A stretch of DNA of 63,169 nucleotides, the filler included, from Reclinomonas americana ATCC 50394 (Eukaryota): the NCBI GenBank assembly GCA_048213135.1. It is 6 parts of 4 records of this genome, joined end to end, with 100 filler letters (N's around TTAATTAATTAA, not from the genome) between each part and the next. Parts side by side here need not be neighbours in the genome. Positions count along the whole stretch, not along the records: positions 1 to 25,719 come from PS015762.1; positions 25,820 to 28,269 come from AFZH01015450.1; 4 more parts are not named here. One strand, given 5' to 3'. The first letter of the stretch is position 1; each line of letters starts with the position of its first letter. The position numbers were made by a program, and so were the translations under genes. Below are positions 1 to 63,169 of the stretch, piece after piece. The notes beneath the pieces are model-generated. The model was not told the origin of the DNA and did no database searches. It saw only the letters and a program-made list of their open reading frames with translations.

Positions 1-1
1 C

Positions 2-526
2 GTCCTGGTCGGCGCCGGCGGCCTCGGCTTGGCCGCGATCGCGATGCTCCGCGCACTCGGGCATCGGGCCATCACGGTGGTTGAAATCGACGCGCGCAAG
101 CGCCAGGCGGCGCTGGATGCCGGGGCATCGGCAGCCGTCGACGGGGTGCCGGAAGGGCTGAGCGAGCGCATCGTCGTGGCAGCGGGCGGACAGGCGAAGG
201 CGGCGATCGATTTCGTCAATGCCTCGAACACCGTGCCGGGCGTTCTCGATGCCCTCGCCAGAGGCGGCAAGCTCGTGCTCGTCGGCGTCGCCGGCGGCGA
301 GATCGCGCTGTCGCTGGCGAGCCTGATCTTCCGCCCGCGCACGATCCAGGGCTCAGCCACGGGCTCACCTCAGGATCTGCGCGACGTCGTCGCGTTGGCG
401 CAGTCGGGCAAACTGGCGCCAATTCCGATCACGCTGATGCCCAAGACGAAGGTCAACGAGGCGATGACCATGCTCCATCGCGGCGAGGTCACCGGGCGCA
501 TTGTGTTGACGCCTCCGAGCACGTGA
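2..526 (+). CDS. Zn-dependent alcohol dehydrogenase (MDR family), 5'-truncated by window edge
   Basis: Frame from nt 2 reads VLVGAGGLGLAAIAML (NAD-binding GxGxxG); IDFVN, GGKLVLVG, IQGSATGS and C-terminal GEVTGRIVL are typical of MDR ADHs. Confidence 0.85.
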   Translation, partial: VLVGAGGLGLAAIAMLRALGHRAITVVEIDARKRQAALDAGASAAVDGVPEGLSERIVVAAGGQAKAAIDFVNASNTVPGVLDALARGGKLVLVGVAGGEIALSLASLIFRPRTIQGSATGSPQDLRDVVALAQSGKLAPIPITLMPKTKVNEAMTMLHRGEVTGRIVLTPPST

Positions 527-549
527 AGCCGGTCGGCGCAGCAGGAAGC

Positions 550-1251
550 TCAGCCCGGCAAGCCGCTCGTATAGACGGACAAGTGATCGTGCATGGCGCC
601 AGCCGCGGCGTCCTGGTCCTGGCAGGCGATGGCCGCGAGGATCGCCTCATGAGCCCGAACGGCCTCGCGCCGTGTCGCCGGGGTGGTGAAGCGCTCGAAG
701 CCGGTCGCTTCCCGAACGGGCGTCGAGATCGCTTCCATCACCGCGGTGAGCGGTTCATTGCGGCTCGCTCGCGCAATGACGAGATGCCATTCGAAATTGA
801 CCGACCGATATTGCTCCACGTGATCGACGGACGTCGTGAATTCCGCGTGCAGTCTGACCAGGTTCGCCAATTCCTCTTCCGTTCGATATCGTGCGGCCAG
901 GCGCGCGAGCATCGGCTCGACGGCTAGCCGGCAATCCAGCAGCGCTTCAAGCTTGATGGCGTTGGCGCGCACGAACACTTCGACCGAACGCGCCAGCAGA
1001 TCACGTTGCGGGGCGCTGACCACGGCACCGCCCGTGCGGCCGGTCTTGATCCTGATCAGGCCTTCGGTCTCGAGGATCTTGAGCGCTTCGCGCACGGAGC
1101 CGCGGCTCAGCCCGGAACTGCCGACGATGTCCCGCTCGGCCGGCAAGATCGAGCCCGCCGCGAGTTCGCCGCGCAAGATCATTTCCCGCAGCTTATCGGC
1201 AAGCAGGCCGGGTGCCTTCGGCAGGGCGAGCGGTCTGAGATCGAGGTCCAA
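550..1251 (-). CDS. GntR/FadR-family transcriptional regulator (FCD domain)
   Basis: N-terminal wHTH LPAERDI..SGLSRGSVREALKILETEGLI..GRTGGAVV; FCD-like C-terminus (NFEWHLVIARASRN, HEAILAAI). Confidence 0.9.
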   Translation of the reverse strand: MDLDLRPLALPKAPGLLADKLREMILRGELAAGSILPAERDIVGSSGLSRGSVREALKILETEGLIRIKTGRTGGAVVSAPQRDLLARSVEVFVRANAIKLEALLDCRLAVEPMLARLAARYRTEEELANLVRLHAEFTTSVDHVEQYRSVNFEWHLVIARASRNEPLTAVMEAISTPVREATGFERFTTPATRREAVRAHEAILAAIACQDQDAAAGAMHDHLSVYTSGLPG

Positions 1252-1344
1252 GCGGCGTTTCCTCGCGAGAAGGTAGCGCTAGGGTAGCTCAATTTTTCGC
1301 CGCGGCGCATCCGGATCGACGGCATCGCGACAGTCTTGCCAAGT

Positions 1345-2202
1345 TTAGTATCGGCTGAACCCCTGTCCGAGATAGGCGATGTCCTCTGCCGGTCCCAGTG
1401 GGGCGGACGAGGCCAGCGCCTGACCGATCTCGCCGAAGCGGCGATCAATCAACGCTGCGTATTCGGGGTGGGTGAAGATGTAGAATCGCCCCTCGCGGAC
1501 TGCCGTCACGACGGCGTCGCCAATTTCCGAGGCATCGATGCCGAGCGGCCTTGCGCCGGGTTGGGGCTGCGTGGGTGGGACCGGCACTGGCTTCTCGTTC
1601 TCCCCGGGCTGCAATCCTATCCGCGTTGCGACCAGCCCCGGACAGAGCACGGATACGCCGACGGGCGTGCCCGCCAGCTCCATTCGCAAGGTTTCAGACA
1701 GGCCGACAACCGCATATTTCGCGGCGACATACTCGCCGACGCCGGGGCGGGCGAAATGACCGAGGATCGAGGCGGTGTTGACGATATGGGCGTCCGAGCC
1801 ACGCAGCAACATGCCGGGCAGGACTGCTGAAATGCCGTTGAAGACGCCGTGGACGTTGATGTCGAAAACACGCCGCCACGCTTCGGCCGACAGCGCTCCG
1901 AACGGCTGGCGCTCCGAACCGATACCGGCATTGTTGCAGAGAATATCGATGGGGCCGAAGCTCGCCTCGACGTCTCGCAGCGCGAGAGCCCACGACGCCT
2001 CCGACGCGACGTCGAGACGGACTGCCCTAGCTGCCAGCCGCGCGTGCTCGAATTCGCTCGTCACACGCCTCAGTCTCGCCTCGTCGATATCGGCCAGGGC
2101 AACCTTGCAGCCGGCGGTGAGAAACGAGCGCGCGAGCGCCGCGCCGATCCCGGAGGCGGCGCCTGTGACGAGGACGGTCTTCTCGCCAAGGTCCTTCATC
2201 AT
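1345..2202 (-). CDS. SDR-family oxidoreductase
   Basis: TGAASGIG, NNAGI, NTAS, YVAAK (YxxxK), CPG; start moved to the ATG at 2202/2199 instead of the 2607 ORF call. Confidence 0.9.
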   Translation of the reverse strand: MMKDLGEKTVLVTGAASGIGAALARSFLTAGCKVALADIDEARLRRVTSEFEHARLAARAVRLDVASEASWALALRDVEASFGPIDILCNNAGIGSERQPFGALSAEAWRRVFDINVHGVFNGISAVLPGMLLRGSDAHIVNTASILGHFARPGVGEYVAAKYAVVGLSETLRMELAGTPVGVSVLCPGLVATRIGLQPGENEKPVPVPPTQPQPGARPLGIDASEIGDAVVTAVREGRFYIFTHPEYAALIDRRFGEIGQALASSAPLGPAEDIAYLGQGFSRY

Positions 2203-2302
2203 GCGACTCTCCGTCAGAGTTACAGCCGGGTCGGGCCGACACCGACCCTGCCGATGAAGGGATGAACCGCCGTCGTCGGAGCTCCCAGGAGGCGTCAGGT
2301 AT

Positions 2303-2318
2303 AATGGTTTGACCAAAA
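2303..2318. promoter_or_regulatory. Putative FadR-type operator (TGGT-N3-ACCA) between divergent SDRs
   Basis: AATGGTTTGACCAAAA; its exact reverse complement occurs at 3138-3153. Confidence 0.6.
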
Positions 2319-2388
2319 AAGAATAGCGTCTAGGGTTCGGCGGTCTTGGGGACGGACGAGCTTTCCCCACACGGTTCGGGGCGTGCGC

Positions 2389-3111
2389 ATGGAAACCATC
2401 GTCATCACCGGAGCCGCCGGGGGAATCGGCATCGAGACCGTCACGAAACTGGCCCGGTCTGGGCGCCAGTTGCTCTGCGCCGACGTCTCCGAGGTGGCCC
2501 TCGATCGGCTGCGCGAGCCGGCTGAAAAGCTCGATGGAACCGTCACACTGGCGGTCTGTCGCTTCGAGAGCCCCGATGACACCCGCGCATTTCTCCAGTG
2601 CGCGCACGGCCGCGTCGTCGGCCTAGTGCATCTCGCCGGGGTGTTTGAGCGCGATCCGGACGGGATCGACGACATGTCGGTCTACGACCGCGCGATCGCA
2701 GCCAACCTTACCAGCGCTTACCTGATTGCTCATGCCGCTTTCGAGGCGCGCGATCGGACGCGGATCATGAGCCAGGTCTTCATCTCTTCGTCCGCCTTTC
2801 GGCGCGGCGCTCCCGAGCACACACCCTACGGCATCGCCAAGGCGGGGCTGGTCGGATTGGTGCGCGGCCTCGGGCGGCGCTTTGCGCCACATGCCCGCGT
2901 CAATGCGCTCGCACCTTGTGTGATCGACACCGCCATGCCGGCTGAGGTCATTGCTCGCCGAGGCGAGGAAGCGGTCGCAGCCGAGATTCCGCTGGGGCGG
3001 ATTGGGCGTGCGGACGAAGTCGCTGCGGTCGCGGCCTTCCTGTTGAGCGAAGAAGCGTCCTTCGTCTCCTGCCAGACCATCAATGTCGACGGTGGCCTGA
3101 TCCCCTCATGA
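2389..3111 (+). CDS. SDR-family oxidoreductase (FabG-like)
   Basis: TGAAGGIG, HLAG, YGIAK, RVNALAP, IPLGRIG, NVDGG. Confidence 0.9.
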   Translation: METIVITGAAGGIGIETVTKLARSGRQLLCADVSEVALDRLREPAEKLDGTVTLAVCRFESPDDTRAFLQCAHGRVVGLVHLAGVFERDPDGIDDMSVYDRAIAANLTSAYLIAHAAFEARDRTRIMSQVFISSSAFRRGAPEHTPYGIAKAGLVGLVRGLGRRFAPHARVNALAPCVIDTAMPAEVIARRGEEAVAAEIPLGRIGRADEVAAVAAFLLSEEASFVSCQTINVDGGLIPS

Positions 3112-3137
3112 GACCTTAGCAGTCTGAGAGAGGACGA

Positions 3138-3172
3138 TTTTGGTCAAACCATTTACTAAAAGGTTTGACCAA
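3138..3172. promoter_or_regulatory. Two putative FadR-type operators upstream of the solute-binding protein gene
   Basis: TGGTCAAACCA (3141-3151) and AGGTTTGACCA (3161-3171), 20 bp apart in an AT-rich spacer. Confidence 0.6.
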
Positions 3173-3288
3173 ATACCCTATTTCTCGCAAGCTCGCCTCG
3201 GAGCGGCAATTGCCGGTCCAAAGCTGCCGACAGTGCAGCGTCAACAAGCGAACAAAATCGAAGATTCGCGCTCTTTGGGAGGAGCACA

Positions 3289-4521
3289 ATGAAGTCGGAT
3301 TTGGCAGCGCCTATCAGCCTCAGTCGCCGCGCAGTCGTCGCCGGCGCGTTGTCGGCACCCTTCCTCGCCAAGAGCGCTGCGGCGCAAGGTAGATCATTTC
3401 GCATCGGAGCCCTCAGCGACATGTCCGGCATGGTCGTCGACCTGTCTGGACCTGGCACGCTGACGAGCATGCGGATGGCGGTCGAGGATTTCGGCGGAAC
3501 CGTTCTTGGCCTGCCCATCGAAATCGTCCAGGGCGACCATCTCAACAAGCCCGATACCGGCATCAGCCTGGCGCGGCGCTGGTATGACGATGGTGTCAAC
3601 GCGATCTTCGACGTCGGCATCACCAGCGTCGCCTTGGGCGTTCAGGAACTCGCCAAGGACAAGAACAAGGCTGTAATCTTCATCTCCTCGTCGAGCGCCG
3701 ATCTGACCGGCAAGAAGTGCGGACCCAATGGCATCCATTGGAACCACAACAGCCACAGCCAAGCCATCGGCGTGGTCAAGGCCGCGATCAAGGCTGGCGG
3801 CGACAGCTGGTTTTTTCTGACTGTCGACTACGCTTATGGCCACACTGTCCAGAACGACACGACCGCGATGATACAGGCGGCCGGGGGCAAGGTCGTCGGA
3901 TCGGCCAAGCACGGCTTCGAAACCACCGACTTCTCTTCCGATCTGCTAAAGGCTCAGACCTCTGGCGCGAAGGTAGTCGCCTTGGCGACGACGAGCGTAC
4001 ATGTTCCCAATGTCGTCAAGCAGGCTGACGAGTTCGGCCTCCGGCCAAAGCAGATGCTCGCGCCGCTGAGCATGACCTTGCACGACGTCAAGGCGATGGG
4101 ACTGCAGACAGCGCAAGGGCTGCTGGAAACTTCGACCTACTACTGGGACCAGAACGACGAATCCCGCGCCTTCGCCCAGCGCTTCTTCGAGCGCTTCAAG
4201 CGCATGCCGAACATGATCCAGGCCAGCGCCTATGGCGCGACGCTGCATTATCTCAACGCGGTCAAGGCGGTTGGACGTGAGGACACCGGCGCGATCATCG
4301 CTCATATGAAGGCGACGCCGGTCAACGATTTCATGTCGAAGAATACCCGCATCCGTGCCGACGGCCAGGTGATGCGCGACCAGATCATCCTTCAGGTCAA
4401 GACACCAAGCGAGTCGAAGGGCGAGTGGGATCTTTACAGGGTCGTCGGCAGCCTACCGGCGGCCGAATCCTTCGCGCCGGCCGATCCCGCCGTCTGCTCG
4501 CTGGTGAAGTCGGCCGGCTGA
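3289..4521 (+). CDS. ABC transporter substrate-binding protein, branched-chain amino acid/aromatic acid type (PBP1)
   Basis: Tat-like signal SRRAVV..AAAQ; IGALSDMSG, DHLNKPD, WFFLTVDYAYG, IRADGQV; GGAG RBS. Confidence 0.9.
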   Translation: MKSDLAAPISLSRRAVVAGALSAPFLAKSAAAQGRSFRIGALSDMSGMVVDLSGPGTLTSMRMAVEDFGGTVLGLPIEIVQGDHLNKPDTGISLARRWYDDGVNAIFDVGITSVALGVQELAKDKNKAVIFISSSSADLTGKKCGPNGIHWNHNSHSQAIGVVKAAIKAGGDSWFFLTVDYAYGHTVQNDTTAMIQAAGGKVVGSAKHGFETTDFSSDLLKAQTSGAKVVALATTSVHVPNVVKQADEFGLRPKQMLAPLSMTLHDVKAMGLQTAQGLLETSTYYWDQNDESRAFAQRFFERFKRMPNMIQASAYGATLHYLNAVKAVGREDTGAIIAHMKATPVNDFMSKNTRIRADGQVMRDQIILQVKTPSESKGEWDLYRVVGSLPAAESFAPADPAVCSLVKSAG

Positions 4522-4703
4522 GAGTTCGCGCGCGTCGTTCGACCACGCGCTCTTCGGGGGCTCGGGAACTCCCGCGGGAACAGAGCGGAGATCACTTTAG
4601 ACGGGTTTCACGGCTTCCCGTCCGGGGTGGGCGGCTCCCAACCCCCATGCCGGCACGGCCATGTACGAGAACGCTGAAGAGCAGCGCGACAGGAGGAGAC
4701 TAG

Positions 4704-5678
4704 ATGAAGCTCAGCGCATTCAATCTGATCGTGGCCGCGATGATGTGCATTGGTCCGGCAACGACGAGCCGTGCACAGGCACCGGCCTACCCGAACCACC
4801 CCGTCACCATCGTGGTCCCCTTTCCGGCCGGCAGTGCGACCGACTCCGTCGCCCGCAGAGTCAGCGAAGGCCTTCAGCGCAAGCTCAGGCAAGGTTTTGT
4901 CATCGAGAACAAGGCCGGTGCGGACGGCATCATCGCCAGCCGTCAGGTCGCCAGCGCTGCAGCGGACGGCTATACGCTGCTCATCACGACCAATACCACT
5001 CACTCGGCCAATCCGAGCATCTATCGGCAGCTACCCTACGATCCGAAGAAGGATTTCGCACCGGTCGGAGGCATCATCCGCATCCCGTTCATTCTGGCGA
5101 TCCGCCCGGGCTTTCCCGCCAAGGATTTCGCGGGTTTCGTCAAGGCCGCCAAGGAAGCCAGTCCGTCGCTGTCCTACGGCAGCGGCAGCATGGGTAGCCG
5201 GGCTTCCGCCGAACTGCTCAAGGCGCGCCTGGGCTTCGACATGACGCACGTGCCGTATCGCGGTTCGCCTCAGGCTATGACCGATCTGATCGGCGATCGA
5301 ATCGACGTGTTCTTCCCAGACCCGGCGAGCGCCCTCGGCATGATCCAGGAGAAGCGTTTCCCGGTCTTGGCGGTGACCGGCCCGAAACGCGTGCCGACCC
5401 TGCCCGATACCCCGACGCTGATGGAGCTCGGTGTACCCGACTTCAACATTGTCGCCTGGGTCGCCGCCTTCGCGCCGGCCGGTACGCCCCAGCCGATCGT
5501 GCAGCGCCTAAACGGCGCGCTGAACGAGCTGCTGCGCGAGCCCGACATGATCGCCTTCGTCAATCAGATCGGCTCGGAGATCCTAGCGACGACGCCGGCC
5601 GAGCTCGGGGCCTATGTCGACGAGGACGCGGCGCGCTGGGTCCATCTCGTCGAAATCGCGAAGATCGAGAAGAAATAG
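4704..5678 (+). CDS. Bug/TctC tripartite tricarboxylate transporter substrate-binding protein
   Basis: Signal peptide; YPNHPVTIVVPFPAGSATD, ENKAGADG, DGYTLL, HVPYRGS, PDTPT; AGGAGGAG RBS. Confidence 0.92.
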   Translation: MKLSAFNLIVAAMMCIGPATTSRAQAPAYPNHPVTIVVPFPAGSATDSVARRVSEGLQRKLRQGFVIENKAGADGIIASRQVASAAADGYTLLITTNTTHSANPSIYRQLPYDPKKDFAPVGGIIRIPFILAIRPGFPAKDFAGFVKAAKEASPSLSYGSGSMGSRASAELLKARLGFDMTHVPYRGSPQAMTDLIGDRIDVFFPDPASALGMIQEKRFPVLAVTGPKRVPTLPDTPTLMELGVPDFNIVAWVAAFAPAGTPQPIVQRLNGALNELLREPDMIAFVNQIGSEILATTPAELGAYVDEDAARWVHLVEIAKIEKK

Positions 5679-5724
5679 CCGCGCCCACCAGCGAAAAATC
5701 CGGCCAGGTTTGAGCCAAAATCGC

Positions 5725-6603
5725 CTACGGGACGGACGAAGCGACTGCGGCGTGCCGGCCGCACCCTGCGCAAGCACCTTCGTCGACGACGACCGCAACC
5801 TCACCGCAGGCGTCACATTTGAGGAGTGGTGGCATGCCTCCTTGTGTCGCGGCACGATAGAGCTCTCGGGCGAAATGGCTCACCAAGGTTGGCCAGATCT
5901 GGCCTTTCGCCGGGAAGGTCATGGGGCATACGCGACACCTGAGGCGAGCTGTGTCCTGGTCGATGTCGGCGGGATCCTCTAATTCGATGAGGACAGAGTT
6001 GCAGACTGCGCACACGAGCTCTGTCGAGGCGGCGTGGCGCATTGTTGGCGACCGCCAGCGCAGCGGGCGCGTCGAGGCCTGGCATCGGGCCAATTCGTCC
6101 TGAAAAACGCTCTCGTTGGAGAGAAGAAACTCCCAAGTGTCGGACTCCAGCGCTTCTGCCGGATCGAGGCCGAGGACGTCGAACAGGCTGCGAATCATCA
6201 TCGCCGACTGCGCGACGACCTCTCGCAGCTCGTCGCGACTGCCTGCGAACCGGTAGTGCTCCAAGAAATTGCGATGGATCGTAAGCTTTCTCAGGGGAGT
6301 CCAATCGAGCTTAATTCCAAGCAGTCCGAACCGCTCGACGATCTGCTGCTCGTCTACGGTCTTCTCGCCCTGGCCCTTGAAGACGAGGTCGCCGGCAGCA
6401 TCGAGTCCGGGGGTGATGCGTGCCTTGATGAGCACCTCGTCGCTTTCGGCCGGCGACAAGGCTCGGAGCTTCTCTTTGCAAAGGAGGAGAATTCCAGCCT
6501 GGACGTTACGCACGGCGGAGATCAACCGTCGCGGGTCCGCTGAACGGAAATCCTCAACGCCGATTTCGATCGATTGTACTGCGTTCGTGAGCAGGGACTC
6601 CAT
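5725..6603 (-). CDS. Hypothetical protein: HEPN-like domain plus C-terminal zinc ribbons
   Basis: Helical N-terminus with AVRNVQAGILLLCKEKL and RNFLEH (R-x4-H); four CxxC (CAVC, CRVC, CDAC, CAGC). ATG at 6603 preferred. Confidence 0.65.
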   Translation of the reverse strand: MESLLTNAVQSIEIGVEDFRSADPRRLISAVRNVQAGILLLCKEKLRALSPAESDEVLIKARITPGLDAAGDLVFKGQGEKTVDEQQIVERFGLLGIKLDWTPLRKLTIHRNFLEHYRFAGSRDELREVVAQSAMMIRSLFDVLGLDPAEALESDTWEFLLSNESVFQDELARCQASTRPLRWRSPTMRHAASTELVCAVCNSVLIELEDPADIDQDTARLRCRVCPMTFPAKGQIWPTLVSHFARELYRAATQGGMPPLLKCDACGEVAVVVDEGACAGCGRHAAVASSVP

Positions 6604-6763
6604 GAACCGGGTGGCCCTCGATGGCGGGTATAGATGCGCAGGAAGCGCCACGAGCGGATGTTGGCAGATCGCCCATTCCGGACATCGGCACAGCAGCCGT
6701 CAGTCTTCCTTAATTTGCTCCTTCAAGCAGCTCATAAGGAAATTTCGCGGTCTTTCTCGGCGG

Positions 6764-8806
6764 CTAGCCGCCCGCTACCGGCGGATATGACATCGGGCTC
6801 GGGATTCTCGAATCTGAAAGCACTGCCCGTTTCAAAGGCGTGAGGTCTCGCTGTCCGATCAACGCCGACGTGCCTTCAACGCCTAGTCCAAGTGTGAACC
6901 GAAATGCGGAGCCAGGCGCTCCGACGGGCATACGTCGACACAATAGATCGGCGAGTGCCGCATCCTCCACGGCGACGATTACCTGGCGGTCGGACGCGAC
7001 AAGCTGGGCCAACACCTCAGCGAGATTGACGGTCCTAAAATCGTCGACGTGTTGGACGGGGTCATCGAGCAAAATGGTCCGCCACCGGCTCCAGGCAAGC
7101 GAGAGGTTGATCGACAACAAAAATGCCAGGCCAGTTGCGCGACGCTGGCCGCTGGAAAACAGGAACTGCGGGTTTAGGCCCTCTCCGACCTGAAGCGAGA
7201 GGAAGCGCTTTACGTCCCCGCGGATCGAGTACTCGATGTCCTGCCAAAAAGGGTGAGGACGGAGGCGACCATAGAGTTCCGCCATGAGCGGCAGGACCCG
7301 CTGCAGCCGCAGATCGAGCGTCTCGCCAGCTGCGCGCCGAGCGGCGTCGTGAAGCGCAGCGGCCGTCACTTCTGATTGCCTTGATCGAGCCGCCCTTTCT
7401 TGAGCCCGGAGCAGCCGCTGGCGGGCTTCATCGAGCGTACTCGTTGCGCGCTCCAGTTGCGCGTTTTGCGTCAGGGTGCCGAGGATGCGGACGGAGTGTC
7501 GCGCTGCGTCGAGGTCAATTCGGCGCATATCGACCAGGTGCGAAAACTGTTCTCGCGAACCTTCGGCTGGGAAGTTCAGCTCTTTCAGCAAAGTCAGGCG
7601 CCATTCCTCGCGCTTCTGGAAGTTCTCGACATCGGCTTTAAGACGGGCGAGTTCCTCCTCCTTCGCAGCGATTGCGGCATCAGCGTTCTGAATGGCCTCC
7701 TTTCGACGCGCGGCTTCGGCCGCGACCGCGTTGAGCCGCTCCATTATCTCTCTCGATCGGCTCTTCCCTTCCGCCAAACTCACCGCATCGTGCCGGGCAG
7801 CGCATAGGGGGCAGCCACCGTCGAGTGGACCAAGTTCATCGCCGATCTGATGGAGGCGATGAAGATCCTGGACGAGCTCGACGAGCACCCCCGAAGCGGC
7901 TTCCTCGGCTGGCAGCGCGTGCCGCTCTTCGCGAGCCTGCAAGATGTCTCCAGCCTGTTTCTCGATCTGTATTGAGACCTCAACGAGAAGCCCAGCAAAC
8001 ATGGCCGTCTCGTCCCAGCGCTCAAGCAGAGTCTCGGCTTCAGCAAGCTCACGTTCCACCCGCACGACAAACTCTCGCCCGGCCGCGGCCAGCTGATCGG
8101 GAGCTGCGGGCATTCCATCCACGAGTTCAGAGAGCCGTGACGATGCCGCGGCAACAGCGGCATCGGGGGTCAGCTCAGCCCGGGCCTCGTCGAGCCTGCG
8201 CTGTGCGTCCGCGACAGCGGTTGTCGCCGAAATGACTTCAGCCTTTGCTTCATCCGATCTGCGCTTCGCTGTTCGGACGAGCGAATGCCCCTTGTCAGTC
8301 CAGATCTCAGCGTCACCTGCCCCGATCGCCTGCCGCAGCAGGGCATAGCGATCCGTCTCTGACAGGTCGAGGCTAAGAGCAGCAATAAACTCGTCGCGGA
8401 TGATGGAAGACGCGCAAAGCTGTTTGAGAGGCGACGGCGGAGCAGCCTCCGCGTGAATCATAGCTGCTTGAACGGATGCAAGTGTCTGAGGCGCGGGGTC
8501 GTCTATGGGGGTACGACGTATCGTGATCGGCCCATCTTCGGTAACGAATGTCACCTCAACAAACCGTGCAGATGGGGCGGGCCCGTCGCCCTTCCACCAA
8601 AGATAGTCTTCGACCGTCTGACCTGCTGCTTTGCTATCGCCGTACTTCGTCAGCCGCCCGATCAACGCAAATTCGACCGCGTCGAAGATCGTGCTCTTGC
8701 CTACGCCGTTCCGACCATCGATCACGTTGAAGCCAGGAGCAAGCTGTATTCGAGTTTCATCGCGAAAGCCTCGGAAGCCTGCAATGGTGATCTCAGCAAG
8801 CTTCAT
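6764..8806 (-). CDS. SMC/Rad50-like ABC ATPase (Lamassu LmuB / ABC-3C type)
   Basis: GFRGF start, Walker A GRNGVGKST, long coiled coil with central CPLC, signature FSSGQ, Walker B LLDDP; ATGA overlap with upstream gene. Confidence 0.85.
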   Translation of the reverse strand: MKLAEITIAGFRGFRDETRIQLAPGFNVIDGRNGVGKSTIFDAVEFALIGRLTKYGDSKAAGQTVEDYLWWKGDGPAPSARFVEVTFVTEDGPITIRRTPIDDPAPQTLASVQAAMIHAEAAPPSPLKQLCASSIIRDEFIAALSLDLSETDRYALLRQAIGAGDAEIWTDKGHSLVRTAKRRSDEAKAEVISATTAVADAQRRLDEARAELTPDAAVAAASSRLSELVDGMPAAPDQLAAAGREFVVRVERELAEAETLLERWDETAMFAGLLVEVSIQIEKQAGDILQAREERHALPAEEAASGVLVELVQDLHRLHQIGDELGPLDGGCPLCAARHDAVSLAEGKSRSREIMERLNAVAAEAARRKEAIQNADAAIAAKEEELARLKADVENFQKREEWRLTLLKELNFPAEGSREQFSHLVDMRRIDLDAARHSVRILGTLTQNAQLERATSTLDEARQRLLRAQERAARSRQSEVTAAALHDAARRAAGETLDLRLQRVLPLMAELYGRLRPHPFWQDIEYSIRGDVKRFLSLQVGEGLNPQFLFSSGQRRATGLAFLLSINLSLAWSRWRTILLDDPVQHVDDFRTVNLAEVLAQLVASDRQVIVAVEDAALADLLCRRMPVGAPGSAFRFTLGLGVEGTSALIGQRDLTPLKRAVLSDSRIPSPMSYPPVAGG

Positions 8807-9357
8807 ACGTCGTCCTCCACAATCTGCAGTACGACGGACTCATCAGCGTGCGATAAGAAGGCGCGCACGACCTCGGAACTCACTTCGCCTGCACGCCCTC
8901 TTATTTCCGACGGCATGTCTATGGGTTCAAGGACAGGCGCCGCGCGAAATGGCAGCAGCGGAAGCAGCGCGGCTCTCGCGGTCGCAAGACCATTGACGCC
9001 AGCTCGCGCGATCTTCCGCGTGCCTTCGAGATTTTCCTCAATTTGACCAAGCGCCAGGGCGTCCCCAAATCCCGCGCCATCTCCAGCGAGAAACACGAGG
9101 TACGTATTCCAGGCCTTTGGCCCGGCCGCTCCAAGCACTTGTGCCTGCGAGCGCATCAATGCGTCCGATGCCGCTCGCCAGTTCAAGATGAGAGACGCAA
9201 CGGAGTCGTAGGCAAGCACGAACCCGATAACAGTGTCGTTCTCGAACGCCAGCGCGCCCTTTGTTGACCCGACAACGTCGAAGCTTGCGGGCAATTGGCG
9301 TACCGAAAAGGCGGCGTCGGTGAGAACCACGCGCGTGGTTTCAATGATGTCGTTCAA
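8803..9357 (-). CDS. Small protein resembling ABC-three-component middle component (LmuC-like)
   Basis: WNTYLVFL...IEENLEGTRKIAR recalls the MC1-type WNxYL...IExD...RK pattern; TTG at 9357 overlaps the SIR2 stop (TTGA) and its stop overlaps the ATPase start. Confidence 0.65.
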   Translation of the reverse strand: MNDIIETTRVVLTDAAFSVRQLPASFDVVGSTKGALAFENDTVIGFVLAYDSVASLILNWRAASDALMRSQAQVLGAAGPKAWNTYLVFLAGDGAGFGDALALGQIEENLEGTRKIARAGVNGLATARAALLPLLPFRAAPVLEPIDMPSEIRGRAGEVSSEVVRAFLSHADESVVLQIVEDDV

Positions 9358-10682
9358 GAGATCGCATCCCTTAGAGCGTCGCGCGTGACCCACCTTGACC
9401 TACCGCCACGCGCGATAGTTCCGGAAGGCGACCGAGCGATACTGGGGTGGAGGTTAAGATCGCTAGCCCCGACCGCCACGACGACGTCCGCGGCGGCGGC
9501 CGGCGCTGCCTCCCTAGCGAAATCAGCTTCGATCCGATGCAAGAACGTATTGGGAGCACGGAGCACGCGTACGCTGCGGCCGTTCACGCGCCAGTACGAC
9601 CCATCCGGTACGGCGCCTGCCGCCCGGAGTTCCAAAATTGTCAACCCAACCGCGGGCTCATTTGGCGGATCGCGATCTCTGGCTGGTTCCTGCGGTTGGC
9701 AGCCCAGCAGGTCGCGCCGCATGCGCCAGAGCGAGTCGAGATCTGTGGGTGGCGCTGCCAGGTAGTCGGCCCGCGGGGGAGAGCCACTGATCAACTCGAA
9801 CGCGTCGCTACCTTGCGCGAGCGATACCCGCACGAAGGCTTCTGAGTAGGCGCGACGCAGTGCCTCGAGGAAGTCGGCGCCAGAAGCCTTAAGGTGAAAA
9901 GCGCTGCCGGATCGGCCAGCAAGAGCGGACAGTTGAGGCGCCTTAGCGTTGAAGTCGGCTGTGGTCGACGGGTCCACAATTAGAACCGATGAAGGCGCAA
10001 CCACGCCCAACGTCTGCTCCAAGACCGCGTTCAGATAGTCCCAATCTGTTGAGTAACCAACGACGATGAGGTCCTTGTTGAGCAGGTTTGCCTGAAGCCA
10101 GGTTGAGCTCTGCTGGATTTTTTCACGGACCGGCGACGCACCAAGCTGGCCTGGTGCCCACACTGTATTGAATCTGTCAGCCACCCAGCAGCCGTGGATT
10201 TTCAGGAGAGGAGAGATCCCCACAGGAGCAGTAGCCAATGCGTGGCCATCCGTGCCGATGAAGACCTGACCGTGCAGATTAAGCCCCGCAGCCTCTATAA
10301 GCGGGTCTACATTTGTCGTGACTGCGAGACGAAAGCCGCCCGCAAGCAGAAGGTCAGCGACCGCAAAATGTCCGGGATTCGGTGCGCCGGCGAAGGCGCT
10401 GTGATCGATGTACTCAGTCAGGTAGACCGAGCCGAGGCGGCCATCTCGGAAAAAGAACTCAGCCTGCTCCTCAATCTGCGCAGGAAGTTCGGGAAGTACC
10501 CCAGCAAAGCGGGCATCGTATTTCCTCTTCGCTCTGTCGGCCAGTGTCCAAGCGCTGGGTAGAGTGCTGGGCGGCGCCATGGACAAGCCTGCGCCGGCGA
10601 GGAGCGCCAAACGACCTCCAAGCAAGTTTTGCAACGCCGACGCTACCGCGGCCGTCATATCGATAGAATCCATAGGAGGCAT
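9354..10682 (-). CDS. SIR2-like (NADase-type) effector protein
   Basis: LLAGAGLS..LPS, TTNVD, LLKIHGC, LIVVGYS are the SIR2_2 motifs; ~170-aa C-terminal extension. Start uncertain (10682/10673/10658). Confidence 0.85.
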   Translation of the reverse strand: MPPMDSIDMTAAVASALQNLLGGRLALLAGAGLSMAPPSTLPSAWTLADRAKRKYDARFAGVLPELPAQIEEQAEFFFRDGRLGSVYLTEYIDHSAFAGAPNPGHFAVADLLLAGGFRLAVTTNVDPLIEAAGLNLHGQVFIGTDGHALATAPVGISPLLKIHGCWVADRFNTVWAPGQLGASPVREKIQQSSTWLQANLLNKDLIVVGYSTDWDYLNAVLEQTLGVVAPSSVLIVDPSTTADFNAKAPQLSALAGRSGSAFHLKASGADFLEALRRAYSEAFVRVSLAQGSDAFELISGSPPRADYLAAPPTDLDSLWRMRRDLLGCQPQEPARDRDPPNEPAVGLTILELRAAGAVPDGSYWRVNGRSVRVLRAPNTFLHRIEADFAREAAPAAAADVVVAVGASDLNLHPSIARSPSGTIARGGRSRWVTRDALRDAIS

Positions 10683-10841
10683 ACTAGCGATGAGCCGCAC
10701 CGAAGCCAGCCACGATAGGTCGGGCGCTGTAAGGCTGCGGCCACTGGCATTAAGAACAGAGGAGCCAAATCGCTCATGCGGCGTGTGCAGCAAGGGTCCA
10801 ACTGCCGGTGCCCAGAGGCCGATTGAGCGCGAGGAGTTCTA

Positions 10842-12407
10842 ATGTCGCTCAAAGCCGGTCAACTCGACGTGCCAACAGGCGTCAATTCATCTGGCGTTTT
10901 CAGCGGCGACGCCGCGCGCCGTTTGATCGAGCAAATGCTCGATCAACATGAGGGTGGGATACAAGCGACTCTCGGCCAATATGACGGATCAGTCGCGGTC
11001 CCGGTCTGGCAGGAAACGTTGCGTTGTGTCGACGAATTCCTAAACGTTCTTTGGTTCGGCGTAGCGCCGGGACTCGATAGGGAATGGCTTGAGGCCTGCA
11101 CCCTCGACGAGCACATCATCCTGGACATGACCCGGATGCGGCGGATCACGCAGATCGTGGAGCAATCTTACGACCGCGGTGTTGCTCAGCGTTTCCGGCG
11201 GATGGTCATCCTCCTCGCAGAGGCCAACCGCGTCTTCAAAGAAAGGGGCATCGAGCCGACAGGCTTGCCGAACGGCCTTGATAATATTGCGACTGGCCAT
11301 GCGTATCTGCAATCGCGCCGGCGGCACTTCGTTTCTCTACTCTACGCGATGCCAACCGTCTGCGCCGGTGAAAAACCACTCCATGATTTGCTGGCCTTCC
11401 CAACCCTTGCCTGCGTCGTCGAGCATTGCTGCAACACGATCACGGGTCTGCACCAGAAGCAGTTGCTCCTCGAGGTCTATCCGGAGGACTTCACCCTGTA
11501 CGAGACGGCGGACGGCTTTCTTGGATCTCACTCGTTCGAGGAGCTGGAAAGCAACTTTCTTGAGCCGGAACGCCTCTCCATCGTCGGAATGAACCGGGAG
11601 CGCTCAGACCTGATAGCGCCGTACCACGACGAGCCATGTCCGTCCGGGCCGGTATTCTCAGCTGCCGAGCTGCGAAATAACGTCCGCCTGCTGATCGCGG
11701 CCTATTCGGCTTTTGGCGAGGACCCGGCTTTCTCCGCGATGGCGAGACTGATCATTGCGCTGTCACGTCGATGCGGTGACGATTATTGGATTCGACTGCC
11801 GCAGTCGCAGCTCGAAAGCATGCTTGCCAATCAAGCTGCATTCTCACCCGAGAAGGCCATGAAATGGCTTGTCGCGGGTCCGGGAACATACGCAGAGCAA
11901 ACCAATCGCCACCATCCATTCGTGGAAATTGATGGCATGCTTCATGGCAATGTCGTTCTGCTGACGCGGTTCTTGAACGAGTTTAAAAACGCGCACCTGG
12001 CAACCAGGCGCCGGTTCGTCATCCACTCGGGCTTTGCCTTCGAGGAACGGGTCAAAAGCAAACTGGCGGCCCTGGGATTTGACGTGCAGCCAATCAAGCG
12101 GATCGGCCGACGGGAGTTCGATGTTGTCGCCGTGCGGGGCGGCGTCATCTTCAACTTGCAATGCAAGAACAACGCTCTCGATCTCAATCAGATCGAAGCT
12201 CAACCACGCCTCGTCGCTGCAGCCAATCGCCGTTTAGTCGCGTACTATCGACGTGCTCTGAGGAAGGAGCGCGCGCGTCAGGGGTTGCTGCAGGCCGAGC
12301 TCGGCTTAACGCAGATCCGACATCTGGTGATCAGTCGCTTCCCGGTGATCACGAGTGACCCCTCAATCATCCCCTTCAATGCGATCGGCAAGCTCGCGGC
12401 GATGTAG
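10842..12407 (+). CDS. Hypothetical protein with C-terminal PD-(D/E)XK-like nuclease domain
   Basis: GAGGAG RBS; 521 aa; C-terminal SGFAFEERV...REFDVVA...NLQCKN (E..D..QxK). Confidence 0.6.
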   Translation: MSLKAGQLDVPTGVNSSGVFSGDAARRLIEQMLDQHEGGIQATLGQYDGSVAVPVWQETLRCVDEFLNVLWFGVAPGLDREWLEACTLDEHIILDMTRMRRITQIVEQSYDRGVAQRFRRMVILLAEANRVFKERGIEPTGLPNGLDNIATGHAYLQSRRRHFVSLLYAMPTVCAGEKPLHDLLAFPTLACVVEHCCNTITGLHQKQLLLEVYPEDFTLYETADGFLGSHSFEELESNFLEPERLSIVGMNRERSDLIAPYHDEPCPSGPVFSAAELRNNVRLLIAAYSAFGEDPAFSAMARLIIALSRRCGDDYWIRLPQSQLESMLANQAAFSPEKAMKWLVAGPGTYAEQTNRHHPFVEIDGMLHGNVVLLTRFLNEFKNAHLATRRRFVIHSGFAFEERVKSKLAALGFDVQPIKRIGRREFDVVAVRGGVIFNLQCKNNALDLNQIEAQPRLVAAANRRLVAYYRRALRKERARQGLLQAELGLTQIRHLVISRFPVITSDPSIIPFNAIGKLAAM

Positions 12408-12435
12408 TTAGTCAGCTGAGCAGCTGTCCTCGATA

Positions 12436-12963
12436 CTACTGGGGGTTCGTTGTGATCGCTGCGTCCAAAATCTGCCTGCTGGGTTCGTACTGGCGTGCAA
12501 GCTGCTTCAGCGCGGTTTCCGAGCCGATGGCCTGGAGGTAGCTTACCGTATCTTCAAGATCAGCAAGCTTCACGGCAATCGCCGCCCTGTGACCACTCGC
12601 GGCGAGTCCGCGGATGTAGTTGAGATAATCCTGGTTGTCGTCCGCAGTGAAATTTTCGATATCGCTGTAGTACTTCGCATTCGGCGGCGGCAGTATCTTT
12701 CGCAGAATCTCCGTCGTCTCCGAGCTCACCGATAATGCTTCTAGCTTCGCGAAGCCCCCCGTCGGATGCGTAATGACATCGTGAAGCAGGGCAGCCTCAA
12801 TCTGGTCTTCCGACGCATCGGGATCGCGAGCGAGCAACAGCTGCGCGACGCGTTCGAAATGCTCATATCTGGGCCTGCCGAGCGGATCGTGAGCGCCCTC
12901 ATGCATAGCTGCGACAACTTCAATGAGTTCGGCATAACGGGGGCTAAGATCAGAGATTCCCAT
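12436..12963 (-). CDS. HD-domain phosphohydrolase (RelA/SpoT-HD-like, stand-alone)
   Basis: PRYEHFERVA, AALLHDV, VKLAD; AGGAG RBS; 12 bp downstream of the monooxygenase. Confidence 0.75.
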   Translation of the reverse strand: MGISDLSPRYAELIEVVAAMHEGAHDPLGRPRYEHFERVAQLLLARDPDASEDQIEAALLHDVITHPTGGFAKLEALSVSSETTEILRKILPPPNAKYYSDIENFTADDNQDYLNYIRGLAASGHRAAIAVKLADLEDTVSYLQAIGSETALKQLARQYEPSRQILDAAITTNPQ

Positions 12964-12975
12964 GACAGGCTCCTT

Positions 12976-14058
12976 TCAAAGTTGCTGGAGGGTGGTGCCC
13001 GGAACAAAATGCGGCTCTTGTTCGGGACGCCCGCGATCAAGGGCTCGCGAACGGACCAGACGAACGGCCTCATCCTGAATGACCTCGACTACCGGCCGTT
13101 GCGCCTGCTCCCATTTCAGGAGAGCCCGATCCAGATCGGGGGAAGCTTCAATGTGTGATGCGAGCGCGATGGCATTGCCGAGACCGACATTCGCTCCCTG
13201 ACCGCGGCTGGACGGCATGGCGTGCGCGGCGTCGCCGACGATAGCAACACGCCCCTTCGACCACAGGCTGAGCGTGATCCTGCCATAGCGATCAAACCGG
13301 ATAGCGTTCCCGGCTTGCTTTAGAAGTGGCTCGAACTCCGGAAAGCTTGTCGACCAAAGATCGACATTCACCGGCAGTTGCATGGCATCGACATCGCTCA
13401 CCGGAGCCATCAAGGCAAGGTAGCAATGATCGGCGGTACAAGGCGTGTATAACACGCGGAGAGGGCGCTTGCCGTACCTCCAGAAATCGATCGCGCCGTC
13501 CCATTGCGGCCCACGCAGGCTGCTTCGCCTTGCCAGGACGCGGATCAAGCCCTCAGAGAAGCGCTCGCGCGACTGCTCGATTTTGAGATCGCGGAAGGCT
13601 TGCGAACCCACGCCGTCAGCCGCGACAACCAAATCCGCTTCGTTCCGCCGGCCATCGGCCAGCGTCACGACGCCCTCGGCATTCACATGGTCGGCATGGG
13701 ACCCGGTGGCGATGACAACGTCGTGTTGCCGGGCCGCCTTCACCAATAGGTCGTGCAAGTCCTGACGCAGCATCGTTCGGAAGAGGTCTGTATTGGCCTC
13801 GTGCGTGCTGCGAACACCGTCGACGCGCGTCTCGAAGAAGGGCGGCCGCCAGGCTATGCTCTCGAACTCATCACAGAGACCGAGTGCGTTCAGCGCCTGA
13901 GCACCCTGCGACTGGATGTATAAGCCGCCTCCGCTCGGCCTGAGAAATTGCGCCGATTCATGAACGCGAACGCTCCAGCCGATCCGACTTAGAGCGATTG
14001 CGATGGCGAGCCCGACAGGGCCAGCACCGATGATTTCCGCCTTCTTAGCCATCGCCAT
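12976..14058 (-). CDS. FAD-dependent monooxygenase, MHPCO-like (hydroxypyridine ring oxygenase family)
   Basis: GAGPVG, ADGVGS, GDAAHAM..GQGAN; internal segments GLIRV, WDGAIDFW, RVLYTPC, YLALMAP resemble MHPCO as I recall it. Confidence 0.85.
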   Translation of the reverse strand: MAMAKKAEIIGAGPVGLAIAIALSRIGWSVRVHESAQFLRPSGGGLYIQSQGAQALNALGLCDEFESIAWRPPFFETRVDGVRSTHEANTDLFRTMLRQDLHDLLVKAARQHDVVIATGSHADHVNAEGVVTLADGRRNEADLVVAADGVGSQAFRDLKIEQSRERFSEGLIRVLARRSSLRGPQWDGAIDFWRYGKRPLRVLYTPCTADHCYLALMAPVSDVDAMQLPVNVDLWSTSFPEFEPLLKQAGNAIRFDRYGRITLSLWSKGRVAIVGDAAHAMPSSRGQGANVGLGNAIALASHIEASPDLDRALLKWEQAQRPVVEVIQDEAVRLVRSRALDRGRPEQEPHFVPGTTLQQL

Positions 14059-14093
14059 TCCGGATTCGCGTTATCCATCGGCTATCACTCCAT

Positions 14094-14196
14094 ACATATT
14101 ATGACAAGTGATTAAATTTATGCAAAGACCTCATTCTGCGCCATATTTATCTATTTTTGGGCGCTTGCACGACAATCAAATCATGTCATGATGTGT
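14094..14196. promoter_or_regulatory. Divergent promoter region with a pair of candidate GntR/HutC operators
   Basis: AT-rich spacer; ACATATTATGACA (14094-14106) is an 11/13 inverted match to TGTCATGATGTGT (14184-14196); palindrome ATCATG-T-CATGAT at 14180-14192. Confidence 0.4.
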
Positions 14197-14198
14197 TC

Positions 14199-14990
14199 AT
14201 GTCCGCTGAACATTTTCACCCCGTCTCCGCTCCGCTCTATCGCCAGGTCGAAGAGCATTTGGCGCGCCAGATCCACACGGGGGCGTATGCTGCGGGGTCC
14301 TTGCTGCCGTCGGACGCGCAGCTCTGCGAAATGTATCGCGTCAGCCGCATTACCGTGCGAGGCGCCATCGACCGCCTCGTCGCAGCCAACCTTGTGCGCC
14401 GCCAGCAGGGTGTCGGAACGTTCGTGCTCGGACCCGAGCAGGGTGTTCAGACGGCGCGCCTTGTCGGCTACGTCGACGAGATTCATCCCTATATGAACTT
14501 CTCGATGATCGAGAGCGGCCGGCTTCCGCTCCCGGCTTCGGTCGCCGCCTTGTTGGGAGCCGAGGAGGGTCGCCCGTGCCAATGCTTCGTCGGGGTCAAC
14601 CACATCGGCAAGGAACCGCTTTCCTACCTCGAGGACTATTACCCCGACGATGTCGCGGGCTTTCTGGCTGAGAAGGACTATCTCGGCACGCTGCCGCCTA
14701 TCCGAATTGTGGAAATGCGTAGTGGTCGGCGCTTCAGCCATGCCTCCCAGAAGATCGACGCCGTCGCAGCCCCCGAGCGCGTCGCGCATGCCCTCGGCCT
14801 TGCAGTGGATCAGCCCCTAATCAAGATGGAGCGGGTCTATTACGCGGCCGACAAGAGCGTTCTGGATGTGGCGGTCGCCCACTATCACCCGACACGATAC
14901 CAGTTCGAGATCAAGATCGTGCCGCGCGGCTTGAGACCGCGCCAGGACGGGACCCCCTTGGCATCGGACCGTGACGATCAGGCCGACTGA
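14199..14990 (+). CDS. GntR-family regulator, HutC/UTRA subfamily
   Basis: PLYRQV, LPSDAQL..YRVSRITVR.A..RRQQGVGTFV; UTRA-like C-terminus. Confidence 0.9.
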   Translation: MSAEHFHPVSAPLYRQVEEHLARQIHTGAYAAGSLLPSDAQLCEMYRVSRITVRGAIDRLVAANLVRRQQGVGTFVLGPEQGVQTARLVGYVDEIHPYMNFSMIESGRLPLPASVAALLGAEEGRPCQCFVGVNHIGKEPLSYLEDYYPDDVAGFLAEKDYLGTLPPIRIVEMRSGRRFSHASQKIDAVAAPERVAHALGLAVDQPLIKMERVYYAADKSVLDVAVAHYHPTRYQFEIKIVPRGLRPRQDGTPLASDRDDQAD

Positions 14991-15044
14991 CAGGCCGCGG
15001 AGGCCGGCCTGCCGAACAAAACCACAATAACGAGGGGATTGCGC

Positions 15045-16118
15045 ATGACGAATCTGGACAAGCCCGCACTATCTCGACGGCGCTTCAACAATCTGGTGCT
15101 GGGTGCCGTCCCGGCCCTTGCGGCCGCCCGGCCGGCCCTTGCGCAATCGAAGGACCTCCGGGTCGTGATTTCCGCCGTCTACCGGAAATCTTTCGAAAGC
15201 TTCATCGTTCCAAAAATGAAGGAGCTCTATAACGTCAACGTCATTCCCTCGCCCTTCCTCAGCGGAGAAGCCCTTACGCGAGCCATCGCGCAGCGCGAAA
15301 ACCCTAGCATCAGCCTGTTCACGCTTGATCAGGGGCCGTGGCTGCAAGGCAAGGAAGTGGGCCTGTGGCTGACGCTCGACCCGAAGCGGGCGCCTAGCCT
15401 GGAGAACGTCTTCAAGAATTACCGCGACACTGATGGCAAGGGGTCGGCGGTGTTCAGCTATCTTCTGGGGCTGCTTTATGACGAGGCGGCCCTTAGGTCA
15501 GCAAATGTCGAAGCGCCCACATCATTCTTCGACATGTGGAGGCCCGAATACAAGAGTCGCGTCACTATTCCGCAATTTTCTAGCACGTTTGCTTTCATTT
15601 TGTTGGCTGAGACCGACCGTCTGCTCGGGGGCTCGCCAGCCGGGCCGTTCGACAAGGGATTCTCCAAACTCCGAGAACTGAGGCCAAATATCGCGAGCTT
15701 CGTCGGACCCGCGGGGCAATACATCCAGCTCTTCCAGCAGAAGGAGATCTGGCTGACGCAAGGAGCCCATTTCACCGCTCTGCAGGCATCGAGGGCCGGT
15801 CTGCCTGTGGTGTGGAAGTTGCCGAAGGAAGGGGCGGTCGCTGTCGCCCACTACATGGGCATACCCAACAATGCGCCAAATCTCGATGAAACCTACAAGC
15901 TCATAGAGCTCATGCTTTCGCCTGAATATCAGAAGCAGATCGCCATGATCGACTTCATGGGACCGGTGAACGGCAAGACCGAGCTCGACCCCGCCTTTGC
16001 CGCTGGCTTCCCGTTGACGCGCGAAGCGGTGGAGAGCGCCGCTCAAGTGCCTTGGGCTGCCTATGGTCGCGACCGCATCGCGCTAGGCGAGCGCTGGCAA
16101 CGCGAGATTCAGGCGTAA
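15045..16118 (+). CDS. ABC transporter substrate-binding protein (PotD/polyamine-like)
   Basis: Tat signal SRRRF; PTSFFDMWRPEYKSRV, PKEGA, LSPEYQ; first gene of an ABC operon. Confidence 0.85.
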   Translation: MTNLDKPALSRRRFNNLVLGAVPALAAARPALAQSKDLRVVISAVYRKSFESFIVPKMKELYNVNVIPSPFLSGEALTRAIAQRENPSISLFTLDQGPWLQGKEVGLWLTLDPKRAPSLENVFKNYRDTDGKGSAVFSYLLGLLYDEAALRSANVEAPTSFFDMWRPEYKSRVTIPQFSSTFAFILLAETDRLLGGSPAGPFDKGFSKLRELRPNIASFVGPAGQYIQLFQQKEIWLTQGAHFTALQASRAGLPVVWKLPKEGAVAVAHYMGIPNNAPNLDETYKLIELMLSPEYQKQIAMIDFMGPVNGKTELDPAFAAGFPLTREAVESAAQVPWAAYGRDRIALGERWQREIQA

Positions 16119-16129
16119 GGGAAGCCGCA

Positions 16130-17212
16130 GTGCCCGAAAGACAGCCGCCCGCAGCCTCGCTCACCATTACAGGCCTGACGAAATCGTTCGGCGGCGTACA
16201 GGTGCTGAAAGGAATCGACCTGGCCGTGGCGCCGGGCGAATTTATCTCGCTTGTCGGCCCTTCGGGGTGTGGCAAGACCACGACGCTGAACATCATTGCC
16301 GGTTTCGAGGCGCCCAATGGCGGCGATATCCGCATCGACGACGCCTCGATCGTGAAGCTGCCTTCCTTTCGGCGCGGCCTCGGCATGGTCTTCCAGAGCC
16401 ACGCCCTGTTTCCACATCTGACCGTTGCCGAGAACATCGGCTTTGGCTTGCTGATGAGGAAGCGTCCCAAATCGGAAATCGCGAGGCAGGTCGGCCGCGC
16501 GCTGGAGATGGTTCGCCTCGAGGGTTTCCAAAATCGCTATCCGCGGGAATTATCGGGCGGACAGCAACAGCGCATCGGGCTCGCAAGGGCGCTGACGGTC
16601 GAGCCGCGTATCATTTTGCTCGACGAGCCCTTGAGCAGTCTCGACGCCAAGCTGCGACGCGAGATGCAGTTTGAAATCCGTCAGATCCAGCAAGAGGTCA
16701 AGACGACGGCGATCTATGTGACGCATGATCAGGAGGAAGCGCTGACGATGTCGGACCGCATCGTCCTGATGAACAAGGGTGTGGTGGAACAGGTCGGCAG
16801 TCCGATCGAACTGTATTCGCGTCCGACGAGCGAATTCTCGGCTGCATTCATCGGCCATGCGAGCTTCCTCGATGGCAGGGTTTTCGACGCGGCCGCTGGG
16901 CGCGTCGCCCTCGACGACGGCGTATTTGCAAATGTGGCGGATTGTCGATCCCTAACAGCGGGCGAGCAGGTTCGGCTCGCCGTCAGGCCGGATCGCGTTC
17001 ATCTGGACCTCGGCGATGGCGATTTCGCCGGAACCTTGGTGACGCGCGCCTTCGTCGGTCCCATCCTGCATTGCGAGGTCGTCTTGCCAGGTGGAGCTCG
17101 CCTTCAGGCACATGTTCCGGCACGGACGGGCCTTGCTGCGTCGGCGGGAGACCGCGTTTCGATCAGGATTGAGCCGCAGGACTGGCTGGTTATTCAGGCC
17201 GGAGCCAGATGA
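16130..17212 (+). CDS. ABC transporter ATP-binding protein (PotA-like, TOBE domain)
   Basis: GPSGCGKT, LSGGQQQR, LLDEP, VTHDQEEA; GTG start at 16130. Confidence 0.93.
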   Translation: MPERQPPAASLTITGLTKSFGGVQVLKGIDLAVAPGEFISLVGPSGCGKTTTLNIIAGFEAPNGGDIRIDDASIVKLPSFRRGLGMVFQSHALFPHLTVAENIGFGLLMRKRPKSEIARQVGRALEMVRLEGFQNRYPRELSGGQQQRIGLARALTVEPRIILLDEPLSSLDAKLRREMQFEIRQIQQEVKTTAIYVTHDQEEALTMSDRIVLMNKGVVEQVGSPIELYSRPTSEFSAAFIGHASFLDGRVFDAAAGRVALDDGVFANVADCRSLTAGEQVRLAVRPDRVHLDLGDGDFAGTLVTRAFVGPILHCEVVLPGGARLQAHVPARTGLAASAGDRVSIRIEPQDWLVIQAGAR

Positions 17213-18138
17213 ACGAGGCAACGCTCACCAGAACGCTCACGGGCGTCCCGATCATCCTGCTGCTGCTGGTNNNNNNNNNNNNNNNNNNNNCCGACTCACC
17301 AGAACGCTCCACGGGCGTCCCGCTCATCCTGCTGCTGCTGGTCTTTTTCGTCCTTCCCCTCAGCATGGTGCTTGTGCTCGCCTTCAGGCCCTTCGACGCG
17401 CAGGCGATCGTCGGAGCGAGTTGGACCTTGGGGAATTTCCGGCGCTTCCTGCTCGATAGCAGCTACCTGCTGACTCTCTGGAGGACCGTCTGGATATCTC
17501 TCGCGATCACGGTCCTGACCATCGTATTCGGCTATCCCATCGCGTGGCATCTCAACGGGCTTAAATCCAGGAGCGCACGGCTTTGGCTGACGCTCATCGT
17601 CCTGCTGCCGCTGATGACCAGTCTTGTCGTCTCGTCTTTTGCCTGGGTGTTCATCCTCGGCAACAACGGTGTGGTTAGCCATGCCTTGCAATGGCTGAAG
17701 CTCCTTGATCGACCGACCGGCTTCCTCAACACCACGACCGGGGTCATCATCGTCAGCACCTATAGTTACATATCCTTCTCCATCCTCGCGATCTTCGCGA
17801 CCTTGCAGACGATCAACCAAGGCTTCGCCCGTGCTGCGGCCGTGCATGGCGCCAGCCCCTTTCAGACCTTTGTTCGCGTTGTCCTGCCCTTGAGCATCCC
17901 CGGGATCGTTTCCGGCGCGCTTATCGTCTTCGCCTTGTCCATGGCCGGTTTCGTAGTGCCGTTCCTGATAGGCGGCGGCCGCGTATCGGTGATTCCGCTG
18001 CTTATCTTCCAATTTACGCTTCAGCTCTTCGATTGGCCGGGTGCGGCCGCTCTCGGCGTCATTCTTTTCGTTCTCACTCTCGGCCTCACCTGGGCGATCT
18101 CGACCGCCGCCCAGCGCTTGACCCCATGGGAGCGGTGA
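17209..18138 (+). CDS. ABC transporter permease (PotB-like); short N gap with duplicated flanks
   Basis: Multiple TM segments, AAAVHGAS (EAA-loop-like), LPLSIPGI. Confidence 0.88.
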   Translation: MNEATLTRTLTGVPIILLLLXXXXXXXXDSPERSTGVPLILLLLVFFVLPLSMVLVLAFRPFDAQAIVGASWTLGNFRRFLLDSSYLLTLWRTVWISLAITVLTIVFGYPIAWHLNGLKSRSARLWLTLIVLLPLMTSLVVSSFAWVFILGNNGVVSHALQWLKLLDRPTGFLNTTTGVIIVSTYSYISFSILAIFATLQTINQGFARAAAVHGASPFQTFVRVVLPLSIPGIVSGALIVFALSMAGFVVPFLIGGGRVSVIPLLIFQFTLQLFDWPGAAALGVILFVLTLGLTWAISTAAQRLTPWER

Positions 18139-18139
18139 G

Positions 18140-18916
18140 ATGCGCTGGCTCGGCAGGCTTTTCATTGCATCGATCTACGCCGCGCTACTTGCGCCCGTCG
18201 TCCTCGTAATCGGCGCGTCCCTCACCAGCGGCGATTATCTTCAGTTTCCGCCAAATGGGCTGTCGTTGCGCTGGTACGGGGCAATGCTGAACGATCGCGA
18301 GATGGTCGGTGGCCTGAAGATCAGTCTCCTGGTGGCTGCCGCGACGGTCGCCCTCTCGGTACCCATCGGCGCGCTTGGCGCGATCTATGTCGATACTCTG
18401 CCCAGATCCCGCCGAGCGGTCGTTGCCTCGCTATTCCTGACGCCTATCAGCGTGCCACTCGTTCTGACTGGCTTCGCGCTGCTCGTGCTCTTCACCAAGC
18501 TCGAACTGCTCAATCTTGCGGGGCTCATCATCGGCCATACGGTGATCGCAGTGCCCTACGTGCTGCGCACGGCGCTCGCCAGCCTGTCGCTGAACGATCA
18601 GGCCGTGCCACGAGCCGCCGCCATCCTCGGAGCGCGTCCGTGGAAAGTCCTTTGGCATGTGACATTGCCGCTGCTGCGTCCAGGACTGGTCTCCGGAGGG
18701 CTCTTCGCGCTGCTGACGTCGTTCAACAACGTCGCGACCTCCGTCTTCATCGCAGCACCGGGCGACAATCCGCTGCCCGTCGTGATCTTCAGCCGGATGG
18801 ACAATCTCGGTGAGCCGTCCATCGCGGCAGCAAGCGCCACGACCATTATCCTCACCGCTCTCACCTGCCTGGTTTTGGAGAAACGCTATGCCCTGTTCCG
18901 GTCACTCGGCGGCTGA
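18140..18916 (+). CDS. ABC transporter permease (PotC-like)
   Basis: FPPNGLSLRWY, AAAILGARP, VTLPLLRPG. Confidence 0.9.
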   Translation: MRWLGRLFIASIYAALLAPVVLVIGASLTSGDYLQFPPNGLSLRWYGAMLNDREMVGGLKISLLVAAATVALSVPIGALGAIYVDTLPRSRRAVVASLFLTPISVPLVLTGFALLVLFTKLELLNLAGLIIGHTVIAVPYVLRTALASLSLNDQAVPRAAAILGARPWKVLWHVTLPLLRPGLVSGGLFALLTSFNNVATSVFIAAPGDNPLPVVIFSRMDNLGEPSIAAASATTIILTALTCLVLEKRYALFRSLGG

Positions 18917-18943
18917 GCCGTCCGAGCGCAGCGGAGCGCCGTC

Positions 18944-19783
18944 ATGACGGCCGCTACATTGTCTGCCCGGGGCGCGGTGCTGTTCGTCAGCGGCCTCGAT
19001 CTCGGCGCTCTCGGCTCATGCCGTCAATCTGGCGCTGATCTGGTCTGTGTGGACCTCGAGGACGCCGTGCCCCCGGATCTGAAGGACAGGGCGCGTGCGG
19101 GTCTTGCAGCCGCCTTGCAGGCTGAAGGTGCCGGCCCGGCACCCGTAGTCGTCCGTATCAATGCGATCCGAAGCTGGATGGGCATCGAAGATCTCCGAGC
19201 CTGTCTTGCGCTCTCCGATCGCATCGCCGGCGTCATGCTTCCAAAAGTCGACAGCGCCGACGAAATCCGGTGGGTCGCAACGCTGGCGGAAGAAGCCAGC
19301 TCGTCGATCGAATTGTTGGCGATCATCGAGACGGCGAAGGGGTTGGCCGAGGTCGCCGGGATCGCCACCGCGCATTCGCGCCTGCGGGGCCTCGTCTTCG
19401 GAGGATTTGATCTCTCGACTGCACTCGGCTGCGCGATGGCCTGGGAACCTCTGGTCCATGCGCGCTCCGTCGTCGTTCACGCGGCGGCCCTGGCGGGGAT
19501 AGACGTTATAGATGCACCGCACGCCGCCATTGATGACGAAGAGGGGCTCAGGGATGCGACAAAGCGCTCCAAGGCGCTCGGCATGACGGGCAAGGCTGCG
19601 AAAGACGTTCGCCAGATCGATATCATCCAGGACGTTCTGCGCCCAAGCCCGCAGGAGATCGCCCATGCTCAACGCATCGTCGCCCTGTTTGACGCTGCGC
19701 CAGGAACTCCGCTGATCGTCGACGGACGACTGGTCGAGTTGCCGACAATCCGGCGCCTGCGTCGTATAGGAGTCTCACAGTGA
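18944..19783 (+). CDS. HpcH/HpaI aldolase-citrate lyase (CitE-like) family protein
   Basis: VDLEDAVPP, VRIN, LPKV, IIETAKG, FGGFDL. Confidence 0.88.
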   Translation: MTAATLSARGAVLFVSGLDLGALGSCRQSGADLVCVDLEDAVPPDLKDRARAGLAAALQAEGAGPAPVVVRINAIRSWMGIEDLRACLALSDRIAGVMLPKVDSADEIRWVATLAEEASSSIELLAIIETAKGLAEVAGIATAHSRLRGLVFGGFDLSTALGCAMAWEPLVHARSVVVHAAALAGIDVIDAPHAAIDDEEGLRDATKRSKALGMTGKAAKDVRQIDIIQDVLRPSPQEIAHAQRIVALFDAAPGTPLIVDGRLVELPTIRRLRRIGVSQ

Positions 19784-20994
19784 CCGAGCCCCGTCGGAGA
19801 CTATCAGCGCTGGCGCGCAGCATATCGCCGTCGCCCACCCTGGCGATGAACAAACGGTCGAGCGAAGCCGGCACCGCGAGCCGGCCGGTCATTCCGATGA
19901 GCCTGGGCGAGCCGGACTTCCACACGCCCGCCCTAGTCAAGGCGGCGGGCATCAGAGCGATCGAGCAGAATTTTACGAAGTACACTGCCGCCGACGGCAC
20001 ATCCGACCTCAAGGGCGCAATTCTCGAAAAGCTCCGACGCGAGAACGGTATTTCGGCGCATGCAAATCAGATCGTTGTTGCCGGCGGCGCCAAGGTCGCG
20101 ACCTTCGCCGCGCTTCAGTGCATTCTGGATCCCGGCGACGAGGTCATTATCCCCGCGCCCTACTGGCCTTCGTACATCGATCTCGTCAAACTCGCCGGCG
20201 GCACGCCGGTCATCGTCCCAACCAGAGAGGCATCGGGCTTCAAGCTGACCACGGCCGAGCTGAACGGTGTTCTCGGCCCCCGAACACGCGCGCTCATTCT
20301 GAACTCGCCGTCAAATCCGAGCGGTGCCGTTTACGACCAGGACGAGTTGCGGGGCATTGCTGAAGCCATCGCCGATCACGAGAAGATCTGGGTCATCGCC
20401 GACGAGCTCTACGAGCATCTGTACTACACTCCTATGAAGCCGGTCTCGTTCGCTGCAGCCGCGCCCGCGATCTCGGACCGCACGATCACCGTCAACGGCT
20501 TCTCGAAAGGCTACTGCATGACTGGCTGGCGGCTTGCCTTCGCCGTTGGCCCCCAGGACGTAATGGCTGCGATCTCCAATGTCGTCGGTCAAATCCAGGG
20601 AAGTTCCAGCAGCATAGCCCAGGCTGCCGGTGTCGTGGCGCTCAGCGGGGGCGATGATAGCCTGGAGACCAATCGGCAGAACTTCCGCGAACGGCGCGAT
20701 CTCCTGGTGTCCGGTCTAAATGCGATAGCCGGCCTCTCCGTTAGGGCTCCGGAGGGGGCCTTCTATGTCTATGCCAACTGTGCAGAGCTGATCGGCCGCA
20801 GCACCGCTGCCGGCCAACATATTGCGTCGGACGTGGCGTTGGCGGACATCTTGCTAACCGAAGCCGCCGTTTCATCGGTGGCCGGGAGCGCGTTTGGGCT
20901 CAGCCCGTATTTGCGGCTTTCATACGCTTTGGATACCGCAAAGATCGCTATGGGGATCGAGCGGATCGACGAGTTTTGCGGCAGTCTCATTTAG
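19780..20994 (+). CDS. PLP-dependent aminotransferase class I (aspartate aminotransferase-like)
   Basis: GEPDF, NSPSNPSG, DELY, NGFSKGYCMTGWRL, PEGAFY, YLRLSYA. Confidence 0.93.
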   Translation: MTEPRRRLSALARSISPSPTLAMNKRSSEAGTASRPVIPMSLGEPDFHTPALVKAAGIRAIEQNFTKYTAADGTSDLKGAILEKLRRENGISAHANQIVVAGGAKVATFAALQCILDPGDEVIIPAPYWPSYIDLVKLAGGTPVIVPTREASGFKLTTAELNGVLGPRTRALILNSPSNPSGAVYDQDELRGIAEAIADHEKIWVIADELYEHLYYTPMKPVSFAAAAPAISDRTITVNGFSKGYCMTGWRLAFAVGPQDVMAAISNVVGQIQGSSSSIAQAAGVVALSGGDDSLETNRQNFRERRDLLVSGLNAIAGLSVRAPEGAFYVYANCAELIGRSTAAGQHIASDVALADILLTEAAVSSVAGSAFGLSPYLRLSYALDTAKIAMGIERIDEFCGSLI

Positions 20995-21101
20995 GCGGTT
21001 GTGCCGATCAACTCCTTGACGATCAATGAGGTGTTGCGCCGGGCGCGATTGGGCTGCCTAGAAAATCCTGATCTGCTGGCGGCATTCAGGAATGCAGCTA
21101 G

Positions 21102-21312
21102 AGGAAAATCGTTGCCCTGGGCCTCGGCGCCGCCAGCGCCCATGCCGGAAACGTTCTGGTTGTTCTTTCCGACTCCGATAAGCTCGACCTCAAGGACGGC
21201 AAGGTCTGCAGGACCGGCTTCTACCTCAATGAATTGATGCAGCCGGTGAAGATGCTGATCGACGCCGGTCACGAGGTGACTTTCGCCACCCCGCAGGGCA
21301 ATGCGCCAGCTG
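21102..21312 (+). pseudogene. Fragment of a secreted DJ-1/PfpI (Hsp31-like) gene
   Basis: After an in-frame TAG (21099) the frame reads ALGLGAASAHA-GNVLVVLSDSDKLDLKDGKVCRTGFYLNELMQPVKMLIDAGHEVTFATPQGNAP, then loses similarity; no start codon upstream of the signal-peptide remnant. Confidence 0.75.
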
Positions 21313-21380
21313 CCATCGTTCCCTGGCCCGTCAACATAGTTATTCGATTCACTTGCGGCACACGCCAGTGCGGTAGAACG

Positions 21381-23471
21381 TTATGTCGCCAGGACCTCGG
21401 GCTTGCCATTCCCACCAATATCTTCTCGCGGCGGATGGCGAAACCGCGCGGCCGCGCTGAGACTGGTTATCGAAGGCGACGATGCGGAACCATCCTTCTT
21501 GCTTCCCCGTTTGCGGCTGGCCTTGCGCGCGTCCGAAGCGCGCTTCTCTGCAGCTTTGGTTGCGTCGCTTGGACTGATGCGTCGCGCCGGCACGCGAACG
21601 ATGAGCACGCCGCGACTGATGCCGTCTTGCAGTAAATCCCCGACCACAGGCTTGAAGCGCGTTCTGATATCTCCCGAAATCCCGTCCCGGGTCGTCAGAT
21701 CCAGAACCAGCAGAATCCCGATCGGAATGTTTGTGATCTGATAGAGCGCAGTTTGCTCGCCGTAGGATGCGAGCAGATTGTCGAACGACGCGTCGTATGC
21801 CTCACGCTTCACTTCAGTAACGAACCGGCTTCCCTTGTATGTGTGGGAAACGTCGGCGCGACCACCGCCAATCCCCGATAATTCAGCGACTGTTCCTAGC
21901 TTCCGGCTTCGCAGGAAACGGATGAAGTCTTGCTGCAGCTCCTTTTCGAGCGGATCGCGCTCGCCGTCCGCGATGAACAAATACTTCACTGTCGGGTCGA
22001 TCCCAGGTGTCATGTCCAACCGCCCTTCGAGAAAGAGCAGGGTCTGGTAGATCATCGCTTCGACGAGGATTTTTGTCTGAGGAACGTCAGCGACCTCAGG
22101 GATTGCCATGAAGGCTTCCACCACGGTGGCGACCGCCTCGACGATGGTCGGGCTCAGATTCTCCTTCTCGACCAGACCGACGTTCGTGACAACGGCATTG
22201 GTGATCCTCTCCCTGTCCGCGTATGATAGTGCGCCCGAGCTAAGGATGGCGGCGACCCCCGGGCTTGTGGGTGCCGCCTCACTAGGGCGGGCAGGAGCGT
22301 CGATCAGCGCAGCATCGGTTCGGGCGATCAGATCCTTCGCGGTAACTCCGAGTTCCCCCTCGCCATTGGCCTCGAGCCAATCCCGTAGAACGTAGAGTTG
22401 AGCTCGGTTCGCGGCGACGGAAGCCTCGATACGTGGGCGGACCAGCCATTCCAGCCCGCCGTCGATCGAGCGCCGGAAAATTGAGCGACTCGCCGAGTAA
22501 ATGGTGAGCAACTCGGTCTCGATGATTCGGACTGCGTCGAGCCACGCCGGCTTCTGTAGCGCATCGCTGAGCGTCTCCAAGCGCACCGCAAGCGAGGCCC
22601 AAGCCGCGACCTGAACCGACTTGGCCCCGGTAAGGAGATCGCTTTCGAAAGCGGAGTATGCCGAATAGGCGAACGCCTCGCGCTGGAGGGGCTCGCTACG
22701 CTCTGCGTCACGTATCCCCCGGTTGTCATAGAAATCGTCGAGCGTCCCAATGGCAAGCGCGAGAACGTGTGCGTCTGACCGCGTTTCCCGTCGCGTATAA
22801 GCGGTTTCAAAGTGCGTTTGGGCGAGGCGAAAGTGCCCTCGCGCCTCACCGGCGCTTTGGGCGGCGAATGCCAGCCCGACCTCGCTCATTCCGAGCTCGA
22901 ACGCTGCCTCGTCCGCAGCAGCGTCGCGGTCCAACAAGGCTTGAAGAAACGCGACAATGCCTAGGTTGGGAGATTCCGCATGCAAATATCCGCCGATCCG
23001 CGCGGCATGGGAAAGATAGGCGGGATCGTCGTCGACGTCGGTGATTGCAATGTCGCCGGTTAGCCGTGCGGCCCGGCGGGGGTCCTGGCGCTTCATCAGG
23101 AGCGCCCCACGCAGCGCGGCTGTTCTCAAACTCGCGGGGTTATCGCGCTCCTTTGCGATGTCGAGCCAATTCAGGAAGCATCGCTGTTCGAGCGGCTCTG
23201 GCAGGGGCGCGCGAACCAATAGCGCGTCGACCAAAAGGTTGACGGCGATGTCCTGTCGAACGCGCGTGAGGACATCGGCCACAAATCCGGCCACCGCTTC
23301 GTCCTCTCGACGACCCTCATCCATAACGAGCGCCACGAATTCTGGCGCGAACGGAGAGGTCGCTACGATCTCAGGCTCGTTCAAAATAGCGAGCAGGCCA
23401 CCAAAGTCTGCGACTGCCGGCTGGCGGCCTGCTGCCAGGACCGTCTCCATCTCACGCAGCAGCAGGTGCAT
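21381..23471 (-). CDS. Large helical protein with C-terminal PD-(D/E)XK restriction-endonuclease-like domain (putative defence effector)
   Basis: EKELQQD...E..GIGGGRADV...VTEVKR...QTALYQ...GILLVLD; Ala/Leu-rich helical N-terminal ~500 aa; ATG 4 bp after the ATPase stop. Confidence 0.7.
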   Translation of the reverse strand: MHLLLREMETVLAAGRQPAVADFGGLLAILNEPEIVATSPFAPEFVALVMDEGRREDEAVAGFVADVLTRVRQDIAVNLLVDALLVRAPLPEPLEQRCFLNWLDIAKERDNPASLRTAALRGALLMKRQDPRRAARLTGDIAITDVDDDPAYLSHAARIGGYLHAESPNLGIVAFLQALLDRDAAADEAAFELGMSEVGLAFAAQSAGEARGHFRLAQTHFETAYTRRETRSDAHVLALAIGTLDDFYDNRGIRDAERSEPLQREAFAYSAYSAFESDLLTGAKSVQVAAWASLAVRLETLSDALQKPAWLDAVRIIETELLTIYSASRSIFRRSIDGGLEWLVRPRIEASVAANRAQLYVLRDWLEANGEGELGVTAKDLIARTDAALIDAPARPSEAAPTSPGVAAILSSGALSYADRERITNAVVTNVGLVEKENLSPTIVEAVATVVEAFMAIPEVADVPQTKILVEAMIYQTLLFLEGRLDMTPGIDPTVKYLFIADGERDPLEKELQQDFIRFLRSRKLGTVAELSGIGGGRADVSHTYKGSRFVTEVKREAYDASFDNLLASYGEQTALYQITNIPIGILLVLDLTTRDGISGDIRTRFKPVVGDLLQDGISRGVLIVRVPARRISPSDATKAAEKRASDARKASRKRGSKKDGSASSPSITSLSAAARFRHPPREDIGGNGKPEVLAT

Positions 23472-23475
23472 GGGC

Positions 23476-25422
23476 TCACCAGAGATAATCATCTCCGGCA
23501 GCGTACCTCAGGTTCTTGCTAGGCACATGCTGACGGACAACGTCGCTGTCGATGGCCGCCATAAACACCTGAGTATGCGGAATATCGCCAGTCAGTTGCT
23601 TCAGGCCGGCAACGAGAGCCGCGTAGTCCTTTTCGACCATCTCGGCAGCGCCGGGCGAATCGATCAGCAGCAGTCCGGGATGCCGTCCAATTCCGCGCTG
23701 TTCGGCGATTTTAATCAGCGCCAACGTCGTCGCGATCTTGAGCCTGGCCTTCTCGCCGGCCGTCTGTTTGCCGAAGGATACCGTTACCGCACCTTTCACG
23801 AGATCGAGATGCGTGTTCCCCTTCAATTTTGCCCCTTGCAGGCTCTCCATTCCGAACAAAACGGCGTAGTGCTTGATCAGCGCGGAAACATCACGCAGGA
23901 GGGCGTCCTGGAGCGATCTGTAGCTCGCCGAGATGACTTCCTCAGCGATCTTGAGCAGATCCTCATCATCGGTTGGGCCGGATGATGGCCCCTCATCACG
24001 AGCCAGTTCATCACGCTGTGCCTCGCGTTTGATGATATCAAGTTCCAAATCCCGTGCTTTCGACGGCGCGGCGAGCTGCGCCTCGATCTCGATTGATGCC
24101 TCCTCCGCCTTTTTCCTGTCGGCGCGGGCTGTGGAGACACTCTCCTGCAACGAATGCTGACGTCGCCGCTCTGCTTCCAGCACCCCCTCCGCACCAACCA
24201 CCGCCGCTTTGAGACCCGACTCCGTTATCGCCGGGTTGTCATCATCAGTTTCCGGCTCCCCGCAGACCACGCAGACATGTTGTTCCCGGCTATCGTGCTT
24301 GCGCTGGTCTCCGAAGTCGTGAACGCATCTCGGGCAGGACACCGGCTCAAGCGAGCGGAAAACGAAACTAGCAGCGCGGCCGTCTTTGAAGTCCTGGAGA
24401 TCCCGGCGAGCTGCGTCATAGGCTTCTTTGGCAGCATCAAGATCGTCGGACGACGCGCCCACTTGAAAGAGCCCTGTCCGAAGTTTCGCATCGGCGTCGG
24501 CAAACTCGCGACTCAACTTTTCTAGTGATGCCCGTAAATCACTGGTGCGCGGCAGCTCTCGCAATTGGCGCTGTAGACCTGCGAGCTCCTCGTCGAGCTC
24601 GGCTACGCGTGCCTTTCGGCGGGCTCGCGAGCGGTCAAGGTCGCTTGCAGCCTGTCGATTCTCGCTCGTGATACGCGATAGCGCTGCGCGTACGTCACTC
24701 ACGGCGTTGATCCAGGGCACTCCCAAATACATCTGCATCATGCGGATGCCGAGCGTCGGTGCGGAACCGAAAAGCGTTTTCGGATCTGGCTCGATAACCA
24801 TTGCTCCAGAGAGCCAAACCCAGTCGTGCTCCTGGTCGCTACCTTTTCCGTCTCGGATGGCATGCATGACCATGGACTGGAGTCCCAACTGGCCCATAAA
24901 AAATTCGGACATGACGTCCTCGAACTCTGCCTCGGACGCGAACGCCGCCTGACGCTGGCGCTCTCCCCCTCCAAGTCGCCAGAGCGATCCCGAACAGGCA
25001 ATGGCGTCAGCTATGTCGACCTCATAGAGCTGCTCATCCAATGTGAATGTAAGACGGACCGTGTGAAACCAAGTCTCCATTCCACCCGGAATGTCACCAG
25101 TGCGCCGGCCGTTGAGACACCACCGGATCATGGCGAGCAGAGTGGACTTGCCACGAAAATTGCGCTCGCTCGTGATCGCGAGAAATCCTTGGTCCAGGTC
25201 CTTCCACTCGAAATTGATCGGGCCGGCCTGCTCGCCCTTTTTCTCGCCGGTAAAGGCGAGTGAACGGATACAAAGACGTCGTGGCACGGCAATCGACGGC
25301 CTTATCGCGACGCCATGACGGCCTAGAACCGCCCGGACCTCCTCGGATGATCGCTTCGCCTTTTCCGCAATGGCGTCAATAAGGGCTCCAGGCGTCTTCT
25401 GAGCTAATTCCTCGGACATCAT
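23476..25422 (-). CDS. Atypical SMC/Rad50-like ABC ATPase
   Basis: Walker A-like SERNFRGKST, coiled coils, apex CPRC-x17-CVVC, signature-like QTAGEK, Walker B LLLIDSPG; ATGA overlap with upstream gene. Confidence 0.8.
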   Translation of the reverse strand: MMSEELAQKTPGALIDAIAEKAKRSSEEVRAVLGRHGVAIRPSIAVPRRLCIRSLAFTGEKKGEQAGPINFEWKDLDQGFLAITSERNFRGKSTLLAMIRWCLNGRRTGDIPGGMETWFHTVRLTFTLDEQLYEVDIADAIACSGSLWRLGGGERQRQAAFASEAEFEDVMSEFFMGQLGLQSMVMHAIRDGKGSDQEHDWVWLSGAMVIEPDPKTLFGSAPTLGIRMMQMYLGVPWINAVSDVRAALSRITSENRQAASDLDRSRARRKARVAELDEELAGLQRQLRELPRTSDLRASLEKLSREFADADAKLRTGLFQVGASSDDLDAAKEAYDAARRDLQDFKDGRAASFVFRSLEPVSCPRCVHDFGDQRKHDSREQHVCVVCGEPETDDDNPAITESGLKAAVVGAEGVLEAERRRQHSLQESVSTARADRKKAEEASIEIEAQLAAPSKARDLELDIIKREAQRDELARDEGPSSGPTDDEDLLKIAEEVISASYRSLQDALLRDVSALIKHYAVLFGMESLQGAKLKGNTHLDLVKGAVTVSFGKQTAGEKARLKIATTLALIKIAEQRGIGRHPGLLLIDSPGAAEMVEKDYAALVAGLKQLTGDIPHTQVFMAAIDSDVVRQHVPSKNLRYAAGDDYLW

Positions 25423-26162
25423 GCGCTCTCAAGAAGACGCTGAAGCCGCTTGCGAACGCGCTCAGCTGTGGTTGGGATGAGGTCGCCAATCTGGGCGTCG
25501 TGATATTCTTTTTGTTCGTGCTGGCGCCTCTTGAGAGGAAAGCCGCCTCGCCCGCCGGCGACTTTGAGCACCAGATCGACGCGCCTGTCATACCAGTCCA
25601 GTCCGGGTACGTCGGTCGCTATTCGCGCGACCAAGTCCCGTGCCAGGGGGCCGACGAGAAACTCATGTTCGTCTTTGCCGCTCTCCATCTTGCGCGATCG
25701 AGGTAGGACTAACAGGCTGNNNNNNNNNNNNNNNNNNNNNNNNNNNNNNNNNNNNNNNNNNNNTTAATTAATTAANNNNNNNNNNNNNNNNNNNNNNNNN
25801 NNNNNNNNNNNNNNNNNNNCTAATTCGCGACTTCGGAGAATGCCGAGAACGGTGTCCAAAGGCTCGTAGGCCCCGAAATATCGACGGAGCATCGGTACCC
25901 GCCGGAGATCCGGTTCCTCGTCAGCGAAGATACGTTCCGCTTCATTGAGGAAATCCGGTTTCCCAGTCTGCTCGAAGAGGGATAAGAGCTCGTCCGCGAG
26001 GTAGTCGGGGTTCCGTATCCAGAAATCCAGTGCTTGGAGCCGCGTTTCACCCTTGAACACGTTATCGAAGCCAGGAACGAGTTCTGCGCCAGCAGGCGCG
26101 CTCCCTTTCACGAGGATGAACAGGATGCGGAGAGCATTCCGTTGATAGTCGACCTTAGGCAT
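25419..26162 (-). CDS. Small hypothetical protein upstream of the SMC ATPase (middle-component-like), split by a contig linker
   Basis: 5' part MPKVDY...LQALDFWIRNPDYLADEL...PMLRRYFGAYEPLD...LRSREL and 3' part LVLPRSRKMESG...LLESA join in frame through a shared TTAG at the contig ends. Confidence 0.7.
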
Positions 26163-26330
26163 CGCAAGGAGGCGCAAATCCGAGAGAGAATATCGCGTTA
26201 CAGTTGTATCTATATTTCTCCTAAGTCGAACCGGCCAGTCTCCTTCGTCAGTCGGTTGCAAATTTTAAACAACGTCTTCTGCAGGCACTCATCGGGGCGG
26301 CTCCCGATCGAAGACGCGCGAAGCAATGAA

Positions 26331-26351
26331 CCTTAGACCAAGGGTCTAAGG
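26331..26351. repeat. Perfect 9-bp inverted repeat
   Basis: CCTTAGACC-AAG-GGTCTAAGG. Confidence 0.8.
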
Positions 26352-26667
26352 CTCCACCATGACCGATTTGGTCTGCCAGACGGCCTGGGGACTGCGCCAC
26401 GCGTCGTAGCCGGTGACCCGAGGGGTCGCAAGGTCAAACATCGGCTCGTGTTTCGCAGTCGGAATAATGATGACTATGAGAGGACGAAGTCCGATCAATG
26501 GTGACTTTTTGTCGGATCTTCTTTGAATTCAGGCTTCCTAAGTGATTGATCTGACTGGCGCCAGAGTTGCGCTATTCGTGAATTCCAAGAATTCACCCTT
26601 CGGGGTGTTCCATCCCCTTGAACTTCAACGTCGACAAGCCCTTTGGGCGGGTTGCACCCCGTCCGAA

Positions 26668-26689
26668 TGCATAACATCGTGCATAACAT
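26668..26689 (+). repeat. 10-bp direct repeat at the integrase start (candidate arm-type sites)
   Basis: TGCATAACAT at 26668-26677 and 26680-26689. Confidence 0.7.
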
Positions 26690-28269
26690 GGCTGACGACG
26701 ACGTGCCTGTTGCGAACCATCTCACCACCCGGAACGGCGTGTGCCAGTACGTGCGCCGCGTGCCCGAGGACCTGCTCGGCGCGTTTGCGTTCGCGCGCGT
26801 CCAGCTGTCTCTGAAGACGCGCGATCAGCGCATTGCCCGCGAGAAGGCGCTCGCGCTGGATCTGGAATGGGACCGCCGCTTCGCCGAGGCCCGTCAGCGG
26901 CGCGGGCTGGCCAGCGCCGCCGACCAGTTGCCGTCCACCGACACGTCCAGCTGGAGCTGGGAGGATTGGGACGCGCTCGCCCGCTGGTTCGGCGCAAGCC
27001 TGTTGGAGGACGACTGGCGCGAGCGCCTTCGACAGGTCAGGGGAGCCGCCTTCGCGGCGGTGCCCGACATCTCCGACCTGCCGCGGCGGAGCAATGCCGA
27101 CGTGAAGGAGCATTTCGCACGGGAACGACGCCTGCGCACGATGACGATCGCCGACTATGCGGCAGAGCGATTGGGCTTCGTCCAGGCTTATGTCCGCCGG
27201 CTCGGCGTCTCGCTGTCCAGGACCTCGCAGCATCACGACCGCTTCATGGCCTCGTGCCTCGAAGCCGAGCTGTCCTATCTCGATGTCTTCCGCCAGCGGG
27301 AGAGCCGCCTGGGCGGCATCGGCACCGCTCATCCCGATACGATCGCCGGCCCGTGGCGTAAGACGGTTCCGGCGCAGTCCGGATTACCGGCGCTCCATGT
27401 CGTTCCCGGCGCTCCGGGCGCTTCGATCACGGTGGGCAAGACCCTCGCCGATTGCGCTACCAAATGGCAGGAGAACCGACGCCTCGCGAAGAAGCAGGTC
27501 AGGCCGGAATATCTGCGGGAGATGAAGCACACCATCTCCGACTTCATCGCGCATGCCAAAGTCAAGGATATCGGCGAGATCAAGCGCAAGCACGTGCTCG
27601 CCTACCGCGATCATCTCGGCTCGGCGCACGACTATGCGATCCAGACCATCAACAAGAAGGTCGGGTTCATCTCCTCGCTGATGGCGACGGCCTTGAACGC
27701 GGGATGGGTCGAGACGCCGCTCGGCAAGGAGATCTATCTGGAAATCCCCGAGGACGAGGACCGTCGCGAGCCCTACAGCGATGCCGAGCTCAAGCGCATC
27801 TTCGCCCACCCGATCTTCACGCAGGGCAAGCGGTTCACAAAGGTCAAGGCCTGCGCGGAACTGCAGTTCTGGCTGCCGCTGATCGCCTGCCTGCACGGGA
27901 TGATCAGTTCCGAGATCATCCAGCTTGGCCCCGATAGCATCATGCCTCACCCCGATGCTCCGGATGTCCTCTGCTTCGTGGTGACCAATGCGGGAGACCG
28001 CCGCGTCAAGACCCTGGCCCGCCGCCGCTGGGTTCCGATCCGGCGCGAACTTCTCGACCTCGGCCTGCGCGATCTCATCGAGGCGGCCCGTACCGGTGGG
28101 CAGACGTTCCTGTGGTCGGCGATGGTGACGCACGACAACGACGTCACGCGCGTATCGGGATACTTCTCGTCATTCTGGGCCGACTTTTCCCGCAAGGATC
28201 TGGAGATCGCAAGCGAGGGTACGACGCTCTACTCGTTCCGACATGCCTTCCAGGATCAACTCAGCCGGG
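26688..28269 (+). CDS. Tyrosine recombinase/integrase with DUF6538-like N-terminus, cut by contig end
   Basis: HLTTRNGVCQYVRRVPEDL..LSLKTRD; TINKK; REPYSDAEL; WLPLIACLHGM..EIIQL; VKT..RRWVPI; YSFRH. Confidence 0.85.
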
Positions 28270-28369
28270 NNNNNNNNNNNNNNNNNNNNNNNNNNNNNNN
28301 NNNNNNNNNNNNNTTAATTAATTAANNNNNNNNNNNNNNNNNNNNNNNNNNNNNNNNNNNNNNNNNNNN

Positions 28370-28526
28370 CTGACCGTGGGCAGGAAGGCCCAGCCGATCC
28401 CCTGCACGGCCTCGTCGAGCTCGCCGATGTTGATGACGCGCGGCTTGCGCTTCGTTCCGTAGCGCTTCGTCATGCCGCCTTCCGCATGCCCCATCAGCGC
28501 CTTCTTGACCTCGTCGGCGTGACCGG
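28370..28526 (-). CDS. C-terminal fragment of a tyrosine recombinase (likely the end of the 26688 integrase, inverted in the assembly)
   Basis: Minus strand reads GHADEVKKALMGHAEGGMTKRYGTKRKPRVINIGELDEAVQGI (LMGH...Y box II). Confidence 0.75.
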
Positions 28527-29336
28527 NNNNNNNNNNNNNNNNNNNNNNNNNNNNNNNNNNNNNNNNNNNNNNNNNNNNNNNNNNNNNNNNNNNNNNNNNN
28601 NNNNNNNNNNNNNNNNNNNNNNNNNNNNNNNNNNNNNNNNNNNNNNNNNNNNNNNNNNNNNNNNNNNNNNNNNNNNNNNNNNNNNNNNNNNNNNNNNNNN
28701 NNNNNNNNNNNNNNNNNNNNNNNNNNNNNNNNNNNNNNNNNNNNNNNNNNNNNNNNNNNNNNNNNNNNNNNNNNNNNNNNNNNNNNNNNNNNNNNNNNNN
28801 NNNNNNNNNNNNNNNNNNNNNNNNNNNNNNNNNNNNNNNNNNNNNNNNNNNNNNNNNNNNNNNNNNNNNNNNNNNNNNNNNNNNNNNNNNNNNNNNNNNN
28901 NNNNNNNNNNNNNNNNNNNNNNNNNNNNNNNNNNNNNNNNNNNNNNNNNNNNNNNNNNNNNNNNNNNNNNNNNNNNNNNNNNNNNNNNNNNNNNNNNNNN
29001 NNNNNNNNNNNNNNNNNNNNNNNNNNNNNNNNNNNNNNNNNNNNNNNNNNNNNNNNNNNNNNNNNNNNNNNNNNNNNNNNNNNNNNNNNNNNNNNNNNNN
29101 NNNNNNNNNNNNNNNNNNNNNNNNNNNNNNNNNNNNNNNNNNNNNNNNNNNNNNNNNNNNNNNNNNNNNNNNNNNNNNNNNNNNNNNNNNNNNNNNNNNN
29201 NNNNNNNNNNNNNNNNNNNNNNNNNNNNNNNNNNNNNNNNNNNNNNNNNNNNNNNNNNNNNNNNNNNNNNNNNNNNNNNNNNNNNNNNNNNNNNNNNNNN
29301 NNNNNNNNNNNNNNNNNNNNNNNNNNNNNNNNNNNC

Positions 29337-30235
29337 CGCAGGGATCCCGGGCCGCGCCTTCGCCCGCGCCATGGTGGCGTTGTCGTTCACGGCCGGCCGA
29401 CGGGCGGGCTTCGGCTTGACCGGGTTGGCGAAGGGGTGCGCCTCCAGGCTGCCGTCATTCGCCGCGCCCAGCATATTCTGGGCGACGGTGAGGAGGCGGG
29501 GAACCTCGCGCAGGACCTCGACCCGAAGCCGGTCGGTGACCGTATCGACGAGATCGCGGACCGGCACGCCGAAGAGCACATCGATGCCCTCGCGCGTGAC
29601 CGTCAGGCCGTCGCTGAAGCCGCTGCGCCCGTAATAGTCGAGCAGCCAGCTCTCGTAGCTGCGCGGCTCGCAATCGAAGCGCGGCCGCAGGAAGGACGGC
29701 AGCTGCAACCTAGCGCAGCGCAGGTCGCGTTCGATCAGGCGCCGCTTACGGACCTCGGTGATGCCGCCGCCGCGCTTGATCTCATGATCTTGGCCGCGCC
29801 GGTCTTCAGGTGGATCGCGATCAGATCGAAAGAACGCGACCCTCCGATACGGCCATGCGCCGTCGCCGTCAGGCCGGCGAGAGCTTCCGGCGTGTTGGTC
29901 GCCACCAGCGCCTCGGCGGCGTCCGTGATCGGCATCTCGACCTGACGCAGAACGAGATACTCGCCGCTGCGCTCCAGCGCCTCGCAGATCGCCGCCTCGA
30001 TCAGGCCGCCATGCCGCTTGACGACGGAGGAGAGATACGAGTTACAAACGCTGAGGCCGGGCCCGAGCAGCGGATCGGCGACGAAATCCGCCTGCAAGGC
30101 GCCCGCGGCCGCCCGCTCGACGCTGGCGATCAGCGATGCCGGCAGCGGCACGACAGAGGATGTGGACGAGGTGAGGGTGGACGATGATCGGCCTTGGCCA
30201 TGGTGATGAGCTCCTGACGTGGACGGGCTGTCCAC
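29337..30235 (-). pseudogene. PD-(D/E)XK-like nuclease gene with a 1-nt frameshift near 29785 (pseudogene or sequencing error); 3' end in gap
   Basis: KRHGGLIEAAI...FDLIAIHLKTGAAKI then, after the shift, EIKRGGG...RDLRCARLQLPSFL...LDYYG; joins ORFs 29735..30235 and 28494..29708. Confidence 0.65.
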
Positions 30236-30254
30236 AGGCTCTGATATCGACTTT

Positions 30255-30284
30255 ATAACTCAATATTGCAATCATAACTCAATA
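30255..30284 (+). promoter_or_regulatory. 11-bp direct repeat in the divergent promoter of the XRE gene
   Basis: ATAACTCAATA at 30255-30265 and 30274-30284. Confidence 0.55.
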
Positions 30285-30286
30285 AC

Positions 30287-30517
30287 ATGATTAACAAAGA
30301 GCAAGTCCGCGCAGCTCGTGTTTGGCTTGGACTCAGCCAAAAGGAACTGGCCGAGCTGGCCATGGTCGCTCAGGGAACCATTGCGTCTCTGGAGACGGGC
30401 AGCCGCATTCCGCACGATCGAACGCTGCGCGATATCCAGCATGCACTCGAAAGCCGCGGTATCGTCTTCATGTTCGATAACGGGCGGGGAATCGGCCTCC
30501 ACATCCGCTCCTCCTAA
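30287..30517 (+). CDS. XRE-family HTH regulator
   Basis: QVRAARVWLGLSQKELAELAMVAQGTIASLETG...IQHALESRGIVF. Confidence 0.9.
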   Translation: MINKEQVRAARVWLGLSQKELAELAMVAQGTIASLETGSRIPHDRTLRDIQHALESRGIVFMFDNGRGIGLHIRSS

Positions 30518-31209
30518 AGCAGAGCGATGCTATGCGCTCCGAGAGGGCTGACAGTTAGGCTGGGGGANNNNNNNNNNNNNNNNNNNNNNNNNNNNNNNNN
30601 NNNNNNNNNNNNNNNNNNNNNNNNNNNNNNNNNNNNNNNNNNNNNNNNNNNNNNNNNNNNNNNNNNNNNNNNNNNNNNNNNNNNNNNNNNNNNNNNNNNN
30701 NNNNNNNNNNNNNNNNNNNNNNNNNNNNNNNNNNNNNNNNNNNNNNNNNNNNNNNNNNNNNNNNNNNNNNNNNNNNNNNNNNNNNNNNNNNNNNNNNNNN
30801 NNNNNNNNNNNNNNNNNNNNNNNNNNNNNNNNNNNNNNNNNNNNNNNNNNNNNNNNNNNNNNNNNNNNNNNNNNNNNNNNNNNNNNNNNNNNNNNNNNNN
30901 NNNNNNNNNNNNNNNNNNNNNNNNNNNNNNNNNNNNNNNNNNNNNNNNNNNNNNNNNNNNNNNNNNNNNNNNNNNNNNNNNNNNNNNNNNNNNNNNNNNN
31001 NNNNNNNNNNNNNNNNNNNNNNNNNNNNNNNNNNNNNNNNNNNNNNNNNNNNNNNNNNNNNNNNNNNNNNNNNNNNNNNNNNNNNNNNNNNNNNNNCAGA
31101 CGATCCAGTAGCCGACGCGGGAGCGGTGCAGGTCACCGCTCCCGTCCCAACGCCATTCCTGCACACCCGCCGTGCGAACCTCGGTCCGCGCGCATGGAGC
31201 CGCTTTGCC

Positions 31210-31623
31210 ATGACTGACCGTCCTGCCGATCCGCTGAGCCCGATCCTGAAGCCCCATGCGCCCGCGCTGTTGCGGTTGTGGACGGCCGCCGCCCTGCCGC
31301 TGCACACCGATGTCGCGGCCCGTCTGCGGAGCCTGCTGACGCATGTCGCGATCCTCGGCATGCCGGGCCTCCCCGAGGCTCTCCAGGGCGATGCGGCGAT
31401 GGCATCCTGGCTCGCGCTCGAACTGATGCATAATGACGATGACACGCGGCGCGATCTGGCGATGACGGCCCTACTTCTGCGTGCCGACGGGAACGGGGCC
31501 TGCCGTCTCATTCTCGATCATGCGCGCGCCCATGAGCGCCGGCGTCGGGTTGAGTGGCATCGTCGGCCCGACCGCTCCGCCGGGCGGTTGACGAATGCCC
31601 GGCCTGCCTCCGCTCAGATCTGA
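31210..31623 (+). CDS. Hypothetical protein
   Basis: GC3-rich ORF ending 14 bp before the AAA gene; start uncertain (31126/31210). Confidence 0.5.
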   Translation: MTDRPADPLSPILKPHAPALLRLWTAAALPLHTDVAARLRSLLTHVAILGMPGLPEALQGDAAMASWLALELMHNDDDTRRDLAMTALLLRADGNGACRLILDHARAHERRRRVEWHRRPDRSAGRLTNARPASAQI

Positions 31624-31637
31624 CCTAGGCTATCGCC

Positions 31638-33459
31638 ATGACGTCCGACGATATCCCGCCGAACTCCGAACCCACCGATCCGCGTCGCACGAGCATCCTC
31701 GCCTCTCTCGCGCAGCCTCGTCGCGCGGCTGATGATCAGGAGACCCCGGTCGAGGCCGGGGCTGACGACGAAACGGTCTGGCGCCTAGAAGCCGATCGTC
31801 CCGAAGCGGCGGATGAAGGGCTCGACCAGAACGACAGCAGCCGCAGCTCGGGTAGCCCGGCGAACGGCGTGGCGGCCGGCCGCGCCGTGCAGTCCGCCTA
31901 CAATCCCGTCGAGCTCATCGTCGAGCTGGCCTTTGACGAGCAGGCCCGCGCTGATCGGCTGGACCTGCGCAAGATGCCGTCCGGCAGGACGCTGGTGATA
32001 GTCGTTCGGGTTCCGACCGAAGCCTGGGAGCAGCCGCTCGCCAGGCTGATCGAGAGCATCGATGGGCATCTCGCAATCCATACCGGCAGGAATGAGGTCA
32101 AGGCCCGGGACGGCGTGGGCCGGGACATCATCCGGGATCTGCAGGCAGGGCGCACCATCATCGGCATCGCCGCCGATCCCGATCAGCGCCTGCCGGCTCT
32201 CCTGCGCGGCGCGGCCGATCTCCGGATGACCATCAAGAGCCCGACGCCCGTCCTGATGCGCAAGGCCATCCGGCGCTGGACCGGTCGCTCGGCGCCGGCG
32301 ATCTCGGGAGCGGATGTCGCGGGGCTCGATCTGCCCGAGCTCGGTCTCGCCCTTCGCCGCGGTAGTTCGGCACGCGTTTGCGTCGAACGGCTGAAGCGTG
32401 CATCGGCGGCGACCACCGTGACCAGCTCCGCCGACGAGACCCCGCCGCTTGCGGAACTGACCGGCTATGGCGAGGCCAGGGCTTGGGCGCTCGATCTCGT
32501 CGAGGATGTGCGCCGCATGCGCGCCGGGCTGGTCCCGCCGGGTCAGTTGGAGAGCGCGATCTTCTACGGGCCGCCCGGCACCGGCAAGACCACCCTGGCC
32601 CGTGCGGTGGCAAAGGCCGCGGGATTGCCGATCGTGACGACCAGCATCGCGGACTGGTTCAAGGCGGGACCCGGTTATCTCGACAGCGTCATCAAGGCGG
32701 CGTCCGCCGTCTTCGACCGGGCGCTCGCCTGTGCCCCCTCGGTGCTGTTCATCGACGAGCTCGATGCGCTGCCCGACCGGGCGAAGATCTCGCAAAGGGG
32801 AGCGGACTGGTGGCTGCCGGTCATCACCAGCGTGCTGCTCCGGATCGATCAGGTCCGTGCCGACAAGAGCGGGGTGGTTCTTCTCGGCGCGACCAATCAT
32901 GTCGACCGTGTCGATGCCGCGATCCGGCGCCCCGGCCGCTTCGATCGGTCGTTCCTGATCCCGCCGCCCGACGCGGAGGGTTTCGCCGGCATCCTGCGCC
33001 TCCATCTCGGTGCCGAACTGCCCGGCATCGACCTGCTGCCGCTGGCGCGTCAGGTTCCGGGTTCGACCGGAGCGGACGCCGTGCAATGGATCAAGCAGGC
33101 CCGTCGCAAGGCACTCACCGCGGGTCGAGCGATCACCCTGGAGGATCTGCGCGCCGTCATGATGCCGCGGGACACGCGCTCGCCGCGAGAGCTGAGTCTG
33201 ATCGCCCTGCACGAAGCCGGCCATGCCGTCGTCGCGCGGAGCCTGGGGATCGAGGTTCGCTCGGTCACGATCCAGGCGCGCGGGAATGCCGATGGCTGGG
33301 CGGAGCTGGTCATCGACCGGGCGCCGGATCGCGACCGTCTCGACAATCAGATCGTGGCGATCCTGGCTGGCCGCGCTGCCGATATCGTTCTGGGCGACGG
33401 CCCGAACGCCGGTGCCGTCAGCGATCTGGAGAAGGCCACCGAATGGGTCGCTGCCGCTC
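31638..33459 (+). CDS. Soluble FtsH-like AAA+ ATPase / M41 metallopeptidase, 3' end in gap
   Basis: GPPGTGKT, FIDELD, ATNHVDRVDAAIRRPGRFD, HEAGH, LAGRAA, GAVSDL; no TM segments. Confidence 0.88.
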
Positions 33460-34423
33460 NNNNNNNNNNNNNNNNNNNNNNNNNNNNNNNNNNNNNNNNN
33501 NNNNNNNNNNNNNNNNNNNNNNNNNNNNNNNNNNNNNNNNNNNNNNNNNNNNNNNNNNNNNNNNNNNNNNNNNNNNNNNNNNNNNNNNNNNNNNNNNNNN
33601 NNNNNNNNNNNNNNNNNNNNNNNNNNNNNNNNNNNNNNNNNNNNNNNNNNNNNNNNNNNNNNNNNNNNNNNNNNNNNNNNNNNNNNNNNNNNNNNNNNNN
33701 NNNNNNNNNNNNNNNNNNNNNNNNNNNNNNNNNNNNNNNNNNNNNNNNNNNNNNNNNNNNNNNNNNNNNNNNNNNNNNNNNNNNNNNNNNNNNNNNNNNN
33801 NNNNNNNNNNNNNNNNNNNNNNNNNNNNNNNNNNNNNNNNNNNNNNNNNNNNNNNNNNNNNNNNNNNNNNNNNNNNNNNNNNNNNNNNNNNNNNNNNNNN
33901 NNNNNNNNNNNNNNNNNNNNNNNNNNNNNNNNNNNNNNNNNNNNNNNNNNNNNNNNNNNNNNNNNNNNNNNNNNNNNNNNNNNNNNNNNNNNNNNNNNNN
34001 NNNNNNNNNNNNNNNNNNNNNNNNNNNNNNNNNNNNNNNNNNNNNNNNNNNNNNNNNNNNNNNNNNNNNNNNNNNNNNNNNNNNNNNNNNNNNNNNNNNN
34101 NNNNNNNNNNNNNNNNNNNNNNNNNNNNNNNNNNNNNNNNNNNNNNNNNNNNNNNNNNNNNNNNNNNNNNNNNNNNNNNNNNNNNNNNNNNNNNNNNNNN
34201 NNNNNNNNNNNNNNNNNNNNNNNNNNNNNNNNNNNNNNNNNNNNNNNNNNNNNNNNNNNNNNNNNNNNNNNNNNNNNNNNNNNNNNNNNNNNNNNNNNNN
34301 NNNNNNNNNNNNNNNNNNNNNNNNNNNNNNNNNNNNNNNNNNNNNNNNNNNNNNNNNNNNNNNNNNNNNNNNNNNNNNNNNNNNNNNNNNNNNNNNNNNN
34401 NNNNNNNNNNNNNNNNNNNNNNN

Positions 34424-36004
34424 GTTTGGCGCCAGACGCCGCCGGAGGTCGAGAGCGCGTCGTCGCACACGGCGCCGCCGGGGGCGAAACTCAGGCAGGC
34501 CACGGCGCTCGTGACGGTCGGCTCCGAGGCGAGCGCCTTCGACGATGGGGCGGCTGACGGCTTCGCCGAGCTGGACGAAGCGGTCGTCGAAGGCATCGTC
34601 GGTCGGCCCGTGCGGCCGCCATTGATCTTCCCCGTGGCGATCGAGAATTGCCTCGACGACGTTGCGCGCGTCCACTCGCTTCCGCGAATCTTGGCGACCA
34701 GTGCGCTCCTCGTCATTGCCGGTGCCGCCATCGGCACGCGGGTGCGGGCGAGGGCCGGCGCCGTCTGGTCGGAGCCCCCCACTCTCTGGGCCTGTGTCGT
34801 GACGCCGGCCGGCTGGCGCCGGATGACGGTTGCAGCCAGCTTGTCGAAGCCCCTGCTGACGATCGAGGAGGGCGAACTGGCGCGGTGGCAGGAGGCCCTC
34901 GGCAAGCTCGCCCAGGAAAAGCTGATTCACGATGCCGCGTTGAAGAACCATGCCGCCCTGGCGAAACGTGCCGAAGCTGAAGGCAGGCCCGAGCCGCCAT
35001 CGCCGATGTGGTCGGGTGGGCAGAGCGCTCCTGTGATGCCCCGGATTACGGTGAACGAGACGGCCCCACCTGCGATCGTCGAGGCTGCCGTCGCCGGGCG
35101 GGGCCTGTTCTACATGGCGGAAGAGGGCGGCAGGCTCTTGCGGGCAGCCCGCCCCGGCGAGCCGCTCGGCGAGCTCGTCCTCGCTGGCCATGACGGCAAT
35201 ACCTTCAATGTGCCCTCGGCGAGGCATACCGATATCCGGCGGATCGAGGGGTTCGGGTTGTCGCTTCTGATCGGGACCGTTCCGGCGGCGCTCGCGGATC
35301 TCAAGGTCGAGCGCAACGATCAGCTCTTCGCGCGGATGATGTGGATTGTCCCGACCCGCAAGCCTGCCTTCGCCATCGCGCGCCATGCCGCAGACCTGAC
35401 GGTGATCGAGAACATCCTCTCCGTTCTGCGGAACTGGGGGGACACGGAACACGAACTCGTTCTCGCCATGCAGGCGGTCGAGGTTCTGGAACAGGCCGTG
35501 CGGCGTTGGGAACAGGAAGCTGCCCGGCTCGGCGGTGGCCCGGCTTCGGCCTGGATGGAACGTGCCGGCACGCAGGCGATGAGGGTTGCGCTGGTCATCG
35601 AGATGCTGAGGGCGGCCACGACTGTCGAGCCGCGGCGGCCCCGGATGATCTCCGGCGGCACGCTCGCTGCCGCTGTCCGCTTCATCGATCTCGTGCTCGT
35701 GCCGGGCATGATGGAGGCTCTTGCGGCGTCGGGGGCGACCGCGCCGGCCGGGCTGGCCGAACGGATCATGCGCTATGTCGTCGAGAACAAGCTTGCGACG
35801 GTCAACCGGAGGGACCTGAGCAGGGGGCACCGCGGATTGTTTCCGGATGGACCGGCTCTTCGTGATGCCTTCGATAGCCTGGTCATGGCCGGCGTGCTTC
35901 GGCCGGTCGGCCACCTTGGCGCAAAGGGGCGTCCATCGGTGTCCTACGAGGTCAATCCGCGCCTGCGTGCTGGGGTCGAGAAGCGGCGTTCTCCGGCCAG
36001 CTGA
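34424..36004 (+). CDS. DUF3987/YfjI-like protein (replication/helicase-associated), 5' end in gap
   Basis: WSEPPTLWACVV, PRITVNETAPPAI, GHDG, LSLLIGTVP, ARM, C-terminal wHTH-like GRPSVSYEVNP. Confidence 0.65.
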   Translation, partial: VWRQTPPEVESASSHTAPPGAKLRQATALVTVGSEASAFDDGAADGFAELDEAVVEGIVGRPVRPPLIFPVAIENCLDDVARVHSLPRILATSALLVIAGAAIGTRVRARAGAVWSEPPTLWACVVTPAGWRRMTVAASLSKPLLTIEEGELARWQEALGKLAQEKLIHDAALKNHAALAKRAEAEGRPEPPSPMWSGGQSAPVMPRITVNETAPPAIVEAAVAGRGLFYMAEEGGRLLRAARPGEPLGELVLAGHDGNTFNVPSARHTDIRRIEGFGLSLLIGTVPAALADLKVERNDQLFARMMWIVPTRKPAFAIARHAADLTVIENILSVLRNWGDTEHELVLAMQAVEVLEQAVRRWEQEAARLGGGPASAWMERAGTQAMRVALVIEMLRAATTVEPRRPRMISGGTLAAAVRFIDLVLVPGMMEALAASGATAPAGLAERIMRYVVENKLATVNRRDLSRGHRGLFPDGPALRDAFDSLVMAGVLRPVGHLGAKGRPSVSYEVNPRLRAGVEKRRSPAS

Positions 36005-36063
36005 GCAGTTTGATCAATCCAGCATTTTCGAGCGCGTAACACCGGAGTAACGGGGGTGGCATC

Positions 36064-37847
36064 ATGAGTTCGGCAGATCCGACGCGGGTGGAAGCGACGG
36101 AAATCGACTACGCAAAGCGCTTTCGGCAACTCTGGCTGCGTGCCCGCAAGGAACTCCAGAGCCCCAAGTTGCAGGCGGTCGCGTTTGTAAGATGGCTTCT
36201 GGCGCAGCAGGACAGGCTCAAGCCCCGCTCGTTCCGGCAATACCGGGCGGCGACGATGTTCGCCCTGGAGTTCCAAGCGAAGCGACCGCCGGATCGTCGT
36301 CCCCGGGGTTTGCCCGAAGCAATGAAGCTGCTCGAGGAGTCCAGGGGCAAGACCGTCGCTGTTGCCCTGGCTGATGGATCAGTGGTCGTCGGTCGGGAAA
36401 AGCTCAAGCTTCCGCTTCGGACCTCTGCCGCGAAGGCCAGGGCGATGACCGACGAGGTCTCGGACAGCATCCTGGCCAAGGCGCAGGCGCTGCGGTCCAG
36501 TTACGCTTCGGACTTCAGCGCGTTCTTCAAGGCGAACCTGCTCTGCGGTCTCAGGCCGATCGAATGGCATGGGACGCAGATCAGGATCGATGGCAGGGCG
36601 CTGGTCATGATCGTACCGAATGCCAAGCGCGGGAATGGACGCGCCCACGGTCCGACACGAACGCTCGTCTTCGACAATCTGTCCCTGGACCATCGCGACG
36701 CTATCGTGAACTGGGCCAATCGGGTCAACGCTTTGACCCGCAAGGTCTACAAGTCACTGCTGAAGCGCATCGAGGAGGTCATGCGCGCGATCACCAAGCG
36801 CCTGTTCCGCAAGAACCGCCCGACGCCCTATACCACCCGCCACGCCTTTTCGGCCAGGCTCAAGGCCTTCTACCTCGGAAACGCCCGCACCGAGGAGGAA
36901 TATGATCTCGGCTGCGCCATCATCGCCGCGTTGATGGGACACGCGACCGACGACACTGCGNNNNNNNNNNNNNNNNNNNNNNNNNNNNNNNNNNNNNNNN
37001 NNNNNNNNNNNNNNNNNNNNNNNNNNNNNNNNNNNNNNNNNNNNNNNNNNNNNNNNNNNNNNNNNNNNNNNNNNNNNNNNNNNNNNNNNNNNNNNNNNNN
37101 NNNNNNNNNNNNNNNNNNNNNNNNNNNNNNNNNNNNNNNNNNNNNNNNNNNNNNNNNNNNNNNNNNNNNNNNNNNNNNNNNNNNNNNNNNNNNNNNNNNN
37201 NNNNNNNNNNNNNNNNNNNNNNNNNNNNNNNNNNNNNNNNNNNNNNNNNNNNNNNNNNNNNNNNNNNNNNNNNNNNNNNNNNNNNNNNNNNNNNNNNNNN
37301 NNNNNNNNNNNNNNNNNNNNNNNNNNNNNNNNNNNNNNNNNNNNNNNNNNNNNNNNNNNNNNNNNNNNNNNNNNNNNNNNNNNNNNNNNNNNNNNNNNNN
37401 NNNNNNNNNNNNNNNNNNNNNNNNNNNNNNNNNNNNNNNNNNNNNNNNNNNNNNNNNNNNNNNNNNNNNNNNNNNNNNNNNNNNNNNNNNNNNNNNNNNN
37501 NNNNNNNNNNNNNNNNNNNNNNNNNNNNNNNNNNNNNNNNNNNNNNNNNNNNNNNNNNNNNNNNNNNNNNNNNNNNNNNNNNNNNNNNNNNNNNNNNNNN
37601 NNNNNNNNNNNNNNNNNNNNNNAGGTGGAATATGATCTCGGCTGCGCCATCATTCGCCGCGTTGATGGGACACGCGACCGACGACACTGCCGGATTTCCA
37701 CATGGCAGAAATCGAGAAAGCGGAAGGGGCCTGCCCATCCCGCGAGCCGATCCGGCCGAAGTCGCCAGGATCAGGCCGCGGCTCGCCCGCAGTCGCGACA
37801 GGCTTCGTGCTCTTGAAGCACGGCGCTTCGGGGCGGGACCGCGCTGA
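36064..37847 (+). CDS. Second tyrosine-recombinase-like protein (the N gap is probably an unmerged overlap)
   Basis: CGLRPIEW, NAKRGNGR, YTTRHAF, AALMGH; the sequence before the gap repeats after it and continues to TGA at 37847. Confidence 0.75.
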
Positions 37848-38517
37848 TCACCGCAATCACCGGGTGCACGCGATAAGGAGCGTATTTGAGTTTTGGCATT
37901 CTGGCATTTCGTCCCTACCTGCATCTGCCAAGTTACCGGAAATCTCGCGTCTTCACCTTGATCTCATCATACGGAGGTATGGGTCTTATCCCGAGCCGCA
38001 CACTATGCCGATCAAGCTGCATAAGCCTCGCACTTCTGGCAGAAACCGTCCCGCGTGCTCGGCATACTCAGGCGTCCGGTGCGGCCCATCTCTCCGCTGG
38101 GCGGCAAGGCCGGACCCGGTTGTCTCGACAGCGTTATCAGGCGGCGTCCGCCGTCTTCGATCGGGCGACTCAGCATTTCCTCCGCCCGGCGACGCTCCGC
38201 CAGCGCAATGCCGCGCAGCTTCAGGCCGAGCTCGACATTCTCGATTACGAGCTTGTTGGGCAGCAGCACGGAATGATGGAAGACCATGTAGATGCGGGTG
38301 CGACGCACCTCGCGCTGTTGTGCCGGCAGCGCGCTGCGGTTCTCACGGCGCTGGCGCGCTCGGGTATCCTTCTCGGCCGGCGTCGTTTCCTGGGACGTCG
38401 CGAACTCAAAACCCGATCGCTTCGAGCGGGAGCTTTACGTGCCGTTTCTATTAGGCAGAAGCAGTGGAAAGCAAAGAAGAAATCGAAATTCGCCGGCGCA
38501 AGCAGAAACAACTAATC

Positions 38518-39432
38518 CTAAGCGGGTTCCCGTTTGCGTGTCCGTCGGGAGGCAGCCGCAGGCTTGGCTCCGGCCTTTAGTGATTTTCTTGGGACAAAAG
38601 CTTCATCAATCTTGGCAAACTCCGGCTTGACGGCCGAGGAGTAAGACGTCCCCATCATCGAAGAGATTGATTTCCCTGCTTCGATCATTATCCGCTGGAA
38701 TTCATCGAGGCGCGGATCCATGCGGATGCTGGGCCCGCTCAGCGACAGGCAGTAGTGTACCTCGTCACGGATATCGAATATCGGAACGGCAATCGCGGTG
38801 ATCCCCGGGATACGTTGGCCAGCCGTACAGGCGAGGGCCTGTGTACGGATGTCCGCGAGATGAGCCTTCAACTCGGTCGGATCTACGCCTTCCATCTGAT
38901 CTGACTGCCGAAGAATCTCGTTGAGCTCCGCTTCGCTTGTGTAGGCCAGCAAAAGACGGCCGGCGGCACCGCGGTACAGGCTGATATGTTCGCCCGGCCG
39001 TGCGATGGACATGAGCGGTGACGGGGTGTCGACCACATCGATGCATACGCGCTGGAACCCGGCTTTGATGTTGAGCGTGACCGTCTCGCCTGTAGCCCGG
39101 CAGACTTCGGCCATTATTGGCCGGGTCGTATCCCGAATACCGAGCGTGCTTTTGACGAGCCCCGATAGCCGAAGCAATTTCAGTGATAAGCAATAGCGCT
39201 GGTCCTCGAGGCGCACCAGAAAGCCGTTCTTCTGCAGGGTGTTCACCAACCGAAACGTGGTCGCCTTGGGCATGTTGATCCGCGCGCCGATTTCCAGCAG
39301 CGATAGGCTCTGATGCTGCGCATCGAACGCGTCGAAAATGGCCAGCGCTCGTTCAACCGCTCTAATCATCTGTATGCTTTCGATTCCGTTCGCCCCGGCG
39401 ACCGTAGCACATGAGGGCTTGTCGGCTCGCAT
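38518..39432 (-). CDS. IclR-family transcriptional regulator
   Basis: RAVERALAIF, MPKATTFRLVNTL, TGETVTL, GAAGRLLLAY, AIAVPI; start uncertain (39432/39369). Confidence 0.92.
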   Translation of the reverse strand: MRADKPSCATVAGANGIESIQMIRAVERALAIFDAFDAQHQSLSLLEIGARINMPKATTFRLVNTLQKNGFLVRLEDQRYCLSLKLLRLSGLVKSTLGIRDTTRPIMAEVCRATGETVTLNIKAGFQRVCIDVVDTPSPLMSIARPGEHISLYRGAAGRLLLAYTSEAELNEILRQSDQMEGVDPTELKAHLADIRTQALACTAGQRIPGITAIAVPIFDIRDEVHYCLSLSGPSIRMDPRLDEFQRIMIEAGKSISSMMGTSYSSAVKPEFAKIDEAFVPRKSLKAGAKPAAASRRTRKREPA

Positions 39433-39675
39433 CCCTTATCGCGGTCGCGATTCCTGGTAGCGCCAACACTCAGTAGCACTCGTTCGTCACGATACAACGC
39501 TCTGGCCTGGCAGGTCGCCCGACGCCCATCGTGCAATTTCGCGGCGTCCTCGTTTCAAAGCGTTTGCGCCAGCCCCTTCCACCCTCGAAATCGCGCAGTT
39601 CGACGTCCGATTTGCAATGAAATCAGCGACAGAGCTCCCTAAAGCACTGGGTGTCGACCTTGAAGATTGCTGATC

Positions 39676-40278
39676 TCAGTTTCTCTTGAAGTAGGCTGGT
39701 ACCTTGCCTTCGACGCGCTCGATGTCCGGGCGCGCGCTGAGGAGCATGCCGACGGGATCCCAGCTTCCCTCCCTGAACTGTCGGCGCGGCCCGTCGGCGA
39801 TTTCGAACGGATAGCGGTGATTGTCCGTTGCGATCGAGCAGGTTTCCAGATCCAGGGAGAATACGCGTTCCGGGTTCTCGTCGGCAAGCTCCCGCAGTTC
39901 TGCGATGACCTCGGCGGAGGCGCGCACGCAGGGCATCCCGACCGATACGCAGTTTCCCGCGAATATCTCGCCGAACGACTCGCCGATGACGGCATCGATG
40001 CCCCACCGGTGGAGAGCCTGCGGCGCGTGCTCGCGCGACGACCCGCAGCCGAAGTTCCGGCCGACAAGCAGTATGCGCGCACCCGCATTGCGCGGATCGT
40101 CGAACGGGTGCACCTCGCCCTTGCGGCGAAGATCGGCGCGATCGTCCTCGAAGACATGCGTCCCCAGATGCTCGAATGTCAGATGCTTCATGAAGCGGGC
40201 TGGAATGATCCGGTCGGTGTCGATATCGGTACCGCTGATGCTGACCACACGGCCGGTCGTAACGGATTTGTCGTGCAT
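39676..40278 (-). CDS. leuD: 3-isopropylmalate dehydratase small subunit-like
   Basis: DIDTDRIIPARF, NFGCGSSREHAPQAL, ESFGEIFAGN. Confidence 0.9.
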   Translation of the reverse strand: MHDKSVTTGRVVSISGTDIDTDRIIPARFMKHLTFEHLGTHVFEDDRADLRRKGEVHPFDDPRNAGARILLVGRNFGCGSSREHAPQALHRWGIDAVIGESFGEIFAGNCVSVGMPCVRASAEVIAELRELADENPERVFSLDLETCSIATDNHRYPFEIADGPRRQFREGSWDPVGMLLSARPDIERVEGKVPAYFKRN

Positions 40279-40306
40279 CGTTTGTGCCTTTCGGAGCTGA
40301 ACCGGC

Positions 40307-41719
40307 TCAAGCCGCATGGTTTGTCAGAACGCGTGCGTCCATCACCGCACCTGCGATGGCGGCCGCCGCGACCATGGCAGGCGACATCAGCAGCGTGCGT
40401 CCGACCGGCGACCCTTGACGGCCTTTGAAGTTCCGGTTCGACGACGACGCACAGACCTCGCGCCCCTGTAGCTTGTCGGGGTTCATCGCTAGGCACATCG
40501 AGCATCCGGCCTCTCGGAACTCGAAACCCGCCTCGATGAAGACATGATCGAGCCCGCGCCGGATCATCTCGTCGCGGACGGCTTGCGAGCCCGGCACGAT
40601 CAGGGCCCGTACATGCGGGGCAACCTTGCGGCCGCGCACGATCTCGGCCGCGACCTCGAAGTCGGAAATCCTCCCGTTCGTACATGAGCCGATGAACGCC
40701 ACGTCGATCCGGGTGCCGGCAATCGCATCACCAGCCCTCATGCCCATGTAGTCGAAAGCTTCGCGAGCGGCTTCGGCGTCTCGACGCTGGAGCGTTTCCG
40801 GCTGCGGGATGGACTGCTCGACGCTCACCGATTGTCCGGGATTGATGCCCCACGTCACCATCGGCCGAATGTCCTCGCCTGCGAAGACCACGACGTCATC
40901 GTAATCCGCGTCATGATCGGAAGCGGTGCTCTTCCAATCACGGACCGCCTCGTCCCAGCGCTCGCTGTCGGGCGCGTGGGCCCTGCCCTTCAGATAATCG
41001 AAGGTCGTCTGGTCCGGGTTGACATAGCCGCAGCGCGCGCCTCCCTCGATCGACATGTTGCAGAGCGTCATCCGCTCTTCCATCGTCATCGCCGAGACAA
41101 CGTCGCCGGCGAATTCATAAGCATATCCCACACCGCCCTGGACACCGAGGCGGTTGATGACGTGCAGTGCGACGTCCTTGGCGTAGACACCAGGCCGAAG
41201 CCTGCCGGTCACCTCAATTTTGCGCACATTCAGCTTGCCCATGGCGAGCGTCTGCGTTGCGAGCACGTCCCGGACCTGGGAAGTCCCGATGCCGAAGGCG
41301 ATGGCTCCGAAGGCGCCGTGGGTTGAGGTATGGCTGTCGCCGCAAGCAATCGTCAGCCCCGGCTGGGAAAGCCCGTACTCTGGCCCGATCACGTGAACGA
41401 TGCCGTGCTCCGCCTTCTCCGGTGAGAAATAGCGGATTCCATGATCTGCGCTGTTGCGGTGCAGCGCCTCGACCATGGCCTCGGAGAGCTCGTCGTCATA
41501 GGGACGTACCATGCTGTCCGTCGGAATCACATGGTCGGCCGTCGCGAAGGTACGGCCCGGATAGAGGACCTCGAGGCCCCGCTCACGGATCATCGCGAAG
41601 GCCTGTGGGCTCGTGGCCTCGTGAATCAGATGTAGGCTGATGAAGAGCTGATATTGGCCGGCCGCGAGCTCGCGCACCACATGACGGTCGAACACCTTCT
41701 CATACAAAGTCTTGCCCAT
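40307..41719 (-). CDS. leuC: 3-isopropylmalate dehydratase large subunit-like
   Basis: [54 protein letters not shown]. Confidence 0.92.
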
Positions 41720-41741
41720 GTCGTTTCCTCGACAGTTCAGA

Positions 41742-42533
41742 TCAATGAAATTGCGGTAGAGCTCGCTGCCGGCGCAGCCAGGCGGAGCGGTACGATCTGA
41801 CGTACTGCGGCGGATGGCTGACCTCGGCACCCAAAGCAGCTGCGGCAGCCCACGACCAGTGCGGATCGTGAAGCATTCCTCTCGCGAGGGCGACGAAATC
41901 GGATTTGCGCTGTGAAATGAGCTCGTTCGCGAAGTGGGGATCAAAAATCATGCCCACGGCCATGGTAGGCAACCCGGTTTCCCGCTTAAGTCGATGGGCG
42001 AACTCGACCTGATGGCCTTCGCCGAGTTCTATCTGCTGCCGGGGTGAGACGCCGCCCGACGAAGCCGTGAGATAATCGCAGCCCAGAGCGGCGAGCTCGC
42101 GCCCGAAGACGACGCTGTCCTCGACGCTCCAGCCACCCTCCACCCAATCCTGCACCGACAGGCGCACGCCCATCGGCCGGTCATCGGGCCAAGCCCCGCG
42201 CATGGCCCGGAACACCGCGAGCGGAAACGCCATCCGGTTGGCGAGCGAGCCGCCAAAGGCATCCGTGCGCCGGTTGGCCAGCGGCGACAGAAAGCCGTGC
42301 AGGAGATAGCCATGAGCGATGTGGACCTCGATCAGGTCGATGCCGAGGCGGGCGGCGCGGCGCACGGCCTGGACATGCGCCTGTATGACGGCTTCGAGGT
42401 CTTCGCCTGTCATTTCGCGCGGCGCGGGCCAGCCCTCGTCATGCGGCACGGGCGAGGCTGCCACCGTCTCCCAGGCCCCGGCCTCAGCCGCCAGCGGCCG
42501 CCCACGGTTCTCCCAGGGAAGGCAGGCCGACCC
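41742..42533 (-). CDS. NADH:flavin oxidoreductase / Old Yellow Enzyme (YqjM-like), 5' end missing
   Basis: [47 protein letters not shown]. Confidence 0.9.
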
Positions 42534-42633
42534 NNNNNNNNNNNNNNNNNNNNNNNNNNNNNNNNNNNNNNNNNNNNTTAATTAATTAANNNNNNNNNNN
42601 NNNNNNNNNNNNNNNNNNNNNNNNNNNNNNNNN

Positions 42634-43126
42634 AGCCATAGCGAAGCGCGAGCGGAGGGCCGAGCAATCCCGCCACGACGCCGCCGATCGGAACCGAGGT
42701 CTGCTTGATGGAGAAAATGATGCTGCGGTTGGCGGGGGTCGAGACCTTCTCGAGCATCTGGCCGGAGGGCGGGTTGATCAGACCGTAGCCGGCGCCCGTC
42801 GCCAGGGACGCGACGATGAAGGTCGGCAGCGAGTGGATGGTCGCCAGCGCCAGCCCCACCGCTCCCAGCAGCAGAGCGGTTTGTGATGTGCGAACCGGCC
42901 CCCAGATCGACGAGATCGATCCGGCCACGACCGAAATGATCATCGCGGCAAGATAGACGATGCTCACCTGATAGCCGATGAAGGTCGTCGATACGCCGAG
43001 GTCCTTCGACACCGCCGGCGCCGTCGCCGGAACGATGAACAGGCTGTTGGCCGCGAGCGTCTGGGCCCCGATCGTGGCCAACAGCACGAGGACCAGTATC
43101 ATCCGCGGTGAAGCAGAAGCGCTCAA
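42634..43126 (-). CDS. MFS transporter, N-terminal part
   Basis: Successive TM helices; RSIIFSIKQTSVPIGG; cut at contig end. Confidence 0.8.
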
Positions 43127-44314
43127 GCGGCGTCTCCCGTCGCGGCGAGCTCTTCGACTAACCCATCCACCGAATTGAGGCGGGCGAGCGAACCCAGCAG
43201 CGAGATCGACGCCTCGGTGCGCTCCTGCCCGAGAACGGGGCCCGCTAGGCCGCGATATTTCTCGACGACTGCAGCATCAGAGAGCGGATGCCGGGCCGAT
43301 CCGCTCGGCTCGTCGACATAGCGCTCGAAGGAACGGCCGTCCTCCAGCGTGAGCGACAGCTTCGCCGCGCGCAGGGCGGGATAGGTCTGCTGGCATTCGG
43401 CGTCCACGTCGACCGCTATCCGCTCGCAAAGGGCGTTCGTCAGCGGATCGCCGAGCTCAGCCTCCTGAAAGCGGCTGATCGCGACGTCGCCATGGCGCAA
43501 GGCCGTCGCGACGCAGAACTGGTAGTTCATCTGGGCAGCGGCCATATCGCCCCAGCCGCCAAGATGCGCGTGCTTGGCCGCGATCGCATAGGTGCTTGCC
43601 TGCACGCGGGCTACGGACGCCGGCGAAAAGCGCTCGGTGCGGGCGATATCGAGGACGGCGTCAACCGCCGGGTGAATATGGCGGCAGCAGGCATAGGGCT
43701 TGAGATAGCAGCGGGTGATGTTGAGGGACACGCCGTCCAGGCGCGGGTGGAGGCCCCGGGTGAGCGCCTCGGTGATCGGCTGGCCGCCATAGGCCTGGAA
43801 GAACCCGTCCGCCGACTCCAGCACGCCCGTCGGCCCGGTCATGCCGCGCTCCGCGAGTAGGGCCGCCTGCAACCCCTCACGCGCCGCGAAGCCGGCATGC
43901 AACCGCTTGATCTCGCCGCCATTGGTCAGGAACGCGAACAGGCCGGCAGCCGAGCTCGCCGCGATGCCCAGCCCCTGCTCGATGCAATCCGCGCTTTGGC
44001 CGCGCAGGCTGCCGACCGCCGCCGCCGCGGCCAGAACGCCGACGACCGGCGTGTTGTGGAAGCCGCGCAGGCGCGAGGCGGGGTGGATCGCCTCCGCCAG
44101 GCGGGTCGAGAACTCGTAGCCCACAGCGATCGCGGCGATCATCCGCTCGCCGGACATGCCCTGTCCGAAGGCCGCCGCCAGCACCGCCGGAACGACCACC
44201 GCGCCCGGATGAACCGAGCCGGCGCGATAGCCGTCGTCGACCTCCAGCCCATGGGCGCTCGTTCCGCAGAGCCAGGCGCTCGTCAGAACGTCGTAGCGCC
44301 CCGGCAATCCTGGC
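43123..44314 (-). CDS. MmgE/PrpD-family protein, 5' end missing
   Basis: AHGLEVDDG..HPG, GYE, RGFH, KRLHAG, KPYACCRHIH, PSGSARHPLS. Confidence 0.9.
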
Positions 44315-44414
44315 NNNNNNNNNNNNNNNNNNNNNNNNNNNNNNNNNNNNNNNNNNNNTTAATTAATTAANNNNNNNNNNNNNNNNNNNNNNNNNNNNNN
44401 NNNNNNNNNNNNNN

Positions 44415-45344
44415 GCCGCCCGTCCGCGGCCGCCGCCTGGCGAGCGACGAAGCCTCGATCAGCGCCTCGAGCTGCATCACCCGCATGATCCCGATATCGG
44501 CGAGGAAGGCGTCGATCGACGCCCCGTTCGCGTTCAAGGCACCCGTGTGGGATTGCGCGAGCTTCTCGCCGATACGGCTGCGCCCGAGCCTGTAAGCGAT
44601 GATCGGCTTGCCGAGCTCATGCGCGCGGCGCGCCATGGCCCGCATGCTGTCCGCGTCCCGAATGGTCTCCAGGAAAAGCAGGACGACGTCGGTGTCTGGA
44701 TCCTCCACAAGCATCGACCCGATCTCGCCGACGCCGAGATCGGCCTCGTTGCCGACCGAGACCATCTTGGAGAAGCCGATCCCGTGGTCGATGCCGCGCG
44801 AGACCAGCGCCCCAAGCAGGCTGCCGCTCTGCGAGATCAGAGCGTTGCGGCCGGGTTCGAGCTTCGGTAGCGAGAACACCTCGTTGGCGGTCAAGGTGAT
44901 GCCGGCGTTCATGTTGACCACGCCCATGCTGTTGGGCCCGACCAGCCGCAGATGACCTTTGCGGGCGTTGGCAACGGTCTGCGCTTGGAGCTCCCGCCCC
45001 TGCTCGCCGATCTCGCTGAAGCCCGCGCTCAAAAGCGTGGCGCAGCGGACGCCCGCCGCGCCGCACTGCGCGACGACGGCGGGGACCGATTCCGCCGCGA
45101 CCATGATGAAGGCATGATCGATCGGCCGGCCGACGCTCGCCACGTCCGGAAAGGCCGGCAGGCCCATGATCTCGCTGCGGCGCGGATTGATCGGGTAGAT
45201 CTCTCCGCGATAGCCGTGCTGCCGCAGGAAGCGTTGGGGCAGAGAGGTGTGCTTGTCGGCGTCGCCCGAGGCGCCGATCAGCGCGATACTGTCGGGCGCA
45301 AACAGGGCCTTGGAGAGGGACGCGGTCATTCCATCCCCTGTCAT
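44415..45344 (-). CDS. Acyl-CoA synthetase, NDP-forming (acetate-CoA ligase family), 3' end missing
   Basis: PDSIALIGAS, YPINP, GPNSMG, SQSG, SVGNEAD, SHTGAL. Confidence 0.88.
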
Positions 45345-46513
45345 GATCGGGCCTTCGCATCCGCGGGAGCAGGACGCTGCGGGAACGATCTTTCGAACAC
45401 GTGCTCGGCGATGCGGTTCAGCAGGATTTCTGTCGAACCGCCCGCGATCATCCAGCCGCGCGTGCGGCGGAAGCAGTATTCGGCGAGCGATTCCTCGCTG
45501 TAGCCGAGCCCTCCCAGGATCTGCATCGACTCGTTGGCGAGGTCGAAGCCGGCGCGGTTGCAGGCGACCTTGGCGATTGCCGTCTGCTCAGCCGATGGAA
45601 ATCCCCGGTCCGCATTCACGGCGGCGCGGTAGAGCAGCAACTGGGCCGCGTCCATCTGGACCTTCATGTTGGCGAACTTCCATTGCAGGCCCTGGAACTC
45701 CGCGAGCGGCCGGCCAAACTGGTGGCGCATCAGGGCGTGATCGCGCGCCAAGGTGTAGGCATGGCGGCCGAGCGCCAGCGAGCGGGCGCTGTTGCCCAGG
45801 CGCTCCACGTTGAACCCCCCCATCTGCTTCTTGAAGCCGCCGGGTCCGAGGACCACGGCCTCGCGCGGGACGTAGACGTTGTCGAAATAGAGCGTGTTCC
45901 AGTCCTCGCCGGACAGGAAGCGCGAACGCTGCCCGAAGCGGAAGCCTTCGCTGTCGCGGGGAACCAGCACCGAGCCGATGCCGCCGAGGCCAGGACCGAA
46001 GCGGACATAGACCAGGAACACCGTCGCGTGAGTTCCATGGGTGGTGAAGACCTTGCTGCCGTTGAGCCTGAATCCGTCCGCGTCCGGCGTCGCGCTGGTC
46101 GCGAGCTCAGTGACGGCAGATCCGGCTCCAGGCTCCGTCATCGCGACCGAAATGATGCCCTTCCCCGCCAGCAGCGATCCAAGATAGCGCTCCTTCTGGG
46201 CAGGCGTGCCGAACTCGGCCAGGACGCGAATGGCACCGAAGTTTCCGGCCTGGACGACATCGGCGCTGCGCGGGCAGACGCTCGCGATCTGCTCGATGGC
46301 GATGACGGCGTCGGACAGCTTACCGCCTGCGCCGCCGTCGGCCTCGGAGACCGTGATCCCGAGCAGGCCGTTGCCGGCCATCAGCTCGGCCACGTCCCAG
46401 GGATAATCCGGGAAATGGGCGCGCCGCAGCGCGCCATCGGCGAGATGGCGCCTGGCGAGGGCCTGCACCGAGTCCCGCAACATCCTCTGGTCTTCGTTTA
46501 GCTCGAAATCCAT
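45341..46513 (-). CDS. Acyl-CoA dehydrogenase
   Basis: AMTEPGAGS, LNGSKVF, RHQFGRPLAEFQG, QILGGLGY, IAGGSTEI. Confidence 0.93.
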   Translation of the reverse strand: MDFELNEDQRMLRDSVQALARRHLADGALRRAHFPDYPWDVAELMAGNGLLGITVSEADGGAGGKLSDAVIAIEQIASVCPRSADVVQAGNFGAIRVLAEFGTPAQKERYLGSLLAGKGIISVAMTEPGAGSAVTELATSATPDADGFRLNGSKVFTTHGTHATVFLVYVRFGPGLGGIGSVLVPRDSEGFRFGQRSRFLSGEDWNTLYFDNVYVPREAVVLGPGGFKKQMGGFNVERLGNSARSLALGRHAYTLARDHALMRHQFGRPLAEFQGLQWKFANMKVQMDAAQLLLYRAAVNADRGFPSAEQTAIAKVACNRAGFDLANESMQILGGLGYSEESLAEYCFRRTRGWMIAGGSTEILLNRIAEHVFERSFPQRPAPADAKARS

Positions 46514-48303
46514 CCGATCCCCTCACACTGTCGGCAGCGAACCCTCAAACGACCTCGGCTGCGCGACAGCGCCTGCACCTCCTCGATCGAGTAACCAAGA
46601 TCGTGCAGGATCTCGTCGGTCCCGCAGCCCAGCGCGGGCGCGGGCAAGACGCGTCTCGCGANNNNNNNNNNNNNNNNNNNNNNNNNNNNNNNNNNNNNNN
46701 NNNNNNNNNNNNNNNNNNNNNNNNNNNNNNNNNNNNNNNNNNNNNNNNNNNNNNNNNNNNNNNNNNNNNNNNNNNNNNNNNNNNNNNNNNNNNNNNNNNN
46801 NNNNNNNNNNNNNNNNNNNNNNNNNNNNNNNNNNNNNNNNNNNNNNNNNNNNNNNNNNNNNNNNNNNNNNNNNNNNNNNNNNNNNNNNNNNNNNNNNNNN
46901 NNNNNNNNNNNNNNNNNNNNNNNNNNNNNNNNNNNNNNNNNNNNNNNNNNNNNNNNNNNNNNNNNNNNNNNNNNNNNNNNNNNNNNNNNNNNNNNNNNNN
47001 NNNNNNNNNNNNNNNNNNNNNNNNNNNNNNNNNNNNNNNNNNNNNNNNNNNNNNNNNNNNNNNNNNNNNNNNNNNNNNNNNNNNNNNNNNNNNNNNNCCG
47101 GGATGGGCCTCGTCCGCCTCTAGGCCTCGCCCTGGCTAGTACCGTAACATCCGCCTTGGCCGTACAGCAGCCCCAGCGCGGGGCGCGGGGCAGACGCGTC
47201 TCGCGCACGAAGCCGCTGCGCGCCAGCGGGTTGCCGATTTCGAGGATGTCCCCGTCCTGCGGGTGGGACGCCGCACGAACCATGCCGCGCTGCCTCATAT
47301 GCGTGCCGTTCACGGCCTCGTCGGCATCGGCGACCGCCATGACGGGCAGGGCGTGCCGGCTCATCAGCGCCACGAGCTCGTCACGGTCGAGACCGGAGCA
47401 GAAGGCGCTGATCGCCGCGTTGAAAGCCTCGCCCCGCTCACCGTGCCGGGAATGCCGGTCGGCGATGTCCTCCGAGCGCGAAACCAGGTCCGGACGGCCG
47501 ATGACGGCGCAGAAATCGTTCCACAGGCGCGCTTCGAGCAAGCACACCGCAACCGACTTTCCGTCGCGGGTCTTGTACAGATTGTAGCGAGGGTTGCCGC
47601 CCCAGGCATGCAGCCCGGGTTCGCCGGTGCCTCCTCCCGCCCGCGAAAGCGCGGGGCCGAAGGCGATGTTGCCCATCGCGACCAGGCTGTCGAACATCGA
47701 GATGTCGAGATAGCTACCGATTCCTGCTCGATCGCGCCAGCGCAGCGCGGTCAGGATGCCGATCACGGCCATGGAGGCGGCCGCGTAATCGCCGGCCTGG
47801 AACTGCGGCATATGGCCCGGATGGGGGCTCAGGATGCCGCTGGCCGCCTGGACCACGAGGTCGTGGCCGGGCACGCCCGCCCACTCGCCCGTCTGTCCGA
47901 AGCCGGAGACGGAGCAGTAGATGATCGCGTCGTTGACGCGTCGGGCGGCATCGTAGTCGATGCCGAGCCGGCGGGCGGTACCGACGCTGAAGGATTCGAT
48001 CGCGACATCGGCCCACCCGAACAGCCTTCGCACCACCTCGGATGCCTGCTTCGACCGCAGATCGAGCGTCAGCGATCGCTTGTTCGCGTTGACGCTGGCG
48101 AAATAGGCACTGTTTTCCCTCAGATGCGGCGGGTTGTGGCGGCTCGGATCGCCGCTTTCCCGATGCTCCACCTTGACGACTTCGGCGCCCATGTCCCCGA
48201 GCAACTGCGTACACCAGGGTCCGGGCAGCAGGCGGCTGAAATCGAGGATACGCACCCCCGACAGCGGCAGAGTCGCCTCGGCGCGATTTGCGGGTTCCGA
48301 CAT
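46498..48303 (-). CDS. CaiB/BaiF class III CoA-transferase (gap with duplicated flanks near 3' end; true stop uncertain)
   Basis: PLSGVRILDFSRLLPGP, NANKRSLTLDL, SGFGQTG, GHD, GDY. Confidence 0.88.
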   Translation of the reverse strand: MSEPANRAEATLPLSGVRILDFSRLLPGPWCTQLLGDMGAEVVKVEHRESGDPSRHNPPHLRENSAYFASVNANKRSLTLDLRSKQASEVVRRLFGWADVAIESFSVGTARRLGIDYDAARRVNDAIIYCSVSGFGQTGEWAGVPGHDLVVQAASGILSPHPGHMPQFQAGDYAAASMAVIGILTALRWRDRAGIGSYLDISMFDSLVAMGNIAFGPALSRAGGGTGEPGLHAWGGNPRYNLYKTRDGKSVAVCLLEARLWNDFCAVIGRPDLVSRSEDIADRHSRHGERGEAFNAAISAFCSGLDRDELVALMSRHALPVMAVADADEAVNGTHMRQRGMVRAASHPQDGDILEIGNPLARSGFVRETRLPRAPRWGCCTAKADVTVLARARPRGGRGPSRXXXXXXXXXXXXXXXXXXXXXXXXXXXXXXXXXXXXXXXXXXXXXXXXXXXXXXXXXXXXXXXXXXXXXXXXXXXXXXXXXXXXXXXXXXXXXXXXXXXXXXXXXXXXXXXXXXXXXXXXXXXXXXXXXXXXXXXXXXXXXXXXXXARRVLPAPALGCGTDEILHDLGYSIEEVQALSRSRGRLRVRCRQCEGIGWISS

Positions 48304-48305
48304 GA

Positions 48306-49088
48306 TCAACGGCCCTTGAACTGCGCCTGCCGCTTCTCCAGGAACGCACCGATGCCTTCCAGCCGGTCCTCGGTTCCGTAGATCGCAGTCACCAGGAAGG
48401 TTTCAAACTCGATGGCGGAAGCCAGATCCATCTGCATGCCGCGGTGAACGGTCCGCTTGACGAAAGCGAGGCTCAAGGGCGCGCGCTGCTCGTAGATCTT
48501 CACCATGGCCTTGGCTTCGCTCAGCGCTCCGCCTTTGTCGGTCAGGCGATTGATGAGTCCGATCCGATAGGCTTCCTCGGCGCTGATGGGCTCGGCGGAG
48601 AACATGATGTCCAGGGCGTTGGCCGGTCCCACGATGCGCGGCAGACGCTGCGTGCCGCCGGCACCGGCCACCGTCCCGATCTTCGAGCTCGTGATCGCGA
48701 AGCTCGATCCCTTCGCCGCGACGCGGAGATCGCAAGCCAGCGCCAGCTCGCAGCCGCCTGTCATGCAGAAGCCCTCGATCGCGGCGATGACGGGCTTGCG
48801 CAGCGTCTCAAGCGTGTTGTTGAGTTCATGCCAGCGGTTGAAATAGGCGATGCCGGCAGCCGCTCCGCTGATCGCGCGGGCCTCCGTCAGGTCGGCGCCG
48901 GCCGAGAAATACTCGATTCCGCCGGTCAGGATGACGGCCCGGATGGCCTCGTCCGCCTCTGCCTCGCGGCAGGCCGCCATGATCTCGTCCATCGCCTTCG
49001 TGCTGACCGCGTTGCGTCGCGCGGGGCGGTTGAAGGTGATGACAAAAGCCGCGCCGTCGCGTTCCGTCCGGATGGTTTCGTAGCTCAT
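48306..49088 (-). CDS. Enoyl-CoA hydratase/isomerase
   Basis: NRPARRNA, FSAGADL, KPVIAAIEG, GGCELALACD, GGTQRLPR, AFLEKR. Confidence 0.92.
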   Translation of the reverse strand: MSYETIRTERDGAAFVITFNRPARRNAVSTKAMDEIMAACREAEADEAIRAVILTGGIEYFSAGADLTEARAISGAAAGIAYFNRWHELNNTLETLRKPVIAAIEGFCMTGGCELALACDLRVAAKGSSFAITSSKIGTVAGAGGTQRLPRIVGPANALDIMFSAEPISAEEAYRIGLINRLTDKGGALSEAKAMVKIYEQRAPLSLAFVKRTVHRGMQMDLASAIEFETFLVTAIYGTEDRLEGIGAFLEKRQAQFKGR

Positions 49089-49869
49089 GCGCCGTTCTCC
49101 TTGGCGTGGAATGAAATCAGAAGGGCGTTCACCGCGGTGGCAGCCTCGTACTGCACCCAGTGCCCGGCCCCGGGTATGGTGTGGAACGCGATGTCGCGGC
49201 GCGCCGCACGGCAACGCTGCTGGCGTTCCTCGATCGAGGGATAGGCGAGCGGATCGTCTGCTCCCCAGATGATCTGCACTGGGCAAGCCAACCGGGCGAG
49301 ATTTCCCGGCAGGTTGTCCTGCAGGCTGATCCTGCGGCTGTCGAAACGGGCCCGCGCGATGTTCCGCTGCTGGATATCGACGACGGGATCGTCCGGATCG
49401 GGCGTCCTGGCTAGCATCCAGCGTGACAGGTTGTGCGCAATCACCTTGCGCCGTTGTGCCTCGCTCCCGCCGCGCGGCATCGNNNNNNNNNNNNNNNNNN
49501 NNNNNNNNNNNNNNNNNNNNNNNNNNTTAATTAATTAANNNNNNNNNNNNNNNNNNNNNNNNNNNNNNNNNNNNNNNNNNNNCTGAACCCCACCAGATGG
49601 ATGGGCCCCGGCAGCGCCGCCGCTTCGGCGCCGACCCAGTCGAGATAGCCCTCCGGATCGACATGGTCCGGTACGTCGGGGGAATCGCCGAAGCCCGGCA
49701 GGTCGAAGGCACGGACGCGAAACCGGGCGGACAGAGCCGCGAGATTGCGCTGCCAGTGCGTGTGCGAGCCCATGCCGCCATGGCACAGGACGAGGCTCGG
49801 GCCGGAACCCTCGACATGGCAGGCGAGAGGAGGAAGCCCAGCCTCCCGGATCGGAGCGCTAGCCGACAT
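49085..49869 (-). CDS. Alpha/beta hydrolase, split by a contig linker
   Basis: 5' part HGGMGS, DLPGFGDS, HLVGF(S); 3' part IWGADD, GAGHWVQYE. Confidence 0.8.
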
Positions 49870-50510
49870 GGCTGTCCTCTTCCTCGAGCGGCTTGCCGAG
49901 ATAGGATTCGATGACGAGGGGATTCCGGACGACGTCCTGCGGCGCCCCATCCAGGATCTTCTCGCCGAAATTCAGCACCATCACGCGCTGAGAGAGCTGA
50001 AGGATTACATGGACGAGATGCTCGATCATGCAGATCGTGACGCCGTCCTCGTGCACGCGCCTCAACACGGTGATCATCTCGTCGACCTCGCCGCGGGTGA
50101 GACCGGCCATGACCTCGTCGAGAAGCAGAAGATCCGGGCTCGTCGCCAGCGCCCGGGCGAGTTCGAGCTTCTTCTTGTTGCCGATGGTAAGGGCCGAGGC
50201 GGGCAGGTGCCGCTGATCCCAGAGGCGGGTCAGCTCCAGCGGCCGCTGGGCGAGACGGCGGCCCTCGGCGATGCTGCGCCGCTCGGCGCGCGAGAACAGC
50301 GCCCCGACGGCGACATTGTCGAGAACCGTCATCTCCGGGAACGGGCGCACGACCTGGAAGGTCCGCCCGATGCCGAGGCGGCAGATGTGGTGGGGCGCGA
50401 GCCTGTCGATGTCTCGGCCACGGAACCGGACGGTGCCGCTCGTAGGCCGCAGATAGCCGGTCAGCAGATTGAGCAACGAGGTCTTGCCGGCGCCGTTCGG
50501 CCCGATAGGC
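49859..50510 (-). CDS. Branched-chain amino acid ABC ATPase (LivG-like), 5' end in gap
   Basis: GPNGAGKT, RTFQVVRPF, LLLDEVMAGL, IEH, SYLG. Confidence 0.88.
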
Positions 50511-51225
50511 TGGCCGGAACGTACTCCGGCTCGACTTCGACACCTGAGATCCGTTCCGGAAACGGGCCGAGAGACCGCGACCAGTCGCAGTGGGGNNNNN
50601 NNNNNNNNNNNNNNNNNNNNNNNNNNNNNNNNNNNNNNNNNNNNNNNNNNNNNNNNNNNNNNNNNNNNNNNNNNNNNNNNNNNNNNNNNNNNNNNNNNNN
50701 NNNNNNNNNNNNNNNNNNNNNNNNNNNNNNNNNNNNNNNNNNNNNNNNNNNNNNNNNNNNNNNNNNNNNNNNNNNNNNNNNNNNNNNNNNNNNNNNNNNN
50801 NNNNNNNNNNNNNNNNNNNNNNNNNNNNNNNNNNNNNNNNNNNNNNNNNNNNNNNNNNNNNNNNNNNNNNNNNNNNNNNNNNNNNNNNNNNNNNNNNNNN
50901 NNNNNNNNNNNNNNNNNNNNNNNNNNNNNNNNNNNNNNNNNNNNNNNNNNNNNNNNNNNNNNNNNNNNNNNNNNNNNNNNNNNNNNNNNNNNNNNNNNNN
51001 NNNNNNNNNNNNNNNNNNNNNNNNNNNNNNNNNNNNNNNNNNNNNNNNNNNNNNNNNNNNNNNNNNNNNNNNNNNNNNNNNNNNNNNNNNNNNNNNNNNN
51101 NNNNNNNNNNNNNNNNNNNNNNNNNNNNNNNNNNNNNNNNNNNNNNNNNNNNNNNNNNNNNNNNNNNNNNNNNNNNNNNNNNNNNNNNNNNNNNNNNNNN
51201 NNNNNNNNNNNNNNNNNNNNNNNNN

Positions 51226-51931
51226 NGAAGAACGCCTCCTGCACGAGCGCGGACTCCCTCAGGCCCTTGGCGGTGTCGGTGTAGACGATCCGCCCACCCG
51301 ACAGGACGTATCCGCGATCGGCGACACTCAGCGCCGCGCGCGTGTTCTGCTCGACGAGCAGGATCGTGGTGTCGGAGCGGGCGATCTGCAGGATGGCGCG
51401 AAACACGGTCTGAACGATCGCCGGCGCAAGGCCGAGCGAGGGCTCGTCGAGCAGGAGCAGCCGCGGATTGGCCATCATGCTGCGTCCGATCGCGAGCATC
51501 TGCTGCTCGCCGCCGGACATCAGGCCGGCCGCCTGGTTGGCTCTCTCGACCAGGCGCGGGAACAGGCTGAAGACCTCCTCGAGCTTTGCCGCGCGCCTGC
51601 CCCTCGCTCGCTTGCTGTAGGAGCCGAGGATCAGGTTCTCGCGAACCGTGAGGTTCGGGAAGACCTTGCGCCCCTCGGGTGACAGCGAAAGTCCGGCCTC
51701 AACCCGCTCATGGCTCGGCATCTTCAGGAGATCGCGGCCGTCGAAGCTGATTTCGCCCGACATCGCCGGACACAGTCCGGTCACCACCGACATGGTGGTC
51801 GTCTTGCCGGCGCCGTTCGCCCCGAGAAGGCAGACGACCTCACCGGGATGGACCTCGAGCGAGATATCCTCCAGGGCGACCGCGCCGGCATAACCCGCAC
51901 GCAGCCGCTTGATCTCGAGCAGCGGTTTCAT
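51226..51931 (-). CDS. Branched-chain amino acid ABC ATPase (LivF-like), 3' end in gap
   Basis: GANGAGKT, PEGRKVF, MSGGEQQMLAIGR, LDEPSLGLAP, VEQN. Confidence 0.9.
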
Positions 51932-52956
51932 TCGGCGGCCTCCAGGGCTTTGTTTCCGGCGCCGGAGCCTTTCCGGCCGCGCGAGACGACATGGCGCTGC
52001 CAGCCGGCGCTGATCGCGCCCCAGATCCCCTGCGGCATGAACAGGATGCCGAGGATCAGCACGAAGCCGTACATGAGCTGGCTGAAGCCCTCCTGCTGTC
52101 CCAGGAAGATGCGTGACGCCTCGGCGATGATGACGATCGCGAAGGAGCCGATGACCGGCCCCACGACGGTGTGGACGCCGCCCAGGATCGGAGCGATTTG
52201 GGACAGGATCGTGAAGTGCAGCGTGAACGCGACCTCCGGATCCAGATAGCCGCCGTACCAGGCGTTCATCCCGCCCGCGCACGACGCCATGGCGCCGGAG
52301 ATGGCGAGCAGCCCCATCCGGTAGCGATAGGGATTGATCCCAAGCATCTGGGCCGCCGCCTCATTGTTACGCATGGCGCGGCAGGCGAAGTGAAAGCGCG
52401 ACAGCGATATCAGATAGGAAACCAAGACCGCTGCGACGGCCGCGAGCGCGCCGACCAGGTAGAGCATCGTCACGCCGGGCCGCAGCGTCTGCGACAGATA
52501 GAGGCCGACGGCGCCGCCGGTCACGTCCGGCAGCATGAAGGCGGAAATTCGCATGCCCTCCGACAGCGCGAGCGTGGCGATCGCGAAGAAGATGCCGCGC
52601 AGCCGGCCGGTCGCCACGGCGAGGAAGACCCCAAGAACGGCACCGCAGAGCATCGCGACGATGAGGCTTGCGGGCAGCGACAGGCCGAACTTGTTGGCGC
52701 TGAGGACGGAAGCATAGCTGCCTAGCCCCCAGAAGGCCGAATGGCCGAGCGAGATCAGGCCGGCATTGGCCATGAGGTTCCAGCTCACGGCGAGCATCGC
52801 CAGGGTGGAGACCCGGAAGAGCCAGTCGCTTATCTGGGGCGACCCCATCAGGGGCGAAGCTAGGAACAGGGCGGCGGCTGCGGCAAGCGCAATCCATGAA
52901 ATCCATCGTGTCAAGGTTTCAACCCTCTTCCTCGACTGCTTGCCCAAGTATTCCAC
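51928..52956 (-). CDS. Branched-chain amino acid ABC permease (LivM-like)
   Basis: SLGHSAFWGLGSY, RLRGIFFAIATLA, NEAAAQMLGIN, MPQGIWG. Confidence 0.9.
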   Translation of the reverse strand: MEYLGKQSRKRVETLTRWISWIALAAAAALFLASPLMGSPQISDWLFRVSTLAMLAVSWNLMANAGLISLGHSAFWGLGSYASVLSANKFGLSLPASLIVAMLCGAVLGVFLAVATGRLRGIFFAIATLALSEGMRISAFMLPDVTGGAVGLYLSQTLRPGVTMLYLVGALAAVAAVLVSYLISLSRFHFACRAMRNNEAAAQMLGINPYRYRMGLLAISGAMASCAGGMNAWYGGYLDPEVAFTLHFTILSQIAPILGGVHTVVGPVIGSFAIVIIAEASRIFLGQQEGFSQLMYGFVLILGILFMPQGIWGAISAGWQRHVVSRGRKGSGAGNKALEAAE

Positions 52957-53800
52957 GCGGGCGAAGGATCAGGATCAGGAACAGGAAGGCGAAGGCGACG
53001 CCCTCGGCCCAGCCGATCCCTCCCGGCACGTAGTAGGAAACGGCCGTTTCGGCGAAAGCGAGCACGAAGGCCCCGATCACCGACCCCATGATGCTTCCCA
53101 GGCCCCCAAGGATGATGATGGCGAACCCCTTCACCAGCATATGAAAGCCCATGAAGGGCGAGATCGCGCCGATGACGCTCATCAGCACGCCGGTCGCGGC
53201 GCCCAGCCCCGCGCTGATCGCGAAGGCGATGCCGTAGATGGCGTTCACGTCGATCCCCATTAGCTTCGCGGCGATCCGGTTCTCCGCGAGCGCCCGGCTG
53301 GCGCGGCCGAGTTCGCTGCGGGTGAGCCAGAGGAACAGGCCTCCGACCAGCACGACCGCCACGGCGAAAGCGATCAGGCGCGATACCGAGATCACCACCT
53401 CCCCGATCATGATCGAGGCGAAGGCGTAGCTTGGATTGACTGAGCGCTCGTCGGCGCTCCAGGCGATGAGCGCGAGGTTCTGCAGCACCAGGCCGATGCC
53501 GAATGTCAGCAGGATCTGGTTGATGTGTGGCGCGTCGAGCACCCGTCGGATCGACACCTTGAAGATGGCGAATCCGACGAGCCCGCCTGCAATCATCACC
53601 AGTGGCAGCGCGACGAGAGGATCGACGCCGCCGATGCGGAAGGCCCAGAAGGCGCCATAGGCCCCGAGCATGATGGCTTCGCCATGCGCGAAATTGATGA
53701 CGCGGACGATCCCGAAGCTCAGCGACAGCCCCACCACCATCAAGGTGTAGAGCCCGCCCAGCAGGATCGCGTCCACGAAGAATTGGCCGAGATCACTCAT
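52919..53800 (-). CDS. Branched-chain amino acid ABC permease (LivH-like)
   Basis: VINFAHGE, GRASRA, LGGLGS, RPRGILG. Confidence 0.92.
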   Translation of the reverse strand: MSDLGQFFVDAILLGGLYTLMVVGLSLSFGIVRVINFAHGEAIMLGAYGAFWAFRIGGVDPLVALPLVMIAGGLVGFAIFKVSIRRVLDAPHINQILLTFGIGLVLQNLALIAWSADERSVNPSYAFASIMIGEVVISVSRLIAFAVAVVLVGGLFLWLTRSELGRASRALAENRIAAKLMGIDVNAIYGIAFAISAGLGAATGVLMSVIGAISPFMGFHMLVKGFAIIILGGLGSIMGSVIGAFVLAFAETAVSYYVPGGIGWAEGVAFAFLFLILILRPRGILGQAVEEEG

Positions 53801-54035
53801 CCATTGAACCTCAAAGCATGATGCGGAGGCGTTCGGACGGAGAAGGCTCTCCCTTCTCCCCAGTCGCGGCGGCCATCCGGCTCCTCGTTACGGCATTGGA
53901 TTCGCCCGAAAAGCGGCTTTCCCTTTTCGATCCGATGCCCTGGCCGGACAGGTGCCGCTCAAGCGTGGGCTCTCTGTGCGCCACCTGCGCCCGTCCGGGT
54001 GCAGGCGGCGTTAGATTGACCCGCTGCAACCCTGC

Positions 54036-55256
54036 TCAGCGCTTGATCGGCACGAGCGTCCCGCTGGCGGCGTCACGAGGCCAGAGGACCACGTTCTTTC
54101 CACCCTGACGCTGGAAAACGACCATGTCGGTGAAAGCCTGGTGCTTGGTGCCGAACCCCGTCGGCACGAAGGTTCCGCGGCCGTTCACAGTGGGAATGTC
54201 GAGCTTGCGGAGTTCCTCCACGGCCTTGACCTTGTCGCCCTTCGCCTTGTCGAGGGCGACAAGGAGCATGCCCGTGGCGGCATAGTGACCGATATCGAGG
54301 AAATCCGGCTCCGCATTGTATTTCTTGCGAAAAGCCTCGACCCATTCCTTCGTGCTCGGAAAGAGCTTGGGATAGTCAGGGTTCCCGGGATGGTTGACGC
54401 CCGGCAGATAGGTCGTGACACCAAGCCAGCCTTCCTGCGCCTCGCCGACTGCATTCTGCCACTCGTCGAGCTGCGTATATGCGGTGCCGACCAGATACGG
54501 CACGTTGAGCTTGCGGGTGTGCACCTGCTTGGCAAGGGTGATCGCATCCGTCGTCTGGACCAGGCCGAGCAGGATGTCGGGCCTCGCCCTGGCGATCTTG
54601 GTCAGCACCGGATTGAAGTCCGCCGAGTTTGTCCGCACGACCTCCTTGGCGACGAGTTCGAAGCCCGCCTTCGTATAGAACTCCTCGACATAGGGAAGAT
54701 GCGTGCGGCCGTAGGTGTCGTCGGAATAGATGATCGCGATCTTCTTGTTGCCGCCTAGGTAATGCTTGAGCGCCGCCGCCTCGCTGGTGTGATAATGATA
54801 GGCGAACGGATAGGTGTGGAAGAAGTTATCCTCAGGCCCGGCGATCTGCTCGAGCTGCGTGCTGGACGAACCGTTCACGATCCATGCCGGCTTGCCCTGC
54901 TGCCACGGCGGAATCGACGCCGCGACGATCGGACTGGCGACCGGGCCGATCAGGAAATCCACCTTTTCGACCTTGATCAGCTCATTCATCGCCGAGACCG
55001 TCGCCTGGGCGTCCGATTGGACGTCTCGATACAGAAACTCGAGGGTATTGCCCCCGACCTGCTTGCCGAAAACCTCGGCGGCCATCTCGACGCCGCGACG
55101 GCCGGCCGCACCATAAGCGACGAAACGACCGCTCAGCTCCATCGGAACACCGACCTTGATCGTCTCCGCGAATGCCGGCGTGGCGGCTGGGCCAAGAGCG
55201 CCTGCGACAGTCAACGTTGCCGCGGCCAAGAGTACGAGCTTCCCAAACCCCATCAC
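54036..55256 (-). CDS. Branched-chain amino acid-type ABC substrate-binding protein
   Basis: Signal peptide ..PAFA; IKVGVPMELSG, DDTYG, DFNPVLTKI, VVLWP; GGAGG RBS. Confidence 0.9.
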   Translation of the reverse strand: MMGFGKLVLLAAATLTVAGALGPAATPAFAETIKVGVPMELSGRFVAYGAAGRRGVEMAAEVFGKQVGGNTLEFLYRDVQSDAQATVSAMNELIKVEKVDFLIGPVASPIVAASIPPWQQGKPAWIVNGSSSTQLEQIAGPEDNFFHTYPFAYHYHTSEAAALKHYLGGNKKIAIIYSDDTYGRTHLPYVEEFYTKAGFELVAKEVVRTNSADFNPVLTKIARARPDILLGLVQTTDAITLAKQVHTRKLNVPYLVGTAYTQLDEWQNAVGEAQEGWLGVTTYLPGVNHPGNPDYPKLFPSTKEWVEAFRKKYNAEPDFLDIGHYAATGMLLVALDKAKGDKVKAVEELRKLDIPTVNGRGTFVPTGFGTKHQAFTDMVVFQRQGGKNVVLWPRDAASGTLVPIKR

Positions 55257-55531
55257 TTCCTCCCTGAGTTTCTGGATTTAGTCGCACCGGACCAAGTCAG
55301 GCCGGCCTTCGGCGCGCCCCCATTTTTTGACATCCGAACCGAAGCAAAGGCTGCCCGCCTCGATGTGAGGCGACACTAACAAAATGGAATTGGGTCCGTC
55401 TAGTGAAATTTTTTGGTTGCAGACTACCGGCGCTGCGATGTAGCGTGCTCGACGTCTTCAAAAGCGAACAGCCGTGAATGCGGTTCGTCGATATGATTTT
55501 CAAAATGCCGATAGAGCCGAGCGGAGGAAAA

Positions 55532-56080
55532 ATGACCAAGTTCGAAGATATCCTGTACGAATCGGCTGATGGAATCGCCACGATCACAATCAATCGACCT
55601 GAAGTCAGGAACGCGGTTCGGCCCAAAACCTATGAAGAATTGACCGCCGCCATGAAAATAGCCGGCGAGGACCCGACGGTCGGCGTCGTCGTCCTGACCG
55701 GCGCCGGGGATAAGGCTTTCTGCTCGGGCGGCGATGTCCGCGATCAATCCAAGCGCACGCCGAATGTCGGGCGCACCCATATGCGCCGGCTCTACGCCCT
55801 TTCCTCGATGATGCGCATGATCGACAAGCCGATCATTGCCAAGGTCCGCGGCTTCTGCGTCGGCGGGGGCAACGAAATCAACCTGTTCTGCGATCTCACC
55901 ATCGCCAGCGAGGACGCCAAGTTCGGCCAGGTCGGGCCGCGCGTGGGAAGCATCCCGATCTGGGGCGCCTGTCAGCTGCTCGCCCGCTACGTCGGCGAGC
56001 GGAAAGCCCGCGAGATTCTGTATACCTGTCGCCTGTACTCGGCGCAGGAAGCTGTCGACATGGGCCTCATCAACGAGGTC
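55532..56080 (+). CDS. MenB/BadI-like crotonase (ring-cleaving hydrolase type), 3' end in gap
   Basis: FEDILYE, INRPEVRNA, GAGDKAFCSGGD, CDLTIAS, FGQVGPRVGS, VGERKAREI; GGAGG RBS. Confidence 0.85.
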
Positions 56081-56713
56081 TNNNNNNNNNNNNNNNNNNN
56101 NNNNNNNNNNNNNNNNNNNNNNNNNNNNNNNNNNNNNNNNNNNNNNNNNNNNNNNNNNNNNNNNNNNNNNNNNNNNNNNNNNNNNNNNNNNNNNNNNNNN
56201 NNNNNNNNNNNNNNNNNNNNNNNNNNNNNNNNNNNNNNNNNNNNNNNNNNNNNNNNNNNNNNNNNNNNNNNNNNNNNNNNNNNNNNNNNNNNNNNNNNNN
56301 NNNNNNNNNNNNNNNNNNNNNNNNNNNNNNNNNNNNNNNNNNNNNNNNNNNNNNNNNNNNNNNNNNNNNNNNNNNNNNNNNNNNNNNNNNNNNNNNNNNN
56401 NNNNNNNNNNNNNNNNNNNNNNNNNNNNNNNNNNNNNNNNNNNNNNNNNNNNNNNNNNNNNNNNNNNNNNNNNNNNNNNNNNNNNNNNNNNNNNNNNNNN
56501 NNNNNNNNNNNNNNNNNNNNNNNNNNNNNNNNNNNNNNNNNNNNNNNNNNNNNNNNNNNNNNNNNNNNNNNNNNNNNNNNNNNNNNNNNNNNNNNNNNNN
56601 NNNNNNNNNNNNNNNNNNNNNNNNNNNNNNNNNNNNNNNNNNNNNNNNNNNNNNNNNNNNNNNNNNNNNNNNNNNNNNNNNNNNNNNNNNNNNNNNNNNN
56701 NNNNNNNNNNNNN

Positions 56714-57442
56714 ATCGGCTTCGCAGCCGCGTCGCTGCTCGCAAAGGAGGGCGTGAAGCTCGCGCTCGTCGATATCAACGGCGAATCCGCCGAAAGGGCC
56801 GCCTCGGACCTCGGCAGCTCCACCGAGGCGATCGGCTTGCGCGTCGACATCACCAATGAAGCCGAGGTCAAGGCGATGGTCGATGCGGTCGTCGCCCGCT
56901 TCGGGGCGATCGACATCCTGATCAACAGCGCCGCGGTGCTGGACGACAAGCTCTTTCTCGAATCGTCCTTCCAGGACTGGGACCGCATGCTGAAGGTTTG
57001 CCTGTACGGGCCGATGATCCTGCTGCGCCAGATCCTGCCGGGAATGGCCGAGCGCGGTTTCGGGCGCGTCATCTGCCTCGCCTCCGATTCGGCCCGGATC
57101 GGGCAGGCGCGGCTTTCCTATTATGCCGCGGCAAAGGCCGGCGTGATCGGGCTGGTCAAGTCGGTCGCGCAGGAAGTCGGGACCTCCGGCATCACGTTGA
57201 ACATCGTCTCTCCCGGCGCCACCAACACGCCGCTCCGCCTGGAACGCGAGAAGAGCCTGCGCGATCAGATGGGCGAGGAGAAATACGCAAGGCGCCAGAA
57301 ATCGGTTCTCAAGATGTATCCGGCCGGCCGCATCGGCGAGCCTGAGGACATCGGCTCCGCCATTCTTTTTCTTTCGAGCGAGCGCGCCTCCTGGGTCACC
57401 GGACAGGTGCTCAGCGTCAATGGCGGCTTCGTAATGCCCTGA
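56714..57442 (+). CDS. SDR dehydrogenase, BadH-like, 5' end in gap
   Basis: ASDSARIG, YAAAK, SPGATNTPL, GRIGEPED, ending TGQVLSVNGG. Confidence 0.85.
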   Translation: MGFAAASLLAKEGVKLALVDINGESAERAASDLGSSTEAIGLRVDITNEAEVKAMVDAVVARFGAIDILINSAAVLDDKLFLESSFQDWDRMLKVCLYGPMILLRQILPGMAERGFGRVICLASDSARIGQARLSYYAAAKAGVIGLVKSVAQEVGTSGITLNIVSPGATNTPLRLEREKSLRDQMGEEKYARRQKSVLKMYPAGRIGEPEDIGSAILFLSSERASWVTGQVLSVNGGFVMP

Positions 57443-57454
57443 GGAGCAGTTCCG

Positions 57455-58609
57455 ATGGATTTCGGCCTCACCGAAGAACAATCGATCCTTCAGCAATCCG
57501 CCCGCAGCATGGTCGAGCAGGAAATCCGACCGGTCTTGGCGGCGCATGATCCCGACCGGCCGCTTCCCAAGGCGGCGATGCTCAAGATCTACGGCGTGCT
57601 CGCGCGCGAGGGCCTGACCGCTCCGCGGCTTTCCGAGGAGGCGGGCGGAAGCGGTATGAAGATGCTCGATTACGGCCTCGTCTTCGAGCAGCTTCCGACC
57701 GCGATCGCGATCTCGCTACTCTCGCACGAATGCACCGTCGCACGCATCTACGCCGACAGCGATGCCGAGCAGCGCAAGCGCTTCCTGCCGGACCTGATCG
57801 CTGGCCGCAAGATCTGCTGCACGGGAACGACCGAGCCCGATACCGGATCGGACCCGCGCGGGGTGCGCACGCGCGCGGTCGAAAGCGACGGCAAGCTGGT
57901 GATCAACGGCCGCAAGATGTGGATTACCAACGGCACCGCCAGCGACTTGATGATCGCGACATGCTCGATGGGCCAGGGGGAAAAGGGCAATATTCTGCGC
58001 CGCATCGTGGTCGAGCGCGATGTCTCCCCCTATGAGGCGCTCGAAATCCAGGGCCTCGGGCTGAAGCAGGGGCATCTGTCCGAGATCCTTCTCGAGAACT
58101 GCGAGGTCCCGGCGGAGAACGCGCTGGGAACCGGCGGCGACGCGGCCCGGATCCTGACGCTAACCTGGAACGGCAATCGCCCCCTCGTCGGCCTGGCCGC
58201 CGTTGGCATTGCACAGCAGGCGCTCGATGCGGCGATCGAATACGCCAAGGTCCGCGTCCAGTTCGGCAAGCCGATCGGTGCAAGGCAGATGATCCAGGAA
58301 CGGATCGTTGATATCGCCGCCGACGTGATGGCAAGCCGCCTGCTCTGCTACCAGGCTCTCGACGTCATCGACAGCGGCGGGCGGGCGAACGCCACCTCCG
58401 CGATGGCCAAGCGGTTCGCGACCACCGCGTGCGAACGGGCCGTCTCGCTGGCGATGCATGTTCACGGCGCGATGGGTATCAGCCGCGAAGCGCGGCTCGA
58501 ACAGCTCTATCGGGATGTGCGGATGCTGCCGATCCCCGACGGGACGAACGAGATCCTGACCCTGATCGCCGGCCGCGATCTGCTCGGTCTCGAAGCGATA
58601 CGCCACTGA
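57455..58609 (+). CDS. Acyl-CoA dehydrogenase
   Basis: TEPDTGSD, NGRKMWITNG, RVQFGKPIG, HGAMG, IPDGTNEI. Confidence 0.93.
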   Translation: MDFGLTEEQSILQQSARSMVEQEIRPVLAAHDPDRPLPKAAMLKIYGVLAREGLTAPRLSEEAGGSGMKMLDYGLVFEQLPTAIAISLLSHECTVARIYADSDAEQRKRFLPDLIAGRKICCTGTTEPDTGSDPRGVRTRAVESDGKLVINGRKMWITNGTASDLMIATCSMGQGEKGNILRRIVVERDVSPYEALEIQGLGLKQGHLSEILLENCEVPAENALGTGGDAARILTLTWNGNRPLVGLAAVGIAQQALDAAIEYAKVRVQFGKPIGARQMIQERIVDIAADVMASRLLCYQALDVIDSGGRANATSAMAKRFATTACERAVSLAMHVHGAMGISREARLEQLYRDVRMLPIPDGTNEILTLIAGRDLLGLEAIRH

Positions 58610-58615
58610 GGAAAG

Positions 58616-58650
58616 TCCGATCCGGCCGGCTGACGCCCGACCGGATCGGA
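58616..58650 (+). other. Intergenic stem-loop (10-bp perfect stem)
   Basis: TCCGATCCGG...CCGGATCGGA between the ACAD and IclR genes; no U-tract. Confidence 0.55.
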
Positions 58651-58670
58651 TAGCAACACCGGAACATCAG

Positions 58671-59453
58671 ATGAACAGCGGCTTAATCGAGCAGAGATTG
58701 GCGGTAGTCCGTTCAGTCGGAAGAGCTCTGGCAGTTTTCGATGCATTCGATGCCGAGCACATGAGTTTGTCGCTGCAGGATATCGGCTTGCGCATCGGCA
58801 TGCCCAAGGCGACGACCTTTCGGATCGTGAACACATTGGAGCGTTCCGGGTTTCTCGTCCGGCTGGACGGCGCCCGCTACGGCTTGTCGTTGAAGATCGT
58901 CCGGCTCGCCAATCTGGTGAGAAGCACGATCGGCATCCGCGATACGGCAAGGCCGGCCATGATGGAACTGGCGCGAGCCACCGGAGAAACCGTCACGCTC
59001 AATACGATTCACGAGCATCAGCGGCTTTGCATCGACGTGATCGACACCCCGTCCCCGCTGATGACGATCGCCCGGCCGGGGCAGCAGATTCCACTGCTCT
59101 CCGGCGCCACCGGCCGGGTGCTGCTCGCCTATCGCTCCGACGAGGAAGTGGAGGAGATCATCGCGCAGACGCCCGGCAAGAAGGTCGACCGCAAGGCCCT
59201 CCTAGAGGACCTCGCGAAGATCAGGCGGCTCGGCTATGCGCTGAGCAGCGGCCAGCGCGTCTCGGGTATCAGCGCCATCGCCGTTCCCCTCCCCGACTCA
59301 AGCGGTGATGTGACTTACGCGCTCGGCCTCACCGGCCCGAGTGTTCGGATGGATCCACCGCGCGAGACGTTTATCGGCCTCATGCTTTCCGCGGGTGCGC
59401 AAATTTCCGGCCACCTCTGCGCTGCCCCAGCCGCGAGGGCGCTTGCATCATGA
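58671..59453 (+). CDS. IclR-family transcriptional regulator
   Basis: RSVGRALAVF, MPKATTFRIVNTL, TGETVTL, GATGRVLLAY. Confidence 0.92.
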   Translation: MNSGLIEQRLAVVRSVGRALAVFDAFDAEHMSLSLQDIGLRIGMPKATTFRIVNTLERSGFLVRLDGARYGLSLKIVRLANLVRSTIGIRDTARPAMMELARATGETVTLNTIHEHQRLCIDVIDTPSPLMTIARPGQQIPLLSGATGRVLLAYRSDEEVEEIIAQTPGKKVDRKALLEDLAKIRRLGYALSSGQRVSGISAIAVPLPDSSGDVTYALGLTGPSVRMDPPRETFIGLMLSAGAQISGHLCAAPAARALAS

Positions 59454-60601
59454 CACATGGCGCACTCGGTCATCTCAGGATCCTCGAGACCGGTACGGTT
59501 ACCGCCTATGCCGGAAAGTTGTTTGCCGATCACGGGGCGCAGGTCACGCTGGCGGAGCCACCCTCCGGTTCGCCGCTGCGGAACCATCCGCCTTTCAAGG
59601 ACGGCATCCCGGGTCCGGACAACAGCCTCCATTTTCACTATATGAGCGCGGGCAAGCGAAGCCTTTGCCTTGACCTCGAAACCGCCGAGGGCCGGCAGGC
59701 CTTTCGCCGGGCCGTCATGGATGCGGACATCGTCCTGGACGATCGGCTCCAGGATTGGTGGCGCGCGCGCGATCTTTCGTTCGAGACGCTGATCGCTCTC
59801 AATCCCCGTCTCATCTGGTGCGCCGTCACGCCCTTCGGGCAGTGGGGACCTTATGCCGCCTATCAGGGCGGCGACCTGGTTTCGATGGCGATGGGAGGGA
59901 TGGCCTGGCTCTCAGGCTATCAGGAGCGCCCCATCGTTTCGGGAGGTGAGATCGCGCTGCGCAGCGCGTCGCTCTACGCGGCAGTGTGCTCGATCGTCGC
60001 CGCACTCGGCCGCTCCAACGCGGAAGGCGGCCGCCTGATCGATGTTTCGGTCCAGGAGGTCGTCGCACTTGGAACCGAAACGGCTCCGCAATTCTACGAT
60101 CTCCAGAACGTCGTGCGCCGGCGCAACGGCGAGGCGCAAAAGCAGGCCGGGATCGGGGTCTACCCCTGCAAGGACGGCTACGTCATGCTCTATGCGGCCG
60201 AGGCGGGGGTGGGCACCGGCTGGACACGCCTGATCGAATGGCTGGTCGAATCTGGCGTCGAGGGGGCCGAGCCCCTTCTTTCGGACGAATGGGCGACGAA
60301 CAAATTCAAGCAGACCACCGTTGCGAAGGAAGCATTCGAGCGGATTTTTGGGCTGTTTGCGTCAACGCGCGCCAAGCAGGATCTCTTCGTCGAAGGGCAG
60401 AAGCGCCGGATTGCGATTACACCGGTGAACGGCCCCGCAGAGGTTCTGCAGGATCCTCATCTTTTGGCGACGGACTACTTCCGGGAACTGGACATCGGCG
60501 CGAGCGAACCGCTGCCTTCTCCGGGCAGCCCGTTCAGCCTTTCGATCACGCCCGGCCTGGTGGCGGGGCGTGCACCCCGACATGGCGGATGCCCGCAATG
60601 A
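59450..60601 (+). CDS. CaiB/BaiF class III CoA-transferase (BbsE-like subunit)
   Basis: LGHLRILE, YAGKLFADHGAQV, GKRSLCLDL, TPFGQWGPY, YPCKDG. Confidence 0.88.
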   Translation: MTHGALGHLRILETGTVTAYAGKLFADHGAQVTLAEPPSGSPLRNHPPFKDGIPGPDNSLHFHYMSAGKRSLCLDLETAEGRQAFRRAVMDADIVLDDRLQDWWRARDLSFETLIALNPRLIWCAVTPFGQWGPYAAYQGGDLVSMAMGGMAWLSGYQERPIVSGGEIALRSASLYAAVCSIVAALGRSNAEGGRLIDVSVQEVVALGTETAPQFYDLQNVVRRRNGEAQKQAGIGVYPCKDGYVMLYAAEAGVGTGWTRLIEWLVESGVEGAEPLLSDEWATNKFKQTTVAKEAFERIFGLFASTRAKQDLFVEGQKRRIAITPVNGPAEVLQDPHLLATDYFRELDIGASEPLPSPGSPFSLSITPGLVAGRAPRHGGCPQ

Positions 60602-61815
60602 ACTCTCCTTTTCCGCTCGCCGGAGTCCGAATCCTCGATTTCACCTGGGTCGGCGCGGGGCCTTTTACGACCAAGATCCTCGCGGATTTCGGCGCGGAGG
60701 CGATCAAGGTCGAATCCCGCAAGCGCCCGGACCAGCTGCGCAAGGCCGAACCGCTGACCGGCAACCGGACGATCGAAGAAAGCGGCTATTTCGCCAACCG
60801 CAACGTCAACAAGAAGAGCGTGTCGATCGATCTGAAGAACCCAGACGCGCGCGAGGTCGTCCTCGCGCTCGCCAGGCGCAGCGACGTCGTCATCAACTCG
60901 TTCTCGCCTGGCGTGATGGAGCGTTTCGACCTCGGCTACGAGGCGATCCGAAGCGTGCGCGAGGACATCATCTACGTCTCGATGCCGCTCGGAGGTTCTG
61001 GCGGACCCTACCGGGACTTTCTCGGCTACGGCATGAACATCGCCGCCCTGACGGGCCTCCTCCAGCTCGGCTCGCTGCCTGATCGCTGGCCGGCGGGGAC
61101 CGGGACCAATTTTCCCGATCACATTCCGAACCCGCTGCATGCGGCGTTCGCGATCGTGACGGCCCTCGCCGCGCGACGCCAGACTGGAGCCGGCCAGCGG
61201 GTCGAACTGTCCCAGATCCAGAGCACGCTGGCGCCTTTCCCGGATGCGCTCCTGGACTATGCCGCTAACGGTCGGCTGACGGTCGATCCAACCGACAGCG
61301 ACCCCGCCGGCGCCCCGCACGGGCTTTTCCCCTGTGCCGGCGACGATCGCTGGTGCGCGATTTCCGTCAAGGGCGACGCGCAATTCGCAAACCTGTGCCG
61401 CCTGATTGGCTGCGAGGAGCAAGCCGGCGACGCCAGGTTCACGACCCATGACGGCCGCCGGAAGAACACCCAGTGTCTCGACGAGATCGTTTCGGCCTGG
61501 ACGCGCACCCTCGATGCCAGGGAGGTCATGACCAGGCTTCAGGCCGCAGGCATCGCCGCAGGCGTGGTGCAGACGGCCGCCGATCTCCTGGACGAGGACC
61601 CGCATCTCAGGGCCCGGAATTTCTGGCAGTATCTCGACCATCCGGTGATGGGACGCAGCGTCTACCACGGCATCCCGGCGCAGATCGATGGCCTCCCGAG
61701 CCGTTACCGCTCGCCGGCGCCCACATTGGGCCAGCACAATCACGAACTCGCCGAGCTCACCGGATTGGCGCCTGACCGGATTTCGCAGCTAACGGCAAAA
61801 CGAGTCTTCGAATGA
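60598..61815 (+). CDS. CaiB/BaiF class III CoA-transferase (BbsF-like subunit)
   Basis: PLAGVRILDFTWVGAGP, NKKSVSIDLK, NFPDH, APTLGQHN; ATGA overlap with upstream gene. Confidence 0.9.
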   Translation: MNSPFPLAGVRILDFTWVGAGPFTTKILADFGAEAIKVESRKRPDQLRKAEPLTGNRTIEESGYFANRNVNKKSVSIDLKNPDAREVVLALARRSDVVINSFSPGVMERFDLGYEAIRSVREDIIYVSMPLGGSGGPYRDFLGYGMNIAALTGLLQLGSLPDRWPAGTGTNFPDHIPNPLHAAFAIVTALAARRQTGAGQRVELSQIQSTLAPFPDALLDYAANGRLTVDPTDSDPAGAPHGLFPCAGDDRWCAISVKGDAQFANLCRLIGCEEQAGDARFTTHDGRRKNTQCLDEIVSAWTRTLDAREVMTRLQAAGIAAGVVQTAADLLDEDPHLRARNFWQYLDHPVMGRSVYHGIPAQIDGLPSRYRSPAPTLGQHNHELAELTGLAPDRISQLTAKRVFE

Positions 61816-63014
61816 CCTCAGAACTCAACTTCGACCTGCCCGAACAGGTTCGAATGATCCGCGACGTCGTGCGTCGCTTCGCCGAGAACGAATTGCGCCC
61901 GCATGAGCGCACTGTGCTCGAACGCGAGGCCGAGCGGGGCTTTTCCGACAGGCCGCTGCTTCCTCCGGAGATCGAGGGAAGCTTGCGCGAGAAGGCACGG
62001 GCGATCGGTCTCTACGGCATCGACGTGCCCGAGGAGTTCGGCGGACAGAATCTCGGCGCCCTGACGAAATGCGTCGTCATCGAACAGCTCAAGCACAGCA
62101 TCGTCCCGTTCGTGGCGCCGCCCGACAGCCCCAACCTGCATCTGCTCAAACTTCTGTGCAAGGGCGACCAGATCGACCGCTATCTGCTTCCCTATGCGCG
62201 GGGGGAAAAACGGGCCTGCCTCGCCCTGACGGAACCGGGCGCGGGGGCCGACGCCGGCGGCATCCAGATGCCGGCCGTGCGACGCGGCGGGCAATGGGTG
62301 CTGAATGGCAGCAAGGTGTTTATCAGCAACGCCCGCACCGCCGACTTCATGATCGTGATCGCGGTCACTGACCCGGCGAAGGGCAGCGCCGGCGGTATGA
62401 CCGCCTTCCTGGTCGACAAGGGTACGCCGGGTCTTTCGATCCCCAGCGTGTTTCCGATGATCGGCGAATATTGCCCCTACGAGGTCGTCTTCGACAATGT
62501 CACCCTGGACGACCGCCAGGTGCTCGGCGAGGTCGGCAACGCCTTCGCTCCGCTACAGCGGCGACTGGGTGTTCGCCGCATGGAGATCGCCGCGCGCTGC
62601 CTGGGCCTGGCGAGCCGCTGCATCGAGATGATGATCGAACAGGCCAATGGACGAAGCACGTTCGGACGCCCGCTCGCGGACCGGCAGACGATCCAGTGGT
62701 GGATCGCCGACAGCTATCAGGAACTCGAGATGGTGCGCCTTCTCACCTACCGGCTGGCATCGCGCGTCGATCGGGGCGATCCCGATCTCAGGACCGAAGC
62801 CTCGATGGCCAAGGTCCAGAGCACGGAGATGATCACGCGGGTCGTCGATCGTGCCATTCAAACCTTCGGCGGGATGGGCGTCAGCAAGGAACTGCCCCTC
62901 GAATACATCTATCGCGCGGTGCGCGTGTATCGGATCGTTGAAGGCCCGTCCGAGGTTCATCGCTGGGTCATCGCGCGCGACCTTCTCAAGAACGGCCTGC
63001 GGGACCAGCCATGA
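61812..63014 (+). CDS. Acyl-CoA dehydrogenase
   Basis: LTEPGAGAD, LNGSKVFIS, RSTFGRPLADRQ, FGGMG, RIVEGPSEVHR. Confidence 0.93.
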   Translation: MTSELNFDLPEQVRMIRDVVRRFAENELRPHERTVLEREAERGFSDRPLLPPEIEGSLREKARAIGLYGIDVPEEFGGQNLGALTKCVVIEQLKHSIVPFVAPPDSPNLHLLKLLCKGDQIDRYLLPYARGEKRACLALTEPGAGADAGGIQMPAVRRGGQWVLNGSKVFISNARTADFMIVIAVTDPAKGSAGGMTAFLVDKGTPGLSIPSVFPMIGEYCPYEVVFDNVTLDDRQVLGEVGNAFAPLQRRLGVRRMEIAARCLGLASRCIEMMIEQANGRSTFGRPLADRQTIQWWIADSYQELEMVRLLTYRLASRVDRGDPDLRTEASMAKVQSTEMITRVVDRAIQTFGGMGVSKELPLEYIYRAVRVYRIVEGPSEVHRWVIARDLLKNGLRDQP

Positions 63015-63169
63015 CGATCGACCTGACGCGCGACGGGCGGATTACCGTCATCACCATCAACCGCCCCGACGCCCATAATGCGCTCGATCCCGAAAGCGCG
63101 GAGGCCCTTCACGAGGCGATGCTCGCCTTCGATGCGGACGACGCCAGCACGGTGGCGATCATCACCGGA
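63011..63169 (+). CDS. Enoyl-CoA hydratase/isomerase, 3'-truncated by window edge
   Basis: MTIDLTRDGRITVITINRPDAHNALD...AFDADD..VAIITG. Confidence 0.8.
   Translation, partial: MTIDLTRDGRITVITINRPDAHNALDPESAEALHEAMLAFDADDASTVAIITG

Follow-up and report, generated by a model that had tools for sequence, protein, structure and literature searches.

The question raised by this locus is whether a compact operon encoding a small protein, an SMC/Rad50-like ATPase and a large helical protein represents a new defence system or a member of a family that has already been described. The operon lies in the window, which is the whole stretch of 63,169 nucleotides that was analysed and consists of six parts of four records of the Reclinomonas americana ATCC 50394 assembly (GCA_048213135.1), joined end to end. 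The original prediction described it as a distinct DNA-sensing defence system with atypical gene order and motifs, located next to an integrase.

Organization of the locus

The three genes are co-oriented on the minus strand, from 26162 to 21381, and encode proteins of 210, 648 and 696 aa. The gene for the 210-aa protein is lmuC, the gene for the 648-aa SMC/Rad50-like ATPase is lmuB and the gene for the 696-aa helical protein is lmuA. The features of the locus are as follows:

25824..26162, minus strand: N-terminal part of lmuC (residues 1-113); PADLOC LmuC model PDLC03872, E 2.4e-46, profile 6-121/220, and alignment to 210-aa homologues
25720..25819, no strand: contig-join linker N44-TTAATTAATTAA-N44, non-biological; five identical linkers in the window
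25713..25719, no strand: seven bases, CAGGCTG on the plus strand, foreign to lmuC, at the contig end; metagenome contigs depart at 25712
25419..25712, minus strand: C-terminal part of lmuC; PDLC03872, E 1.2e-25, profile 132-216/220
23476..25422, minus strand: lmuB, 648-aa short SMC/Rad50-like ATPase; PADLOC LmuB model PDLC03864, E 5.1e-181
21381..23471, minus strand: lmuA, 696 aa; PADLOC LmuA model PDLC03853, E 2.3e-156, profile 1-654/655
26643..28269, plus strand: divergent integrase-like gene, truncated by the contig end at 28269; Pfam DUF6538, E 6.7e-13

The lmuC gene starts at the ATG at 26162 on the minus strand, and both LDFWIRNPDYLADEL and PMLRRYFGAYEPLD are present in its product. Its stop overlaps the lmuB start in ATGA (25422-25419), lmuB ends in TGA, and a 4-nt gap (GCCC) precedes the lmuA ATG at 23471. 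The tight operon with an ATGA overlap, a 4-bp gap and proteins of approximately 210, 648 and 696 aa, as it had been predicted, is therefore present in the sequence. An alternative in-frame lmuA ATG at 23492 would give a 703-aa product.

Upstream of lmuC, only the divergent integrase-like gene is found, in agreement with the earlier observation that no effector ORF precedes the small gene. The integrase-like gene also matches Phage_int_SAM_4 (E 0.0016), although below the curated cut-off, and it has no homologue in the 18 related loci, which places it outside the conserved trio. The flanks of the trio differ between the related loci. No tRNA gene is present in the window, and in the region 20900-28269 the promoter and terminator scan gave nothing above shuffles and the repeat scan found no island-bounding repeats. 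In loci L002, L003 and L005, a Tle1-like (DUF2235) gene lies directly upstream of lmuC. Its candidacy as a fourth component was rejected, since a full copy is found in these three loci only; a 51-residue remnant is present in L004, and the gene is absent from the window and from the other 14 of the 18 loci.

Family identity and distribution

The identity of the trio was tested with the models of PADLOC-DB v2.0.0 (2023), with hits examined at E<=0.1. LmuC, LmuB and LmuA are matched over their full length by PDLC03872, PDLC03864 and PDLC03853, respectively (E 1e-25 to 1e-181), and no difference between the trio and these models was detected. PDLC03853 also matches four full-length relatives from Methylobacterium and from SAR324 and Proteobacteria MAGs (E 1e-160 to 1e-166), and the LmuA model was found in none of 14 control genomes. 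Scans of the trio with Pfam and NCBIfam gave nothing useful. The trio is very probably a three-gene short Lamassu (ABC-3C type) of a catalogued subtype, for which an anti-phage or anti-plasmid function is proposed by analogy. The novelty claimed for the system does not survive this result, because all three proteins match described LmuC, LmuB and LmuA models end to end. Since the trio is a Lamassu, the supposed new defence system has been struck from the list; what stands is an SMC-type ATPase/nuclease defence operon beside an integrase-like gene.

The composition of the locus is also that of a Lamassu. LmuB has a split head and a coiled coil, a small LmuC (homologues of 210 aa) is encoded together with LmuB, the components are kept as one operon, and LmuA has an enzymatic and a non-catalytic domain, although in reversed order compared to published descriptions. 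The genes do not follow the order effector, middle component and ATPase, but are arranged as LmuC-LmuB-LmuA. The former order is a descriptive habit of Lamassu and not a detection rule, and LmuC still directly precedes LmuB. The accessible text of PMC12663957 and 10.1101/2022.05.11.491447 places the Lamassu effector at the N-terminus and calls LmuC the middle gene. The departures from published descriptions, as far as their accessible text goes, in effector position, LmuC position and Walker A count against the short Lamassu reading, as does the non-contiguity of lmuC in the assembly.

Of 16 informative related loci, drawn from genomes and metagenomes, 13 have the C-B-A order on one strand; in the other three, B-A is present and the contig ends before C, and none of them contradicts the order. 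This count, from 18 loci in total, excludes L008 (a 480-aa N-terminal-only homologue) and L025 (in which the contig begins inside lmuA). The trio is thus conserved together, and the order holds down to 30% LmuA identity. The arrangement is not due to chance, since the identical trio and order recur in the related loci.

The LmuA family comprises 1002 cluster representatives (50% identity) at E<=0.001, and the subtype is found in Alphaproteobacteria, SAR324 and Planctomycetota. The LmuA model is found in one of 401 sampled genomes of the class, which is the query centre itself, and the plasmid collection gave one weak match only, in Methylobacterium aquaticum NZ_AP014705 (64% identity over 52% of the query).

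The trio resembles Vibrio cholerae DdmABC (Lamassu Vc-Cap4) and Salmonella enterica LmuACB in having a small LmuC, a Rad50-like LmuB of approximately 600-650 aa with a short coiled coil, and a two-part LmuA. With the short (type II) Lamassu or ABC-3C systems it shares a Walker B of the form hhhhD followed by a residue other than Glu, the optional apex CxxC, tight coupling of the genes on one strand and its nature as mobile, island-borne cargo. In contrast, its genes run C-B-A where those systems run A-C-B, the non-catalytic part of LmuA is an alpha-solenoid of approximately 490 aa, LmuB carries an N-terminal extension of approximately 50 aa, and another residue takes the place of the first Walker A Gly. 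Unlike in Cap4-type Lamassu, the nuclease-like domain is located at the C-terminus of LmuA and is of the PD-(D/E)xK/QxxxY type, not an N-terminal Cap4. The C-B-A order, the C-terminal position of the nuclease-like domain, the missing Walker A Gly, the D-S Walker B and the apex cysteines are traits of the whole subtype. The atypical order and motifs that had drawn attention to the locus are therefore real in the sequence but family-wide, and the accessible text of PMC12663957 already documents the Walker B and CxxC variation for short Lamassu. The C-B-A order and the C-terminal nuclease position are not explicitly mentioned in the accessible text of the Lamassu literature searched, and no experimental study of the C-B-A subtype was found in the literature. 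One populous Lamassu subtype is hereby documented with permuted gene order and reversed LmuA domain order.

The possible break in lmuC

The lmuC gene is divided by the 100-bp block at 25720-25819, and its halves abut exactly in the alignment to the 210-aa homologues. Position 25820-25823 reads CTAA, which duplicates 25709-25712; thus the left contig ends in CTAA followed by seven foreign bases and the right contig begins with CTAA. In two metagenome studies, contigs that are identical to the window wherever pieces were compared leave it at 25712 and resume with the sequence of 25824 onward, reading through lmuC without interruption. The duplication and the seven foreign bases have the appearance of either an assembly artefact or the border of an inserted repeat. 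The join inside the gene, the 4-bp duplication with the seven foreign bases and the uninterrupted metagenome contigs together indicate that lmuC may be interrupted in the assembly.

It is quite possible, although we lean against it, that the locus is a decayed Lamassu in which lmuC of this strain was split by an inserted mobile element, leaving an operon that is present but inactive. The CTAA repeat resembles a target-site duplication of 4 bp beside a repeat at which the assembly broke off, and IS5-family elements typically produce duplications of this length at YTAR targets. However, the assembly contains only seven bases of the presumed insert, the end of a matching element was not identified, and neither lmuB nor lmuA is damaged. 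A break from low coverage, with junk sequence at the contig end, is no less possible, given the poor draft quality of the window, in which five contig joins are accompanied by eight further N-run gaps of 20 to 964 bases. An interruption of lmuC, if real, would disable the system, and the possible break is a caution against scoring the locus as a working system.

The LmuB ATPase

PDLC03864 covers residues 10-648 of LmuB (profile 4-657/657), and three further LmuB models in PADLOC match more weakly (E 3.7e-19 to 2e-12). All ATPase motifs that had been reported were located: Walker A SERNFRGKST (residues 85-94, 25141-25170), the signature QTAGE (residues 553-557, 23752-23766), Walker B LLLIDSP (residues 584-590, 23653-23673) and the two CxxC pairs, CPRC (363-366) and CVVC (384-387), which are 17 residues apart (24262-24336). 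No His is found after the strand following Walker B, so that the H-loop is absent as stated before. Walker A lies at one end of the protein and the signature and Walker B at the other, with coiled-coil-only PDB matches between them; sequence and profile searches of LmuB against the PDB gave coiled-coil noise only.

In seven aligned LmuB sequences, the first position of Walker A is E in the window, D in five and G in one, and the first Gly is thus replaced in six of the seven. N88, R90, G91, K92 and T94 are invariant, as are both CxxC pairs, and the N-terminal extension of approximately 50 aa is conserved. In the accessible text of PMC12663957, short Lamassu are described with an LmuB of approximately 600 aa, a Walker B of the form hhhhD[Q/S/T/E], zero to two CxxC copies and a prototypical Walker A, Gx4GK[S/T]. 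The LmuB of the window has 648 aa, LLLIDS and two CxxC pairs in line with this description, and deviates from it in Walker A. Because Walker B is D-S without the catalytic Glu, the H-loop His is missing and Walker A lacks its first Gly, LmuB is probably a slow ATP-binding switch rather than a fast cycler. The four invariant cysteines at the apex probably bind one zinc ion.

The LmuA effector

In the full-length AlphaFold model of LmuA (mean pLDDT 77.6), an N-terminal alpha-solenoid of about residues 1-490 (22002-23471) is followed by a C-terminal domain of the PD-(D/E)xK type at about residues 495-640 (21552-21989) and a basic disordered tail. The residues E509, Q513, G537-R538-x-D540, E553-x-K555 and Q573-x3-Y577 (window numbering) are invariant, and they remain so in an alignment of 43 diverse LmuA, where first-row numbering makes them E503, Q507, G531-R532-x-D534, E547-x-K549 and Q567-x3-Y571. 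Ten of the 12 invariant columns over these 43 sequences are located in the C-terminal alpha/beta domain, namely E, Q, GRxD, ExK and QxxxY with an extra Glu between the Gln and GRxD. The residues of the PD-(D/E)xK motif (E509, D540 and E553-x-K555) are invariant in 24 as well as in 43 LmuA. In the model, the catalytic-motif residues are on or beside helix H509-521 and strands E541-545 and E548-557: E509 opens the helix and D540 immediately precedes the first strand, and the order of strands and helices in the full-length model fits a PD-(D/E)xK core. These residues and the model suggest that the effector domain at the C-terminus of LmuA is a PD-(D/E)xK nuclease carrying a QxxxY motif.

LmuA matches no nuclease family in Pfam or NCBIfam, the C-terminal domain has no Pfam match at E<=1, and PDB profiles gave nothing at E<=10. 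Among named Atlas clusters, DUF8371, DpnII-MboI, PDDEXK_3 and PDDEXK_9 lie closest, with feature scores of 0.83-0.93 that serve as leads only. Folded alone, the domain gives a poor model (pLDDT 55), and in its VIA-align matches (Z<=5.8) nucleases are interspersed with unrelated folds; McrC (Z 5.4) and Avs4 (Z 4.6) are not above this background.

For the solenoid, no similarity to the other PADLOC LmuA models was detectable. LmuA matches no solved structure in the PDB by sequence or profile, and Foldseek and VIA-align with the full model gave generic HEAT/ARM-like solenoids, with no Lamassu entry among the matches listed. Since solved structures give no match and the fold searches give generic solenoids, an equivalence of the solenoid to the canonical LmuA C-terminal domain is inferred rather than observed. 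A complex prediction without alignments for the N-terminal 482 residues of LmuA with LmuC (locus L002) scored 0.00 and bears neither way.

Proposed mechanism

A mechanism based on sequestration and tetramerisation of the Lamassu effector is given in the accessible text of 10.1101/2025.03.14.643221 and PMC12663957, and that of 10.1101/2022.05.11.491447 states that defence requires the LmuB ATPase, the effector and LmuC and has an abortive phenotype. If the trio works like the solved Cap4-type Lamassu complexes, one LmuA would be kept inactive by two LmuB and one LmuC, which sequester its non-catalytic docking or oligomerisation domain; the N-terminal solenoid of approximately 490 aa is the candidate for this domain here. 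The LmuB heads and short coiled coils may sense invader DNA ends or abnormal replication structures. Once freed, LmuA would oligomerise and degrade DNA indiscriminately, leading to abortive infection.

Should the solenoid and the canonical C-terminal domain not be equivalent, sequestration and release of the nuclease would use another interface and geometry than in the solved Cap4-type complexes. The subtype would then be an 'inverted' Lamassu with an independently assembled effector module on the LmuBC sensor, marked by an effector domain behind a HEAT-like solenoid, an effector gene after lmuB rather than before lmuC, the four apex cysteines and the Walker A lacking its first Gly; this reading is rather unlikely. 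The subtype would be a useful comparison for how LmuB and LmuC restrain different effectors, and neither the permuted gene order nor the reversed LmuA domain order is mentioned in the accessible text of the mechanistic Lamassu papers searched.

Other systems

An uncatalogued SMC-ATPase/nuclease defence system, distinct from Lamassu, is highly improbable. The C-B-A order, the C-terminal nuclease-like domain, the long solenoid and the degenerate Walker A do differ from textbook Lamassu as given in the accessible text, the trio has no Pfam or NCBIfam matches, and the public names of the LmuA relatives are all 'hypothetical protein' among those listed. However, the three proteins match the PADLOC models over their whole length, LmuB also matches three other LmuB subfamily models, and the components follow the Lamassu logic, in which a small protein and a short ATPase of the Rad50 type accompany an effector that has a non-catalytic domain.

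As in Wadjet (JetABCD), an SMC-family ATPase is paired with a nuclease in defence. Whereas the trio has three conserved genes, Wadjet comprises four and includes a kleisin/KITE pair and the Toprim nuclease JetD, and no Jet model matches the trio at E<=0.1 in PADLOC.

A housekeeping DNA repair module of the SbcCD/Rad50-Mre11 type is scarcely credible: LmuB is Rad50/SbcC-like with a split ABC head, a coiled coil and a cysteine hook, the PADLOC LmuB model also matches two of the 14 control genomes (Thermotoga maritima and Methanocaldococcus jannaschii), and the accessible text of PMC12663957 argues for SbcCD as the proposed ancestor of Lamassu, but the trio has no Mre11/SbcD phosphoesterase, its Walker B lacks the catalytic Glu among otherwise degenerate ATPase motifs, its flanks vary among loci and adjoin an integrase-like gene here, and its distribution is patchy and mobile (the one class genome of 401 mentioned above). 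The coils are also much shorter than those of SbcCD/Rad50-Mre11, and each chain carries two CxxC pairs instead of one.

Organization and identity of the locus

In the window, three genes lie in the same orientation on the minus strand from 26162 to 21381, as seen by sequence inspection, and form the unit lmuC-lmuB-lmuA.

Features of the locus in the window
ATG at 26162, minus strand: lmuC, the small gene, which holds the peptides LDFWIRNPDYLADEL and PMLRRYFGAYEPLD
25422-23476, minus strand: lmuB, 648 aa, TGA stop
23471 (ATG) to 21381, minus strand: lmuA, 696 aa, starting four bases after the TGA of lmuB
Upstream of lmuC, cut at 28269 by the contig end: divergent gene; domain matches to DUF6538 (E 6.7e-13) and, weakly, to an integrase SAM-like domain

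The stop codon of lmuC overlaps the start of lmuB as ATGA, and the window sequence thus bears out the tight layout, with this overlap and a 4-bp gap, that the original prediction described. The ATPase motifs listed there are all present as well (SERNFRGKST, QTAGE, LLLIDSP, and CPRC and CVVC 17 residues apart), and it was also right that no effector lies upstream of the small gene, as the divergent DUF6538/integrase-like gene is the sole gene there. On the integrase side of the trio, a small HTH_3 (Xre-type) regulator gene is found between two N gaps (30287-30517).

All three proteins match Lamassu models of PADLOC-DB over their full length: LmuA matches PDLC03853 (E 2.3e-156, profile 1-654 of 655), LmuB matches PDLC03864 (E 5.1e-181, profile 4-657 of 657), and both halves of LmuC match PDLC03872 (profile 6-121 and 132-216 of 220). 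LmuB also matches three further LmuB models (E 3.7e-19 to 2e-12), and no Wadjet model is among the PADLOC-DB matches of the trio. Since full-length models exist, the subtype is already catalogued, and judged by these profile matches the trio is a member of it. Therefore, the proposal of a distinct DNA-sensing defence system is not supported. Scans of the trio against Pfam and NCBIfam gave no match, and relatives of LmuA are labelled "hypothetical protein" in public records, which is why the locus seemed novel from sequence alone. Throughout the clade the gene order is indeed permuted and the architecture of LmuA reversed, which deserves mention but does not amount to a new kind of system.

Conservation and distribution

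Searching twice with aligned LmuA relatives as the query resulted in 18 loci, eight from one-genome-per-species contigs and ten from metagenome contigs. Sixteen are informative; a locus with a 480-aa N-terminal-only homologue (L008) and one whose contig begins within lmuA (L025) were omitted. The trio is conserved together, with lmuC-lmuB-lmuA on a single strand in 13 of the 16, and lmuB-lmuA with a contig end ahead of lmuC in the other three (L006, L007 and L020). A different gene order was observed in none of the 16, and the pattern is kept down to 30% LmuA identity.

Among the 18 loci the flanks are variable, and none of the related loci has a counterpart of the integrase-like gene. In three closely related Methylobacterium/Methylorubrum loci, lmuC is immediately preceded by a co-oriented gene for a Tle1-like (DUF2235) alpha/beta-hydrolase (L002, 2799-4286; L003 and L005, about 2806-4281), which is restricted to them; L004 carries a 51-residue remnant, and the gene is present neither in the window nor in the remaining related loci. 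Both the window (31638-33458) and the Methylobacterium dankookense locus (L002, 12478-14541) have an FtsH-like AAA and peptidase M41 gene within a few kb of the trio, on opposite sides; it may be island cargo common to the two.

Searched with a profile, 1.84 billion cluster representatives yielded 1002 of the LmuA family at E<=0.001, of which 414 reached E<=1e-30; most of the 150 listed are 600-700 aa long and match the profile over its whole length. Among the named members are Rhizobium, a SAR324 MAG and a Phycisphaera MAG. The family is therefore not small, yet the subtype is sparse: in 401 genomes sampled evenly from the class to which a Methylobacterium carrier belongs, it was found in the carrier itself only. 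In L005, the LmuA homologue (from a MAG) aligns as two pieces (7001-7138 and 7149-8936 of 7001-8936), which suggests a frameshift or small indel error in that assembly. The 480-aa protein of L008 (6971-8413, Tropicibacter sp. contig) matches over the solenoid only (PDLC03853 positions 3-433, E 1e-86); it lacks a nuclease domain, and a search of the Tropicibacter sp. genome found no LmuB of the subtype. The gene for the 480-aa protein adjoins divergent trypsin-endonuclease and alpha/beta-hydrolase genes, and the protein is possibly a remnant or an adaptor put to new use.

Domain architecture of LmuB and LmuA

In seven aligned LmuB sequences, the Walker A residues N88, R90, G91, K92 and T94, the signature residues G556-E557, the Walker B and D-loop residues D588-S589-P590 and all four apex cysteines are invariant. 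The first-glycine position of Walker A is occupied by E, D or G (G in one of the seven), and the His after the strand that follows Walker B is absent from these sequences. The N-terminal extension of about 50 aa is conserved and is included in the PADLOC model.

An AlphaFold model of LmuA (24 sequences; mean pLDDT 77.6) consists of an alpha-solenoid to about residue 490, an alpha/beta domain and a disordered basic tail. The alpha/beta domain runs from helix 509-521 through strands 541-545 and 548-557 and helix 563-576 to three further strands. Across 43 sequences with identities down to 23%, invariance is limited to 12 columns, of which ten fall within this domain: E509, Q513, Glu at 530, G537-R538-x-D540, E553-x-K555 and Q573-x3-Y577 (window numbering). 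As read from these residues, the invariants are a PD-(D/E)xK pattern with a QxxxY addition, as is seen in RecB/Cas4-like nucleases. Sources other than the conserved residues point only weakly to this fold. The nuclease-like domain has no match in Pfam or in a PDB profile search, and when folded alone it gave a poor model, with nucleases like McrC and Avs4 at Z 4.6-5.4 amid unrelated folds. Atlas feature scores of 0.83-0.93 for DUF8371, DpnII-MboI and PDDEXK clusters serve as leads only. In fold searches, the solenoid matched only generic HEAT/ARM proteins.

Comparison with described Lamassu systems

Text passages of PMC12663957 define short Lamassu by an LmuB of about 600 aa, a Walker B of the form hhhhD[Q/S/T/E] and zero, one or two CxxC copies, and the window trio shows all three traits. 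The subtype departs from described Lamassu in three respects. The effector is C-terminal in LmuA, whereas the passages place it at the N-terminus (PMC12663957; Millman et al., 10.1101/2022.05.11.491447; review PMC10586767). LmuC is not the middle gene, whereas the name "middle component" refers to its operon position (PMC10586767), and Walker A is not of the kind called prototypical (PMC12663957). The text passages of these three sources contain no description of the lmuC-lmuB-lmuA order or of a C-terminal nuclease, and on that footing these two traits might, very tentatively, be called undescribed.

By analogy with the Lamassu model in 10.1101/2025.03.14.643221 and PMC12663957, LmuB2-LmuC would sequester one LmuA via its non-catalytic domain, binding of DNA ends by LmuB would let LmuA go, and free LmuA would oligomerise into an active nuclease. 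In the window subtype, the sequestered part would be the LmuA solenoid and the effector its PD-(D/E)xK domain. LmuB is probably a slow ATP switch, because its Walker B reads D-S and it has no H-loop His.

Contig joins and a possible interruption of lmuC

The window is a pseudo-molecule with five identical 100-bp joins (N44-TTAATTAATTAA-N44, at 25720, 28270, 42534, 44315 and 49483) as well as eight further N runs, 20 to 964 bases long (17271, 28527, 30568, 33460, 36961, 46662, 50596 and 56082). As contigs and scaffolds are concatenated via these linkers, gene neighbours across them are not proven physical neighbours. The join at 25720 falls inside lmuC. When aligned to the 210-aa homologues, the two halves abut without a lost residue, and 25419-25712 and 25824-26162 together give 633 coding bases, or 210 codons and a stop. 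Read on the plus strand, the last bases of the left contig are CTAA and then seven gene-foreign bases (CAGGCTG), and the first bases of the right contig are again CTAA.

Insertion of a multi-copy element into lmuC, with the 4-bp repeat as target duplication, is a serious but somewhat doubtful explanation; the other possibility is that two contigs, one with a junk end, were left unmerged. The Lamassu system may thus be broken in lmuC in this assembly. Logan contigs of three metagenome runs (X1, X2 and X3) were compared with 24300-25719. In X1 and X2, from two studies, one contig each matches to 25712 with zero differing letters and then runs into the sequence from 25824 onward, indicating that an unbroken lmuC of identical sequence exists in nature. 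Over the compared pieces, the contigs of the three runs, which are metagenomes of sludge and salt pans from two studies, have no differing letters, at a low depth of about 2-5, and therefore the carrier organism or its element occurs in unrelated samples.
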